A DNA stretch of 64,000 nt, taken from contig NZ_AAWS01000006.1 of NCBI RefSeq assembly GCF_000169175.1, positions 199,192 to 263,191 on the forward strand. The letters run 5' to 3'. Each line of letters opens with the position of its first letter. The stretch's first letter is position 1. The DNA is from Microscilla marina ATCC 23134 (lineage in GTDB: Bacteria > Bacteroidota > Bacteroidia > Cytophagales > Microscillaceae). A program made the position numbers and the translations under genes. Under the pieces are notes generated by a model. The model was not told where the DNA came from. It searched no databases and worked only from the letters and a program-made list of their open reading frames with translations. Of the stretch, positions 1 through 64,000 are shown in pieces.

Positions 1-420
1 TGCACCTCTTCAAAGCTTACCAGTGTATATAAATGTTTATTAACATCTGCTACCAAATTTTTGTGCTTTGTAATGTACTTACTACTGCCTTGAGCATAAA
101 AGTTGGGATTGTTGGTTTCATAGTCAAAAAAATCTTGCTCCAGCTTGATCACCTTAAAAGTATTTACCAACACATTTTCAAGGTTAACAGCAATGGTAGA
201 TATTTTACTGCTTTTGCTATGAAACCAAAAGCCTATACTAGCAACTACTATGATGATAATGCTAAAAAACAAAAACGTAGTCAAAAGCTTGAATCTCAAA
301 GAAATAAACTTGGGCAACATAAAAGTTAAGGAGTAAAACTAGTACTTGATCTACTAGGAAGCCAAAGTACTAGTGTTGATAAGCAATAAATTAGCCTGAG
401 AAATTAGGGGAAGAAAGGCT

Positions 421-975
421 TTAAAATAACCTTTGTTGAGTATTACTACTTGCCTTAAAAGCATCCTTATAGATTTGTAGATTTTCTTCATCAAAACAAA
501 CAAAAATAACCGATTCAAGGCTTGCTCCTTCGTCACTTTCTACAAAATCGCTGACTGTTTTGATGGCTATATCTGCGGCTTTACGTTTAGGAAATTTATA
601 AATCCCTGTGCTTATATTAGGAAAAGCCACCGTTTTAAGTTCGTGGGCCACTGCAAGTTTGAGGCTGTTTAAGTAGGCACTCTTTAGCAATTCTTTTTCG
701 TTATTATACCCTCCCGACCAAGTAGGTCCTACTGTATGAATGATATGTTTAGCAGGGAGCCTTCCAGCAGTTGTAATCACTGCCTCTCCTACTTTACAAC
801 CTCCTTGTCGGGCAATTATTTTATAACAATCCCTTAGTATATCTTCGCCACCTTTGCGGTGAATGGCTCCATCTACACCCCCGCCACCTCGTAACGAAGT
901 GTTGGCTGCATTTACAATAGCATCTACTACTTCAATGGTTAGGTCCCCTTGTTTATAACTAATTTTTGAGTTCAT
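421..975 (-). CDS. Macro domain protein (ADP-ribose / O-acetyl-ADP-ribose processing, YmdB-like)
   Basis: 184-aa ORF with motifs [24 protein letters not shown] and [17 protein letters not shown] that are characteristic of macro domains. Confidence 0.8.
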
Positions 976-1184
976 ATATTTTAAGTGTTAAATAACTGAC
1001 AAGAGCGAATAGTTGATAAGATACAAATTTATTTGTACCTGCCCAAAAATTGGCTTTTAAGCTACTTGTTTATCAGCAATGAAGCAAATATTCTTAAATT
1101 GTTCGCGGAAAGGTACTATATTATTTAAAACCCTTAAAGGCTTCTTTTGAGTCGATACTGGGTGAGTGTAATAGCGTAAAAGAA

Positions 1185-1469
1185 GTGGCCAGTCAAATCA
1201 GTGTGTTTAAGCAAGTATTGTCAAAAAATCCTCCCAAAATCTGGCAAGAATTTTTCATCGCTTTGACGCAAAAAGCATATCAATTGAATAACCAAAACAA
1301 TGAGTATTTGATTTATCAATTACCGGACAATCCTGAGTTAATACGTTTGATAGCCAAAGATGAGTTTTTGCGTAAATATATTATCAGGGCAGAGTATCAC
1401 AGTGTATTGATACCTCATAAGCATAAAGCCAAAGTGAAAAAGTCGGGATTTTTGATTGTGCTTGAGTGA
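1185..1469 (+). CDS. Hypothetical small protein, antisense to both neighbours
   Basis: 94-aa ORF with no recognisable motif. Its stop codon lies inside a perfect 14-bp-stem hairpin. Confidence 0.3.
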   Translation: MASQISVFKQVLSKNPPKIWQEFFIALTQKAYQLNNQNNEYLIYQLPDNPELIRLIAKDEFLRKYIIRAEYHSVLIPHKHKAKVKKSGFLIVLE

Positions 1470-1492
1470 TAAAGCCAGTTTATCACTCAAGC
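1460..1492. terminator. Perfect inverted repeat GCTTGAGTGATAAA-gccag-TTTATCACTCAAGC between convergent ORFs (hairpin without a T-run)
   Basis: A 14-bp perfect stem read directly from the sequence. Confidence 0.4.
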
Positions 1493-1505
1493 AACTGATT
1501 AAAAT

Positions 1506-2456
1506 TTAGCCTGCTTGTATAAGAATTTGCCTTGCTACGGGCAACAGCTCTTGTTGTAGGTTTAAATCAAACTTGCTAAGACTGATTTGATCGCCTCCTT
1601 CAAATGAAATATCAATTTTGTATACATTATCTATTGATGCCTTTATTTCTATAAGAGAAGCCGCTGCTTGGGGCTTGTAGGCTTCATAAGCTATCAATGC
1701 TTCTTCATTTTGTTGGTAAGCCTTGGTTGTCTTGATCTTTTCGCCTGTAACACTCCTTTTATCATGCTTAAAAAGCTGATCAATTACTTGGGTATTTTTT
1801 AGAATATCAGCAAGACTTATTTTTGACTGAGGTAGTTCCCAGGTAAAGTCATAACCTACATTCTTAGACTGAATGATATACCCTTTGGTGGTTTGCTGAT
1901 TGGTAAGTGTAAACTCTGTAGCTTGTTTTTCTAAGGCTGATACATCAAAGAAACCAATGGTATAGCTCGTTGGTTTTTTGCTTAGGTAATTAGCATACTT
2001 TTTTCTAAGTGCAAAAGGCAAGCGCTGATCGGTTGCTTCAGCATACCCGACTTGTTTTTGTTCTTGGTATAGCTTCTTGCTTTGTGCAATTGTTTTACGA
2101 TTGGTAGGAAAGGTTTGTTTTTGCATTTGTCCATTGGTACCTACTACTCCTTCGTTTACAACCAACTCTTTGTCAGAGGCAAGCACCTCCCAAAATTGCT
2201 GCCCATTTTCCAGGTATTTATGAAAGGTATCATTGCTATCAGGACCAAACCTGTATACACGGTAGCGTCCATTATGGTTAAACTGCCAGCTTTCTTCAGC
2301 AGTTACTTCATCCATCAAAGTGGAAACTTCTGCCTGAAGCGCCTGAAACCCTTGTTGACGTAGTTTATTTTTTACATCTAAGGTGGTAGTGGTGCCAAAT
2401 GCTTCTATCAGGTCTTCAGCTGCTTCTTTTACGGCGTCTTTGGTAAGGGTTTTCAT
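1506..2456 (-). CDS. Hypothetical protein
   Basis: 316-aa ORF with good coding appearance. No family recognised. Confidence 0.5.
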   Translation of the reverse strand: MKTLTKDAVKEAAEDLIEAFGTTTTLDVKNKLRQQGFQALQAEVSTLMDEVTAEESWQFNHNGRYRVYRFGPDSNDTFHKYLENGQQFWEVLASDKELVVNEGVVGTNGQMQKQTFPTNRKTIAQSKKLYQEQKQVGYAEATDQRLPFALRKKYANYLSKKPTSYTIGFFDVSALEKQATEFTLTNQQTTKGYIIQSKNVGYDFTWELPQSKISLADILKNTQVIDQLFKHDKRSVTGEKIKTTKAYQQNEEALIAYEAYKPQAAASLIEIKASIDNVYKIDISFEGGDQISLSKFDLNLQQELLPVARQILIQAG

Positions 2457-2606
2457 AAGGTTGATAAATGCTAGGTGATTTTGACTAAAACCTTCATTTT
2501 AACATTTGAAGATACTAATTAAACTGAAAAAACAGCAGGTAAAGTCGTTGTTTTAGGCTATAGAATTAAGATTTATTTTTTGCTTAAAACTGGTGCTTGG
2601 CAAATG

Positions 2607-3362
2607 TTACTTACCAGCATTTCCACTTCTTGAGCGAATATTTTGACCATTACGTCCAGTACGGCTTTGGTATCTATAAAAAGCCCTTACTTTATTTTCT
2701 CGCTCATCGTCATAAAACGGTGAAGTACGTCTGCTATTTCTCGAGAATGTGCTGCCCGTTCCATACAAGTTCTTTTCATTACTTTTGCCGTAATAAGACT
2801 GACGTTCCCGATAATTATGAAAGTAATTCATAAAACGGGTTTTAGACACAGGATAAGCCTGTATATTACATATCCTTGCCATATTGCGGTACCTTCTTCT
2901 AAACCTCCAGGTAATTTGATCTTGTTTGGTTACCCATCTACCCATTTTTTTGTTTCCTATGTAATAAGCATAACCCGGTGGCGAAACAATCAACGAAACC
3001 TGATCGCCTTGTGGAGAGCCCTTTTTAGAAGCTATTTGCATATCAAGGTTATGATAATGTTCAAAGAACATGTCTTTGCCAACTGGTAAAAAATCAGTGA
3101 CACTTACTTTCATACGGCGAGGGTTATCAGCATTGGTTATTACCTTATACTTGTGTTTAAAGCGGGCATTGTTTGGGGCTGATTTTGACCATCCTTCTAC
3201 ATCCATATTATAGAGTATTACAAACATTGGAAGCTTGCTTTCAGGTGTTTTGTCCAAAATATCTTTCAGCGGATTGGCATGTTCATTTTTGCTAATGACC
3301 ACATAAGACATTAAACCTGTAAGTACAATTGCAGCAACAAAGTATATGGTAGATCTTTTCAT
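2607..3362 (-). CDS. Secreted/lipoprotein-like paralog with Arg/Ser/Tyr-rich low-complexity C-terminal tail
   Basis: The true start is probably the ATG at 3360-3362 (MKRSTIYFVAAIVLTGLMS, a signal peptide). The longer track ORF (to 3851) reads the upstream paralog's repeat DNA out of frame. The core is shared with ORF 3517..4275 (DKLP..VILY.MDV.G, KYKVITN.D.P, PPGY.Y.GNK). Confidence 0.55.
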   Translation of the reverse strand: MKRSTIYFVAAIVLTGLMSYVVISKNEHANPLKDILDKTPESKLPMFVILYNMDVEGWSKSAPNNARFKHKYKVITNADNPRRMKVSVTDFLPVGKDMFFEHYHNLDMQIASKKGSPQGDQVSLIVSPPGYAYYIGNKKMGRWVTKQDQITWRFRRRYRNMARICNIQAYPVSKTRFMNYFHNYRERQSYYGKSNEKNLYGTGSTFSRNSRRTSPFYDDERENKVRAFYRYQSRTGRNGQNIRSRSGNAGK

Positions 3363-3516
3363 AGTTGATAAAATATTGTAATGCTTAAAGTTAATGATTT
3401 TTGGGGCAAGTATTGGAGTGTAGGCAATAAAAAAACAGTCTGAATATTGCATCCAAACTGTTTTGATTTTGATATATTTTGAGAAATTAAATACTATTGT
3501 ATTAAAAGCAAGGAAA

Positions 3517-4275
3517 TTACTTTCCAGAGCTTCCACTTCTTGATCTTGAGCTGTAACCACTACGACCACTTGAGCGAGAAGAACGGCTGCTAGAGCGATA
3601 CTTGCTGTAAGATGAGCGAGTACGGGTAGAACGACCACTGCTGTAGTAAGAACGAGAAGAAACGCCACGAGAGTAGCTACTACCAGTACCATATCTACGG
3701 CGAGAGCCAGTTCCTCCATAATAAGGACGTCTGCCAGCATAGCTACGCTGATACCTGCTGTAAGAGTTTCTACGTACAGGGTAAGTAGCCATGTTAAACA
3801 TAGTAGACAAAAACATGTACTTTCCGTAGAAAGACCAGAAAGACTCACCACTACTGTTGGTCTTCCATTGTCCGTATTGCTTGTTACCTACATAGTTAGA
3901 ATAACCAGGAGGTGCTGGAATCTTACTTACCACTTCTTTACCAGTAGTAGAATCTATACGTTTAGATGCAAGCTCCATTCCCATGTTATTGTAGTTTTTC
4001 GCAAAATCTTGCTTACTAACTTGTGTCCAGGGGGTAATGGTTTCTTTCTTTTTAGCTGGATCATCCAAGTTAGTAATCACCTTGTACTTGTTCAAACGAC
4101 GTGAACCTTTTACGTCCATGTCATACAATATTACCGATAAAGGCAATTTGTCTTTAGGTGTTTGTCTAACGATGTCGTCTACTGGATACTTAATGTATTT
4201 TTCACTGCCACCACCACAGGAGGTTAGCATGAAGGTCATCATTAAGGCAAATAGATAAATAGAGTAGTTTTTCAT
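3517..4275 (-). CDS. Lipoprotein paralog with extreme RS/YG-rich C-terminal tail
   Basis: Probable start MKNYSIYLFALMMTFMLTSCGGG (a lipobox). About 80 C-terminal residues consist almost only of S, R, Y and G (SRSYYSSGRSTRTRSSYSKYRSSSRSSRSSGRSGYSSRSRSGSSGK). Confidence 0.6.
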   Translation of the reverse strand: MKNYSIYLFALMMTFMLTSCGGGSEKYIKYPVDDIVRQTPKDKLPLSVILYDMDVKGSRRLNKYKVITNLDDPAKKKETITPWTQVSKQDFAKNYNNMGMELASKRIDSTTGKEVVSKIPAPPGYSNYVGNKQYGQWKTNSSGESFWSFYGKYMFLSTMFNMATYPVRRNSYSRYQRSYAGRRPYYGGTGSRRRYGTGSSYSRGVSSRSYYSSGRSTRTRSSYSKYRSSSRSSRSSGRSGYSSRSRSGSSGK

Positions 4276-4279
4276 AATT

Positions 4280-4852
4280 TTAAGGTAAAATAATGTTACT
4301 AAATTCACTTTCGTCTACCACCAAACCAACTGCCGCTTCAAACTCTTTTTCTCCCCATTGTTCAACAGAAAGCACATGTTTTTCAGCTTCGTCGTAATAA
4401 CTCCAAGAAGTTACTTCTTCCCAATTACGTGTATCCACATCTCTAAAACGTGCGGTACCTTCTTCATCCCGGTAAAACGTAATTTCTTTTTCTTTGTAAG
4501 TGTAAGTAATTTCTTTGGGAGGAGTACCATTTCGGTGAATCTCTTCAGGAATATCAGCATCAATTGAACTTACTCTGATTTTTTCGGTGAGGGTACATTC
4601 CAGTTCTCCATCATCTTCTTCATAATGTAAGAACCTTTTTTCTTCTACTGTTGCCAGCAAAAATTCAAAAGTAAAGTACCTATCACCCCAATCATATTCA
4701 TATTGAGCTTTGACTTCCCAGGTTTGGAGATCATAATCCAAAAAAGCACCCTTCCTTAAGTCTTTGACTTGGACATTGGTTGGATCATAAGTTAATTTTT
4801 CGTCAGGTTTTTCTTTTTTACTACCAAACAAGTTGCGTAACCATTTAAGCAT
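4280..4852 (-). CDS. Hypothetical acidic cytoplasmic protein (possibly DUF4178-like)
   Basis: 190-aa ORF rich in D/E and W. The domain assignment is from memory only. Confidence 0.45.
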   Translation of the reverse strand: MLKWLRNLFGSKKEKPDEKLTYDPTNVQVKDLRKGAFLDYDLQTWEVKAQYEYDWGDRYFTFEFLLATVEEKRFLHYEEDDGELECTLTEKIRVSSIDADIPEEIHRNGTPPKEITYTYKEKEITFYRDEEGTARFRDVDTRNWEEVTSWSYYDEAEKHVLSVEQWGEKEFEAAVGLVVDESEFSNIILP

Positions 4853-5076
4853 TATAAGATGGTTTAAATTAGATTTTCTATACTAATATACAGCAAATAA
4901 AAAATTTTAGAGAAAATTTCAAAACTTAATCTTTATTTTATTTTTTTTTATAAAAATGCTTTCAGACGTAGTATTGCCAAAATAAATAGCAAAACTTTAC
5001 GTAAAGTTTGGTGCCTTGTCAACGATAAAAGCCAACCCATTTGTTGTCTAATAAACAGTAAAAATGAAAGAAATTT

Positions 5077-5769
5077 TCAAGGAAAAACTTTTAAGTCTTC
5101 TATTACCCCATTGGCGCACTTTAATACCCTGGCAGGAAATTTTTCGAGTACCTCGTAGTCGTGTGTTGCCATGAGTATAGCAGTGCCACTGTTATTAATT
5201 CTTTGAAATAGTTTCAGAATCTCTTCCGACATATCAGGATCAAGGTTTCCGGTGGGTTCGTCAGCTAGTAGTACCATAGGTTCATTGATCAAAGCACGGG
5301 CAATCACTACCCGTTGTTGTTCACCTCCTGAGAGTTGATGGGGAAATTTTTTGTTGATTCCAGGCAAGTCTACTTGCTGCAAGAGGTCAGTGATGCGTTG
5401 TTGTATTTTCTGGGTATTTTTCCAGCCAGTAGCTCTCATTACAAAAGTCAGGTTATCAGCAATGTTACGGTCGGGGAGTAGTTGAAAATCCTGAAAAACA
5501 ATGCCTAGTTTACGTCTGAGAAAGGGTACCTCTCTGTGAAGCAACTGGTTTACCTCAAAACCTGCCACATGTACTTGTCCTTTGCGTAGTGGTAAGTCAG
5601 CATACAACGTTTTCAATAAAGAGCTCTTTCCAGTGCCTGTTCTTCCTATAATGTATACAAACTCCCCTTTCTGTATGGTAAAGTTTAAGCCTGAAAGTAC
5701 AAGGGATGCTTGTTGGTAAATGTTGGCATTGTTTACTTCAATGATGTTGTCAGGAGCTAAGAATGACAT
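5077..5769 (-). CDS. ftsE: Cell-division ABC transporter ATP-binding protein FtsE-like
   Basis: Walker [10 protein letters not shown], signature LSGGEQQR, Walker [28 protein letters not shown] closely matches the FtsE-specific block [16 protein letters not shown]. Confidence 0.7.
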
Positions 5770-5902
5770 AAATTGTTTACGTTTGTTGTATCAAAAATAA
5801 AGTATTTTTGGAACAGGAGTAAATTATATGGTCTCGTTTTGCCTTTTGGTCTATAGGCAAAAGCAACTATTTTACTCCTTGTTAGTTAAGGTGAGTGTTA
5901 TT

Positions 5903-5947
5903 TCTAAAAAACAAAAGCAACCTATAGAAAATCTACAGGCTGCTTTT
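5903..5947 (-). terminator. Rho-independent terminator downstream of the transaldolase gene
   Basis: Near-palindrome AAAAGCAACCTATAGAAAATCTACAGGCTGCTTTT, followed on the minus strand by a T-run. Confidence 0.5.
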
Positions 5948-5972
5948 ATTATTTAGGATATTTTATGCAAAA

Positions 5973-6644
5973 CTAAGCGTTTTGGGCAGTAGACTCTGCT
6001 TTTTTATGGTCTGACAAAAACTTGCTCAAGCCTATATCAGTCAATGGATGTTTTAATAGACCCAAAATTACATTTGAAGGGCAGGTTGCTACATCAGCGC
6101 CTAATTCAGCACACTTGATAAGGTGCATTGTATGGCGAACTGAAGCAGCCAATACTTGAGTGTTAAATTCATAAGTATTATAAATGTGTACAATCTGGTC
6201 TATCAATTGTAAACCATCAGTACTTACATCGTCTAAACGGCCAATAAAAGGAGATACATAAGTAGCGCCAGCTTTAGCGGCAAGCAATGCTTGCCCTGAA
6301 GAAAATACCAAAGTACAATTGGTTTTGATGCCTTGCTTAGAAAAATATTTCAGTGCACGCACTCCATCTTTAATCATAGGTATTTTTACCACAATACGAG
6401 GGTGAATAGCGGCCAGTTCTTCACCTTCTGCTACCATTCCTTCATAGTCAGTGGCTATTACTTCTGCGCTTACATCTCCATCTACAATGTCGCAAATTCT
6501 GGCGTAATGTGCCATTACATTGTGCTTTCCACTGATCCCCTCTTTTGCCATAAGCGAAGGGTTAGTAGTTACACCATCTAAAACACCTAAATCCTGTGCC
6601 TCCTGAATCTCTTTCAGGTTGGCAGTATCTATAAAAAACTTCAT
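5973..6644 (-). CDS. fsa: Fructose-6-phosphate aldolase / transaldolase (type 3B)
   Basis: 223 aa. The N-terminus [13 protein letters not shown] and the internal block TTNPSL are typical of the short transaldolase/FSA family. Confidence 0.85.
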
Positions 6645-6781
6645 ACAACGAAAACGGTCTTAATTTGGAAACCTTAAGTAGTTAATGGAAGCAAAATTAA
6701 GCAAAAGCCTGAATTAAGGAATGATTTATCCTGAAAGCTTTAAGTTTTTAATTAAAAAGAAGTGATGAATTGAAAAGAGGG

Positions 6782-6885
6782 TGATAGAAAAGGGAAAGTT
6801 AAAAGAGGAATAAAAAAGCAAGTGAGTCACGAGGCTACGACTTGATGCCCTTGCTGCTTTCCAACCCTGGGGGGTTACAAGGAGC
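6782..6885. repeat. Copy A of a ~100-bp repeat (purine-rich tract plus GC-rich core GATGCCCTTGCTGCTTTCCAACCCTGGGGGGTTACAAGGAGC)
   Basis: Direct repeat of 7621-7720. The 42-nt core is about 90% identical to copy B. The preceding AAAGGGAAAG..AAAAGA..AAAAAAGCA tract is also shared. Confidence 0.7.
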
Positions 6886-6959
6886 CGTCGTACCCACATT
6901 GCACTGCAAAGGTAAAGCAAAATTTCAAATTTCAAAAATTTCAAATAAATATTTGATTA

Positions 6960-7568
6960 TTAGCGACTTATTTTGGTCAATAAGCTATATTGTTGAATTT
7001 CAGCGTCTGTCATCCAGTGTATAGAAGACGCAGGTGCAGCATTAATTGTAAAGTAATAAAAGCTTTTGGCTTGTGTTTGACTAAAACCTACAGATACATA
7101 GTATTCAATGTATTTTCGGTGTTCAATATGCCCTTCAGGAAAGTCAGTGGCTTCTTGATCATTGCCTGCCCACGAATGTACTCCTATTTTAGTATTACTT
7201 CCTTTGCTTCTTTCTACTCCTGCCAGAAAAAAATCAGTACCTCCAGAGGCTACTAAACCTCCATCCACTATGTGAGTGTTTATCTTTTTTTTGTGAACCA
7301 ATGCCGACAACTGCAAATTTACATCATCATCTGACGAACCGTCACAAGTTTTAATATGAATGATCGTAATATTGGGGTAAGCAGTGGTCAATGAAGTAAA
7401 GTTAGTAAGTGATTGACTGTTAACTTCTCCATTCATTTCTACACTTGTGTTGTTGTCTAATACTTTGAAAATGCCAAACTGTTTTTGTGAAGAGGGGGCA
7501 TGCATTGTTTTACAGCCTGAAAGCATCAATACAATCAGTAGTAAAATTGAGGTATAATGCTTTATCAT
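6960..7568 (-). CDS. Hypothetical lipoprotein
   Basis: Start MIKHYTSILLLIVLMLSGCK (a lipobox). The gene is flanked on both sides by repeat copies A and B. Confidence 0.5.
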   Translation of the reverse strand: MIKHYTSILLLIVLMLSGCKTMHAPSSQKQFGIFKVLDNNTSVEMNGEVNSQSLTNFTSLTTAYPNITIIHIKTCDGSSDDDVNLQLSALVHKKKINTHIVDGGLVASGGTDFFLAGVERSKGSNTKIGVHSWAGNDQEATDFPEGHIEHRKYIEYYVSVGFSQTQAKSFYYFTINAAPASSIHWMTDAEIQQYSLLTKISR

Positions 7569-7620
7569 AGGTAGTGGGCAATCTATATACAAAAATGTGT
7601 GATGATGGATGGTTGTTTTG

Positions 7621-7720
7621 AGGAGAAAAAAAGGGAAAAGAAGAAAAAAGCATGACAGTATCGCACTGCTACAACCGGATGCCCTTGCTGTCTTCCGACC
7701 CTGGGGGAGTTACAAGGAGC
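7621..7720. repeat. Copy B of the ~100-bp repeat (core GATGCCCTTGCTGTCTTCCGACCCTGGGGGAGTTACAAGGAGC)
   Basis: Same orientation as copy A. It is flanked by the short direct repeat TCGCACTGC. Confidence 0.7.
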
Positions 7721-7882
7721 TAGTCGCACTGCCACGCGCCACAAAAGTAGCAGTTATTATTTAATTGTCAAAATTTCGAATAAAAAAGCTATATTTTGTA
7801 ACTTTACAGTATCAAAACTACAACTCAAGCAGAGTTTATGCGTTTTGATTTTAGGTTTTAAAAAAGAATTTCAAACACTATA

Positions 7883-8284
7883 ATGAAAAAACAACTATTT
7901 ATTCTTTTAGCACTTGCAGTAGTAGTAAGCGGAGTATTTGCTTTCACTACTGTAAATAAAGTTGATGGTCCTAAATTTAAATGGAGCAAGACTATACATG
8001 ATTTTGGTAAAATAGAGCAAGGTAAACCTGTAAAAACAGCGTTTGAATTTACAAATAGCGGCAATGCTCCTATTATTATTACTAAAGTACAAACATCTTG
8101 TGGATGTACTGCCTCTGAATACCCCAAAACCCCTATCATGCCAGGGCAAACCAAAAAAATAAAAGTAGGTTATAATGCGGCAGCAATGGGTACTTTTAGT
8201 AAAACAATTACAGTAATGTCTAACTCAGAAAAACCCACTACTGTATTATTTATTAAGGGAGAAGTGGTTGCTAAGAAAAAATAA
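7883..8284 (+). CDS. DUF1573 domain protein (secreted)
   Basis: Has a signal peptide. The block KWSKTIHDFGKIEQGKPVKTAFEFTNSGNAPIIITKVQTSCGCT matches the DUF1573 signature. Confidence 0.7.
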   Translation: MKKQLFILLALAVVVSGVFAFTTVNKVDGPKFKWSKTIHDFGKIEQGKPVKTAFEFTNSGNAPIIITKVQTSCGCTASEYPKTPIMPGQTKKIKVGYNAAAMGTFSKTITVMSNSEKPTTVLFIKGEVVAKKK

Positions 8285-8316
8285 AGTACTGACTATCAGT
8301 ATTGAATAAATATAGA

Positions 8317-8349
8317 AGCCTGTTTCTAACAAGAAACAGGCTTTTTTTT
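8317..8349 (+). terminator. Rho-independent terminator
   Basis: AGCCTGTTTCT-aaca-AGAAACAGGCT followed by eight T residues. Confidence 0.8.
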
Positions 8350-8357
8350 AGACCTGA

Positions 8358-9620
8358 CTACGATATTGCTGCTTGGTTGGTGCGTGTAATTGGTTGTTGG
8401 TGTATACTTTTAAACCAATGTGCTATTTTTATAAGCCATATAGCCGATACAATGCAAATAGTGGCACAACCTATTAAAAATGGAACAAACAGTGGAGTTT
8501 GATATACTAAAAACAGTAAAATTGATGAAGTAATTAATAAGCGAGAAAACTCTATAGGTATTACCCAGTTTTTGCGTTCAAACAATCCCCCCGGGGTTAG
8601 TATGGCAAAGAGTGTTAGACCTACTCCAATGCCTTTGAGTGTCCAATCCATCTTATCTATTTGAGACATAAAATAAGCCGAACCTGCCAGGGTAAGAACA
8701 TAATGAAATAGCACATACCAATTGACAATAGCAGGGGTTTGGGTGTTAAACTTTTGGTATTGATTGTGGTCTACTTCTGGGGCGTATTGCATGCCTCCCA
8801 TGCTTTCGGGGCGCCAGCCAGGTTTGTAAAACAACACTTTAAGTTTGTTTATAAAACCCGGAGTTTCTTTGAGTTGTTTGCCAATGACTTGAAAATGGGT
8901 AAAGTTTACCAAAATAGGATTCCAGGTATTTACTGGCGTAGTGATGCCATAAATGGGCTGTTCTTCTTCTTCCTGAAAAGTGCCAAACATTCTATCCCAG
9001 ATAATAAATGTACCTGCGTGGTTTTTATCTATATATTTTGGGTTACGTCCGTGGTGTACTCTGTGGTGGGAGGGAGTATTCATAAACCATTCTAAAAAGC
9101 CCATTTTTCCAATAGCCTCAGTATGAATCCAAAACTGATACAATAGGTTAAAGCCTGATACAATCACCACTGCGCTAGGGTCAAAGCCTAACAATGCCAG
9201 TGGCCAAAAGAAGAAAGAGGTAAAAAAGATTTGGAACCAACTCTGGCGTAAAGCCACTGATAAGTTGTAATCTTCGCTTTGATGATGTACCTGATGCCCG
9301 CTCCAGAATAAGTTGATTTCATGGTTCATTCGGTGTGCCCAGTAGTAGCAAAAATCCCAGGCAAAAAAGAGGATTATATAATTTAATACGGTGTTTTCAA
9401 CTTTAAAGAAAGCTAGGTTTGCATAAATAAGGGTGTAAATAGCTACAGTAATGAGTTGGAAAAATATTTTGACTGCTTGCTGTCCTACACCACAGCTAAT
9501 GTTAGTAATGGCATCGTTTAAACGATATCTTTTAGTTTTTTGGAATTGTTCTACAAGTAGCTCTAGGCCCATTAACCCAAAATACATGGGTATGGCAATT
9601 ACAACAGGGTCAAAATTCAT
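8358..9620 (-). CDS. Fatty-acid hydroxylase / sterol desaturase family membrane protein
   Basis: Histidine boxes HRMNH, HQVHHQ and HHRVHH lie within a polytopic membrane protein. Confidence 0.75.
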   Translation of the reverse strand: MNFDPVVIAIPMYFGLMGLELLVEQFQKTKRYRLNDAITNISCGVGQQAVKIFFQLITVAIYTLIYANLAFFKVENTVLNYIILFFAWDFCYYWAHRMNHEINLFWSGHQVHHQSEDYNLSVALRQSWFQIFFTSFFFWPLALLGFDPSAVVIVSGFNLLYQFWIHTEAIGKMGFLEWFMNTPSHHRVHHGRNPKYIDKNHAGTFIIWDRMFGTFQEEEEQPIYGITTPVNTWNPILVNFTHFQVIGKQLKETPGFINKLKVLFYKPGWRPESMGGMQYAPEVDHNQYQKFNTQTPAIVNWYVLFHYVLTLAGSAYFMSQIDKMDWTLKGIGVGLTLFAILTPGGLFERKNWVIPIEFSRLLITSSILLFLVYQTPLFVPFLIGCATICIVSAIWLIKIAHWFKSIHQQPITRTNQAAIS

Positions 9621-9763
9621 AAGTTAGTATAATTGGATTCGTGTATAGTACAAATTTACAGAAAATAGAAAGTGTATCAAATTTTCTGAGGACAATAACT
9701 TCCCTTGGTAAATTCTTTAAATTGTATAATTTAATGTAATTTGTCATGTTTGTTAAGTACAAA

Positions 9764-9813
9764 TGTGGATAAGTTAAAGTTATCCACATATCCACATGCC
9801 AACGTGTGGATAA
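9764..9813. promoter_or_regulatory. Cluster of four DnaA boxes (TGTGGATAA, TTATCCACA, aTATCCACA, TGTGGATAA)
   Basis: Three perfect and one single-mismatch match to the consensus TTATCCACA within 50 bp. An AT-rich tract of about 180 bp follows at 9841-10020. Confidence 0.6.
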
Positions 9814-10236
9814 CTTGTGAATAACTCATAGTCATTCTTTTTACCCCTTCGTTTATAGTAATTTTTACCATAATTATAACTTTGATACATTATTTTGTTT
9901 TGATTTTGTGTGTTTTTGTTTATTACTATTTTTTATCATACGGCACACCTCTTTTCTTAGTTGGTTTTTGCTTTTAAAAACAGTACTTAACATAATTTAT
10001 TTATATTTAATTAATACAAAATAAGAGGTGTATGGTAGTCATGATACGTATAGGAAAAATACAATGTTCTTTGTGGTTTTAAATAAAAATTTCTGTTGAT
10101 ATTATTGAGAGCCTGTTGTGTAAATCAAACATTCTCTCCTTTCTTTGAGTTTATCACCCAATAATTCTTGTGAAAATTATTAACTGAAAAGCGTAGCTTT
10201 TATATTTACTGCATAAAAAAAGACTCTAAATCTATT

Positions 10237-10692
10237 ATGTACAATACTGTTTTAATTATACACTCCTGGCTTCGTGTCATTATTTTAGTGCTTGCTGTAG
10301 TAGTGCTTTTCAAATCTTTGATGGGTTGGCTCAACAAAGGTAGTTATACCAAAGGCGATAATGCTTTATCAGCTTCTTTTGTGGGTTTTATCCACTTACA
10401 GGCTCTATTGGGATTCACTTTATACTTTTTCCTAAGCCCTATTACGGCAAGTGCAATGAAAAACTTTGGCGCAGCAATGAAAAACTCAGCAGTTCGTTAC
10501 TGGGCAGTTGAGCATATCTTAATTATGCTCATTGGCTTGGTAGTAGCTCAAATAGGTCGTTCGAAGGCTAAAAAATTGACTGACTCTACCGCAAAACATA
10601 AAACAAGCTTTATCTTTTTTACTATTGCTATAGTATTAATAGTAGGCGGTATTTTTGCCGGAGCAGCTTCAAGACCTTGGTTTCGTATGTAA
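10237..10692 (+). CDS. Hypothetical polytopic membrane protein
   Basis: 151 aa with about four hydrophobic helices. Confidence 0.5.
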   Translation: MYNTVLIIHSWLRVIILVLAVVVLFKSLMGWLNKGSYTKGDNALSASFVGFIHLQALLGFTLYFFLSPITASAMKNFGAAMKNSAVRYWAVEHILIMLIGLVVAQIGRSKAKKLTDSTAKHKTSFIFFTIAIVLIVGGIFAGAASRPWFRM

Positions 10693-10714
10693 CAATAGCT
10701 TATTTGTATTAAAA

Positions 10715-10758
10715 ATAAAATCCCTTATTTTCGGCAAAGAGAATAAGGGATTTTTTCT
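10715..10758. terminator. Bidirectional rho-independent terminator between convergent genes
   Basis: AAAATCCCTTATT...AATAAGGGATTTT with T-runs on both strands. Confidence 0.7.
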
Positions 10759-11943
10759 TTAAGCTTCTTCTATAGCTTGTAACAATAGTTTGCAGGCGTC
10801 TCTTATCTGTTCTTCAGTAATAATCAAAGGTGGGGCTATGCGCAAAGAGTTATCACAGTTGAGAAACCAGTCTGTGAGCACCCCTAGCTCCATGGCTTTA
10901 TCTATAATCGGTTTAAGTATCTCAAACGATTCAAATTCTACAGCCATTAATAGACCTTTGTTCCGTATCTGTTTTATTTTGGGATGAACCAGCAATGTTT
11001 TAAACAACTGGGCTTTTTGTGCTACTTCGTCTAATAAGCCTTCTTCTTGGATTGTTTGAATAGTAGCAAGCGAGGCCGCACAACTTACCGGATGACCACC
11101 AAAAGTACTGATATGCCCTAAAATAGGATTGTTTTTGAATACTGCCATCTTATCCTTTGAGCTTATAAAAGCACTGATAGGCATTCCTCCTCCCATTCCT
11201 TTGGCGCAGGTAATAATATCAGGTACGATGTCGTAATGTTCAAACCCCCAAAATTTTCCAGTGCGCCCAAACCCCGTTTGAATCTCATCAAGAATAAGTA
11301 ATGTTCCTGTTTCGTTACAACGCTGACGCAATGCCTGAAAATATTCTTTTGTGCCCACTCTTATACCTGCTTCTCCCTGGACTGTTTCTACTACAAAAGC
11401 AGCGGTGTGTGTGGTAATATGACGAAGCTCATCAATATTGCCAAATTGTACATGACGAATCCCTGGCAACAAGGGGCGGTATTTTGTTTTGAACTCTTCA
11501 CTGCCTCCTACCGACATTGCTCCGTGTGATGAACCATGGTAAGCATTATGACAAGCTACAAACTCTGCCCTGCCTGTATAACGTTTGGCAAGCTTCATGG
11601 CTCCTTCTATGGCTTCACTCCCTGAATTCATAAAAAAAATATTATCGAGAGAAGAGGGGAGGGTATTTATAATGGCTTGTGCCAATTGGTTTTGTGGTGT
11701 TTGTACTACTTCTCCGTACACCATCAAATGCATATAGGTTTCTGCTTGTTTTTTTACGGCATTCACTACGTTAGGATGGCAATGCCCCACATTGCTTACT
11801 CCTATGCCCGATATTAAATCTATAATGGCTTGACCATCAGTAGTATACATGTATATACCCGATGCTCTGGTTATTTCCAGCATTAAAGGAAAGTCAGTGG
11901 TTTGTGCTAAGTGATTTAAAAAAAGTTGTCTTTGAGAAATCAT
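10759..11943 (-). CDS. Class-III (PLP) aminotransferase, acetylornithine/ornithine/GABA aminotransferase-like
   Basis: 394 aa. Blocks FFMNSGSEA, LLILDEIQTGFGRTG and CAKGMGGGMPISAF are typical of AT-III enzymes. Confidence 0.8.
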   Translation of the reverse strand: MISQRQLFLNHLAQTTDFPLMLEITRASGIYMYTTDGQAIIDLISGIGVSNVGHCHPNVVNAVKKQAETYMHLMVYGEVVQTPQNQLAQAIINTLPSSLDNIFFMNSGSEAIEGAMKLAKRYTGRAEFVACHNAYHGSSHGAMSVGGSEEFKTKYRPLLPGIRHVQFGNIDELRHITTHTAAFVVETVQGEAGIRVGTKEYFQALRQRCNETGTLLILDEIQTGFGRTGKFWGFEHYDIVPDIITCAKGMGGGMPISAFISSKDKMAVFKNNPILGHISTFGGHPVSCAASLATIQTIQEEGLLDEVAQKAQLFKTLLVHPKIKQIRNKGLLMAVEFESFEILKPIIDKAMELGVLTDWFLNCDNSLRIAPPLIITEEQIRDACKLLLQAIEEA

Positions 11944-12028
11944 ATACTCTCGGTTGATTTTTATGAGTCTTTACGCATTATCATAATGCATATATATTTA
12001 AAATTACTGTGTGCCAATTGGCGAAGTG

Positions 12029-12586
12029 TTATGAGATTTTATATGCAAATTCATTTACACTGATATTTGCAAAAGCCTCTAGTTCCTTTTTTTGATGTAA
12101 ATGATGGCGTGTATGCATTTCTATTTGTTGGTACCATTCTAGTGAATTGAGCATACCAAAAATAACATGCTTGACTTTGTAGTGGTCACTATCATCAGCA
12201 ATAGCTGTTGCCAAGCCTTGGAGTTGTTTTAGCAAGGTTGTCCACTGTTGTTTACACTCATTACGAGGTTTAACTTCTGGTGCACCACTTGTCCATTCTT
12301 TGGGTTGCTTTATTTTTTGTTTAGGAAATCCTCCATGTTTATACAGCATTTCTCCCATCTGAGTTTTTTTCCCTTCTAGGCTCCCTTTTTTGTGCTGTAA
12401 GCAATTATTGATATTATACATAAAAAAAGTAGAGGCGGTATAAATATGTTGATACATTTGTGCCAATGACCATGTGCTTTCTGTTTCCTTATATACGAAT
12501 TGTTCGTCAGTATAACGGTCTAACTCTTGGACATAATAAGAGAAGAGCTCATTGAGTTTTTTTTGAGTTTCTTGAGTAGTGTTCAT
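12029..12586 (-). CDS. DinB/YfiT-like (DinB_2) four-helix-bundle protein
   Basis: 185 aa with the histidine motifs MYQHIY and HTRHHLHQ. Confidence 0.5.
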   Translation of the reverse strand: MNTTQETQKKLNELFSYYVQELDRYTDEQFVYKETESTWSLAQMYQHIYTASTFFMYNINNCLQHKKGSLEGKKTQMGEMLYKHGGFPKQKIKQPKEWTSGAPEVKPRNECKQQWTTLLKQLQGLATAIADDSDHYKVKHVIFGMLNSLEWYQQIEMHTRHHLHQKKELEAFANISVNEFAYKIS

Positions 12587-12877
12587 AAACGTTAAAAAAT
12601 AGGTGTTGAAATGGTTATTTTGAAAATACGGCTAAAAAGCCTGTTTAAAGCTTATAGGAGATGTTTTGGGTGTTTTTTTTCGGCTATTCTCTCTGTTTTT
12701 CTCTTCTAAAATATGCTTTTTTTGTGCCGTAGTAAAATCAGCTAAAAAGTGTGTTTAGAGAGTATAGAGCTATATTTATAGGTTAAAAAAGCGCTTTTTT
12801 AACCCAAATAAAGGCGATAATTTCGTGATAATTTTTTGTGAACTGATCTATCCCCTTGATAAAGCCTTTAATTTAGA

Positions 12878-13681
12878 CTACTTTTTGTGATATTCTTCAA
12901 TGTGTTGTTGCATTTCTTGCTGAAGTTTACGAGCTGATTCTTTTGGGTTTTCCGAAAAGATAATTCCACGAGAGGAGTTTACCAATAATCCTATTTGAGA
13001 ATTCATTCCATATTTTGAGACTTCTTGTAAACTTCCGCCTTGAGCTCCTACTCCTGGTACTAACAAAAAATGTTTGGGAGCCAAGCTTCGTATTTTTTGC
13101 AGCATGCTCGCTTGGGTTGCTCCTACTACATACATCATTGCCTCGTCATTGGTCCACTCTTGTGACCTAGTAAGAACTTCCTCGAAAAGTGTTTTTTTAT
13201 CTTGGTTGATAGATAAAAATTGAAAATCTTGACTACTGGGGTTAGAGGTTAACGCCAGTAAAATCACCCACTTTTGTGCATATTCCAGAAATGGACTTAC
13301 AGAATCTTTTCCCATGTATGGTGCTACTGTAATGGAGTTAAAATCAAGCGTTTTGAAGAATGCCTTGGCATATTGATGTACTGTATTACCAATATCGCCT
13401 CGCTTGGCGTCGGCAATGGTAAATATATTTTGAGGAATATGTGCCAGTGTTTTTTGCATAGTTTCCCAGCCTGCAGCTCCATTGCTTTCATAAAAAGCAG
13501 TATTAATTTTGTATCCTACACAAAAGTCAGCCGTTTGGTCAATAATGTATTTATTGAAAGCAAGTACAGGGTCTGTTTCAGATTTGAATCGAGCAGGAAT
13601 TTTTTCAATGTCAGAGTCGAGCCCTACACATAGGTAAGATTGTTTTTGGAGAATTTGTTGGTAAAGTTCTTCTTTGGTCAT
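12878..13681 (-). CDS. pyrF: Orotidine-5'-phosphate decarboxylase, type 2
   Basis: LCVGLDSD and [15 protein letters not shown] match the type-2 OMPdecase signatures. Confidence 0.85.
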
Positions 13682-13726
13682 GGTAAAAATGTGTTAGTTT
13701 ACAAGCTCAAAGTTACAGCTTGTAAC

Positions 13727-13779
13727 ACAGAAACAAAAAACGGCAAAGAAAAAGGGTAAGAAGATTACCTCCTTACCCT
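13727..13779 (-). terminator. Rho-independent terminator after the lolA-like gene
   Basis: GGGTAAG...CTTACCC stem followed by a T-run on the minus strand. Confidence 0.6.
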
Positions 13780-13803
13780 CACAACACCAAGTAGCATTGT
13801 TGT

Positions 13804-14448
13804 TTATCTCAAATCGTTTAACTCTACGCCAGGATATTTTTTAGGGTTAAACTGGAAATAGCTTTTTGATATGCCATTTTTATGCTCTATAAACTTCAGT
13901 ATAGTATATAGATATCTATTGCCGTTTTTCTCATAAGTTTCCCAACCCATGATTGTATTATCAGCTTTCTTTACCCTTAGTTTGAGCTTGGTCAATTGGT
14001 ATTTTTTACGATCTTGTGGTACCATTTCTATGCTATGATAAGTCCCTTTGCTTTCGGCAGGCAACAATCTGTATTTGAAACCTTGCTTATAAATGGTGTA
14101 AATTTTATCAGGAGTAATTCCTTCATCTGGTTCGTATTCGGTTACATTGGCCTCATTGGTTTCTTTTAAGTAAGTCCATTGAGTTTTACCATCAGTCATT
14201 ACTTCTTGTCCACTGGCTTTCAAGCGAAACATTTTTTTAGCTATAGTTATGCTTCCATTAAAGTTATCAGTTACACCAGAAGAGCTTTTAAGCGAATACC
14301 TGAATGAAGCACCAAATGCTTTCAGGTTTTCATACCTGTTTTTTACTGCATCCAAAATGCTTTTTGCTTTGGCGTCTTGTTGCGCGTATAAATTAGTAAA
14401 TGTGAATAACCCGATGGCTAATAAAAATATCGTAGCTTTCAATTTCAT
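13804..14448 (-). CDS. lolA: LolA-like outer-membrane lipoprotein carrier protein
   Basis: 214 aa with a signal peptide. It lies immediately downstream of ftsK, an arrangement conserved in Bacteroidota. The assignment is partly positional. Confidence 0.55.
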   Translation of the reverse strand: MKLKATIFLLAIGLFTFTNLYAQQDAKAKSILDAVKNRYENLKAFGASFRYSLKSSSGVTDNFNGSITIAKKMFRLKASGQEVMTDGKTQWTYLKETNEANVTEYEPDEGITPDKIYTIYKQGFKYRLLPAESKGTYHSIEMVPQDRKKYQLTKLKLRVKKADNTIMGWETYEKNGNRYLYTILKFIEHKNGISKSYFQFNPKKYPGVELNDLR

Positions 14449-14582
14449 GATCTTTGTTATTATGTTGTTGTCTGGTCTAATTGTTTAATTAGTCATTAGA
14501 CACCTATTTTTTTATTTAGTTTAATTTCGTGCTAATAATAAAACCCACTCTAGTAAATTATATTATACTTCATGTTTTTTTA

Positions 14583-17348
14583 TTAACTGTTATTGCTAAT
14601 TTCATTAAGCAAACGCTCAAGACTGTATTCGTCAGGAATGAGTACTTCACGCGCTTTACTCCCTTCAAATGGGCCTACAATTCCGGCTTGTTCTAATTGA
14701 TCAATCAAACGGCCTGCACGGTTATAGCCAAGTTTCAAACGGCGTTGCAGGAGCGAAGTACTCCCTTGTTGATGCATGACAATAATACGGGCTGCTTCGT
14801 CAAACAATTCATCACGATCGCCTACTGAACCGCCAGCACTGCCACCTCCCTTATTGTCTTCTCCATGAAACTCAGGCAATTGATAAGCTTCGGGGTAGCC
14901 CTGTTGATCACCAATAAAGTTACAAACACGTTCTACCTCTGGAGTATCTAAAAATGCCCCTTGCAGACGAATCATTTCTGCTCCCATAGAAAACAGCATA
15001 TCACCCATACCCACTAGTTGCTCAGCTCCTCCGGCGTCTAATATAGTTCTGGAGTCAATTTTAGAGGTAACTTTAAACGACAAACGAGCAGGGAAGTTTG
15101 CCTTGATCACCCCTGTAATTACGTTTACAGAAGGGCGTTGAGTAGCTACTACTAAGTGTATACCAATGGCACGTGCCAACTGAGCCAAACGAGCAATGGG
15201 TTGCTCTACTTCTTTTCCTGCGGTCATCATCAAATCAGCCAACTCATCTATTACCAACACAATGTAAGGCATAAACTTGTGCCCTTTTTTAGGGTTGAGT
15301 TTGCGTTGAGTAAACTTCTGGTTATACTCTTTAATATTTCGGCAAAGTGCATCTTTCAACAGGTTATAACGATTGTCCATTTCCAGACACAGCGAATTGA
15401 GGGTATGAATTACTTTTTGATTATCAGTAATAATGGCTTCCTCTGAGTCTGGAAGCGTTGCCAGAAAATGTTTCTCGATGGCTGTGAAAAGAGCCAGCTC
15501 TACCTTCTTAGGGTCAATCAATACAAATTTGAGCTCGGCAGGGTGTTTTTTGTAAATTAAAGTAGCAAGAAAAACATTCAATCCTACCGACTTACCTTGA
15601 CCAGTAGCACCAGCCATCAATACGTGAGGCATCTTGGCAAGGTCAGCCAAAAACACCTTATTTTCAATGGTTTTACCCAATACAATTGGTAAACTTGCCT
15701 TGGTGTTTTTGAAGGCTTCATCTTCCATAATAGAACGCATAGTTACCACTTCACGCCTTTTATTGGGTACTTCAATACCAATCGTTCCTTTGCCAGGAAT
15801 AGGCGCAATGATACGTATACCCAATGCAGCAAGACTTAGCGCAATGTCATCTTCGAGGTTTTTAATTTTAGAAATACGAACTCCCGCTTCTGGTATAATT
15901 TCATACAGAGTTACTGTAGGACCAATGGTGGCTTTAATCTGAGAAATGCCAATGCCATAGTTGCTTAAAGTTTCTACAATACGATCTTTATTGGCTTCCA
16001 GCTCTTCATTTGACACCTGTCTTTTCATTTCAGGTAGTTCATTGAGCAAGTCAGCCGTAGGAAACTTATAAGTACTAAGGTCTAGAGTAGGGTCATAAGC
16101 TTCCAGCTTTTTTTCTTCTTTTGTTTCCCGGTTATGCTCTGCTTCCTCTTTAAAGTTAATGTCTTTTTGGATTGCCTTTTCAAAGAATGGGTTTACTTTT
16201 TCAGTCACCTTATCTATAGAAGGAGGGGGTGTTTGAGGGGTTACTGGTGCCGATTCATCAGTAAGCTCAAGGTCAAGTTTGCCCGTTTTTCTTTTAGATA
16301 GTTTCTCTGTACTTCGGCGAGTACGCTTAGGTGATACCTCTTTAGGCATTTCCAGAGGTGTTTCACTTGTAGGGTTTTTGAACGGAGGCATATCAGGAAC
16401 TACCTCTTCATTATCTTCTGATAAATCTTCGGTGTCTACCTTAGGCCTGCGGGTAGTTCGTAGTTTGCTTGCCCGTTCTTTTTTAATAGCTTCTGTTGGA
16501 TCTTCTGTGATTTTGGTAACCCTTTCTATAGGTTTGGTTTTATCCAGCGTGGGGTCGTCATCGGTTACTTCCAGAATAATGCCCTCGTCTGAAAATAAAT
16601 CTTTGTGGTCTTCATCGTTGCCTGCTTCTGCGGTTTTGCCCGTTTTTTTGTTCTTGTCTACTCGTTCATATCGCACACTTTTGGCTGCATCGGAAATTGT
16701 TTTTACAATGCCATTATTGGTTGACACATACTTTTTATAATCGTCATAAGCGAAGGTTTTTACTACAAACCAGGCTAATACCGCAAAAGTAATGACTACA
16801 GAAAAGAATGATTTGAACAGTGGAATTAAAAAAGTATGGGCAATTTCGAAGCCCCAAGCACCACTTACAAAAGCGCTTCGGTCGGCAAGCGCCACCAAAG
16901 TACTAATCCAAATAAGAAAAAATATAGATACACGCATTAAGCGGGAAAGCCTAATAAGCGTAACATTGTTAAGAAAACGCCAGCCCAGTACAAAAGAGAT
17001 CACAACTAATATATAGGCAGCAATACCAAAACCCTTGAATACAAAAGTATGGGCAAGAATCGCCCCGGTAAGCCCTAGCCAGTTTTGTACTTCAGCGCCA
17101 CTTTGAGTAAGTTTATTATTCCAAAATGCTTCTACCAGGCTTTGGTCAGCTTTGCCTGTTCCCCCTAAAAAATAAGAGGTAAATGCGCCAAACATTGCCA
17201 TAGCAAGCAATAGAAAAAACAGACCTAGGGTAAACCTTACATTTTTGTTTTTGAGTAGTAAGCTTATGATCTGCATAAACTCATTTTGACTCAATCGCCC
17301 CGAATCGTTTTTTCTTTTATATGTATTTTCTCGGACAGTCTTTGCCAT
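14583..17348 (-). CDS. ftsK: DNA translocase FtsK/SpoIIIE
   Basis: 921 aa. It has an N-terminal membrane domain, a Pro/Glu/Lys-rich linker, the motor motifs GATGQGKSVGLN and LVVIDELADL, and a C-terminal winged-helix gamma domain. Confidence 0.9.
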   Translation of the reverse strand: MAKTVRENTYKRKNDSGRLSQNEFMQIISLLLKNKNVRFTLGLFFLLLAMAMFGAFTSYFLGGTGKADQSLVEAFWNNKLTQSGAEVQNWLGLTGAILAHTFVFKGFGIAAYILVVISFVLGWRFLNNVTLIRLSRLMRVSIFFLIWISTLVALADRSAFVSGAWGFEIAHTFLIPLFKSFFSVVITFAVLAWFVVKTFAYDDYKKYVSTNNGIVKTISDAAKSVRYERVDKNKKTGKTAEAGNDEDHKDLFSDEGIILEVTDDDPTLDKTKPIERVTKITEDPTEAIKKERASKLRTTRRPKVDTEDLSEDNEEVVPDMPPFKNPTSETPLEMPKEVSPKRTRRSTEKLSKRKTGKLDLELTDESAPVTPQTPPPSIDKVTEKVNPFFEKAIQKDINFKEEAEHNRETKEEKKLEAYDPTLDLSTYKFPTADLLNELPEMKRQVSNEELEANKDRIVETLSNYGIGISQIKATIGPTVTLYEIIPEAGVRISKIKNLEDDIALSLAALGIRIIAPIPGKGTIGIEVPNKRREVVTMRSIMEDEAFKNTKASLPIVLGKTIENKVFLADLAKMPHVLMAGATGQGKSVGLNVFLATLIYKKHPAELKFVLIDPKKVELALFTAIEKHFLATLPDSEEAIITDNQKVIHTLNSLCLEMDNRYNLLKDALCRNIKEYNQKFTQRKLNPKKGHKFMPYIVLVIDELADLMMTAGKEVEQPIARLAQLARAIGIHLVVATQRPSVNVITGVIKANFPARLSFKVTSKIDSRTILDAGGAEQLVGMGDMLFSMGAEMIRLQGAFLDTPEVERVCNFIGDQQGYPEAYQLPEFHGEDNKGGGSAGGSVGDRDELFDEAARIIVMHQQGSTSLLQRRLKLGYNRAGRLIDQLEQAGIVGPFEGSKAREVLIPDEYSLERLLNEISNNS

Positions 17349-17395
17349 ATTATATGCAAATTTAATTGGTAAAAAGGCATTGATTCAAGCTAGTA

Positions 17396-18466
17396 CTATT
17401 TGCTCGACACCAATTTTTGAGTGCCTTTGTTAGATTGCATTTTGATCAATGCTTTTTTTATGTTTTTGATTAATGCTGGTCCTTCGTAGATAAACCCAGA
17501 GTAGACTTGCACCAGCGATGCGCCAGCTTCCAGTTTTTCTATAGCATCAGCAGCAGAAGCTATGCCTCCTACGCCAATGATTGGGAAAGCCCCATTTGAT
17601 TTTTGATGGATATACCTAATTACTTCAGTAGATCGGTCTTTCAATGGTTTGCCGCTTAAGCCACCTGCACCAATAGTTTCTATTTCTGTTTTGTCAGCTT
17701 GAAGCCCCCCACGGTCAATGGTTGTATTGGTAGCAATGAGTCCATCTATTTTAGTATCTAATAAAACTTCTACTACTTCGTCAAGTTGTTCATTGCTCAA
17801 GTCAGGAGCAATTTTAAGTAAAATAGGTTTGGTTTGAGGTTTTTGTTTGTTCTTATTTTGTAATGTTACCAAAAGCTTGGTCAGTGGTTCTTTATCCTGT
17901 AATGCTCTTAAGTTAGGCGTATTGGGGGAGCTTACATTTACCACAAAATAATCAACATAATCGAATAAAGCATCAAAGCATTTTTCATAATCGTTGATTG
18001 CTTCTTCGTTGGAGGTTACTTTGTTTTTGCCAATATTACCCCCCACTAAAATATTTGCCGGACGTTTTTTCAAGTGACCAATGGCAGTACTTACTCCATC
18101 ATTATTAAACCCCATCCGGTTGATAATTGCCTGGTCTTTTTTTAGTCTAAATAATCGGGGCTTGGGATTGCCCTCCTGAGCTTTAGGAGTAAGCGTGCCT
18201 ATCTCAATAAACCCAAAACCAAAGTTGGCCATTTCCTGAATCAAAACGGCATTTTTGTCGAAACCTGCTGCCAACCCTATCGGGTTTTTAAAAGTAAGCC
18301 CAAACAATTCTTTCTCCAATGTGGGGTGTTCATACATATACCGTTTTCGCATTAAGTGAGAAAGTCCAGGTATTTTAAATGCCCACTTAATCATTTTAAA
18401 AGTAGTATGATGCACTTTTTCGGCATCAAAACGGAATAAAACAGGTCTGACAAATTGTTTATACAA
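17396..18466 (-). CDS. pyrD: Dihydroorotate dehydrogenase (quinone), class 2
   Basis: 356 aa with [21 protein letters not shown] and [11 protein letters not shown]. Confidence 0.85.
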
Positions 18467-18533
18467 ATCTTCTAAAAGTTAATGATGATGTTGTAAAAGT
18501 AACAGTTTTTTACCAAAGAGATAATGAACCTCT

Positions 18534-19460
18534 TTAATTATTGAGCAAAAGCTTTTCTAGTTGATTAAGGTCGGCTTTGATTTTTGACAGAGCAAGCCGA
18601 TCACGATTTTTGATGGCTACTTCCAACGCTTTTTTTATACTGGCATGGTAGTGTTCTATTTGAGCATTTATTTGTTCGTTGGTATACTGAGGCGTAGGTA
18701 CATCTTGGCTTTGATAAGCTTGCTCTTCTTTACCTTCTTCTATTTCGGTAGCTCTTTTATAGATATCTTCTACACTGAGTATAGGTACCTCGTCAGAGTC
18801 TTTGGCTACTTCGCCCAGCTTTTGTACATGGCTCTTATTTACTTTTACTTTGCCCTTCAGTATTTCTTGTTTCAGTTCAGGGTTTGACTTTCCAATAATG
18901 TCCATCCCTTCAGCAAACTTAGCGTCACGACGAATCGTTTTTTCATCTACATTGTATTCTTTAGCAATACGCTTTGCGGTAGACTCTTTGGGTTGGTCAC
19001 TGTTGCTTAGATCAGTGCGTTGCCCTTGCGATTTCTCAGAGTTATAACGCGACCCACGTAAAAAAGCTTGTTGTTCTTTACTAAGGTTCCGTCGTCCCAG
19101 CTGGTTATTGATCATCCAGTTGCGCGCTTCAAACCTGGTTTTGAATTGTACCAGATGAATCTTAAAGTCTACATTATAAGTAGTACATATTTTATGACGG
19201 TTGTGTCCATCAATAAGTACATACTTTCCAGCAAGTTCGTCATCAGCATCATGGGGTACTTTCCATACCACCAAAGGTTCACGGCACCCTTCCTCTGCGA
19301 TGTTTTGGGCAAGTTGGGCAAATTCATCTTCCTTGAGTGGAGGAATCAAATCTCTGAATTCATCCTCAATGTGAATCTTTGCTTTTATCTGCGACTCGCT
19401 TTCGCTTTTTTGTTTCACGGCTCCACTTAATAGGTTTGCCAGTTTATCTCTTTTAGCCAT
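18534..19460 (-). CDS. ParB-like N-terminal domain protein with HTH (non-canonical, DGHNRH variant)
   Basis: The ParB/Srx N-domain block YVLIDGHNRHKI replaces the chromosomal GERRxRA box. It also has the HTH TAKRIAKEYNVDEKTIRR, and it overlaps parA by 8 bp. Confidence 0.65.
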   Translation of the reverse strand: MAKRDKLANLLSGAVKQKSESESQIKAKIHIEDEFRDLIPPLKEDEFAQLAQNIAEEGCREPLVVWKVPHDADDELAGKYVLIDGHNRHKICTTYNVDFKIHLVQFKTRFEARNWMINNQLGRRNLSKEQQAFLRGSRYNSEKSQGQRTDLSNSDQPKESTAKRIAKEYNVDEKTIRRDAKFAEGMDIIGKSNPELKQEILKGKVKVNKSHVQKLGEVAKDSDEVPILSVEDIYKRATEIEEGKEEQAYQSQDVPTPQYTNEQINAQIEHYHASIKKALEVAIKNRDRLALSKIKADLNQLEKLLLNN

Positions 19461-20196
19461 TAATGACCTCCTTTGAAAGGTTTAAATAATCTTCAGCAGC
19501 AGCGCAGGTTTTATCGTAAGAAAAAATATCTTGTCGATGAGTAGACGACTCTACCACTGCTACGTTTTGCCTGATAACGGTTTGAAAAGCTGCATCGGGA
19601 TATTCGGTTTGAACTTTCTCTACAATGGTTCTACTTACCACTGTACGGTTTACTTGAGTAAGCAGTAGCCCCATAAGTCCCAGTGCTGGATTTAGGTTTT
19701 GGCGTAGCTCCTCTATCAATTCTATAATAGTATCAAGACCTTTGATGGCAAGGTATTGCGATTGAACCACGATAAGTACTTCGTTGGCGGCTATCATTGC
19801 ATTGGCAGTGAGAATACCCAAAGAAGGCGGGCAGTCGATTAGAATAAAATCATAATCTTTTGCTATAGTTGCCAGTGCGTTTCTTAGTTTAAAATACCCA
19901 TTTACCTCTGTAATGAGTTTTACTTCTGCCCCTGACAAATCAAGGTCTGCCGGAATGATGTTAAGTCCTGTAGCTATTTTTTGCACAGGCAACGCTTCAC
20001 CTTCACACAATGCGTGGTAAATATTTTTTGGAGGCTCTTCTATACCTACCGACTGCGACAGGTTTGCCTGAGGGTCAATGTCTACTATAAGTACTTTCTT
20101 TTTATTCATCGAAAGTGCCTTACCCAAGTTAAGGGTAGTAGTAGTTTTGCCTACGCCTCCTTTATGATTTACTACGGCAATTATTCGTGGTTTCAT
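19453..20196 (-). CDS. parA: ParA/MinD-family ATPase
   Basis: Deviant Walker A KGGVGKTTT, 247 aa. Confidence 0.8.
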   Translation of the reverse strand: MKPRIIAVVNHKGGVGKTTTTLNLGKALSMNKKKVLIVDIDPQANLSQSVGIEEPPKNIYHALCEGEALPVQKIATGLNIIPADLDLSGAEVKLITEVNGYFKLRNALATIAKDYDFILIDCPPSLGILTANAMIAANEVLIVVQSQYLAIKGLDTIIELIEELRQNLNPALGLMGLLLTQVNRTVVSRTIVEKVQTEYPDAAFQTVIRQNVAVVESSTHRQDIFSYDKTCAAAEDYLNLSKEVING

Positions 20197-20269
20197 TGAA
20201 TCTTTGTCTAAGTTGTTGTCTGGATGACAAATAATAATTTAGCCATAAATTTACTACTTATAAAATATT

Positions 20270-20340
20270 TGCTCAAATAAATAGCAGGTTTTTGCTCATT
20301 GAGCAAGCGCTTAATCTATGCAGTAGGCAGTGTTGAGCAA
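20270..20340. promoter_or_regulatory. Putative ParAB operator / centromere-like site: four TTGCTCA half-sites, including the perfect palindrome TTGCTCAtTGAGCAA (20292-20306)
   Basis: TTGCTCA at 20270 and 20292, TGAGCAA at 20300 and 20334, 70-130 bp upstream of the parA start. Confidence 0.45.
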
Positions 20341-20386
20341 TGTGGTTTTGTGGGAAGTTACTTCTGGACAAAAAGTCCGAAAGTAG

Positions 20387-21244
20387 TTAAAATGTTTGAC
20401 CTTCGAGCTGGGTTAGTTGAATACTCATATTCCAGACTTTTTCGGCGTATGCCTCATTAAGTGCATCTTTGTTAGGTGTTTTTTGTTTTTTATTGGCAAA
20501 GTACTTACCCGATATGTTGGCCACCTTAGGCGAACTAGCCAAGTATATAGAGGTAGCAGCTCCTTTGACTGGGTTAATCATAAAAGGCTTGGCTAGAGCA
20601 AATATTACTTTAGTAAAGCCCGATAAGTTTTTCGAAAAGTTAGTGCGTACTACTCCAGGGTGTAAAGCGTTTACTGTAATGGAGGTATTGGCCAAACGCT
20701 TGGCTAAGGCAATAGTAAAATGAATGTTGAGTAATTTTGAAATTGAGTAAGCTTTCATAGGAGTATAACCTTGTTCTAGTTGCAGGTTATTGATGTCAAA
20801 GTCAATAAACTTATGAGCGTCTGATGACACATTGATAATGCGTGCTGTGGGACTTGCCAATAAAGATGGCTTTAATAAATTGGTAAGCATAAAGTAGCCT
20901 AAATGGTTAACTGCTACAGTTTGTTCTATACCATCTGGAGTAGTTTGTCGAGTGGTACCAGCTGCAATAAAACCAGCATTGTTTATCAGTACATCTATAG
21001 CTGGGTAACGTTGGGTAAGTTCAACTGCCACTTTTTTTATTTGGGCTTGTATGCTAAAGTCGCATATAAAAATCTCTATGTTTTGATTACCACTTTCGTT
21101 GATAATTTCTTTTTTAGTCTCTTCAGCTTTGTTAGGGTTGCGGCAAACCATGGCTATAGTTGTTCCCTTTTTGGCAAGAGCGAGTGTGGTTTCTTTTCCA
21201 ATGCCAGCGTTAGCACCAGTTATAATACATACTTTATCTTTCAT
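20387..21244 (-). CDS. SDR-family short-chain dehydrogenase/reductase
   Basis: TGANAGIG cofactor motif, NNAG, and a YxxxK catalytic pair. Confidence 0.8.
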   Translation of the reverse strand: MKDKVCIITGANAGIGKETTLALAKKGTTIAMVCRNPNKAEETKKEIINESGNQNIEIFICDFSIQAQIKKVAVELTQRYPAIDVLINNAGFIAAGTTRQTTPDGIEQTVAVNHLGYFMLTNLLKPSLLASPTARIINVSSDAHKFIDFDINNLQLEQGYTPMKAYSISKLLNIHFTIALAKRLANTSITVNALHPGVVRTNFSKNLSGFTKVIFALAKPFMINPVKGAATSIYLASSPKVANISGKYFANKKQKTPNKDALNEAYAEKVWNMSIQLTQLEGQTF

Positions 21245-21379
21245 AATGAGTAAGGGTTATTTGGGTGGTAATATACATATATAATATGAAGGGGTAATTT
21301 ACTTTTGGACAAAATGTCCATAGGTAAATAGAAAGTAAATAATAGAAGATACATGAAATAATAAAAACCAGGAAAAGAT

Positions 21380-21760
21380 GAATAGGTTAGAAAAACAAGC
21401 CACTAAGGAACGTGATCGCCCCGTAAACGGGATTTCGGGCATAGCCCTCAACAATAACCCCGATAAGAAATCGGGACTTTGAAGCTGTCCGATTTAGAAC
21501 AAATTAGCTTCGCAGAGCTTGAACTTCGTTCTGCGGTTCTCTTTACTGACTTTCGTTACTTTTAGCCTTTGGCAGAGCCCTGCTGCGCCGAGCTCTGCCA
21601 TCGGTTTTCGCCGTAGCTATGGCTACGCCTGCAAAAAGTGCCTCAGTCAGTCTTGAATATATGCCCTCAATCTCGACACTTATTTTGAACATGTTCCTAA
21701 ACTTTGGAAAACTTATGATGACTCTGAGGTTTTTTGGAAAAGGTATGAGCAACTATATAC
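21380..21760. other. GC-rich, hairpin-dense non-coding block (candidate structured RNA or element relic)
   Basis: Local GC is well above the window average. It contains at least five discrete stem-loops: GGCAGAGC..GCTCTGCC, CGTAGC-tatg-GCTACG, CGCAGA..TCTGCG, CCCGAT..ATCGGG and CCCCG..CGGG. There is no convincing ORF. Confidence 0.25.
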
Positions 21761-22083
21761 ACAAGAGGTGAGTTTAAATACTACATCCAAGCAAAAGCTG
21801 AGGGCTGGTTCGCTGGATTTTTCTGAGTTAAGTTTTAGGGTGGCAAAAGTGAAGTGGCAAAACATATTACTTTGTATAGGCATGAGTATATGTCTCTATG
21901 TAACTATTATGTGGAACTATACAACCAAAACCACGACTAGTGTAACAAGAGTAGGTTTAGGCTTATCAGAGGTTCCATCTGATATTTTACAGATGAGTAA
22001 TTTACGATATATGTTATTTGAAAGCCTACGTGCTTCAGCCGTGGGATGAAAAATAATTGCTCCTGGAAGAAGCACATTCAGCG

Positions 22084-22482
22084 TCAAACATTTTTTTGAT
22101 TTTCAATATATTTCTTGATGTTTTTTTCTGAAATACGCCCTACCGACTCAATGTAGTACGATCTTGTCCAAAGGGTTGGAAGTCTGCTTCTTAGTTTTGG
22201 GAATTCTTTTCTCAAATAGCGACTGGTATACCCCTTCAGTTGCCCAACAATGAAATGAGGAGCATCTACAGGCTTGGCTTTGATGAAAAGGTGAACATGA
22301 TCTGTCATAGTCTCCATGGTTTGAATTTCAATGCCTAAGCTTTTTGCTTTTAGAAGCAAAAGTTCTTTGAGTCTTTTTTGTATTTCTTCAGTCAGGACTT
22401 TCCTGCGGTATTTTGGACACCAAATGATATGATAGCCAAGGCTGTAGACACTATTTTTAGAGCTTTTCCAACGTTTTTCCAT
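22084..22482 (-). CDS. tnpA: IS200/IS605 transposase TnpA (Y1 HUH)
   Basis: 132 aa with SLGYHIIWCPKYRR, the HUH block DHVHLFI and a catalytic Tyr region SYYIESVG. Confidence 0.85.
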   Translation of the reverse strand: MEKRWKSSKNSVYSLGYHIIWCPKYRRKVLTEEIQKRLKELLLLKAKSLGIEIQTMETMTDHVHLFIKAKPVDAPHFIVGQLKGYTSRYLRKEFPKLRSRLPTLWTRSYYIESVGRISEKNIKKYIENQKNV

Positions 22483-22539
22483 AGCTTAAATATAGTATTT
22501 AACTGTCAAATAAATAATATATTTTCCGTATATTGCATT

Positions 22540-23676
22540 ATGCTCCAAGTAGTTAAAACGTACAAATACAAGCTCCGAAATTTATCGGTTGCCCAAACTC
22601 AAAAGCTGAATAGTTGGGTGGGCGCCTGTCGTTTTGTGTACAACCTTGCTTTGGAGACAAAACAATACGTCTACAAAGCCTACGGGGTTAACTTGTCTCG
22701 CTTTGATTTGGATAAGGAGCTCAAAACCCTCAAGGATGTAGAGTGGATTAAGGATGTTCCTTCTCAAAGCCTCCAGGATGTGCTTCAAAGGCTTGAAAAA
22801 GCCTATCAATCTTTTTTCAAAGGGGGTGGTTTTCCTAAATGGGCAAAGAAAGGAAAGTACAACTCCATCACTCTTAAATCGGTCAATTGGGATAACTGCG
22901 AAAAAGGTCGTTTTGTCCTCCCAAAACTTGGTGAAGTCAAAACCTTCTACTCCCGCGAAATACCAAAAGAAGCCAAACTCAGACGAGCAACCATCATCAA
23001 AGAATCGGATGGCTTCTATATTTCTATCATGTTTTCCACCACCATCCAACCGCTTCCCAGTAATAACCAAACTGTGGGCTTGGATTGGGGTGTAGAGCAT
23101 TTTTTAACAACTTCTGATAGTGAGCACATTGCCAATCCGCGCCTTTTTCAACGCTACCAAAAAAAGCTCAGGGTTGAAAAACGAAGCCTTTCCCGCAAAA
23201 AGAAAGGCGAGAGCAACTTCAAGAAGCAAGCCCGAAAACTGGCTAAACTTCAGACTAAAATTGCCCGTATTCGTAACGATTTTCAACACAAAATCAGCAC
23301 AGGCTTAATACTCAAATATGGCTCTATTTCGGTTGAAAACCTCAAAGTTCGCAACATGACTGGTAGTGCCAAAGGCAATGCTGAAGAACCAGGTAAAAAT
23401 GTTAAAGCCAAAGCAGGTCTTAACCGTGCTATCCTGGACACTGCTCCTTCTATGTTCTTGGACAAATTGGAATACAAGTCCAAGTGGCATGGACGAACTT
23501 TTGTCAAGATTAACCCAAAACATACCTCTCAGATATGTTCTGAATGTGGACACAAAGACAAAGAAAGTAGGATAACACAAGCTAAATTTGTGTGTAGCTC
23601 CTGTAATACCGAACTAAATGCAGATGTCAATGCTGCAAAAAATATTGAGGCAAGGGCTTTTGCCTCTATCCGTTAA
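22540..23676 (+). CDS. tnpB: TnpB (IS605 OrfB, RuvC-like RNA-guided nuclease family)
   Basis: Start at the ATG MLQVVKTYKYKL (22540). The N-terminus is OrfB-like. The C-terminal zinc finger is CSECGH..CSSC and is followed by NADVNAAKNI. Confidence 0.85.
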   Translation: MLQVVKTYKYKLRNLSVAQTQKLNSWVGACRFVYNLALETKQYVYKAYGVNLSRFDLDKELKTLKDVEWIKDVPSQSLQDVLQRLEKAYQSFFKGGGFPKWAKKGKYNSITLKSVNWDNCEKGRFVLPKLGEVKTFYSREIPKEAKLRRATIIKESDGFYISIMFSTTIQPLPSNNQTVGLDWGVEHFLTTSDSEHIANPRLFQRYQKKLRVEKRSLSRKKKGESNFKKQARKLAKLQTKIARIRNDFQHKISTGLILKYGSISVENLKVRNMTGSAKGNAEEPGKNVKAKAGLNRAILDTAPSMFLDKLEYKSKWHGRTFVKINPKHTSQICSECGHKDKESRITQAKFVCSSCNTELNADVNAAKNIEARAFASIR

Positions 23677-23724
23677 CGTGAACTATTGAGTTGTGCGTTG
23701 GGTAAGAATCCCCTCTGATTTAGC

Positions 23725-24057
23725 TTGGGGAGTAGTCAAAATGTTCCCGATTTGTTGTTGCAGTTGGACCAAAAGGTAAAAGAGCTTATTAGACTTAAGG
23801 TAAAGCTTACACAAGCCAACACAGTAGTGCAAGATAAAATATATGAAATAGGTGAGTTGAAATCAATGATTACTTTTTACCGTGAAATATCGGTGAAGCA
23901 AGGAAAAGTAAACATAGGTTATAATAATGAGTTGGTAGCGTATGAGGCTCAGTTTAAACAAAGAGACAAAGATGAAGCTATAGAAAAACTGGAGCAACGC
24001 ATTATGAAACTACAAGATGAGCTAGATACATTTAACTATACCACATCAATTAGCTAA
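23725..24057 (+). pseudogene. Coiled-coil ORF without ATG start, abutting the IS right end (possible 3' remnant of a disrupted gene)
   Basis: The ORF opens with TTG inside the IS terminal hairpin. There is no in-frame ATG until residue 48, and heptad-like K/E/L periodicity runs throughout. Confidence 0.25.
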
Positions 24058-24444
24058 AAATATAAACACTGAAAGCCATTATTTTCTTAGAATCAATAGA
24101 ACAAGATACAGCCTAAAGCTTCAGAGAAGCAGCTGTTGTAAGGGAAAGTACATTGGGCAAACATTGAGGTATATCAAGTCAATCATATCAAAGTTCAATG
24201 CTTGGTGGCAAAAATCAATTTTCATATTTCACAACACAAGATTCAGTCTATTTGATTGTATAAGTGGAGTATTGGTAAGTAGGTGTTTTTGTTTCACAAC
24301 ATCTAAACACTTTTGGGCAAAATGTCCGAAAGTGTTTTTTGCTTTAGGATGTCTTCAAAATACTTGTTTGGTTACTCTGCACAATTTATGAGAAATGGCT
24401 AACTTCCCTTTTTACAAAGTTTATCAATACAAATCAAATTAAAC

Positions 24445-24978
24445 ATGGCTTTAATAAAATCAGCACGAGGGTTTACTCCTCAGTATGGTGATAACTGTTT
24501 TTTGGCAGAAAACGCCACCTTGGTAGGAAACATCATTGCAGGAGATGACTGCACCTTTTGGTTTAATTGTGTAGTAAGGGGTGATGTAAGTGCCATACGT
24601 ATGGGTAACCAGGTAAATGTACAAGATGGAGCAGTGGTGCATGCTACTTATCAACGTAGTGAAACGATTATTGGCAACAATGTATCTATTGCTCATAATG
24701 CTATAGTGCATGGCTGTACCATCGAAGACAATGTGTTGATAGGCATGGGAGCCATTGTGATGGATGGGGCCATGATTAAGTCTGGATCTATCATTGGGGC
24801 AGGGGCGATAGTATTACAAAACATGGTGGTAGAGTCTGGTACTGTGTGGGCTGGCAACCCAGCAAAATTACTCAAAGAAGCGAAAGATCTTACCAGTGAG
24901 ATCACACGAATTGCTTCGGCTTATCCCAAATATGCCCGTTGGTTTATGGAAGGTGCCCACGCTGGTAATGATGAGTAA
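24445..24978 (+). CDS. Gamma-class carbonic anhydrase family / hexapeptide-repeat protein (YrdA/PaaY-like)
   Basis: 177 aa. The blocks FWFNCVVRGDV and IRMGNQVNVQDGAVVH and the hexapeptide repeats match the gamma-CA family. Confidence 0.8.
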   Translation: MALIKSARGFTPQYGDNCFLAENATLVGNIIAGDDCTFWFNCVVRGDVSAIRMGNQVNVQDGAVVHATYQRSETIIGNNVSIAHNAIVHGCTIEDNVLIGMGAIVMDGAMIKSGSIIGAGAIVLQNMVVESGTVWAGNPAKLLKEAKDLTSEITRIASAYPKYARWFMEGAHAGNDE

Positions 24979-25000
24979 CAAAATGCGTTGATGCCCAAAA

Positions 25001-25023
25001 GCCCTTACAACCTCTGGACTTTT
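25001..25023. repeat. Perfect palindrome CCTCTGGAC-TTTTT-GTCCAGAGG (member of the CTGGAC-N5-GTCCAG motif family)
   Basis: Related copies occur at 20364-20380, 21306-21320 and 24314-24329. Confidence 0.6.
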
Positions 25024-25035
25024 TGTCCAGAGGTA

Positions 25036-25611
25036 CTAATAAGCAGCCCCAATCCTTTTGATTATTTGTGAGTTAATCAATTGATAGAGTTTTAAAGGTT
25101 TCATTGTTCGCCAGTTATCTATTTCAAGTGAGCCCCCAAAGTTGATGTAGTAATCTATGTTGTATTGTTTCCATTGATCTATTACAAAGTCGCGAAAGTT
25201 GAATGCGGCTATCCAGCCTTCTTCTATATCTTCAAACCATTCTTCATAATAACAGTCATCGGAGCCATGAAAATTGAGCACATTCTCGCCTACCAGTAAA
25301 AACTGATTAATCCCGTGTCCAGTAAGGTTGTCAATCACACATCTTTTTAAATGCATAATATCATTATGTAGTGTGTCATTCCATTCGCCAAAAAGTTCTA
25401 TAATCGCATAACGCCTATTATAATCTACAAAAAGTATCTTTACATATAGCGTCTCAGAACCTATCCAATCCCAAAGAGGGTGAATGTAGTATCCATAAAT
25501 ATCATTGGTATAATGTTGAACATTATACTCTCGTCCGAAAAAAGGAGAACGCATATCTCTGCAAGCCTGATAAGCATTCTCCCAATTGTAAAAAGGTTCT
25601 ATTGTGTGCAT
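25036..25611 (-). CDS. Hypothetical Trp/Tyr-rich cytoplasmic protein
   Basis: 191-aa ORF with no recognised motif. Confidence 0.45.
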   Translation of the reverse strand: MHTIEPFYNWENAYQACRDMRSPFFGREYNVQHYTNDIYGYYIHPLWDWIGSETLYVKILFVDYNRRYAIIELFGEWNDTLHNDIMHLKRCVIDNLTGHGINQFLLVGENVLNFHGSDDCYYEEWFEDIEEGWIAAFNFRDFVIDQWKQYNIDYYINFGGSLEIDNWRTMKPLKLYQLINSQIIKRIGAAY

Positions 25612-25820
25612 GTTTCTGTAATGTTGTTGGCAAAAGCACTGATAAACTTGTAATGCTTTTATATCTATAAAAATACGAAATAATCAGGGGTTTACAAATG
25701 ATATAGGCCAGAGTGGGGGAATGTATTTCAGGAATACATGTAATAAAAAAGCAGCTTTGAAATTAGACCCAAAACTGCTTTTTTATTTTAAATAAATTTA
25801 TTTCTATGCTATACAAGTGA

Positions 25821-26984
25821 TTAGTTTTCGTATAACCCAAAACCTATTCCTGTACTTAATGTGTTATAATCTTGTGTGCCAGTAGCGTAGTCAACAAATA
25901 AACTAAATACCCCTAACTTAAGGCGTACCCCTAGATTAAAACTGGCTTGTCTAAAGCTATGAGTTACTGTATAGGGATCAGTGATTTCGGCAATGACAGT
26001 ATCTCCAAAAGTGAGGCTGTTAGGATCATTGTCTTGTATTGTAATGGGGTAGTTGCCTAAAATTTCAAACCTGGTGGAAGAAGTTTGGAACCATAAGCCT
26101 CCATAAAATGTGATGATAGGGAACTTTCGTGAAAACAATAAACCAGCATGAAATGCATCAACTGTAAAGTTGAGTTGTTGGTTGGTAAAGTTGCTGTAGT
26201 CTGGTTTGGCACTGACGCCTTGCAATACCAAAGTGGTGTCAGTAGGAGTAAGTGCTGTGTTGGACTTGATATTGGCATGACTAAAACCCATAGCCAGTGA
26301 AAACTTAACCGGCCAAAGGTTAAAACCTGGAATCCACTGTTGAAAATCGTGCTTAAGTCCTACTCCCCATAAACCTATTTTAGTTTTACCTTCAGAGTTA
26401 TCTAATATATCTTGGTTATTATCAAATGCTAGTGGAGGAGCAAAACGGATAGATAGTTCTGTACCCCATAATAATCCTAAATTAAATTGAACGGCTGGTA
26501 CAGGGGCAAAATTAAAGCCTACACCGTCGGGTAAGGTAAGCAAAGCGGGTGAGTTGTTGTCAGTGTCTACACCTTGAGGGAAATACCTAACAGTGCTGCC
26601 TTGGTTTGAACTTAATAATCCAGCAGTAGTGGATGACTCAGGGTCAAACAAAAAAGAGTTACTGAGTTCTAAAGCATTCAAGTCTAGTGTTTGATCCTGT
26701 TCAGGGGTAAAAGTGGCTGAAGTCACAATCCTTACATCAAACCTTCCAACACGCATAGGTTCTGCTACATTATGCCAACCATGATTCATAGCCGTACCAG
26801 CTGCTTTACTTATAGGCTTATAGTAGCCATCCATTAATTTGTTAAAATCAGATTGTGTTGTGTTCAATATCTGGACTAAATCAGTTTGGGCATAAACAAT
26901 GCTTTCAGAAAAAAACATCCAACAGCTGAGAAATACCATTGCTGCTTTTTGCCAGATAGATAGGTAATAAGTTTTCATAAACAT
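25821..26984 (-). CDS. Hypothetical secreted / outer-membrane protein
   Basis: Has a signal peptide and a beta-rich composition with alternating hydrophobics toward the C-terminus. Confidence 0.45.
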   Translation of the reverse strand: MFMKTYYLSIWQKAAMVFLSCWMFFSESIVYAQTDLVQILNTTQSDFNKLMDGYYKPISKAAGTAMNHGWHNVAEPMRVGRFDVRIVTSATFTPEQDQTLDLNALELSNSFLFDPESSTTAGLLSSNQGSTVRYFPQGVDTDNNSPALLTLPDGVGFNFAPVPAVQFNLGLLWGTELSIRFAPPLAFDNNQDILDNSEGKTKIGLWGVGLKHDFQQWIPGFNLWPVKFSLAMGFSHANIKSNTALTPTDTTLVLQGVSAKPDYSNFTNQQLNFTVDAFHAGLLFSRKFPIITFYGGLWFQTSSTRFEILGNYPITIQDNDPNSLTFGDTVIAEITDPYTVTHSFRQASFNLGVRLKLGVFSLFVDYATGTQDYNTLSTGIGFGLYEN

Positions 26985-27022
26985 TTTTGATTTAGTTAGT
27001 AATCGATCTGATGTACTTAGGT

Positions 27023-27880
27023 TTATTGTTTTTTGTAATTATCTACTGCCTTTCTAACGCTGCCAAATTGTGTAAGTAATTTTTCAGCCTCATTATATTC
27101 TATTTGTAGCTCATTCATTACCATACGTGTGCCTCGGTCTACCAGCTTAGTATTGGATAGCTGCATGTCTACCATCTTATTTCCTTTTACTCTGCCAAGT
27201 TGAATCATCACAGAAGTCGAGATCATATTTAGTACCAGTTTTTGAGCTGTTCCTGCTTTCATTCGGGTACTCCCCGTAACAAACTCGGGTCCTACTATTA
27301 CTTCTATAGCTACTTCTACTGCATTTGCCAGTGCACTATTTTTATTACAGGTAATACACCCAGTAAATACTCCATTTTTTCGAGCGTCACTTACTCCACC
27401 TATTACATAAGGAGTACGCCCCGAAGCAGCAATGCCAATCAATGTATCTTTGTCATTGATATTGTGTTTTTTTAAATCTTGCCAGGCTTGATCTATATCA
27501 TCTTCTGCAAACTCTACTGCTTTTCGAATGGCAGTATCCCCACCTGCAATTAAACCAGTAACCCATTCATGGGGTACCCCAAAAGTGGGAGGGCACTCTG
27601 ACGCATCTACAATGCCTAACCTGCCACTGGTACCTGCACCTATATAAAACAGGCGTCCCCCTTGTTGCATTCTTTTTACAATACCTACTACCAATGCCTC
27701 AATGTTGGGTATACAAGGCTTTATGGCTAGAGGCACTGTTTGATCTTCACGATTAATATTAGTGAGTAATGCACTGATTGACATCTGTTCCAGGTGTTCA
27801 TAGTTAGATGAAGATTCAGTAGTAGATTTTGATTCGTTTGTCATGACAGAAGTGTTTAAATGTTTAGAGTTGTTCTTCAT
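27023..27880 (-). CDS. murQ: N-acetylmuramic acid 6-phosphate etherase
   Basis: SIS-domain block GRLFYIGAGTSGRLGIVDASECPPTFG is diagnostic. The start may instead be the internal ATG (MTNES) at about 27844. Confidence 0.8.
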   Translation of the reverse strand: MKNNSKHLNTSVMTNESKSTTESSSNYEHLEQMSISALLTNINREDQTVPLAIKPCIPNIEALVVGIVKRMQQGGRLFYIGAGTSGRLGIVDASECPPTFGVPHEWVTGLIAGGDTAIRKAVEFAEDDIDQAWQDLKKHNINDKDTLIGIAASGRTPYVIGGVSDARKNGVFTGCITCNKNSALANAVEVAIEVIVGPEFVTGSTRMKAGTAQKLVLNMISTSVMIQLGRVKGNKMVDMQLSNTKLVDRGTRMVMNELQIEYNEAEKLLTQFGSVRKAVDNYKKQ

Positions 27881-28706
27881 GGTAAAGGGTTAGCCCAGCA
27901 ATAGGTGTTTCTAGTACATTACCTACATGTATATTTTTGTCATTGGCTACCTGTCGCAATATATTGCTAAAGTAAAATGCAATTGAGCCTACAAAATGTA
28001 CCCGGTGTTGTTGTGCATCTTTAAGGGTAAGTACGTGCTTGTCGAAAAAAACAGCAAAGCAGTCATAAATCAATTTGTATATTGTGGGCTGTTTTTGGTA
28101 ATCAAACAAAAACTTAGTAAAAGATGCAACATAGCGATTGGGGTAGGGTTTGTGGTAGAGGTTTTCTAATACTTCATCTCGAGTAACTTTAGGGTACCTT
28201 TTGGCAAATTTTTGGGTGAGCTCAATAGGAAGTGCGCCATACAAAAAATGAGTAAGTAGTATCTTTCCTAGGTGATAACCACTACCTTCGTCTCCTAGCA
28301 AGTAGCCTAGGTTGATCGCTTGTTGGCTAATTTGAGCACCATCGTATAAACTAGCGTTTGATCCTGTGCCCAAAATACAAGCAATACCTGCTTGGTGTCC
28401 ACATAATGCCCTAGCGGCTGCCAGCATATCGTGATAGACTGAAATAGAACTTTTTGGAAACAGAGAAGATAATACTTTTTGAGCAATAGCATAGTTTGTT
28501 TCTGTAGAACAACCTGCACCATAAAAGTGTACTTGCCTGATGGTGGCAGGTAGTTTTGGTAAAATTTGGTGCTGGACACTATTTATAAAATCGCCAGAGT
28601 CATAGTTGGGGTTAAACCCCTTACTTTGCATTTGGCTTATTTTTTTGTCAGTATCAATTACCCGCCAGTCGGTTTTTGTAGAACCACTATCAGCTATTAA
28701 AATCAT
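27864..28706 (-). CDS. BadF/BadG/BcrA/BcrD-type sugar kinase (MurNAc/GlcNAc kinase, MurK-like)
   Basis: MILIADSGSTKTDW matches the N-terminal ATPase motif. It lies immediately upstream of murQ and may overlap it, as in the Bacteroidota MurNAc-recycling operon. The track start (28730) is TTG. Confidence 0.65.
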   Translation of the reverse strand: MILIADSGSTKTDWRVIDTDKKISQMQSKGFNPNYDSGDFINSVQHQILPKLPATIRQVHFYGAGCSTETNYAIAQKVLSSLFPKSSISVYHDMLAAARALCGHQAGIACILGTGSNASLYDGAQISQQAINLGYLLGDEGSGYHLGKILLTHFLYGALPIELTQKFAKRYPKVTRDEVLENLYHKPYPNRYVASFTKFLFDYQKQPTIYKLIYDCFAVFFDKHVLTLKDAQQHRVHFVGSIAFYFSNILRQVANDKNIHVGNVLETPIAGLTLYHEEQL

Positions 28707-28968
28707 AGGGCTATTAAATAGATATATCAATTGAACACAAATATTTTGTAGAGAATGTGTACAATCAATATTTGTCTTATGTGTTTTTTAAAACAGTTTT
28801 TATTACTTTAACTTTCACAAAGCTTTTCAGCTTTATTGTTTTGGTAATATCTGCAAGATAGAAATTAATACATAAAGAGAATATATAGAATAGTTCTTGT
28901 ATTAAATTGACCTTTCTTGGATATACCTAAGCACTTGAAAAAGATTAAATTCGAAAAAATAAATTCTC

Positions 28969-31269
28969 ATGATAGAACAAGGTACGCTGGAGCTTCCTAA
29001 AGATGGTATTGCTGGCTTGCGTCAAAACTGGCGAATAGACCTTTTTGCTGGTTTATTGGTGTTTATGCTCACCCTTCCTTTATGTTTGAGTACTGCTTTT
29101 GCCAGTAACTTTCCTGTTTGGTCGGGCATCATATCGGCTTTAGTAGCTGGGAGCATTGTCACTTTTTTGAGCGGTTCACCCCTTACTATCAAAGGACCTA
29201 CCATTGGTTTTGCTGCAGTGCTTGCTTATGGAGTACAAAACCTAGGGAGTGGTTATTTTATCACAGGTTATAAATATACATTGGTGGCCATTATTATGGC
29301 AGGGAGCCTGCAGGTTCTTTTGGGTTTGTTACGTATTGGCAACTGGCGCAGTATTATTCCCGATTCATTGGTATACGGACTGATGGGGGGTGTAGGTATT
29401 ACTATCCTTGGGCGTCAGCTTTATTTTTTGCTAGGAGCTACCCCTGATGTTTCAAGTGAATCTATGTTATGGATGAAGTTACCTAACTTATTGCCCACAG
29501 ACTTTGCAAGCCCTTTTTGGAACTTTATGGGTGGGTGGGTAGACACTTACCATGACACAGCCATTACTATTAACCCAAATATAGCTTTCATAGGCATTAC
29601 CAGTTTGTGTTTAATGTTTATTTTTTCGTCTATCAAATACCCTAAAATATTACCATCTGCTGTAGTCGTTTTATTGTTTGGTTTGATGGCTACTTTCTAC
29701 TTTAGCTTACATACCAAAGATACGGCACATCTTATCGTGCGAACAAGCTATGCTCAGGCCTTGTTTGTGTTTCCTGATTTTTCAAAGTTTTATATTTTGA
29801 AAACGCTTGAAGTTACTTTCATTATTTTAGCAATTAGTACCCTCGAAACAGCGGTCAATGTAAAAACAATTGATGCTGTAGACTTGTACCGCCGTCGATC
29901 CAAACTCAACAGAGAGGTATTGGCTATAGGCATAGGCAATATGATCAGTGGATTTTTGGGAGGGTTGCCCTTGATAGCTACCATGGACGAAAGCTCAAAG
30001 AATGTAAATAATGGAGCAAAAACGCGTTGGGCTAACTTTTTTCAAAGTTTATTTTTACTTGTATTTGTTTTGTTGGTTTTTTCAGTGTTCAAATATATTC
30101 CAAAAGCGGCACTTTCTGCCATCGTTATTTATGCGGTGTATCGTCTCAACTCTCCTCAACTCATCAAGGACTTAAAACAAGTAGGCAAAGAGCAATTGTT
30201 GATCTATATAGTAACCTTGATAGCTACTGTATTTTTAGGCGTGTTATGGGGGGTATTAATAGGCATTGTTATTACTTTAGTTTCTTATAAGCTATTGGGT
30301 GCTTCTTTTTCCTCGTTGTTTCGCATTAAAGTAACTACTACTCAAAAGAAAAGAAAGATTCGTATTTTCATTGAAAATGCTGCATTGGCTTCTAATTACC
30401 CAAGTTTACGCAAGCATTTACGTGATGTGCCTGAGGGACATTATTTAATCATTGACTTCTCTAAATCTAAGGTGATTGACTATGGCTTTATGGAAAATAT
30501 ATATTTCTTTGCTTATTCCTATAGTGTTCAAAACGGTAAAATAGAACTGAATGGTTTGGAACAACATAAGGCAGTGTCGGCACACCCGTTGGCTACCCGA
30601 AAACTTATAAAACGTAAAGCAGTAGATAAAAGCAAAAAAATACACTTGGTGGAAAAAGGGATATTAGACGAACGCCAGCTTGATGTACAAGGAGTGGCCG
30701 CTATCAATAATGCACGTTTTAAACCTAATATCACTTTTGATGGAGTAAAACTTCAGGGGTTTCACTTTGCCCTAGGGTATGAAATAAAGTACAGTGAAAA
30801 TACATTTGCCAAGTTTTTTGGGGTAACTCGTATTGAGTTTTCAGATATATTCTTGTCCAAGGGTATTCGTATGAGTGAACAAAGCCATAAAATGTCGGTA
30901 TTGCTAGTGTATGGGGTAGAAGCTTATATACCCGACTTTACACTTGGGCGAGAGCACTTATTAGCAAAGCTTATTCAAAGTGTGGGCTATGGCGACATAG
31001 ACTTTGACGATTACCCTGGATTTTCGGAAGCCTACTTACTCAAAGGTGAAAAAGAAGAAGAAATTAGGGCTTTATTTTCCCGTGAATTGATTGATTTTTT
31101 GGAAAAAAACCAAGGTTTTAACATTGAAAGTCGTAATAATAATATATTGATTTATAAGGAAAAAGCTTTGATGAATAGGGTAGAAATGGAAGATGCTGTT
31201 GAGTTTACCGAAAACTTCTTGTCTATTATTTATAATGCCAACAAACAAAACAGTGAAGTAGCTATATAG
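28969..31269 (+). CDS. SulP-family anion transporter with STAS domain fused to a ~270-aa uncharacterised C-terminal domain
   Basis: Residues 1-~430 form a SulP membrane core and residues ~440-510 are STAS-like (IIDFSKSKVIDYGFMENIYF). A soluble extension without recognisable motifs follows. Confidence 0.7.
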   Translation: MIEQGTLELPKDGIAGLRQNWRIDLFAGLLVFMLTLPLCLSTAFASNFPVWSGIISALVAGSIVTFLSGSPLTIKGPTIGFAAVLAYGVQNLGSGYFITGYKYTLVAIIMAGSLQVLLGLLRIGNWRSIIPDSLVYGLMGGVGITILGRQLYFLLGATPDVSSESMLWMKLPNLLPTDFASPFWNFMGGWVDTYHDTAITINPNIAFIGITSLCLMFIFSSIKYPKILPSAVVVLLFGLMATFYFSLHTKDTAHLIVRTSYAQALFVFPDFSKFYILKTLEVTFIILAISTLETAVNVKTIDAVDLYRRRSKLNREVLAIGIGNMISGFLGGLPLIATMDESSKNVNNGAKTRWANFFQSLFLLVFVLLVFSVFKYIPKAALSAIVIYAVYRLNSPQLIKDLKQVGKEQLLIYIVTLIATVFLGVLWGVLIGIVITLVSYKLLGASFSSLFRIKVTTTQKKRKIRIFIENAALASNYPSLRKHLRDVPEGHYLIIDFSKSKVIDYGFMENIYFFAYSYSVQNGKIELNGLEQHKAVSAHPLATRKLIKRKAVDKSKKIHLVEKGILDERQLDVQGVAAINNARFKPNITFDGVKLQGFHFALGYEIKYSENTFAKFFGVTRIEFSDIFLSKGIRMSEQSHKMSVLLVYGVEAYIPDFTLGREHLLAKLIQSVGYGDIDFDDYPGFSEAYLLKGEKEEEIRALFSRELIDFLEKNQGFNIESRNNNILIYKEKALMNRVEMEDAVEFTENFLSIIYNANKQNSEVAI

Positions 31270-31491
31270 AATAGGTTGGGTATTGTTGGGTACTATTGGA
31301 GAATGTTGTATTTTTGAATAGGTGCTTGTGTTGGGTACTTAGTTAAAACCAATGTGAGACTGTTATCTGGTAATTTAAAACATCCTTTCTCCTTGTTTTA
31401 AAAATCATGCAAAATATTCAAAAGAGTGAATTTTAAAACAAGTGCTTATTTTTATAAAATATTCTACTCCATCAACACTTATTTAAACATT

Positions 31492-32145
31492 ATGGCAAAT
31501 TTATTATTACCAAGCGATATAAGTTGGCTTACTATAAAACACCATTCTTTAGAAGATATTCTTCAGACCCTTCAGCTAACCGATCCTATGCCGTTATCCT
31601 GGAATACGGGCGTGTGTACGATTCTATCTGATTATTGGGACACACGCCAAACCCCTGACAGCACACTTACCCGTGTTTATGTTAGCGCCCCCCTTGATGG
31701 GTGGGTTTTTGTTTTTGGTGACGGTATTTTTGTCAAAGATATAGAACACCCTATCATTGCTACTGAAGACCGGTCTGATATTATTCAGTCATTGGCTCAG
31801 CAACTCAGTACTGTATATGGTTCTGTAGCTTATTTTACATCACAACCTCGTCGCGATTGGTTTGAGTGGATGTGGTTACAAAAGGGAGAAGTTAAACGAT
31901 ACTTTGAGTGGAATGATGGGGACCTACAAGTACAAGGATCCCCCATTTTAGACAATGAAACAACACTTATCGAACAAGCTACTGCCAACGACTCGGTATA
32001 TTGGGAGGATGTGGTGTTTGAGGTTTTAGAGAAAGTTTGTATAAATCCTGAGACAGTCAATCAAAGAGTAACAAAGGGTGTGCTTGCTACTACACCTTAT
32101 GGCAAAAAAGTGGGAGTACCTCCACAACCCGTACTTGATTTATAG
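31492..32145 (+). CDS. Hypothetical protein
   Basis: The internal ATG (MANLLLPSD) is the preferred start. The track start is GTG. Confidence 0.4.
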   Translation: MANLLLPSDISWLTIKHHSLEDILQTLQLTDPMPLSWNTGVCTILSDYWDTRQTPDSTLTRVYVSAPLDGWVFVFGDGIFVKDIEHPIIATEDRSDIIQSLAQQLSTVYGSVAYFTSQPRRDWFEWMWLQKGEVKRYFEWNDGDLQVQGSPILDNETTLIEQATANDSVYWEDVVFEVLEKVCINPETVNQRVTKGVLATTPYGKKVGVPPQPVLDL

Positions 32146-32149
32146 TCAA

Positions 32150-32181
32150 TAAAAAAGGTGAGCGTTGACTCACCTTTTTTG
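32150..32181. terminator. Bidirectional terminator AAAAAAGGTGAG-cgttga-CTCACCTTTTTT
   Basis: Perfect stem flanked by an A-run and a T-run, between convergent genes. Confidence 0.75.
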
Positions 32182-32191
32182 GTATTCATAT

Positions 32192-33076
32192 CTATTGGTT
32201 TTCTTCTATAAAATCTATCAAGTCAGCCATTTTCTTAAAGACATATACGTTTTCTGGAATGTCTAAAGGTTGGGCTACTACTTGCGAACCACTCAATAAA
32301 ATGGTTTTATCTGAAAAGTCACTAGCCAGCTTGTCAATGTATTTTTGTACATCTTTACGAACGGGGTAAGAAGTAAAGATACTGACCATATAATCTGGCT
32401 GATAGTGTTCTGATGTTGTTATTAGGTCATCGTAAGGTAAACTAGTACCCAGATAAATTACTCTTTGGCTACGTACCCTCACCAAATAATTTGCAAATAA
32501 TAACCCCAATTCATGGTTTTCATTATTGGGTAAAAACATCAAGTACTTCTTTGCATTTTTGTCAGTACTATTGATTTGTCCATCAATTGCGACAATGGTT
32601 TTTTGTCTAATCAAGTTAGAAATAAAGTGCTCTTGGGCAACATTGATAGAGCCCGCTTGCCAGAGTGCTCCTATTTTTACTAAAAATGGGTAAATAATGT
32701 TGACTACTGTTTTTTCAAAACCAGCCTGAAGAGTACTTGTGGCAATGATTTTTTCGAAGCGCTCTTCGTCCATATCTATCATTGCTAGTGTAAGCCCCTG
32801 TATTTGGTCTGTATAACGGTCGCTTTTTTGAGTAATAGATAAGACCTCCTCTTTAATCTCATCTTTCTGCATTTTGGCAATGGTCGATATTTTAAAACCA
32901 TGCTCTTTTAGCAGTGAGACATTCAGAATAAGCTTTAAATCATTGTCGTTATAATAACGAATATTGGTATCAGTTCGTTTGGGTTCTACCAGTTTATAGC
33001 GCTGCTCCCATATACGTAGCGTATGCGCTTTTATACCTGATAAATGTTCAAGATCTTTTATTGAATAATGAATCAT
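32192..33076 (-). CDS. MerR-family regulator with B12-binding domain (CarH/LitR-type light-responsive repressor)
   Basis: N-terminal MerR HTH (YSIKDLEHLSGIKAHTLRIWEQRY). The four-helix-bundle motif W...EH (WQAGSINVAQEHF) is followed by the B12 His motif ENHELG (E/DxHxxG) and a Rossmann-like C-terminus. The preferred start is the ATG (MIHYSIKD). Confidence 0.65.
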   Translation of the reverse strand: MIHYSIKDLEHLSGIKAHTLRIWEQRYKLVEPKRTDTNIRYYNDNDLKLILNVSLLKEHGFKISTIAKMQKDEIKEEVLSITQKSDRYTDQIQGLTLAMIDMDEERFEKIIATSTLQAGFEKTVVNIIYPFLVKIGALWQAGSINVAQEHFISNLIRQKTIVAIDGQINSTDKNAKKYLMFLPNNENHELGLLFANYLVRVRSQRVIYLGTSLPYDDLITTSEHYQPDYMVSIFTSYPVRKDVQKYIDKLASDFSDKTILLSGSQVVAQPLDIPENVYVFKKMADLIDFIEENQ

Positions 33077-33265
33077 GCTGTTATTGTATCTTCTGTGAAA
33101 TTCAAATGATAAAATGGTCAGATACACATAAATATGATGCGTGATCTGATGCCTCAAGGTTAGAATAGGAGGCAGGTGTGCTTATTCCATAAAAAGAGAT
33201 GAACTATAAAAAGATGAAGTTCTTGATAGGACAACAATAAAGCTAGGGAAGTGTTTAAAAATTGC

Positions 33266-33688
33266 TTAATTTTTTTGGCAGTTCTTGCAAACTCCCTGCA
33301 TCAAAATATTTACTTCATTGGCTTTATAACCTTTGGGTAAGCTAATTTGTGGAATCTTAATTTCCTCCAAACAAGTAGTGAGCCCACAGCTTACACACTT
33401 AAAGTGAATATGTTCGTGATTATGGTCTGTATCTTGGCACTCATCACTACAAAGCGCATAGCGGGGTGTACCACTGTCATCTAGTACTTTATGAATAATG
33501 CCTTTATCTACAAAAGTACGTAAAGTCCTGTAAACGGTTACCCGATCGTGTTCCTCTGATATTTCTTTTTCAATCTCTGCGTTTGACAAAGCATAGCCTG
33601 AATCTAAAAACAATCCCAGAATCTCACTTCTCGAATGTGTACTTCTTAGCTCGTTACTTTTTAATATGCCTCTAATAACCTCTTTCAT
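33266..33688 (-). CDS. Fur-family metalloregulator (Fur/Zur/PerR)
   Basis: 140 aa with the winged-helix RVTVYRTL, the His cluster HNHEH and two CxxC pairs. Confidence 0.8.
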   Translation of the reverse strand: MKEVIRGILKSNELRSTHSRSEILGLFLDSGYALSNAEIEKEISEEHDRVTVYRTLRTFVDKGIIHKVLDDSGTPRYALCSDECQDTDHNHEHIHFKCVSCGLTTCLEEIKIPQISLPKGYKANEVNILMQGVCKNCQKN

Positions 33689-34119
33689 AGCAAAATCAAG
33701 TCTATTGTTTTTAGTTAAAGTTACAAACTCTTACCTAAGTACGCAAAATATTTAACTGCTGGTTCATTTTTTTTACTTACCACACTCCTCTATGGTATGC
33801 TTTACTATTTGTTTGTTGTTGGGTTTTTTATTTGAAATATTCAATTTAATGAATGCTTGTTGTTTTGTGTGTCTTGGTTGTTTTTTTAGCTTATTATTTG
33901 TGAAATATATCGAATTTATTGTTTGATAGTTTATATTTAGTGCCATTTTATGGTTTTTTACATTATTTTATTCTTTTAATGATTTTATTTGAAGGTAATA
34001 TGTGTTATAATTGTTATAAATATGTTATTGATGATTATTAGATAAGTACATTTATTACTTGATAGCAGAGAATATTATTACCCAGTTCAATATTACAAGA
34101 CTTAAAAAGATTATCAGAG

Positions 34120-35508
34120 ATGAAAGAAGCACTTTTTACCGTCCATAACCTGTGGATGATGATTGCCACTATTTTGGTATTTATTATGCACCTTGGTTTT
34201 GCCACTCTCGAATCGGGTCTCACCCAATCTAAAAATACGGTCAATATTTTATTTAAAAATGTATTGATTATAGCCATTGGCTTGCTTACCTATACCTTCA
34301 TTGGTTTTAACCTCATGTATCCAGGAGAAGCTTTTTCAGGAATGTTTTTTGGTTTTAATGGCTTAGGGGTAGCGTTGCCCACAGGGGGGGACACAGCTCA
34401 ATATGGAGCAGGTCATTACACTTATTGGACAGACTTTATTTTTCAGGCAATGTTTGCTGCCACTTGTATTACCATAGTGTCAGGGGCAGTTGCCGAACGA
34501 ATCAAACTAGAGGCTTTTCTTTTGTTTGCGGTATTTTTTGTAGCAATCATATACCCTATGGTTGGTATGTGGAAATGGGGAGGAGGATTTCTCGAAACAT
34601 TGGGCACCGATAAAGGTCTTTTTACTGGTCTTTTAGCAACGGTTGAAAAAGGTAAAAATGTAGGTACTCCATTTTATGATTTTGCTGGATCTAGCATTGT
34701 CCATTCGGTAGGAGGTTGGGCTGCCTTAGCTGGAGTGTTGCTATTAGGAGCCCGTAAGGGTAAATATACAGACGGTAAGATCAATACCATTCCCGGTCAT
34801 AATATGCCATTGGCAGCAATGGGAGTATTTTTATTGTGGTTTGGTTGGTTTGGTTTCAACGGTGGATCAGTACTTTCAGCAGAAGCTGGCAATGTTTCCA
34901 GGGTTTTTGTTACTACCTCGCTGGCGGCTGCGGCTGGGGCGCTGGGAGCATTTTTCACTTCATTTTTCATCCTCAAAACACACGACCTTACCATGAGCCT
35001 CAATGGTATACTAGGGGGCTTGGTAGGTATTACTGCCGGAGCTGATGTGATGTCTGTGTCTGATGCCGTCTTGATTGGGCTTATTGCTGGTATTTTGGTA
35101 GTGCTTGCCGTATTATTCTTTGACCGCAAACGTCTTGACGACCCAGTGGGTGCCATTGCCGTTCATTTGGTTTGTGGGGTATGGGGCACAATGGCAGTAG
35201 CTATACTTGGAGCCAAAGCCGGATGGGGGCAGTTTGTGAGCCAATTGATTGGCATTAGTGCCATTGGCTTATTTTCTTTTGGCTCTGCTTATGTTGTTTT
35301 TTATATAGTGAAAAAGACCGTAGGCATTAGAGTATCGGAAACTGAGGAATTGGAAGGGTTGGATTTACATGAACATGGAATGAGTGCTTACCCTAATTTT
35401 ACAATGACCACTGCTGCTTCAGTTGCATCACCTGAACAACATCAAGTGGTTACCAATGCTACCCAAACAACAAATCAAACCAAAGATATTGCTTTAATCA
35501 AAACCTAA
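34120..35508 (+). CDS. amtB: Ammonium transporter (Amt family)
   Basis: 462 aa and about 11 TM helices. The blocks DFAGSSIVH and GVWGT match the Amt signatures. Confidence 0.9.
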   Translation: MKEALFTVHNLWMMIATILVFIMHLGFATLESGLTQSKNTVNILFKNVLIIAIGLLTYTFIGFNLMYPGEAFSGMFFGFNGLGVALPTGGDTAQYGAGHYTYWTDFIFQAMFAATCITIVSGAVAERIKLEAFLLFAVFFVAIIYPMVGMWKWGGGFLETLGTDKGLFTGLLATVEKGKNVGTPFYDFAGSSIVHSVGGWAALAGVLLLGARKGKYTDGKINTIPGHNMPLAAMGVFLLWFGWFGFNGGSVLSAEAGNVSRVFVTTSLAAAAGALGAFFTSFFILKTHDLTMSLNGILGGLVGITAGADVMSVSDAVLIGLIAGILVVLAVLFFDRKRLDDPVGAIAVHLVCGVWGTMAVAILGAKAGWGQFVSQLIGISAIGLFSFGSAYVVFYIVKKTVGIRVSETEELEGLDLHEHGMSAYPNFTMTTAASVASPEQHQVVTNATQTTNQTKDIALIKT

Positions 35509-35563
35509 AATATTCCATTGTACTTGTTGCTACTTATATACGTAGTGATTTTTCTGATAAATT

Positions 35564-35599
35564 CGGAAAGGAGTTTGGCAATGCTGAACTCCTTTTTTG
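35564..35599 (+). terminator. Rho-independent terminator after amtB
   Basis: GGAAAGGAGTT..AACTCCTTT followed by TTTTTT. Confidence 0.7.
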
Positions 35600-35958
35600 T
35601 TAACCTAAACTTAAGGCTTGCAGCACTATCCATTGTCATAGGAGAGAGGTATTTATTATCGAATAGTTGATAGAATATTTTTAAAATTCTGATAATCAGT
35701 TGGTTATATTAATTGTTATAATAAATACCTGAGCTCAGCGTTCTGAATGAAATAATGAGTAATATATATCATTAGCCATATTTAGTTACCAATCAAAACC
35801 CTCTTATACATAGATTGTAGGCGGGTTTTTTCTGTTTTATCTCTCCTTACTAACTACCTATTCACGAATCTGACCTAGGTTTTACAACATTTTTTTTTGA
35901 GGGGTGTAAGTTTTACGCCTTTGGGTATACTTATAAATAAAACAATGGACTACCAACC

Positions 35959-36459
35959 TTGGAACAAGTATTCACAAAACTGATCACCGAAAATCAAGGA
36001 ATTATACATAAGGTTTGCAATATATACTGCAAAAATGAAGGAGACCGTGCCGACCTGTTTCAGGAAATTATATTGCAGTTATGGAAATCTTATGGATCTT
36101 TTCAGGGGCGTTCAAAAATAAGTACCTGGATGTACCGAATTGCTTTAAACACTGCCATTACGAGTTTTCGAAAACAGAAGAAAAACAAAGTCCAACAACA
36201 ACTTTCCATTCAAGAATTTCAGATTCCTGATGTGCGTCCTGACGAAGATTTTGAAGAAAAACTAGCTACTCTATATCAGGCCATCAGGCAACTCTCCAAG
36301 GTAGAGCGCGCTGTGATTATGCTTTATCTCGAAGACAAAAGCTATCAGGAAATGGCTGAAATATTGGGTATCTCAGAGTCAAATGTAGGAGTAAAACTCA
36401 ACCGGGTTAAAAAGAAACTTAAAAAGATTATTAAGCCAGAATTATATGGAGTTAGATGA
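35959..36459 (+). CDS. ECF-type RNA polymerase sigma-70 factor
   Basis: Region 2 (DLFQEIILQLW) and region 4 (SYQEMAEILGISESNVGVKLNRVKKKL) are both present. The apparent start is TTG. Confidence 0.75.
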   Translation: MEQVFTKLITENQGIIHKVCNIYCKNEGDRADLFQEIILQLWKSYGSFQGRSKISTWMYRIALNTAITSFRKQKKNKVQQQLSIQEFQIPDVRPDEDFEEKLATLYQAIRQLSKVERAVIMLYLEDKSYQEMAEILGISESNVGVKLNRVKKKLKKIIKPELYGVR

Positions 36460-37036
36460 ACTAAAATCTCTGTGGCAAAACCAACAGCTAGTAGGAAAAG
36501 CACATAGCGAGCAGGACATTCAAGCCATCCTGAAGCAAAAGACAAATCCAATTTTAAAGAGAATTTATGACAAGTTTTTTCTTGAAATGGGTATCTCTTC
36601 AGTGATCGTAGCTTTTATAACAGGAGTATACATCTACCAGCAAGACTATGCATTAGCTATGATGTCTATCTTAGTTTCTGGGCTTATAGGAAGTGTTTAT
36701 TGGCTGATCTACAAACAGGTAAATATTAATTTTAGCCTTGATAGCCTTAAGGTAGCTCTTTCTAAAATGGAACGATTGTTTAACATTTATGACAAGCTCC
36801 TCAAATATGTCCGCTATATGTTAGGCATAGGGTTTTGTATTGGCATTACAATAGGTTATTTCATCAATAAAAAACCTTTTGAGTTCAACCTTAAGTTTTT
36901 TGTTTTGTTGACCACCATTGTACCTGTAAGCATTGTTTTGTCATATCCTATGAAATGGCTTATTGACTACATGTATGGGCAACATATCCAAGAGTTGAAA
37001 GGGGCTTATTTAGAACTGAATGATTTGGAAAAGTAA
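36446..37036 (+). CDS. Small membrane protein, putative cognate anti-sigma factor
   Basis: Overlaps the sigma gene by 14 bp. It has a cytoplasmic N-terminus and then three or four TM helices. Confidence 0.45.
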   Translation: MELDELKSLWQNQQLVGKAHSEQDIQAILKQKTNPILKRIYDKFFLEMGISSVIVAFITGVYIYQQDYALAMMSILVSGLIGSVYWLIYKQVNINFSLDSLKVALSKMERLFNIYDKLLKYVRYMLGIGFCIGITIGYFINKKPFEFNLKFFVLLTTIVPVSIVLSYPMKWLIDYMYGQHIQELKGAYLELNDLEK

Positions 37037-37080
37037 GGGGCCTCAACCCTTTGTTTTATCAATAATAATTTGTTAGCACT

Positions 37081-37599
37081 ATGAACATTATTAAAAAAAT
37101 CAAAGCTTTTTACCAAAGACACAAAACTACAATGAACAGTGTATCGCCAGAGGATGCGATAGTTATTGCTCAAAGTCACCAAGGACGCCTTACAGCTGGA
37201 CAGTTGGCTCGTAATAGCTCATTAAACTATTTGCAGGCTTCGCTCAAGCTACATTGTTTGAGCCAAAAAGGGTACTTTCGTACTGCCCTCACCGACGCAG
37301 GAGAGGTATACTTACTAAAACAAGGAAAAGAAGCAGGTTCATTGAGTCATTTCTCCAAAAAACACCTTCATCTCACCGATGCAGAAGTACTCAGTGCTGC
37401 AATAGAGCATAGTGGAAGTTTAACCCCAACTAGGCTATGTGTGGCTACAGGTAGTAGCATAGATGTAGCCCAAAAAAAGTTAGAGGAATTGCACCTAAAA
37501 GGTGTGTTTGAACTTGAGGTAACCAATAGCGGAGTCATTTTATATGTTTTAAATGAGACTGATTGGAGAGAGGATTCAAGCACTAAAAAAGTAGGTTAA
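37081..37599 (+). CDS. Hypothetical protein with internal duplication (two ~60-aa winged-helix-like repeats), paralog 1
   Basis: About 35-40% identical to the next ORF. Both begin M..I.KK.K..Y.RH. Confidence 0.5.
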   Translation: MNIIKKIKAFYQRHKTTMNSVSPEDAIVIAQSHQGRLTAGQLARNSSLNYLQASLKLHCLSQKGYFRTALTDAGEVYLLKQGKEAGSLSHFSKKHLHLTDAEVLSAAIEHSGSLTPTRLCVATGSSIDVAQKKLEELHLKGVFELEVTNSGVILYVLNETDWREDSSTKKVG

Positions 37600-37600
37600 A

Positions 37601-38113
37601 ATGAAGATTTTTAGAAAGGTAAAAGAGGTGTATAAAAGACATCAAAAGGCTATGCATAGTATGTCTGACGATGACATACTGACCATTATCAGAAACAATA
37701 ATGGGCGCATAACCGCCACTGGCTTAGCACGTCAAACAGTACTTACTTATATACAAGCTTCGCTCAAGTTACAAAGCCTTTATGACAAAGGCTATTTAAA
37801 GATTACTTACAGTAATAGTGGGATGACGCAAATTATGGTGTTAAAAGCACAAACTTTGCCTACTATAGCATCATCATCTAAATTAACTGATGCAAAAGTA
37901 CTGCAGGTTGTTATACAAGCAGGTGGTAAGATCACCCCAGCAGCTTTGTGTGTGGCTCTTGAGTGTAGCATTGATGAAGCGCGCAAAAAACTTGATGAAC
38001 TTCAAATGAAAGATGTTTTTGATCTTGAAGTAACTGATAAAGGCGCTATTTTATATGTGCTCAATGATATAGATTGTTTTCAAGATTCAAAAGTCAAAAA
38101 TTTACCTAAATAA
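37601..38113 (+). CDS. Paralog 2 of the duplicated-repeat protein
   Basis: Starts 2 bp after paralog 1. It has the same two-repeat architecture (..ITATGLARQT..ASLKL.SLYDKGY / ..ITPAALCVAL..IDEARKKLDEL). Confidence 0.5.
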   Translation: MKIFRKVKEVYKRHQKAMHSMSDDDILTIIRNNNGRITATGLARQTVLTYIQASLKLQSLYDKGYLKITYSNSGMTQIMVLKAQTLPTIASSSKLTDAKVLQVVIQAGGKITPAALCVALECSIDEARKKLDELQMKDVFDLEVTDKGAILYVLNDIDCFQDSKVKNLPK

Positions 38114-38411
38114 TATTATTATGTTAAGTTAAATGTTTTTAAAACTCTCCATCTTACGTCATTGTAAGTAAGTGTGTAAAAATAAAACTTTAAAAAAGTA
38201 AGTACATTATTTGATTGTAGTGGCAGAATAGATGACTTTATAAGGCTACCAACAAGATGTGTTTTAGAAGCTGTTTACAGCAACCTCAACCTTTGGACAT
38301 TTTGGGAGAAAAGCCTTATATTGTTTGGTTGTAATTTTGTAGCAACAAAAATAGTGGAGGTTTTATCATTCTATTATTACCTTTTGCTTACCATTAATTT
38401 GAGCATCTACC

Positions 38412-41400
38412 TTATTTAATGGTATCAACCAAACCAGTAGATAAAGCCCGCCAAAGTATACCAATAAAACCGTTTTTGTATTCCCCTTTTTTTCTAAATT
38501 GATACCTTACCTTACCTTTTTTATATCGTTTTTTTGTAAGATTATTGGTGTGTTTGATAATCAGGTTGGCAATAAAAGTAATGAACCCACGTTTTCGCTG
38601 ATGATTTTTCTTACGTAATACCTGTATCCTTAATTTGCGGTATCCCGCCAGTAGTTGACCAGTAGCCCAATTATCTTTAATAACTACTCGAAACTTCACT
38701 TTACGAATTCGCCCTCGTTTTATAAAAATATGGTCATTGGCTGTAATCATCGTATTAAAAAACTTTGCGTCCATCTCTCCCATTTGCCCCCGGTAGACAC
38801 ATTTAAACTCTGGATCTAATAATGGAAGCTTAATGGTCGTTTCTAAGAAACCTCTGCCCATCAAACGAGTGTTTGCCCTGATAGTAGTCATGGTATTTTT
38901 GGAACCTCTTGACTTTAAGTTGGTAACCCTGGCATTAATTGCTGAGAAAAAAACTTGCCCAAAACCTATTCCGCCAGGCACTTTTTCGCCATACATTACA
39001 AAAGAGTTAGCCATTTTGACTGTATCCACTGTCAATAAGAATGGTATTCTCTTTATTTGTTGATTGGGCATGAGTACTTTGCGTGGATTGGGAGGCTCAC
39101 GACGATCACGAAAAATGTCCATAAACATTCGTTTAATATTAACCGACTGTATTTTCACTTGTCCATGGCGAATTAAATGATTGTATGCTATATTGTTAAA
39201 TTCGACTTGATCAGTATTGATTTTAAAGCGGTCTTGTTGTACTTGGTAGTGGTCTTTAAACTCTTGTTCTGTAAGTGGTGATTTCAGTGTGATTTTATCT
39301 AATATTAGGTTTTTCTTGAAAGTAGATCCACTAATTTGTTTTGCACTGATGTTGTAGACCTCATTGGGAGTTTTTGTACGATAGTTATTTAATTTGAATG
39401 CTACATCATCTGCAAACAATACTTTTTGAATTGCTGGGTTGTTTCTCAACGCTTTATTTACCCCAAAGTTTCGTATTTCCAAAGATATGCTATCTGCCTG
39501 ATGCCGTAAGATTTTATCCTTTTTAATCAATCGTAAGTTTACTGATGAATTGCGTAATGTAAATGAATCAATAGAAATAAAAAACGGAATTTGAGCAATG
39601 AGTTGCTGTAAGTTTTTGGGTTTTACACCGGCTTTTCTGGGTAGGTTATTATTTTGATACAAATCTAAGTGTAACTTGTTGAGCATCAATTGTTTCATAG
39701 CAATACCTTCTCCATCAAAAAGGCGACGAAAATCAATGTGTTTGGCATGAAAAGTGGCCAGTTCAGCATCAGTACGTAGTGCTCTAGATTGTTTGATACT
39801 ATCAAACAACGCCTCAGATACCCTGGGCTTCATGCTTAAATGATTGATTTGTAATGATGAATCGTTGAGAGCTGCTTTCATATTATGGAAGGAAATCTCG
39901 TGGATGTTATCTGGTGTAATAAAACGGTATTGAGACATTTTTACAAATATGTCCTTGGTAAACAACAAATCTTTTGATTTACTGCGCACTATCAAGTCTT
40001 CATCCAGTGTAAACTGCTGGGCAATCACACTAATATCTTGCGCCAAGTGATGACTCTCCCCCATTTTGCCTAACTCCCTCATTTTGAAATTGGCATGATA
40101 AATCAATACTGAGCCTATATGTACTGGAACAGGTGTTTTTTGTAATGTTTCATGGATAGTTTTGCGCACTTTAGTCGTATCTTTTGTCTTTAGTTTGTTT
40201 ACATACATATCTATATTTGGGCGGTCAAAGCTTAAGGCATTCAAGTCTATTTTGCGCTCAAATATCAGTTTTTCCAAGTCTATTTCACGCGCACGAATGC
40301 TTCTTAGATCAATTGTCCACAAAGGTTTGCGAAACTTTTGTCGTTGGTCAAACTCCTTTTGAGTTATCAAAGGCTGTAAGCGCACATCTTTTATTAAAAG
40401 CTGAGAATCAATAAACGAGCTTTGCACATTTTTTAGAGAAAACTTATAAACACTGTTTTTTTCTCTAAATTCATAATCATCCAGTTTTACTACAATATGA
40501 GGTGAATAAAAATCATACTGAATAGAATCCTTTACCGATGCTTTACCCAACCTGATTTGTGGAATCATACAATTAAATTGCTTGACCTGATGAGAGTTTA
40601 CACCAGTAGCATGTTCTGACGCATCTTCTATCTGCTCACGGTACGACAAACGGGCATCTTTGATAGCAAATGTGTCTATTTTGATAAATAAAGGTAGGTT
40701 TCTTAATGCTTTTTGCAAACTAGTTGTATCCAATATTGCAAGTGTATTAGTCAGCAAAGTAGTATCTGGTGGGTCAAGTTTTGGTGCTGGTTTTTTGGGT
40801 TTACGTTTGTCCACAAACACATCCAATATTGGTTGGTTCAGGTACAATTTTCCCCAATCAATTTGCTGGTAAAGCAATAACTTATCAAAATTAACCTCTT
40901 TGGCCTTTAGGTTTGACAAAGCAATGCTTAATAAAGGCTTGCGATAAGTAGTAGCATGTACAAATGCAGAGTCAGACAATAATGGTTTGAGTAACAAACT
41001 ATCTATTTCTATTTGTGCCTTGGCTGATGACACCTCCAAATCATTAAAGTGCAACTCATACAGCCCATCGGAGGTTTTGAAACGATAGTTTTTTACACCT
41101 ACACGCAGACTTTTAGTGTCTAGTTCTGCCAATGCTGAACTTCTCAAGGCTTTGCCTAACTGAATGCTTTGTACCAGTACATTCAACTGGTTGGCAGTAT
41201 GTGTTGCTAAGCCGTTTCCTGTCAAAGCATCTTTAGGTTGTTGTTCTACATACTCTAATGAAGCATCTTTAATAGCAAATGTGTCTACCTCTATGTGTAA
41301 AGGCAATGACTGAAGCATTTGCTCAAAGTTTTGGTATTTTTGCTGGGGACGTTTGGGGCGCCGCTTATCTGAGTAAGCTTTAAAGCGAGGCTTGTTGATA

Positions 41401-42989
41401 TATAGCCCTCTCATAATGAACCTCTGATGGTAAACCAGACTTTCAATGTCGAGATTGGTAAAGTTTAAACTCTGTACTTCGGCGTCTACCATTACTGCTT
41501 GGTAAAACTTTCGAGTTGTAAACTCTTGACGGGAAGTTAACGGTTTTAAGGAGGCATTTTGAATAGACACTAACGACTTGCGTGAAGAAAAAAAGGCTTT
41601 ATCAAGCGATATTTTATACAAGCCATCAGGAGTCAAATGCTGGTAATGATGCATTTCAATATCAACACTTTCTGAGTACAACAGCTTTTTTTTGGTAGCA
41701 GAGTCTGCTGCTTTGCCCAAAGCCACTTGCCGTAAATATAAGTAAATACTATCGGCCTTATGAGCTACATTGTGAGTATTGTTTTGTGCGGGTAATTTTT
41801 GTTTGTAAACAAAAGAGGCATTTTCCAGAGCCAAGGTATCTACTCGGATATATATTGGTATCTTGGCTAATAACTGTTTCAAGTTTTGCTTTTTCTGACG
41901 AATTTGGTGAGGCATTCGCTTGTCTTGAGAAAGTTCAAGCTGTAAACGGCGCATAAATACTGCTCCCAAATCAATCTCTTTTTGGGTAATCAAACGAAAA
42001 AAATCCACCCGGTTTGCCATCAAACTATCCAACCTTACATTCACAAAGGTTGCTTTATGAGTTTTTAAGTTAACTAATCGGTTTTCTTCAGCAAACTGAG
42101 GAGTAACTTGCACACCAACAAGTTGCAGGGTTGAATCGTGCGAACTTAGTTTGAGCTGTTGTAATGCTATTTCATATACTTGATCTGGTGTGGTAAATCG
42201 ATATTTGGTTGCACGAAAACTAAATCCAGCTACTTTGATGGCTTGACTATCAGGTAACTGTGGTGTAGGATTCAAGCGTATTTGATCAATCTGAATATCA
42301 ATCTTAGTAGCCTGATGTCGTGCTGTCCCCTTTCGTTGTTTATGCAGCAAGTCAATTTGCCCATCTTCTATCTTTATTTGTTCTACAACTACATGAGTAG
42401 CCATTTTTCGAAGGGCTTTTTTCAATGCGTGCACAGGTTTGAGAGGAGGTTTTTTGTACCGTGCTTTTTTCTTTGGCTTACCGCGAAGCTTGATCTTGGG
42501 TCGCTGAAATATAATTTTCTTTATTTTTATTTCGCTGGTTTTTAAAAAATGAAACCAGCGAATACCTGTAATCTTAAACTTATCTAAACGAGCATCTATA
42601 TCCAAATAAGTAGAATCAGGATAACGCTGCCGAAACCTCGCCCATTTATCACTATTTTTATATAGGTGTGCTTGTTTTAATTGAATCGATGAAGTGAATA
42701 GGTTGACCCCAATATCGTGTATTTTTAGTGTATAAAGACTATCCGTTTTTACACTTACCAGACGAACCATCTCTTTACGTAAATAAGCATTAAAGTAAAA
42801 ATAAGCGATTAAGTAGATGATGCCTAACAAAACCCCTAGTGTAAAGAACAACCGCCCGAAAAAACGAAACCAAGAGAATTTTCTTTTACGCTTTTTATGT
42901 TGTTGCGCTTCCTTGCCTTGTTTTTCAGTCTCCTTGCTTATATTTTTATCCGACAACTTTCGCTGAGGGTCAGTGTTTTCCAGAGACAT
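38412..42989 (-). CDS. Giant AsmA/TamB-like membrane-anchored protein (1525 aa)
   Basis: N-terminal K/R-rich segment followed by one TM helix (FFTLGVLLGIIYLIAYFYF). The body is long, repetitive and beta-rich, with recurring L..D.F.IK.A/G..Y blocks. The C-terminus is basic. Confidence 0.5.
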   Translation of the reverse strand: MSLENTDPQRKLSDKNISKETEKQGKEAQQHKKRKRKFSWFRFFGRLFFTLGVLLGIIYLIAYFYFNAYLRKEMVRLVSVKTDSLYTLKIHDIGVNLFTSSIQLKQAHLYKNSDKWARFRQRYPDSTYLDIDARLDKFKITGIRWFHFLKTSEIKIKKIIFQRPKIKLRGKPKKKARYKKPPLKPVHALKKALRKMATHVVVEQIKIEDGQIDLLHKQRKGTARHQATKIDIQIDQIRLNPTPQLPDSQAIKVAGFSFRATKYRFTTPDQVYEIALQQLKLSSHDSTLQLVGVQVTPQFAEENRLVNLKTHKATFVNVRLDSLMANRVDFFRLITQKEIDLGAVFMRRLQLELSQDKRMPHQIRQKKQNLKQLLAKIPIYIRVDTLALENASFVYKQKLPAQNNTHNVAHKADSIYLYLRQVALGKAADSATKKKLLYSESVDIEMHHYQHLTPDGLYKISLDKAFFSSRKSLVSIQNASLKPLTSRQEFTTRKFYQAVMVDAEVQSLNFTNLDIESLVYHQRFIMRGLYINKPRFKAYSDKRRPKRPQQKYQNFEQMLQSLPLHIEVDTFAIKDASLEYVEQQPKDALTGNGLATHTANQLNVLVQSIQLGKALRSSALAELDTKSLRVGVKNYRFKTSDGLYELHFNDLEVSSAKAQIEIDSLLLKPLLSDSAFVHATTYRKPLLSIALSNLKAKEVNFDKLLLYQQIDWGKLYLNQPILDVFVDKRKPKKPAPKLDPPDTTLLTNTLAILDTTSLQKALRNLPLFIKIDTFAIKDARLSYREQIEDASEHATGVNSHQVKQFNCMIPQIRLGKASVKDSIQYDFYSPHIVVKLDDYEFREKNSVYKFSLKNVQSSFIDSQLLIKDVRLQPLITQKEFDQRQKFRKPLWTIDLRSIRAREIDLEKLIFERKIDLNALSFDRPNIDMYVNKLKTKDTTKVRKTIHETLQKTPVPVHIGSVLIYHANFKMRELGKMGESHHLAQDISVIAQQFTLDEDLIVRSKSKDLLFTKDIFVKMSQYRFITPDNIHEISFHNMKAALNDSSLQINHLSMKPRVSEALFDSIKQSRALRTDAELATFHAKHIDFRRLFDGEGIAMKQLMLNKLHLDLYQNNNLPRKAGVKPKNLQQLIAQIPFFISIDSFTLRNSSVNLRLIKKDKILRHQADSISLEIRNFGVNKALRNNPAIQKVLFADDVAFKLNNYRTKTPNEVYNISAKQISGSTFKKNLILDKITLKSPLTEQEFKDHYQVQQDRFKINTDQVEFNNIAYNHLIRHGQVKIQSVNIKRMFMDIFRDRREPPNPRKVLMPNQQIKRIPFLLTVDTVKMANSFVMYGEKVPGGIGFGQVFFSAINARVTNLKSRGSKNTMTTIRANTRLMGRGFLETTIKLPLLDPEFKCVYRGQMGEMDAKFFNTMITANDHIFIKRGRIRKVKFRVVIKDNWATGQLLAGYRKLRIQVLRKKNHQRKRGFITFIANLIIKHTNNLTKKRYKKGKVRYQFRKKGEYKNGFIGILWRALSTGLVDTIK

Positions 42990-43125
42990 GGGTATGATGA
43001 TTTTACTTTGGGGTACTTACTAATGTACCAGACTTCTAAAAATACTAAAAAAAAAGGGGAATCAAAAGAGGGTTGTTTTATACAAACAGTTGACTTTGTC
43101 TAAAGCAAAAACTGCCAGTTAGCAT

Positions 43126-43707
43126 TTAACTGGCAGCTTTTGTTTTTTGTTGTATTTCTTGTACTGCTTCTTGTCTTTCTTTTTTTCGGATAGCTTCCCG
43201 CTGTAAATATCGTTCTATCAAGTACTCAATGGGTTTGAGTAACAATGCTATAAAACCTTTGAATGCAAAACTAATCCAATTTGCGTGGTAATCAGCTTTT
43301 CGTGCTTGCTCTTCAATGATAGGCTCAAGCAAGCCTTCAGATAAGATGAATAAAAGCATGGCTGCTATAATGGTGATGGTAGCAGCTCTTCTACTTAACT
43401 TAGTTTTAGTAAGCTCATCTATAGTGTTTTGTAAAACAAGATTTTGTTCATTGAGTTGGTCATTGATCGTTTTTATTTCTTCTGAACGCTCATGAAGTAC
43501 ATCATTGGCTCGGTTTAGTTTGTTTTGTAAACGATCACTAATATTAGTTATTACTCTTGTGTCTCCTAGTAGGCTTTCATAATGTGTACAAAGTTCCACA
43601 AAATTTTCTTTTGAGACTACATCAGAGTCACCAGTTTGTTCAAGGATTTCTTTTGCTTGATTAAGTGCTTTTAATTCTCTTATAAAAACATTAGAGGAAT
43701 TAGCCAT
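43126..43707 (-). CDS. Coiled-coil protein with C-terminal TM helix
   Basis: 193 aa, last gene of the siaB/siaC-like operon. Confidence 0.5.
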   Translation of the reverse strand: MANSSNVFIRELKALNQAKEILEQTGDSDVVSKENFVELCTHYESLLGDTRVITNISDRLQNKLNRANDVLHERSEEIKTINDQLNEQNLVLQNTIDELTKTKLSRRAATITIIAAMLLFILSEGLLEPIIEEQARKADYHANWISFAFKGFIALLLKPIEYLIERYLQREAIRKKERQEAVQEIQQKTKAAS

Positions 43708-43742
43708 GTTGAATATTTTCCCTGTCTAAACTTGTGCATTTT

Positions 43743-44117
43743 TTATTTCATAACTAATTCAATGTCAAGATTTATTAGTGATTTGAAATCGTTCCCAGAC
43801 TCTTCCATATCTTCATCTCCTTCATCGAAGTACCACTTAATTTCAGTAGCGTTATTCGTATCTTTAAGTGTTTCAAGTTTTCGCAACAAATCCAAAATAC
43901 ACTTGGAAGAACTCGTATTGAAGTATTCCAAATTAAAGATCACAGTAGTGTTATCTTTAGGACTTTGAACGTAGTTGTCAACCCAGTCGAATAGAGGCTT
44001 GTAAAATGTAATTGAATTTTCAGGAATAGATCTTCCTGAGATTTCTAATTTACCTGCCTGGGAATCAAATGAAACGTATGGGGTTCGACCTGTCCCTTCT
44101 AAAACAATGTTTTCCAT
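43743..44117 (-). CDS. DUF1987 / SiaC-like partner-switch protein
   Basis: 124 aa and acidic. Its size and its position next to a SiaB-like kinase support the call. Confidence 0.5.
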   Translation of the reverse strand: MENIVLEGTGRTPYVSFDSQAGKLEISGRSIPENSITFYKPLFDWVDNYVQSPKDNTTVIFNLEYFNTSSSKCILDLLRKLETLKDTNNATEIKWYFDEGDEDMEESGNDFKSLINLDIELVMK

Positions 44118-44138
44118 TTATTTAAAATGAAATCAGAT

Positions 44139-44678
44139 TTATGCTAATACTTTTACTTGTAAACTATAGAAACAATGGCTTTCGCTTACAGAATCAAAAC
44201 TGTAGTCGATTTTCTGTCCGGATTTTCGAGCCATGTCGATAATACCCAGACCAGCTCCACCGCTTCCTGTAAATTCTTCTTCATTTAGTACTTCCTTGTA
44301 AAACGCTTTCAGTTCCACAGGGGACAATGCATTTACTTTATTCAGCTTGTTTCTCAACTGAGGTACCTCCGTGTTAGACATATAGTTGCCTGTTACAATA
44401 TGGTACGCATTATCAGTTTTTTTAATCATTAAGATCGCTGAATGATAGCGTTCATTGTCAAATTCTTTCTCTTGATAATAGTTGTAAACATTTTGAAGAC
44501 ATTCTAAAAGAATAGAAAAAACTTTTCTTTTAGTTTTTATAGCTTCGCTTTTTCGTTCTAACTTATCATCTATCAACTGTAAAATGGAGGTAAGCAAATT
44601 ATTAGTAATTTCCCCTTTGAAGTAGAGAATAATGCTTTCATCTCGCATTTTTTTGAAGTATTGATATACATCAAGCAT
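44139..44678 (-). CDS. SiaB-like GHKL-type Ser/Thr protein kinase (RsbW/SpoIIAB-like fold)
   Basis: 179 aa with the G2-box GSGGAGLGI of HATPase_c anti-sigma-kinase-like proteins. Confidence 0.55.
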   Translation of the reverse strand: MLDVYQYFKKMRDESIILYFKGEITNNLLTSILQLIDDKLERKSEAIKTKRKVFSILLECLQNVYNYYQEKEFDNERYHSAILMIKKTDNAYHIVTGNYMSNTEVPQLRNKLNKVNALSPVELKAFYKEVLNEEEFTGSGGAGLGIIDMARKSGQKIDYSFDSVSESHCFYSLQVKVLA

Positions 44679-45034
44679 TTTTCATTCAAATTAAGATGAT
44701 ATGACGTTTTTTAAAAACTAAAGACAAACAAATCTACAAAATATTTACAAGTTTTATGCAAATTATAAGGCTATACATATAAAACCTGGTTTGATTATTC
44801 AATAAACTCAAGATTTGTGTGTAGTCCAAGCTATAATACAAGTTATAGTTTGAATTTGCAAATAATTACAACACTCAAGAAATATTTCGCATTGTTAATC
44901 ATGTCTTTATGTTATAAAAATACAGTTCAAAATATGAACCAAAAATTTTTATAGATAAATATATCTTTTCACCAAAACATGATTCAATTAGTATCCAAGT
45001 TTAAAAAAATAAAAGTAAACTAACAAAGTATGAA

Positions 45035-45361
45035 TCAATTATCTGAGTAATTTACGTGTGGTAATTGATATTTTTCGGGTGTACTTATTACAATATCGCC
45101 CGAAGCGACACACTGACAAGCAAGTCTTTGGTTTGAATTTAACCTGCCCAGGTTTTTGAATTTTTCTTCGGCAGCTGTCAATACATTCAGGTATTGTGTA
45201 CCATTGTGGACCACCATCGCACAAGTAGTACAGCGCCCTTTGCCCCCACAGGCTTGCATCCAATCTATGTAAGCCTCCCCCAAATGCTGTAAAACAGACT
45301 TATTAGGGTCATAAAGATCAACTTCTTGGTTATTTAGGTTTTTTATGGTTATTTTAGGCAT
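45035..45361 (-). CDS. [2Fe-2S] ferredoxin (adrenodoxin/Fdx type)
   Basis: Cysteine ligand pattern CGGKGRCTTC plus a distal C in CQC. Confidence 0.75.
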   Translation of the reverse strand: MPKITIKNLNNQEVDLYDPNKSVLQHLGEAYIDWMQACGGKGRCTTCAMVVHNGTQYLNVLTAAEEKFKNLGRLNSNQRLACQCVASGDIVISTPEKYQLPHVNYSDN

Positions 45362-45529
45362 GTCACATATATCGTTTTGGTATATAATTTTACATTCTAT
45401 ATAATCTAATACACAAAGGTTTAGTTTTATTTATCTAAAAACTAAATGCTTTTATATTAGATTTAAACAAATGTTGTTTGATTTCGGTATTATCTGAGAT
45501 ACAGAAGGATTTCTTAAAAAAATTGCACA

Positions 45530-46606
45530 ATGGAGCATAAGACAAAACCTATAAACCAATCGGTGTTGATGCAATACAGCCGTTCGTTTGCACAAAAACT
45601 ATCTGATTATTTTTTCATTGATCACCAGGTAATAGAAGGAGAAGATATACTGAAATTTTGTGATATCAAACAAGTAAACCTATTGGTGATAAAGCTTTTG
45701 TTTGAGAAATGGCAGGAAGAAACTCAAAAGCTTAAAAACCCTTATTTTAACTATGAGCATCCTGATGTAAAAAAGGCGCTGAATACCTTTATGAATATTT
45801 TATCTCAGCATATATCTATCCGCAAGGATGATTTTTATGTGTTGGTATATGAAGCTACCAAAGATGCGTTGATGTTGGCACTTGACCCTCATCATTACTT
45901 TATTACAGAATTTAAAAAGCCTGTCAATGCCAGGATGTCGGTGCAAAAACTCAAAGAATCGGCACGTTACATTCAGTTCAATAAATTTTTAATTCAAGCT
46001 TTTATTACCCGTGTAGAAGGTATGGGTATTTCAGAGCTATTTCCGGCCGATGCCATTGCCATGTTTGAGGAAGTATTTGCTCAACAACAAGAGCATATAG
46101 AACCTATGGACTGGCGTTTGAAGAGCTTTTCAGACTTATTACCGTTAGACACTGATGCACTGTTTTCGGAGGAGGTAATTCCGGCAACCCCTGTATCTAC
46201 TGAATCGCCAGTAAATTTTCAGCCCGAATCTTATGAACGTACCGATTTTGGGTTCAGTACTCCTAATTTGAGCGAGACTGCTATGGAAGCTGTAATTGAT
46301 GAACGTAATACGCTCAACGAAAAACACCGCAGTGACAATACCCCACTGGTAGAAGAATTTAAGAATGCACGCATTGATAACCTGAGGGCAGCAATTCCTT
46401 TGAATCAGAAATTTCTATTTATCAACCAACTATTCAAAGGCAATAGTATGGCTTTTAATGAAACCATTGATCGGGTAGAGTTATGCAACTCTTATGATGA
46501 GGCTCGTACATTAGTAAAAAACGAATATGCGGTGCAGTTTGATTGGAACCTGGAAGACGATGTAGTGGCCAAGTTTTTTGATATTATCAAGCGTAGGTTT
46601 GAGTAA
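45530..46606 (+). CDS. Hypothetical protein
   Basis: 358-aa ORF with no motif recognised. Confidence 0.45.
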   Translation: MEHKTKPINQSVLMQYSRSFAQKLSDYFFIDHQVIEGEDILKFCDIKQVNLLVIKLLFEKWQEETQKLKNPYFNYEHPDVKKALNTFMNILSQHISIRKDDFYVLVYEATKDALMLALDPHHYFITEFKKPVNARMSVQKLKESARYIQFNKFLIQAFITRVEGMGISELFPADAIAMFEEVFAQQQEHIEPMDWRLKSFSDLLPLDTDALFSEEVIPATPVSTESPVNFQPESYERTDFGFSTPNLSETAMEAVIDERNTLNEKHRSDNTPLVEEFKNARIDNLRAAIPLNQKFLFINQLFKGNSMAFNETIDRVELCNSYDEARTLVKNEYAVQFDWNLEDDVVAKFFDIIKRRFE

Positions 46607-46629
46607 CCACTCTTTAAACCATTGTTACA

Positions 46630-46672
46630 AAAAATCCCCAATGTCTGAACAGACATTGGGGATTTTGATTTT
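46630..46672. terminator. Bidirectional terminator AATCCCCAATGTCTG-aa-CAGACATTGGGGATT
   Basis: A 15-bp perfect stem with T-rich flanks on both strands, between convergent genes. Confidence 0.8.
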
Positions 46673-46776
46673 AGTATATAACTTCTATCTACCGATTTTA
46701 TAGAAAGCTGATTTTTAGCGATTTATAAAATCAGTAATAGGCTTGAAGAGCGACCCAAAGCTTGAGGCTGTAAAAG

Positions 46777-49700
46777 CTATGCCGTAACAGTAGGGCTTTC
46801 GCTCTCACTTTTTTTATCTGATATGTGTTCTTCTTTCACTTTTTTACCCCCCAACCCAAATAGACGTCTGAGGCTGAACTTAAGCCTGTCTGTCAATAAA
46901 TACATTACAGGTACAATTACCAAAGTAAGGAAGGTGGCAAAGGTTAAACCAAAAATTACTGTCCAAGACATTGGACCCCAGAAAGCAGTGTTACTACCAC
47001 CAAAGTAAATGTTTGGCTTAAATTCAGTGATATACCCAAAGAAGTCGATGTTGAAACCTACCGCCAATGGGATCAGGCCTAATACTGTGGTAATAGCTGT
47101 AAGCAATACGGGGCGTAAACGTTTTTTACCAGCCTCAGCAATGCATTGCAAAAACTCTGAATTAGGTAGATGATCTTCTTCGTCCATCCCAAGTTCTGCT
47201 TTACGACGGTTACGTAGCAGGTTGGTGTAGTCAATCAATACAATGGCGTTGTTTACTACTACCCCCGCCAATGAAATAATACCAATACCTGTCATTAAGA
47301 TTACAAACTCCATACGGAATATTACCAAGCCTAAGAACACCCCAATGGTACTAAACAATACCGATGACATAATTACCAATGGTGCCGATAAAGAGTTGAA
47401 CTGGGTTACAATAATTAGAAATACACCAAATACCGCAAGTAAAAGTGCCATCATCAAAAATTCCGCTGATTTTTGTTGCTCTTCCTGCTCTCCGGTAAAC
47501 TTAGGTCTATCAATGCCATCAGGAATATCATAATCGCTGATCAACCCTTTCATAGTAGCTACTATCTCATTGGCATTGTATCCTTCCTTTACGTTTGAAA
47601 AGATAGTGATCACCCTGTCCAGGTCTTTACGTTTTACTGAACCTAGCGAAGACGTATCATTCACCGAAGCAACTGAACTTATCGGGATTTGTCTTATTTG
47701 TCCTTTATTATTTCTAAATGTAATAGATTTATTAAGTAATGCTCCCAAATCGTAACGTTGCTCATCTTTAAGACGTACCTGAATTTTATAATCATCTTCT
47801 CCATCTTTAAACTTAGATACTTCTGCCCCAAATAACGCAGTACGTATTTCACTGGCAATGGCGTTGGTAGACAAGCCGATGCTTCGAGCTTTTTCACGAT
47901 CAATATTTACTAGCAATTCTGGTTTACCTGTTTGCAAGTCAGACTTTAATTCTTCAACTCCTGGTATATCCTGCTTGATCAGGTATTTTCTAAGTTCCTC
48001 AGAAAAATCAGCCAGCTTTGCGTAGTTTTCGCTGCTGATTTCTACGTTAATTGGTGGTCCGTTATTTGGTCCATTGGCATCCTTGCTTACGGTAATCAAT
48101 GCCCCTGGATACTTTTTCATTTCGGCACGAATTTCTTCCAAAATGTGGGATGTTTGTACCCCACGACGATCCTGGAAGTCGGCAAACGATACGGCTACTT
48201 TTGCTTTGTGAGGCAATGAACCTTGCTGAGGACCTTCGTTGGGGTCACTGGTTCCTTCGCCTACTTGAGCAATAATGGCATCTACCATAAAATCATAGGG
48301 TTTCATCAGGCTCATGATGCGATCTTCCACTTTTTTGGTAAACTCATTGGTCGTCTTTATATCGGTGCCAATTGGTTTTTGAATAAAGATATTGACATAG
48401 TTAGGTTCGTTATCAGGAAAGAAGCGGACTTTTAATCCTGATATGCCCACTAACATGATAGAGAAGACAAATAGAAATATAGTGCCTACCAATAAAATGT
48501 AGGGCATGGCACCCCCCAAAGCAAAGCGAATAATACGTGAGTAGCCGTTTTCTAAGACCACCAGTGCCTTGTTTTGGAACCAACGCGACACAGGGGTAAG
48601 TACAAACATATTGAGCAATATAAACGATCCTACAATGCCCAGCAGGTTGGTAAGGGTATAATTGCCAACAAAATAAGCGGGAATTGACAACACCACTAAA
48701 ACTATAGCAATAATTAGCCAACGTTTATTGATGTGGTTTTTGCCATCATCTAGTTTGGCAAAAATCATAGCAATTGCTGGGTTGATCACCAAAGCTACAA
48801 TGAGTGATGCAGAAAGCACTACAATCAGGGTGATAGGCAAAAAGCGCATAAACTGCCCCATAATTCCACCCCAGAAAGCTAAAGGTAAGAAGGCTATTAC
48901 TGTGGTGGCAGTAGACGCAATAATAGGCAGCGCGATCTCCCCCACTCCTTCTTTTACCGCCCGTTTAAGTGGATAACCTTCTTGCAACAAACGATAAATA
49001 TTTTCTATTACTACAATACCATTATCTACCAACATACCCAAGGCAAGAATCAATGAGAACAACACCATCATGTTCATCGTAACCCCGGCTGTACCAAGTA
49101 ATATAAAGGAGATAAACATAGATAAAGGAATGGCTATACCCACAAACAAGGCACTACGTAAACCCATAAAGAATAACAGTACTGCCACTACCAGAATTAC
49201 CCCAGAAATGATACTGTTTTGAAGGTTACTTACCATTGACTTAATATCGCGTGATTGGTCGTTGGTAATAGAAATGTCTAAGTCGGCAGGTAATTTCTTT
49301 TTATCTTGGGCATCTTTAATGATTTGTTTGATTTCATCAGCGGCAATCAACAAATTTTCTCCACTTCGCTTCGAAACGTTGAGGGTTACTACAGTATTAC
49401 CTGATGAACGGGCAAAACTCGTAGGTTCCTTATAACTATCACGTACTTGGGCAACATCTCTAAGATAAACAATGTTACCATCTTCGTTTTTGATAATTAC
49501 ATTACGAATATCATTCATCGACTCAAACTCATTGACAATCCGGATAGATTTACGAAAGTCTTCTGCCAAGAAGTCACCGCCCGAAACCGTCACGTTTTCC
49601 TGACGAATAGCATTGGCAATATCGTTGAAGTTCAACATTCGCCCTTCGAGCTTAAACAAGTCAACATCAATACGTACTTCGCGCTCTTGAATACCTTTAA

Positions 49701-50274
49701 TATCTACTTTTGAGATTTGAGACAGTTTCTCAAATTCATCCTCCAGGTATTCGGCATATACTTTTAGCTCTTCCCTTTTATATTTTTTGCCCCCTTTTTT
49801 GCTGGCAACATTTACATACATAATAGGTAAGTCAGATAAGTTAATGTCCGACACGTTGGGGTCTACAGGCAAATCAGTAGGTAGCTCACTTTTTGCTTTA
49901 TCTACCGCATCTTTTACATCTTGAAGGGCTTTGGGTATGGCTACATCAGGGTTAAACTCTACAATTACAGTAGAGTAACCCTGAATAGAAGTAGAAGATA
50001 TTTTCTTGACACCAGTCAATGATTTTAGTTCCTTTTCGATAGGGCGTGTCACCAGACTCTCCATATCATTGGGCGAGTTGCCAGGGTATGGGGTACCTAC
50101 ATAAATATTAGGTATTACAATCTCTGGATAACTCTCCTTGGGCATTTGTACATAAGAGATTAGCCCAAAAATAATGATGATGATCGCCAGGATCATTACA
50201 CTGGTACGATTATCAACCGATAGGCTAGTCAGCTTAAACTCTTTATCTAATTTATTGTTTTTTTCCTTGCTCAT
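46777..50274 (-). CDS. RND efflux pump permease (AcrB/HAE1 family)
   Basis: 1165 aa with two TM bundles of six helices each and large periplasmic loops. Confidence 0.9.
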   Translation of the reverse strand: MSKEKNNKLDKEFKLTSLSVDNRTSVMILAIIIIIFGLISYVQMPKESYPEIVIPNIYVGTPYPGNSPNDMESLVTRPIEKELKSLTGVKKISSTSIQGYSTVIVEFNPDVAIPKALQDVKDAVDKAKSELPTDLPVDPNVSDINLSDLPIMYVNVASKKGGKKYKREELKVYAEYLEDEFEKLSQISKVDIKGIQEREVRIDVDLFKLEGRMLNFNDIANAIRQENVTVSGGDFLAEDFRKSIRIVNEFESMNDIRNVIIKNEDGNIVYLRDVAQVRDSYKEPTSFARSSGNTVVTLNVSKRSGENLLIAADEIKQIIKDAQDKKKLPADLDISITNDQSRDIKSMVSNLQNSIISGVILVVAVLLFFMGLRSALFVGIAIPLSMFISFILLGTAGVTMNMMVLFSLILALGMLVDNGIVVIENIYRLLQEGYPLKRAVKEGVGEIALPIIASTATTVIAFLPLAFWGGIMGQFMRFLPITLIVVLSASLIVALVINPAIAMIFAKLDDGKNHINKRWLIIAIVLVVLSIPAYFVGNYTLTNLLGIVGSFILLNMFVLTPVSRWFQNKALVVLENGYSRIIRFALGGAMPYILLVGTIFLFVFSIMLVGISGLKVRFFPDNEPNYVNIFIQKPIGTDIKTTNEFTKKVEDRIMSLMKPYDFMVDAIIAQVGEGTSDPNEGPQQGSLPHKAKVAVSFADFQDRRGVQTSHILEEIRAEMKKYPGALITVSKDANGPNNGPPINVEISSENYAKLADFSEELRKYLIKQDIPGVEELKSDLQTGKPELLVNIDREKARSIGLSTNAIASEIRTALFGAEVSKFKDGEDDYKIQVRLKDEQRYDLGALLNKSITFRNNKGQIRQIPISSVASVNDTSSLGSVKRKDLDRVITIFSNVKEGYNANEIVATMKGLISDYDIPDGIDRPKFTGEQEEQQKSAEFLMMALLLAVFGVFLIIVTQFNSLSAPLVIMSSVLFSTIGVFLGLVIFRMEFVILMTGIGIISLAGVVVNNAIVLIDYTNLLRNRRKAELGMDEEDHLPNSEFLQCIAEAGKKRLRPVLLTAITTVLGLIPLAVGFNIDFFGYITEFKPNIYFGGSNTAFWGPMSWTVIFGLTFATFLTLVIVPVMYLLTDRLKFSLRRLFGLGGKKVKEEHISDKKSESESPTVTA

Positions 50275-50359
50275 AATGTTCTGTATAGTTACATCTCAAG
50301 AAAAGCTCATCAGGTAGTTGCATTCATTAGGGCTGAAACAAGCGCCTGATAGTTTATGT

Positions 50360-51589
50360 TTAGTTTTTAACTTTTACCACTTTCTTGTCAGTGCTGTCTG
50401 TTTTGGTACCTTTAGGTTGGCTATTGTTGGTTACTTTCACCAAACCTCCTGAAGTTACATCTTTGAAACCTTGCTCAATCAACATTTCGTCACCTTTGAG
50501 TCCGCTTTCAACCAATGTACGGTTTTGAAAATTCCCTCCAGTTTTGATCAATGCTTTCTTGGCTGTTGCTCTACCGTCTTCTTTGCCCAATATATATACA
50601 AAGTCTCCTGCCTTGTCACGTTGAATCAAATTAGTAGGAATTACAAGTGCTTCTTTTTTAGTAAAATCTTTTAATTCTAATACTGCCTGCAAGTCGGGCT
50701 TTAAAGCACGGTTAGGGTTGGCAAGCTGAAGTTCTACTCTAAAAGTACGGTTGTCAGGGTTAATAATTTGCCCAATAGTTTTAATTGCGGCTACCTTCTT
50801 AATATCTAGTGAAGGAAACTTAACCTTTACCTTATCTCCTTTGTTAATTCTACCCAAGTAAGCTTCAGATACATCGGCTTGTACTTGTACCTGATCTAAT
50901 GACACCAAACGCAATATTTGATTCATAGGACCTACATTTTGCCCCTTCTTTACAAATATTTCGTCTACAACACCACTAAATGGAGCAGTAATACTTGATA
51001 AAGCCATTTGGGTTTGAATGGTTTGAATTTTACGTTCCAGCGATTCTTTATTGCTTTTTGCTTGTAAGTATTGAATTTCAGTACCTATTTTTTGTTTCCA
51101 CAATTTGTCTTGACGCTCAAACAAAGCATTCGCAAGTTTTAGTTGCGTTTTTACTTCCTCAAGGTTACTTGCCAATACGCTGTTTTCCTGAGCTACCAGT
51201 GATTGTCCTGCTCCTACAAACTGCCCTTCCTGTACTGCGATGTAGGTCACCAAACCTTGAGTTTGGGCATTTAAGATTACATTCTTGTCAGAAGTAACTT
51301 TTCCTCTCACTTCTACAAAACGAGTAAAAGGTTCTTTAGACACAGGAAGCGTAGTTACCAAAGTAGTTTTGGCTTCAAGCTTTTGTTTGGCATACGATGG
51401 GTCAAGCTTTTCCAGCTTTTTTTCCAGTTTGGCAATGTCTGCACGTAGCTTTTCAAACGTTTTGCGTTTTTCAGCAAGTTTGGCTTTTACTTCCAGAACA
51501 TTTCCATTTTCTCCGCCTTTGTCACCTCCTCCGCAGGCAGTAGCCAATACCAATAAGGTAATAACTATAAGATGTGTTTTTATATTCAT
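50360..51589 (-). CDS. RND efflux periplasmic adaptor (membrane fusion protein)
   Basis: Has a lipobox (ATACGGG), a coiled-coil hairpin, and beta-barrel and MP domains. Confidence 0.85.
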   Translation of the reverse strand: MNIKTHLIVITLLVLATACGGGDKGGENGNVLEVKAKLAEKRKTFEKLRADIAKLEKKLEKLDPSYAKQKLEAKTTLVTTLPVSKEPFTRFVEVRGKVTSDKNVILNAQTQGLVTYIAVQEGQFVGAGQSLVAQENSVLASNLEEVKTQLKLANALFERQDKLWKQKIGTEIQYLQAKSNKESLERKIQTIQTQMALSSITAPFSGVVDEIFVKKGQNVGPMNQILRLVSLDQVQVQADVSEAYLGRINKGDKVKVKFPSLDIKKVAAIKTIGQIINPDNRTFRVELQLANPNRALKPDLQAVLELKDFTKKEALVIPTNLIQRDKAGDFVYILGKEDGRATAKKALIKTGGNFQNRTLVESGLKGDEMLIEQGFKDVTSGGLVKVTNNSQPKGTKTDSTDKKVVKVKN

Positions 51590-51636
51590 GATATGGTGTT
51601 TAGTCTTTTATTGAAAGAGATTATGAATATGGATGT

Positions 51637-53022
51637 CTATTTATCAACTACTAGTTTACCCATTGCTTTATTTAAATCTATTTTGGAAATAATAGCATTA
51701 TATAAAGCATTATAATAATTAGTTTCGGCTGTTTTAAATTGGTTTTCAGCGTCTATAATATCTAAGTTTTTGCCTGTACCACTCTGAAACTTGATATTGG
51801 CTACCCGGCTTACTTCTTTGGCAAGATCCATATTTTGTTTTTGAATTTTTAGGTCTTGCAAGCTGGTAGACAAACTCTGGCGAGCCTGTGCCACCTGAAA
51901 ATCATAAGTACGCTCAAAAGCTTTGAAATCTTGCTCTATTTTTTGCATTTCAATCCTGGCTTTTTCTACTTTAGCCCTATTGCCTAAGCCCGAAAAAATA
52001 GGTACACTAAGGGTAAAGCCGAAGATACCATTGCGAAACCAGTTTTGATTCACATAACCTAAGTCAGACAAGTTGCTTGAGCCAGCGTTAGAACCATAAT
52101 TGATAAAAGCCACCAAACGTGGATAGTAGGCTGCTTTTTTGTTTCTGATATCTAGCCTTGCCAGATTACGTGATGTTTCTAAAATAGAATACTCCACCCG
52201 TGATTTATAAGAACTGCTTTCAGCTTCCTGCGCTGTAACTTCGCTCAGCTGAATATCATTGATGCTACCTGACAACATAATAGAGTCTCTCACAGGCATT
52301 CCCATTTGAAATTTAAGGGCTTTAGCCGAAAAATCCAGCAACGCTTTGGTTTTATTAATTTCAGTCTGAATATTATTCAATGAAACCTGCAAACGGTATA
52401 CATCTATTTTTTCAGCAAACCCATTTTTTTGCATTGCTGCGGTACTTTTATATAAAGTGTCTATGCGGCGAAAGTTATGCTCCAGCAACTCTATGCGTTC
52501 TTTGTTTAACAATACAAGGTAGTAAGCTTTAGTTACATTACCTGCAATGTCTATTTTACTTTGTTTGATTTGCTTTTGCGATAACTCTTTGTACACACGA
52601 GAAGCCCGAAGCCCAACCAAATAAGAGGCGTCAAATAACAACTGAGTAGCTGTAACAGTGACTGAAGCCGCATAACGAGGCTGAAACTCTACTGCGATAG
52701 GACCTGGAGGTCCCCCAAACAAACGTCCATCTGGTAAAATAGACTTAGGTATGATATAAGCATTACTAAATCGTGCTTCTGCGCTTACCTGAGGCAAGCC
52801 AATAGAACGTGTTTCTCGTACAGTTGCCTCCGATTTTCTTATTTCGAGTTGGTTTTTCTTCAATGCCTCTGAATGCTCATAAGCATACTTTAGGCAAGCA
52901 TCCAACGAATAAGTTCCAATAGCGGGAGTATCATCTGTAATCTGCGCCTGTACCTGAATAGCCAATGCAGTGAGCATCCACAATGCGCAAAATGTAAGGC
53001 TAATCCTTAATTTATTAGTCAT
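51637..53022 (-). CDS. TolC-family outer-membrane efflux protein
   Basis: 461 aa with a signal peptide and two OEP repeats. Confidence 0.8.
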   Translation of the reverse strand: MTNKLRISLTFCALWMLTALAIQVQAQITDDTPAIGTYSLDACLKYAYEHSEALKKNQLEIRKSEATVRETRSIGLPQVSAEARFSNAYIIPKSILPDGRLFGGPPGPIAVEFQPRYAASVTVTATQLLFDASYLVGLRASRVYKELSQKQIKQSKIDIAGNVTKAYYLVLLNKERIELLEHNFRRIDTLYKSTAAMQKNGFAEKIDVYRLQVSLNNIQTEINKTKALLDFSAKALKFQMGMPVRDSIMLSGSINDIQLSEVTAQEAESSSYKSRVEYSILETSRNLARLDIRNKKAAYYPRLVAFINYGSNAGSSNLSDLGYVNQNWFRNGIFGFTLSVPIFSGLGNRAKVEKARIEMQKIEQDFKAFERTYDFQVAQARQSLSTSLQDLKIQKQNMDLAKEVSRVANIKFQSGTGKNLDIIDAENQFKTAETNYYNALYNAIISKIDLNKAMGKLVVDK

Positions 53023-53653
53023 GGTGTTTTTGGTTTTTATACATTTCCAACAATTGAAATCCTTGCAGGGTGACTAAACCCCTGATAAAATGGTCTAAAA
53101 AAGCTAATTGTACTTTTACTAAATCGTATTCTTCATTTGAAAACTTTCTTGCATCAAAGGCGAGTTCTACTTGCTCCATACGCAATATAGCAAGGTATTC
53201 TATAGGTAAGTCCTTGCGGTATAACCCATCTTTTATACCCCAATGAATATTTCTTTTAATGCTGTTTAAAATACTGTCACGGCGGCTTTGGTGTATTTCC
53301 CAGGCTTCTGGATGGTATTTTTTAGTATCTAATAACAATGAAGGGGTAAGCTTCGAGAAGCTTTTTGCCATAAAGTCTGACACTTTGAGGAGAGCATCTA
53401 TAGCATTCTCTGAACTTGACTCAAGTTTGCTCATTTCTTTCATTTGCTTTTGGTGCTTTCGTTCCATTACCAAGCAAACAATTTCGTTTTTATCTTTGAA
53501 GTACTGATAAATTGTTTTTTTTGATACAGCCACCTCCCTGGCAATCTCATCCATGGTAATACTGCGGATACCATAGCGCCAGAACAAGTCAGTTGCTGCT
53601 TGCAAAATTTTATCTTTAACTTCTGTATTTTCTTTCAAATCCAATGACTTCAA
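53015..53653 (-). CDS. TetR/AcrR-family transcriptional regulator
   Basis: N-terminal HTH GIRSITMDEIAREVAVSKKTIYQYFKDK. It overlaps the tolC start by 8 bp. Confidence 0.8.
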   Translation of the reverse strand: MKSLDLKENTEVKDKILQAATDLFWRYGIRSITMDEIAREVAVSKKTIYQYFKDKNEIVCLVMERKHQKQMKEMSKLESSSENAIDALLKVSDFMAKSFSKLTPSLLLDTKKYHPEAWEIHQSRRDSILNSIKRNIHWGIKDGLYRKDLPIEYLAILRMEQVELAFDARKFSNEEYDLVKVQLAFLDHFIRGLVTLQGFQLLEMYKNQKHHD

Positions 53654-54158
53654 TCTTTGTTTTGTACCACAAATCTACAAAACATAAACTTAGGAAACTA
53701 TAAAAAGGTTTAAAGTTTCCTGAGTTTTTTTAAATATTTTTTTTACTAAAAAATACCGTAAGAAAGAAAGGTTTAATATAAAGTTTGGTTGAAAAAAAGG
53801 AAAACCTCTTGGAAGAGAAAAAAAAGAAAAACTACAAAATATTAAACTTGAAATTAAGACAAACCCCAAATATTAGTAGAGTACTACTTTTATGGAAAAA
53901 GCAGTATTTATTAGGATATAAACACTCTGCTGGTAGGATTGTTAAATTCGTGTAAGACAGGTCAAAAATAAAAAGAATAATCATGAAGGTTGGGTAATCT
54001 TTTTAACTTTGTAATTTGGGCAAAATGTGAAATTATAGGAATTATCTCGGCTTTTTAGATGTAAGCAAGGTAAGTTCATACGCATTGACATAATCACCAG
54101 CAGGCAACCTTTAAAAACACTCAATACAAAACAATCAAAACTTAATTATAATACGCGA

Positions 54159-55742
54159 ATGAATATGGAAGCGACTGTGCAACCTACAAATCAGAAAAGA
54201 AAATCTGCAATTCTCAAAATTGCTTTATTTGCCACTGGACTTTCAGGCATTGTGGCTGAATATATACTATCTACTTTAGCTACTTATTTTTTGGGTGACT
54301 CCATCTTACAATGGACTTTGGTGGTGTCGTTTATGCTATTTGCTATGGGGCTAGGTAGCCATCTGAGCCAATATTTTAAAGGCAAACTTCTCGAAACTTT
54401 TATTATTATAGAGTTTACACTTACCATGTTAGTATCATTTTCGGCGATATTGGTATATACAATACACGCCTACTCAAGCTATAATGGTATTTTTATCTAT
54501 GGCTTGGCTATTTTGGTAGGTATGATGATCGGGCTGGAAATTCCCATTGTTACCCGTTTGAATCAAGAGTACCAGTCTTTGAGAGTAAATATAGCCTCAG
54601 TAATGGAACAAGACTATTTTGGTAGTTTGCTAGGTGGGTTGTTCTTTGCTTTTGTGGCTTTGCCATATTTGGGGATGACTTATACCCCTTTTATTTTGGG
54701 TACGGTAAATTTCACAGTAGCCATACTGCTTTACTTCAAGCTCAAACACTTGATTCAACCCAATTGGCAGTTTAGGCTCAATGTGATGATGGCTTTTGTA
54801 TTTTTAGCAATTACCCTAGGTTGTATTTATGCCAAGCCCATCATTGTCTTTGGAGAACAAAAAAAATACAAAGACAAAGTAATCTATGAGTTTCAGTCTC
54901 GCTACCAAAAACTGGTGATTACTCAATGGAAAAACCACTACTGGTTATTTATCAATGGCAACCAGCAATTGAGTACACTGGATGAAGAAATGTACCATGA
55001 ACCTTTAGTGCATCCAGTGATGACGTTGTCAGCAAATCCACAAAATATACTGGTGTTGGGAGGAGGCGATGGTGCCGCAGTGCGCGAAATATTAAAATAC
55101 CCACAGGTAAAAGACATTACATTGGTAGACTTAGACCCAGCAATGACCCAACTTGCCAAAACTCACCCCGTGTTGACCCAATTAAATGACAGTGCGTTTT
55201 ATGACCCTAAGGTGACTATCAAAAATATGGATGCCTTTATTTATATGGATCAAACCAAAAAGTTTTTTGATGTAATCATCATTGATTTGCCCGATCCTCG
55301 CACGGTAGAGCTAGGGAAGCTTTTTAGCAAAGAGTTTTACCAGTTATGCCGCCGTCATTTACGCCCCAATGGTTTGATGATTGCCCAGTCGGGCAGCCCT
55401 TATTATTCTACCCGTGCGTATGAGTGTATCAACAAAACTATGCAGGCAGCAGGGTTTGGTACCACCAAAATACACAACCAAGTACTTACGTTGGGCGAAT
55501 GGGGTTGGGTGATTGCGTCGAAAAGCCTAAAAGATAATCAACTCAAAGAAACTTTGCGAAAGCTGAAGTTTAAACACGTAAAAACCAAATGGATTAATAA
55601 TGAGTCGATGCTCTTGATGACTTCTTTTGGTAAGGATACTTATTTTAAGAATAGGATACCTGACAGCACAGTCAGGGTAAATACTATCCATGATCCTGTG
55701 CTGTATCGTTATTATTTGCAGGGCAATTGGGAGTTATACTAA
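54159..55742 (+). CDS. Polyamine aminopropyltransferase (spermidine synthase-like) fused to N-terminal polytopic membrane domain
   Basis: The C-terminal half carries NILVLGGGDGAAVREILKY and DVIIIDLPDP. The N-terminal region has about 7 TM helices. Confidence 0.75.
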   Translation: MNMEATVQPTNQKRKSAILKIALFATGLSGIVAEYILSTLATYFLGDSILQWTLVVSFMLFAMGLGSHLSQYFKGKLLETFIIIEFTLTMLVSFSAILVYTIHAYSSYNGIFIYGLAILVGMMIGLEIPIVTRLNQEYQSLRVNIASVMEQDYFGSLLGGLFFAFVALPYLGMTYTPFILGTVNFTVAILLYFKLKHLIQPNWQFRLNVMMAFVFLAITLGCIYAKPIIVFGEQKKYKDKVIYEFQSRYQKLVITQWKNHYWLFINGNQQLSTLDEEMYHEPLVHPVMTLSANPQNILVLGGGDGAAVREILKYPQVKDITLVDLDPAMTQLAKTHPVLTQLNDSAFYDPKVTIKNMDAFIYMDQTKKFFDVIIIDLPDPRTVELGKLFSKEFYQLCRRHLRPNGLMIAQSGSPYYSTRAYECINKTMQAAGFGTTKIHNQVLTLGEWGWVIASKSLKDNQLKETLRKLKFKHVKTKWINNESMLLMTSFGKDTYFKNRIPDSTVRVNTIHDPVLYRYYLQGNWELY

Positions 55743-56097
55743 AGAATGACAAGTTTCAAGGGGATTTTAGTATACAATGCTCCGCAGTGATTTTAGTCAA
55801 AGTTGTTTGCTGGTTCTCAGTTATTTACGAATTTAAAAACTATTTAATTGGGTGTTTGGGCGTAAAACCGACACACTTTTAAAAATAAATTGAGTAAGCA
55901 ATCTTAATATAAAATACTGGTTTACAGCATTTAACAAGGTAAACATTTACTCGAATCAGCTATCGACTATCGACTAAATACTATGGACTATTGAGTATAT
56001 ACAGCAATGTAGTTAACCAAAAAAGGATAACCAACTGAGTGATTTTATAGCTGTATGAAGTGAAGTTGAACATTGAAATTACTAAACAATATACATC

Positions 56098-56598
56098 ATG
56101 ACTTTTCAGGAAATCAAAGATTTATTAATACAAGCATTGGGCAAGGAGGTAATCATAGAAGCCAACGAAAGTGCCATGCAACCTTTTTTTACGGTGCAAA
56201 CCGATCAAATAAAAGAAGTATGCACTGAATTATATCAAAACGAACGTACCTACTTTGATTTTCTGAATTGTATTACTGGCATTGATAATGGCGAAAAAAT
56301 GAATACAATGGAGGTGGTGTATAACCTTACTTCTATTCCGCATAACCTAAGGCTTACGCTAAAGGTGGTGTTGCCTCGTAATATCACAGGAGAAGCAGCC
56401 CCTCAGGTGCCTTCGGTGTGTGAGGTGTGGCGTGCTGCCAACTGGCACGAACGTGAAACTTATGATTTACTGGGCATTGAGTTTGTTGGTCACCCCGATT
56501 TGCGGCGTATCTTATTACCTGCCGATTGGGAAGGACACCCACTGCGCAAAGATTATAAGCAACAAGAACGTTATCGTGGCATAAAGGTAGAATATTAA
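56098..56598 (+). CDS. nuoC: NADH-quinone oxidoreductase subunit C (30-kDa subunit) homolog, orphan
   Basis: The block [26 protein letters not shown] matches the Complex I 30-kDa subunit signature. Confidence 0.65.
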
Positions 56599-56618
56599 CA
56601 GCGGTTACAGGTACTCAA

Positions 56619-57668
56619 TTAAAGTGGTATTCCTTTTTTGGGTTTGCGTTCTATGCTGTCTATAAACTCATTGATGCCCTTCATTAGTCCTACAAAGGTT
56701 TTGGTATTTTTGATATATTCGAGGTGGCGAATTTTTGGGGCAAGTACATCTAGCTTAAAGCTCCAGTATTGATACATCAGCGGGTTGATAAACAGCTCGC
56801 TTTTTTTGGTGCGTTCCATCACATGATAATCGCCAAAATGCCCTTGTAAGGCGCTGCCTATAGAGTTTGCTACAATGCTGGGGCGGGCAGTTTGAGCATT
56901 CGAAAAAGCGATTAAATCTAAAAAATGAGCTACCTCTTCCATTTGGGGCACCAATGACAATACTCCCAAAAAACCTCCATCTTTAGATAACTCAGCTACG
57001 TTTTCTAAAAAATGATAGTGAGAAATGCCGTGAAAATGATCCACCCCAAAACCCAGGCAAGTCAAGTATTTGGCTACCTTGGGCTGGGCATACACTGCAG
57101 CAATAGAGGCGCTGTCTTCCATAGGGCTACCCAAACTTGGCTCTAAACCCAACATGAGGCTGTCGGTTCCCCCATCTACCAAAACTACTGTATCTATATT
57201 GAGCAGTTCTATCAGGTGGGCATAAGCCTGAGTAAGATAAACAGCCCCAGTGCGGCTAAAGGCGTATACATCCAGGTTTTCACCAAAAGTTTTTTTGTAC
57301 CAAAGACTTAAATCTTTTTCAGGAAAATAGGCAGGTTCGGTAGTGGCAACTGGCTCTGAAGAATCTACCCTCCAACAAGCCCGACAAACTTTAGTAGCGC
57401 GGGTTTCGCCCAAGGCGGCAAAAGATAAATTGGCTAAATGTACCTTTTTACCTTGGTTTTGTAGCGCAAGAAATAAGGGCACTCCGCTAAAAATATCGAA
57501 CCCACCCCCTGCCCCGGCAAGTAATATATTTTGGCTGTTTTTTAGTTCGTCGAATAAGGGGATACGATTGAGTGTAAAGGACATGCGTTGAATGGTTAAG
57601 TAGTGGTAAGTTTTGAAACCGATGTATATCAATGCTACCAACAGCATAATCAAAACCAACCTATTCAC
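56619..57668 (-). CDS. DUF1152-like protein with N-terminal TM helix
   Basis: The LLAGAGGGFDIFSGVPL block is recalled as DUF1152. Otherwise unassigned. Confidence 0.45.
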   Translation of the reverse strand: MNRLVLIMLLVALIYIGFKTYHYLTIQRMSFTLNRIPLFDELKNSQNILLAGAGGGFDIFSGVPLFLALQNQGKKVHLANLSFAALGETRATKVCRACWRVDSSEPVATTEPAYFPEKDLSLWYKKTFGENLDVYAFSRTGAVYLTQAYAHLIELLNIDTVVLVDGGTDSLMLGLEPSLGSPMEDSASIAAVYAQPKVAKYLTCLGFGVDHFHGISHYHFLENVAELSKDGGFLGVLSLVPQMEEVAHFLDLIAFSNAQTARPSIVANSIGSALQGHFGDYHVMERTKKSELFINPLMYQYWSFKLDVLAPKIRHLEYIKNTKTFVGLMKGINEFIDSIERKPKKGIPL

Positions 57669-57752
57669 TTGAATGTTTTACCTAGTAGAGCTAAAATACA
57701 TTTTTTTTATCCGATTCGCAAGCAAGTATTTACTTCACTAACCATATAAACC

Positions 57753-59105
57753 TCACTTCTCTACAAACTCCAGTGCACCTATGTCTGGGACAGCATCACG
57801 GCTGGTTTTGATCAGGTCAAACATAAAACCAATGGGCAAAGCAGCATCTTTGGCTGGCGAGTCTTTGGTGAGGTTAAAGTCTCCGATGTTTTCTTTGACA
57901 AACTCAGGGTCTTGGTTTAATAAATTATTGTTGCCTTCAAATACTTCGAGGTCAGTCTTTACAATGTTGTAGCGTGCTGTAAGTTTAATATTACCCAAAG
58001 GTTCTATAAGTGCTACTTCATTGGTTTTGTTGCCCCATAAAATATTATTGGTCAACTCTACCGTAAAAGGGTTGGCTGCTTCATTGCTAAATAAAATAGA
58101 GGGCGTTTCTCTGATAAACTCAAACTCATAATTGGCAAGTGTACAATGCTTTAATGTATAGCTCCCTCCATTGGTTACCCCAAGCGTGTTGCCTATACAA
58201 TTGGTGATCAGACTGTTTTCGAGCAAAACATCAGCATTGTTGGCATTGATACCATGCTCAAACATATTTTTAATAGTGGTGTTTTTTACTATCAAGTCGG
58301 GTGCTGTGTCGGCATCGTTGCCAGTTATGGCAATGCCTGTATAGGCGTTTTTTATGAGTGCATAGCTTATATCGACCCCAGCTCCTGCTTCCATGACTAT
58401 ACCCCGCCACTGACCCAATTGTTCTTCAAACTCTATCTCACGCCTAATGCCAGTAAAAGTAACAATACTTCCAGTATCCCCTTTGACTATCAAGTTGCCT
58501 TTTACGCGAATGAAGGCATTTTTGTCGAGCCCGTAAACACGGGTACTGTCTCCTATAGTCAAAATAGCCCCGGCGGCTACCGTTACCGAGTCTTGAATGA
58601 TGTAAGGTTTTGTTTTGTCCCAGGTTTCGTTGCCAGTAATCGTGTAATTTTGTAATACATGGGCATTTTCGCTCCAGGCAATCAGTTTTACCTGTTGTTG
58701 CTGTTGATTGGTGGTAAACAGCAATGAGTCAAAGGCGATGACTACTCCTGTTTGACTGTTGGCAGGCACATTTATTTCTACCAATACCAACAAGCTATCT
58801 TTGCCCAACAATTCTACATCAGTAAATACAGTGCCTTTTTCACCTTTAATACTCACACTGTAAGGAGAGTTGGCCTTGCCACCTATTTCTATACGATTGA
58901 TACGTATGGCGTTTTTGTCAGGGTTATACACCCGCAAACGTTGGGTAATGCTACGGGTATTGGTAAAGAGGGTATCAAACACAATGGCTTTATCAGAAAA
59001 ACCTAAAGTAACAGAATTATTGGTAAAGATCTCTTCCTGTGGGGCACAGGCAACCAATTGAGCAAAGGTGAGCAATAACAAGCTCCATACAAATAGTTTT
59101 TTCAT
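57753..59105 (-). CDS. Right-handed parallel beta-helix lipoprotein
   Basis: Lipobox LVACAPQ and repeated N/G-rich beta-helix turns (NTTIKNMFEHGINANNADVLLENSLITNCIGN). Confidence 0.5.
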   Translation of the reverse strand: MKKLFVWSLLLLTFAQLVACAPQEEIFTNNSVTLGFSDKAIVFDTLFTNTRSITQRLRVYNPDKNAIRINRIEIGGKANSPYSVSIKGEKGTVFTDVELLGKDSLLVLVEINVPANSQTGVVIAFDSLLFTTNQQQQQVKLIAWSENAHVLQNYTITGNETWDKTKPYIIQDSVTVAAGAILTIGDSTRVYGLDKNAFIRVKGNLIVKGDTGSIVTFTGIRREIEFEEQLGQWRGIVMEAGAGVDISYALIKNAYTGIAITGNDADTAPDLIVKNTTIKNMFEHGINANNADVLLENSLITNCIGNTLGVTNGGSYTLKHCTLANYEFEFIRETPSILFSNEAANPFTVELTNNILWGNKTNEVALIEPLGNIKLTARYNIVKTDLEVFEGNNNLLNQDPEFVKENIGDFNLTKDSPAKDAALPIGFMFDLIKTSRDAVPDIGALEFVEK

Positions 59106-59226
59106 CAGAGTAAATCTGGTTAACGTGGTGCAAATATAGCATTTCTTATACTCAAGTATCCAGCAAGGGAGGTTTTATTGGTGGTTGTAGGGCAAGCCCC
59201 AACTCAATAAGTTGGGGCTTGGGGTG

Positions 59227-59472
59227 TTAGCTTTGCGTAATATCTCGCAACATTTTGGCATCGTTGAGCAAGTGGCTTAGTTCTATCAGTTTGAGCTCTA
59301 GACTTTCTACCATATCCACCACATCCCGCTTTTGGGCTTGCTCTATAAGTGCCTCGGCATTGAGGGCAAACGCCTCGATACGGCAACGAATGCCTTGCTC
59401 GAACAATGATACATTTGCCTTAGGAGAGCTTGACTCGTTTTGGGCAACCAAATTTAATTCCGTAAATTGCAT
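59227..59472 (-). CDS. Hypothetical small protein
   Basis: 81-aa ORF. Weak support. Confidence 0.25.
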   Translation of the reverse strand: MQFTELNLVAQNESSSPKANVSLFEQGIRCRIEAFALNAEALIEQAQKRDVVDMVESLELKLIELSHLLNDAKMLRDITQS

Positions 59473-59798
59473 ACTGTTATACTGTATATGTTTAACAAAA
59501 GCCCTTGAGGTAGACTTCCAAATCTTTGACCTCTTGGGCTATCTTTTAACCCTTAAAAGACAATGTAAATATAACTAAAAAATCGATTTTTTGCAAAAAA
59601 ATAAGGTGTAAAATACTGTAAATCAGATAGTTGATTTTCATAAACATTTACTCTTCAAGCAAAAAAATGTAGCCCCTCCTCCAGAAAGAACTACACCCAT
59701 TATTCAGCTATAAATAACATTTTGATTGCTGACCTTTTGCAGGTCAAAAAAGCTTTTTGTAATTGGTTATTAGCAAACAGTGTGAGGCTAATTACGAC

Positions 59799-60326
59799 TT
59801 ATTTAAACTTTCCCATTACCTCGTCAAAGGCAATAACAAAAGCGTCGTGCAAACCTTTCATTGCTAAATGTTTTTCTTTCATTTTATGATGCTTCACACG
59901 CAATGCATGGTGGGCTTTATGAAACTCAACATCTGTCATTTGTTTGTTGCCATGTTTGGCTGTTACATCTTCATGCTGTTTGATCAAAGTAGCATGTTCC
60001 TGAATAAGTTTGGCGTGGTCATCTAATAGTTTTTTGTGATCCTTAGCATCGCTTTCGTAGTCTTTTTCACGTTTACCGTTGTGAGCAGCTTCATACTTTT
60101 TGTCCATATCGGCAAACTCTTTTTCTAACGAGGCATGCTCTTTTTCCATAAAAGCGTGCTCTTTCATCATGATGTCATGCTCTTTTTTCAAGTGCTCCGT
60201 CAGCTCAGCACTATTACCTGATTTTTTAGTGTCTTCTTTAATTTTTTCTGTGCTTTTTCCGCCTCCACAGGCAAACATAAAACTAAGCACAAATACTACC
60301 ATTAGGTTGGTTAATATATTCTTCAT
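59799..60326 (-). CDS. Histidine/lysine/glutamate-rich helical-repeat lipoprotein
   Basis: Lipobox FACGGG. Recurrent EHxxxxKEH / KHHK blocks give about 19 His residues in 150 aa. Confidence 0.55.
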   Translation of the reverse strand: MKNILTNLMVVFVLSFMFACGGGKSTEKIKEDTKKSGNSAELTEHLKKEHDIMMKEHAFMEKEHASLEKEFADMDKKYEAAHNGKREKDYESDAKDHKKLLDDHAKLIQEHATLIKQHEDVTAKHGNKQMTDVEFHKAHHALRVKHHKMKEKHLAMKGLHDAFVIAFDEVMGKFK

Positions 60327-60754
60327 TGTTTAATAGTTTGTTACAATAATGTAGTTGTGAGTTTTTAACTCTAACGCAGGCCTGAAGTATTGCAAGAATA
60401 CCTGTACTGCTTTGAGCAAAAATACCTTTTGGGGTATAACAAAGCAAACCTTCAGTGCATAAACCCTCATAATATTTTTTAGAAGAGCAATTTCTGCAAA
60501 CAAAAAACTGCCTGAAACGAAAAAGTTGATGAATATGTTTAAAAAATTATAAAATTTGCATTAACTTGACGTTATCAATAGGCAATTAACTTCTCTCTTT
60601 TTTCAACATTTCACTATAACTTATTGAAACCCTAATGTTTGGAATAAGGGAAGAGGTATGTCTAAAAGGGGCAAGAACAAGGTTTTGTATGTCAAAACGA
60701 ACTATGCATTGTTTTTAGCCCTGTTTATTTGTGTTATTTGAAAAACATCATTTT

Positions 60755-62170
60755 ATGAAAAGAATCTATTCAGGTCTGCTTGTTTTTGCATTGTTTATAA
60801 TTACTATATCAGAAAGTATAGGGCAATATAGCTCTAAAAAAGTAGAGATTGCAAATGATAAATATTATGGAACAGTGGAAGTTTGTCAAGGATGCGACGG
60901 GGTAAAGCCAGTAGCAGGGCAAACTTATGTTGGCTTAAGCAACAACGAGATCCAGATAAGCGAAGGTAAAATTATGGGCAAACCTTTGCACGGAACAGCC
61001 AAACTATTTTTTAAAGAAAATAAAAAACCCTACCTCCAAGCCTCTTTCTTTGCTGGACAGTACCATCAACAATGTCAGGAATGGACCGAAGATGGAGAGT
61101 TTGTAATGAATGCGCACTACAAAAAAGGAGTAAAACACGGCAAAGTCGTGAATTATGTATTTGGCAGCATTGAAACAGAAGATGTGTATGACAATGGTCA
61201 GGTAGAAGCCACTACTTATTTTGACCCTGAAAGCAAAAAGCCCATCTCAAAAGTAAAAACCCTGAGCCAAAACGGGAATCAAAAGCGCTCTAAGGTAACA
61301 TATTACGGGCTACTCAACACGCTGGAGGCAGAGCGTCAAGAAACTTGGCAGGGTGGTCAATTAATGGCAGCTTATTACGATGGCAGCTTTATTAATAAAA
61401 ACCGAAAACCTACTGTAGAAGTAGTAGAAAAAGGTCAATATAAGATGAATCAAAAGGTAGGCACTTGGCACAAGTTGTATGACAACGGGGTAAAGGCTAC
61501 TATTGAGTACGACCACGATAAAGTGAAAAGCGAAAAGTTTACTAAAGATGGCAAACCTTTTACTGGGGAAGTTATTTTTTCGGTGTATTTTCCAAAAAAG
61601 AAAAAAAATAGGGTACATGCCAAAATACAGGTAAAAAACGGCGTACGTGATGGCAAAACCACCTATATATGGGGCAAAAACGTCCGTAGTATTCAATATA
61701 CTAATGGTAAAGTTGAAACAGCTAAAGACTTTTACACCTTTATGAAAGGGCAAACGGTAGCAAAAGAATATACTTTGAAAAAACAATGCGATGGACGAGG
61801 TAGAGGGTTGTATGTCGAGAAGGTACAGCTGACTAATAAGCATACGATTGTGTACTGCCATTACCGTAATATTATTTTGCCCACTGGCGCCGGACTTGCT
61901 ACACCAGCACCAGGTAAAAAGGACGGGTTTACTATGATAGATACCCAAACCAAGAAGGTAAACAAATTACTGAAATCTTTCTTTATTCAAAATGATGAAA
62001 CCCGACAACACGTATATTATGGCGAAATGATTCATTTTGTGTTAGTATTTGACAAAATACCCACTACCACCAAAACCGTAAGTTTTGTAGAAGGTGACGA
62101 AGCGTATGTGATTCAAAAAGATGGCTCTGATCTTTATAAGTGGGGGTGTTATGATTTAAAGTTGAAATAA
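60755..62170 (+). CDS. Secreted MORN/YwqK-like repeat protein
   Basis: Signal peptide from the second ATG. Contains repeated G-K-x-x-G-x-x-x-x-Y/W units. Confidence 0.5.
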   Translation: MKRIYSGLLVFALFIITISESIGQYSSKKVEIANDKYYGTVEVCQGCDGVKPVAGQTYVGLSNNEIQISEGKIMGKPLHGTAKLFFKENKKPYLQASFFAGQYHQQCQEWTEDGEFVMNAHYKKGVKHGKVVNYVFGSIETEDVYDNGQVEATTYFDPESKKPISKVKTLSQNGNQKRSKVTYYGLLNTLEAERQETWQGGQLMAAYYDGSFINKNRKPTVEVVEKGQYKMNQKVGTWHKLYDNGVKATIEYDHDKVKSEKFTKDGKPFTGEVIFSVYFPKKKKNRVHAKIQVKNGVRDGKTTYIWGKNVRSIQYTNGKVETAKDFYTFMKGQTVAKEYTLKKQCDGRGRGLYVEKVQLTNKHTIVYCHYRNIILPTGAGLATPAPGKKDGFTMIDTQTKKVNKLLKSFFIQNDETRQHVYYGEMIHFVLVFDKIPTTTKTVSFVEGDEAYVIQKDGSDLYKWGCYDLKLK

Positions 62171-62192
62171 TTTTTGACGATTCTTTGTAAGA

Positions 62193-62220
62193 GGCAACCT
62201 TATTCAAGGTTGCTTTTTTA
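62193..62220 (+). terminator. Rho-independent terminator
   Basis: GCAACCTT-attc-AAGGTTGC followed by TTTTTT. Confidence 0.75.
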
Positions 62221-62449
62221 TTAAGGTTTATTTAAAGTTGATGACAACTTGAGTGCTGCTTTGGCTAATGTTACCATCGTTGGAAGTTTTGATACATTAG
62301 AACCTATATATAATTGAACAAAAACGAAACTAATCCACAAAAAATAAAGTATGGGCTCGAAAGAATTGGACTTATTCCTAATTTTGTAATCGAATTAATT
62401 ATATCTTGTTGTAGATAAACTTTCTACTCAACAGCATAAATCATTTTAT

Positions 62450-63439
62450 ATGGATTCAGGAAGAATAATTTACCTAAATGGAGAGTTTCTCCCCGAAAAG
62501 CAAGCCCGCATTTCGGTATACGATTCAGCTTTGATGTTTGGTGACATGGTGTTTGAGATGACCCGCTCATTCAACAAAAAACAATTCAAAATCCGCGAAC
62601 ACCTAGAGCGCCTGTATCGTTCTATGGACTACCTCCACATTAAAATTCCTCATACTATAGACGAATTAGAAAAGATATGCTACGAAGTACTTGACCGCAA
62701 CGACAAAGTATTTGCCGAGCACGATGAGCACCGCTTGATGGTAAATATCAGCCGTGGACCGCTGTCTTTCTATTCTGAAATTTTTGATGGCAAAGTAGAG
62801 CCTACTGTAGTAATTACCGACTTCCCCTTCAAGTGGACAGTAGCCACTATGGGACCTTTGTTTGATACAGGGGTAAATGCCGCCATCCCTTCACAAAGAG
62901 CCATTCCTGCATCTTTGCAAGAGCCTAAAGTAAAAAACCGTAGCCGTATGTTTTACATGATGGCCAACATTGAAGTGTCTAACATGTCGGGCGACCGCAA
63001 TTGGGCGTTATTGCTTGATCCAGATGGATTTATTACTGAAGGTACAGGTAGTAACTTCTTTATTATTAAAGACAATAAATTGATTTGCCCTGAGCCTCGT
63101 AACATTTTGCGTGGGGTAAGCATGGAGTATGTAATCAATGAGTTGGCTCCTGCTTTAGGACTAGAGCATGAGTACCGCAATATTGAGCCTTATGATGTAA
63201 TGAACGCTGACGAAGCATTTTATACAGCGACTCCTTTTTGTATGGTGCCTTGTACTTCTATCAATAATTACAAGATTGGCGATGGTAAAGTAGGGCCAAT
63301 TTATACTAAATTGATTACTAAATGGGGTGAAAATGTAGGGGTAGACATTATTAAACAAATTAAAGATTATGGCGAAGAAGTAAGCGACTTGCGCGCCAAG
63401 CAAAAAACAATGCCAAGCACTTATCAATTTGTGAAGTAG
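62450..63439 (+). CDS. Class-IV PLP aminotransferase (branched-chain amino acid / D-amino acid aminotransferase-like)
   Basis: 329 aa. The N-terminal block EARISVYDSALMFGDMVFE and the later EGTGSNFF are typical of fold-type IV enzymes. Confidence 0.75.
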   Translation: MDSGRIIYLNGEFLPEKQARISVYDSALMFGDMVFEMTRSFNKKQFKIREHLERLYRSMDYLHIKIPHTIDELEKICYEVLDRNDKVFAEHDEHRLMVNISRGPLSFYSEIFDGKVEPTVVITDFPFKWTVATMGPLFDTGVNAAIPSQRAIPASLQEPKVKNRSRMFYMMANIEVSNMSGDRNWALLLDPDGFITEGTGSNFFIIKDNKLICPEPRNILRGVSMEYVINELAPALGLEHEYRNIEPYDVMNADEAFYTATPFCMVPCTSINNYKIGDGKVGPIYTKLITKWGENVGVDIIKQIKDYGEEVSDLRAKQKTMPSTYQFVK

Positions 63440-63469
63440 TTATACAAAAAAAAATTAGAGTAATTTTTG

Positions 63470-63497
63470 AGCCCGCGAATTTCGCGGGTTTTTTTAT
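63470..63497 (+). terminator. Rho-independent terminator
   Basis: GCCCGCGAA-ttt-CGCGGGT followed by TTTTTTT. Confidence 0.8.
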
Positions 63498-64000
63498 GCC
63501 TGTTTTTGAGGAAAGCAAGATAGGTGTAATAAAGCATAGGTTTTTTAACTATTTATTTCAAGTCACTTTTTCTCGATAACCAACCTGCTAATTGTATTTA
63601 ATGAAGAGGTTTTTTTAGCTAATATATACCTGTTAACTCAGCTTGAAAATACCTAAAAAACTAGTTCAAACCTTGTTTTTTTATACTTTCAGGCTTGTTT
63701 TTGAAACCAAATAATATGCTTTACATCATTTAAATCAGATTTAAATAAGAAATTTTTTTTACTGTTTTAACCGATAAATGTTTGGTTTATGAAACAAAAT
63801 AGCTATAATTGCGCTATAATTAGAAAATTATGTGGAACAGAAATAAAAATATAGGATAGTTCAGTGAGAAAATTCAGTCTTACATATTGTATGAAAGAAG
63901 CACCAGTTTTGGTGCCACACTCACAAAAAGTTAATATTGACTTTTTAGCGAAGGGTACGGGTATACCTCTACATCCTATCTGGATTGATATATAATTATT

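Follow-up and report, generated by a model that had tools for sequence, protein, structure and literature searches.

A Conserved DnaA-Box Cluster in Microscilla marina as a Candidate Core of the Chromosomal Replication Origin

A compact cluster of DnaA boxes (cluster A) was identified in the spacer between two divergent genes within a 64-kb stretch of the Microscilla marina genome (the whole stretch that was analyzed, hereafter the window). The interpretation of cluster A as a DnaA-binding locus is strongly supported, as judged from the match of its boxes to the consensus, the improbable density at which they occur and their invariance across six lineages. The best single reading, which is held at about even confidence, is that cluster A constitutes the DnaA-assembly core of the chromosomal oriC in M. 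marina and its close relatives. This reading is favored because of the box density, the conservation, the independence of the cluster from both neighboring genes and their promoters, an AT-rich flank that is better than that of a second array nearby (cluster B), and the fact that oriC and dnaA are not linked in the phylum.

Results

Architecture of Cluster A

Matches to the E. coli-type 9-mer TTATCCACA, which was used as the DnaA-box consensus, were mapped across the window. Cluster A contains five boxes in alternating orientation within 61 bp (9764-9824), three of which are perfect (table 1). A preliminary description of the same DNA had listed four boxes at 9764-9813, including three perfect 9-mers; a re-scan of the sequence reproduced these coordinates exactly and added a fifth box (R5, 9816-9824) that had been overlooked. 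The R1 and R2 boxes pair into a perfect palindrome with a 10-bp stem. R2 and R3 form a tandem pair in an 8-bp register because one base is shared by both boxes, and R4 is convergent with this pair (25 bp from the start of R2 to the start of R4). The spacer that carries the cluster is a long divergent intergenic region, as had been described, with a length of 616 bp (9621-10236) instead of the 617 bp given previously.

Table 1. Position and orientation of sequence features within and around the cluster A spacer (window coordinates).
Feature	Position	Strand	Description
FA_hydroxylase gene	8358-9620	-	Pfam FA_hydroxylase, E = 2.7e-30
Bacteroidetes-type promoter, FA-hydroxylase gene	9651..9681	-	TTTG-N19-TAAATTTG (general form TTTG-N19-TAnnTTTG)
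Left AT-rich flank	9700..9763	.	20-28% GC; between FA-hydroxylase promoter and R1; candidate unwinding side
DnaA box R1	9764..9772	-	Perfect; + strand reads TGTGGATAA; invariant in all seven sequences of alignment A2
DnaA box R2	9780..9788	+	Perfect, TTATCCACA; extended flank AAAGTTATCCACA; invariant in A2
DnaA box R3	9788..9796	+	One mismatch, ATATCCACA (aTATCCACA); invariant in A2
DnaA box R4	9805..9813	-	Perfect; + strand reads TGTGGATAA; invariant in A2
DnaA box R5	9816..9824	-	One mismatch; + strand reads TGTGAATAA (TGTGaATAA); tandem with R4, 11-bp register
Right AT-rich tract	9841..10032	.	~21% GC; candidate DNA-unwinding element
TAACTTTG -7-like element	9877-9884		53 bp downstream of R5; no -33 element
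Second most conserved spacer block, A[C/A]TTAACATAA	9984..9995	+	A2 alignment and repeat search
Putative -7 region TATATTTAC, 151-aa gene promoter	10199..10211	+	Putative, from A2 and repeat D1
151-aa multi-pass membrane protein gene	10237-10692	+	No family model matched
FtsK gene	14583-17348		Present in the window
ParA-like ATPase gene	19453-20196		Generic ParA/MinD superfamily member

Statistical Weight of the Cluster

The entire 64-kb window contains only three perfect boxes and all of them are located inside one 50-bp stretch of cluster A. When up to one mismatch was allowed, 19 boxes were observed across the whole window compared with 20.4 in shuffled sequences; the signal therefore lies in the clustering of the boxes and not in their number. 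Within the 64 kb, no other cluster of this kind occurs. The window was simulated 300 times with a first-order Markov model; the densest 61 bp of a simulated sequence usually contained one or two boxes, three boxes were found once and four were never found, compared with the five boxes that were observed. A survey of other Bacteroidota loci (~1.4 Mb) revealed no comparable cluster, with a best score of 5 against scores of 10-14 for cluster A and its orthologues. One three-box mini-cluster in locus L019 was dismissed as a chance occurrence because it is located inside a protease gene. According to the rules of Ori-Finder 2022, an intergenic region with at least three perfect boxes receives the top DnaA-box score, and cluster A reaches this score. 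The spacer also contains the three or more boxes (≤1 mismatch) within an intergenic region that are expected of an oriC.

Conservation within the Microscilla Clade

The 151-aa protein is 100% identical to a protein of M. marina ATCC 23134 (Cytophagales, Microscillaceae) encoded on a 295,532-bp contig, and the nearest locus in a GTDB genome comes from an uncultured Microscilla (98%). Alignment A2 consists of seven spacers, from M. marina and from the loci L087, L088, L085, L003 (marine bacterium AO1-C), L082, and L089, the last two of which represent UBA11690-like Microscillaceae. Compared with M. marina, the six relatives display 59-72% identity in the 151-aa protein and ~75% identity in the FA hydroxylase. 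The R1-R4 boxes are unchanged in all seven sequences, as are the distances between them and a few adjacent bases (CAAaTGTGGATAAsTnAAAGTTATCCACATATCCACAT...TGTGGATAA), and the remaining spacer is mostly barely alignable. The R1-R4 boxes are certainly under purifying selection, within a selected element that is predicted to bind DnaA.

The R5 box is kept in five out of seven sequences (mostly as TGTTGATAA in the relatives) and has disappeared from L088 and L085. Five of the seven sequences contain a further perfect box, R6 (TGTGGATAA), ~85 bp to the right, within the AT-rich tract, at a site that corresponds to positions ~9902-9918 of the window; M. marina and L085 do not carry this box. The left AT-rich flank contains a conserved GTTAAGTAC sequence at 9751-9760, just left of R1, and the second most conserved block of the spacer (table 1) is an inverted copy of it, 222 bp apart.

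The arrangement of R2 and R3, spacer and R4 is also found elsewhere, in 11 metagenome contigs that differ widely in GC content, and always within a box cluster. In 3 of these 11 contigs, from other taxa, the module lies directly beside dnaA and is thus also used by classical dnaA-linked origin or promoter regions.

AT-Rich Flanks and DnaA-Trios

The preliminary description had highlighted a tract of very low GC to the right of the boxes as a plausible unwinding element. The tract exists (21.7% GC at 9841-10020; least stable 60-mer at 9965-10024 with 12% GC) and is not exceptional: a dozen intergenic stretches of the window (37% GC) are equally unstable, with the tract approximately fourth in rank. 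It represents the ordinary intergenic DNA of this window, so it adds little weight to the oriC reading. The tract is compatible with a function as unwinding element and is not evidence for one. A search for 13-mer-like AT-rich repeats within the spacer returned weak two-copy families only and no repeated 13-mer-like motif.

The geometry deduced from the E. coli sequence, in which the unwound trio-bearing DNA is located 5' of the strand that reads TGTGGATAA, agrees with the E. coli entry in the BUS table (Pelliciari et al. 2021). According to this orientation rule, R1 is directed into the left flank, R4, R5 and R6 are directed leftward, and R2 and R3 are directed rightward into R4. The test for DnaA-trios required a correctly oriented box to be accompanied, within 16 nt, by at least three NAN trios that are GAT-like and conserved. 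A run was found only at R1, where it has the minimal length of three trios (AAA CAT GAA) with a background probability of 0.48 beside random AT-rich positions, and it is not conserved in L003 and L082. The run is at background level and the DnaA-trio test is therefore uninformative.

Flanking Genes and Promoters

Promoters were identified with the consensus of Bacteroidetes sigma-A promoters. Only one good promoter of this type is present in the spacer, upstream of the FA-hydroxylase gene, and it is represented in alignment A2 by the conserved TCAAATTTTC and ACAAA..TA blocks. A scan for sigma-70-type promoters produced matches at chance level, and the "terminator" it suggested corresponds to the R1/R2 palindrome. 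The box nearest to the FA-hydroxylase promoter is R1, located ~82-85 bp upstream of the -33 element, which places the boxes at about -120 to -180 relative to the start of the gene; the likely -7 element of the 151-aa gene, near 10201, is ~375 bp away from R5. With the nearest box at a distance of 82 bp, cluster A is therefore not an operator that overlaps the FA-hydroxylase promoter. A DnaA operator would be expected to overlap or abut the promoter that it regulates, and the boxes do neither at the promoters of the flanking genes.

A DnaA operator would further be expected to travel with its gene across taxa, and outside the Microscilla clade the boxes were found with neither gene. No cluster was present within 10 kb of more than 70 FA-hydroxylase orthologues (≤57% identity) in other Microscillaceae genera and other families, and the cluster was absent from four loci of other families that encode homologues of the 151-aa protein (L084, L086, L102, and L103). 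Missing at the outside relatives of both genes, cluster A is tied to neither of them. Approximately 350 bp of the spacer is surplus to the two promoters; this part is AT-rich and has no conserved ORF. A search of the spacer against Rfam produced zero matches, both at the gathering threshold and at E ≤ 1. Judged from these comparisons, cluster A looks like a free-standing DnaA-binding element rather than a simple operator. The fallback interpretation of the preliminary description, which was an operator of a flanking gene, is thus judged less likely, given the distant promoters and the lack of linkage between boxes and genes elsewhere.

Neighboring Genes and dnaA

The genes next to cluster A are unrelated to the indicator genes that commonly accompany oriC (dnaA, dnaN, rpmH, gidA, and others). 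The flanking loci are syntenic across the relatives and consist of housekeeping genes, with no mobile-element genes among them. The reported absence of dnaA from the window was confirmed: a tblastn search with E. coli DnaA found no dnaA in the window or the compared loci, and the same search matched only three unrelated metagenome contigs. This absence carries no information, since in the Bacteroidetes oriC is commonly located at a distance from dnaA, as described in a Prevotella genome paper (PMC4755523). The indicator-gene table of Ori-Finder contains no Bacteroidetes entry. The DoriC coordinates given by Pelliciari et al. (2021) place oriC at 4.06 Mb in Cytophaga hutchinsonii and at 2.81 Mb in Marivirga tractuosa, with the E. 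coli box consensus, and DoriC 5.0 lists the origin of C. hutchinsonii as confirmed by experiments, citing the oriC plasmids of Xu et al. (2012). The DoriC BUS sequence of Marivirga was absent from the compared loci, and no mention of an M. marina replication origin was found in the literature.

A nearby FtsK gene and a ParA/ParB-like pair had previously been cited as context for an origin. The FtsK and ParA-like genes are indeed present (table 1), whereas the identification of a ParB did not hold: no ParB model recognized the 308-aa partner of the ParA-like ATPase, which lacks a Pfam ParB domain and reaches 19.8 bits with TIGR00180 against a cut-off of 58. No parS site with up to two mismatches was found in the 64-kb window, and allowing up to three mismatches added one match at chance level. 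The window thus shows neither the ParBc/HTH_ParB domains nor the parS site of a canonical chromosomal ParABS system, and the argument for an origin from these neighboring genes fails. FtsK acts at the terminus and not at origins, and is not known to be linked to origins.

Strand Asymmetry and Gene Orientation

Raw GC skew, AT skew, and purine and keto disparity were calculated over the window and none of them has an extremum at cluster A. The raw cumulative GC skew reaches its minimum at 20.1 kb, and the curves track gene orientation. A change-point likelihood based on the skew at four-fold sites was flat when evaluated at every gene boundary, with all models within ~1 log unit and no power to separate them. 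Four-fold sites of minus-strand genes were pooled from M. marina, L003, and L004, resulting in a coding-strand GC skew of -0.306±0.031 on the left and -0.251±0.030 on the right; the sign of this difference is opposite to the prediction for an origin and the difference is not significant. In a whole-gene regression with a transcription term, the fit of a single replichore was slightly superior to that of a switch at 9.8 kb (residual sum of squares 93.8 vs. 99.4 for GC and 235 vs. 241 for AT). The single-replichore fit describes a plus strand that is G- and T-rich and thereby leading-like (r_GC +0.023, r_AT -0.040). The skew test has little power, with only 9.6 kb of sequence on the left side of the cluster and a replication signal of at most two to three standard errors.

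The genes on both sides of cluster A are encoded on the minus strand, as are 69% of the genes in the window. The minus-strand genes on the right imply that ten genes over 11 kb would be transcribed head-on to a rightward fork leaving cluster A. Gene orientation, with its minus-strand majority, and composition, with a leading-like plus strand, contradict each other. The absence of an asymmetry switch counts against the origin reading, only mildly.

A Second DnaA-Box Array

A further array (cluster B) was seen on L101, a contig that reaches 4.3 kb beyond position 1 of the window. It is located ~2.4-2.9 kb to the left of position 1, at a distance of 12.4 kb from cluster A, in a 529-bp divergent spacer between coaX (encoding type III pantothenate kinase) and a GWxTD-domain gene, and it is conserved between M. 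marina and AO1-C. In M. marina, cluster B contains two perfect boxes, each at the end of a ~70-bp direct repeat (repeats 171 bp apart), and only three boxes in total when up to one mismatch is allowed. The AO1-C array (L104) consists of three units, spaced by 161 and 154 bp, with three perfect and seven one-mismatch boxes in ~420 bp. On the AO1-C contig MLAY01000010.1 (882,516 bp), cluster A occupies ~96.16-96.31 kb and cluster B ~83.9-84.3 kb. The unit is composed of a T[A/C]TCGACA-N7-TGTCGA palindrome, ~8 nt, AAAAGTTATCCACA, N15, and TGTG[T/C]ATAACTTT (TGTGyATAA). The TCGACA-N7-TGTCGA palindrome was found neither in the window nor in any of the other loci.

The convergent box pair of cluster B is spaced by 24 bp from start to start, compared with 25 bp for R2-R4 in cluster A, and the flank AAAGTTATCCACA of R2 is common to two perfect unit-ending boxes of cluster B. 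The arrays differ in AT content: cluster B has 31-33% GC and a least stable 60-mer of 22% GC, compared with 26% GC for the cluster A spacer and 12-17% GC for its 60-mer. Cluster B may be either a competing origin or an accessory locus for DnaA. The presence of two conserved arrays this close to each other makes it more likely that the neighborhood is origin-proximal, and it also means that at least one of the two arrays is not the unwinding site.

Discussion

The proposal of an oriC in the preliminary description can be upheld in part: the density and invariance of the boxes bear out a DnaA-box locus, and an oriC is plausible and no more, given that no switch in skew or gene orientation was detected and that the AT-rich tract is ordinary. 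If cluster A is the DnaA-assembly core of oriC, DnaA would bind to the four invariant high-affinity boxes R1-R4 and to the weaker R5 box, with R6 added in most relatives. The tandem pairs R2/R3 and R4/R5 would face each other and R1 would face outward. The DnaA oligomer nucleated on these boxes might then melt the AT-rich DNA on one side of the cluster (9700-9763 or 9841-10032), followed by loading of the replicative helicase, presumably with DciA as in other Bacteroidetes.

Cluster A resembles the Bacteroidetes origins predicted in DoriC, including that of C. hutchinsonii, in that several E. coli-type 9-mers lie close together in a long, AT-rich-flanked intergenic region without linkage to dnaA. 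It differs from them in that cluster A is a candidate origin only, in that no switch in skew or gene orientation is visible in the window, and in that the flanking genes encode an FA hydroxylase and a small membrane protein instead of known indicator genes. The tandem pairs (R4/R5 in an 11-bp register and R2/R3 in an 8-bp register) are reminiscent of the basal unwinding system known from Bacillus subtilis and numerous further bacteria (Richardson 2016/2019; Pelliciari 2021). Unlike in that system, there is no convincing trio run at a correctly oriented box, and the tandem pairs of cluster A point at each other and not toward an AT-rich flank.

The lack of a detectable switch in asymmetry or gene orientation at cluster A would also be explained if the cluster were a non-origin array involved in titration or a nucleotide-state change of DnaA, with oriC at cluster B or at another site in the genome, an explanation that is possible if somewhat doubtful. 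After correction for transcription, the window reads as one replichore with a leading plus strand, which would place the origin to the left, beyond the window and on the side of cluster B, and cluster B itself is conserved, with two to three repeat units and, in AO1-C, ten boxes (≤1 mismatch). That skew signal, however, amounts to two to three standard errors only and compares different sets of genes, and an origin at cluster B would put 36 of the 52 window genes in head-on orientation. Cluster B is also less AT-rich than cluster A and its M. marina version has only three boxes (≤1 mismatch). The DBCs of B. subtilis and the datA and DARS1/2 loci of E. coli are similar to cluster A in being conserved intergenic clusters of consensus boxes with opposed boxes at short spacing, and in that several clusters can lie a few kb from one another (here A and B). 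Close opposed boxes are also a mark of DARS-type sites, and several accessory clusters are located near the oriC of B. subtilis. Against this stands that no datA/DARS-like system is known in the Bacteroidota and that non-origin DnaA-box clusters of the DBC, datA, or DARS type are not known to have been described in this phylum.

A regulatory function of cluster A in transcription, as a DnaA-dependent operator of one of the two flanking genes or of an unannotated transcript from the AT-rich tract, is unlikely. The cluster does lie in a divergent promoter region and DnaA acts as a transcription factor in other bacteria, but the boxes are distant from both promoters (about -120 to -180 relative to the start of the FA-hydroxylase gene, and ~375 bp away from the promoter of the 151-aa gene) and both flanking genes lack boxes in other families. 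The genes have no known functional tie to replication, and the five to six consensus boxes far exceed the needs of known DnaA operators. An internal promoter might be suggested by the perfect -7 motif just to the right of the cluster (TAACTTTG, 9877-9884), and in five relatives the R6 box sits a few bases downstream of the equivalent TAATTTTC; such a promoter is speculative, with no -33 element to accompany the motif. It is highly improbable that some protein other than DnaA recognizes the repeats, or that they are a product of chance or the remnant of a mobile element. The perfect 10-bp stem of the R1/R2 palindrome could suit a dimeric regulator, but each copy conforms to the 9-bp consensus for DnaA, and the copies occur in either orientation and with several different spacings. 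A chance origin is excluded by the simulations, and the syntenic housekeeping neighbors, with no mobile-element genes, argue against a remnant.

The DnaA-assembly core of oriC remains the preferred reading of cluster A. A tentative and rather doubtful proposal that includes both arrays is a two-part DnaA system, in which clusters A and B share a convergent box-pair module and one of them would be the origin and the other a DnaA-regulatory locus (datA/DARS/DBC-like) or a remote second half of the origin. Bipartite origins, such as incAB/incC in B. subtilis and oriC1/oriC2 in Helicobacter pylori, likewise consist of two separate DnaA-box arrays, one of which has the better AT-rich flank. The known examples are split by a single dnaA gene (~1-1.5 kb), whereas clusters A and B are 12.4 kb and ~12 genes apart with no dnaA between them.

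Replication origins of the Bacteroidota are almost all computational predictions and are not marked by dnaA, and each well-supported candidate aids genome annotation, replichore analysis and the building of oriC shuttle plasmids. Such plasmids opened the genetics of C. hutchinsonii. For M. marina, which is represented by a draft genome only and has no described origin, the paired conserved arrays provide two short testable fragments. The pair of clusters A and B raises the possibility that DnaA-regulatory DNA loci exist outside the Proteobacteria and Firmicutes and, if true, the two-part system would be the first DnaA-regulatory locus or the first widely split origin described in the Bacteroidota.

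DnaA-Box Arrays outside the Main Cluster

A second conserved DnaA-box array was found outside the window, in the divergent coaX/GWxTD spacer approximately 2.4–2.9 kb to the left of position 1, and it is present in both M. marina and the marine bacterium AO1-C (table below). The array consists of repeat units of ~70 bp with a spacing of 154–171 bp, each of which contains a TCGACA-N7-TGTCGA palindrome and a perfect DnaA box (AAAAGTTATCCACA) followed, 15 nt beyond the perfect box, by an inverted near-consensus box (TGTGyATAA). The double-box plus inverted-box module of the main cluster (R2R3-spacer-R4) was identified in three metagenome contigs, where it is flanked on both sides by series of short ORFs that share one orientation, in an arrangement that is phage- or plasmid-like; dnaA is absent from all three contigs.

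Coordinates of features within and beyond the window
Feature	Sequence	Position	Strand	Remark
Second array, M. marina	L101	13440-13682		2 repeat units
Second array, AO1-C	L104	13376-13800		3 repeat units; MLAY01000010.1, ~83.9-84.3 kb
Box module, metagenome contig	L096	6722-6773
Box module, metagenome contig	L097	3799-3850
Box module, metagenome contig	L100	4566-4617
SRP-RNA-like sequence	window	6816-6906	-
SRP RNA	window	7646-7744
Short ORF	window	9874-9993	-	L001 9638-9757
ATPase gene and downstream gene	window	18534-20196	-
Second 12-mer copy	window	38118-38129	-

Other Features of the Window

One gene caller predicted an ORF of 39 aa within the AT-rich tract; this ORF is probably a false call since the region displays no protein-level conservation in the relatives. 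The 12-mer ACTTAACATAAT, which forms the conserved block of the spacer outside the DnaA boxes, has a perfect second copy in another AT-rich intergenic stretch, with similarity extending past the 12-mer (AAAAACA..ACTTAACATAAT..TTATTTA, context 38100-38150). This copy is flanked by two convergent gene ends and is therefore not an obvious promoter.

A divergent second SRP-RNA-like sequence matches the Bacteroidales_small_SRP model with 38 bits (E = 3.6e-5), below the gathering score of 55.2 bits. The bona fide SRP RNA (64 bits) is located ~830 bp away, and the divergent sequence may be a decayed duplicate.

The ParA/MinD-family ATPase gene (247 aa) overlaps the downstream 308-aa gene by 8 nt. The pair is kept in three Microscilla-clade relatives (L082, L085, and L089) and the 308-aa partner fails all ParB models against which it was tested; the two genes therefore form a ParA-like system in which the partner is non-canonical.
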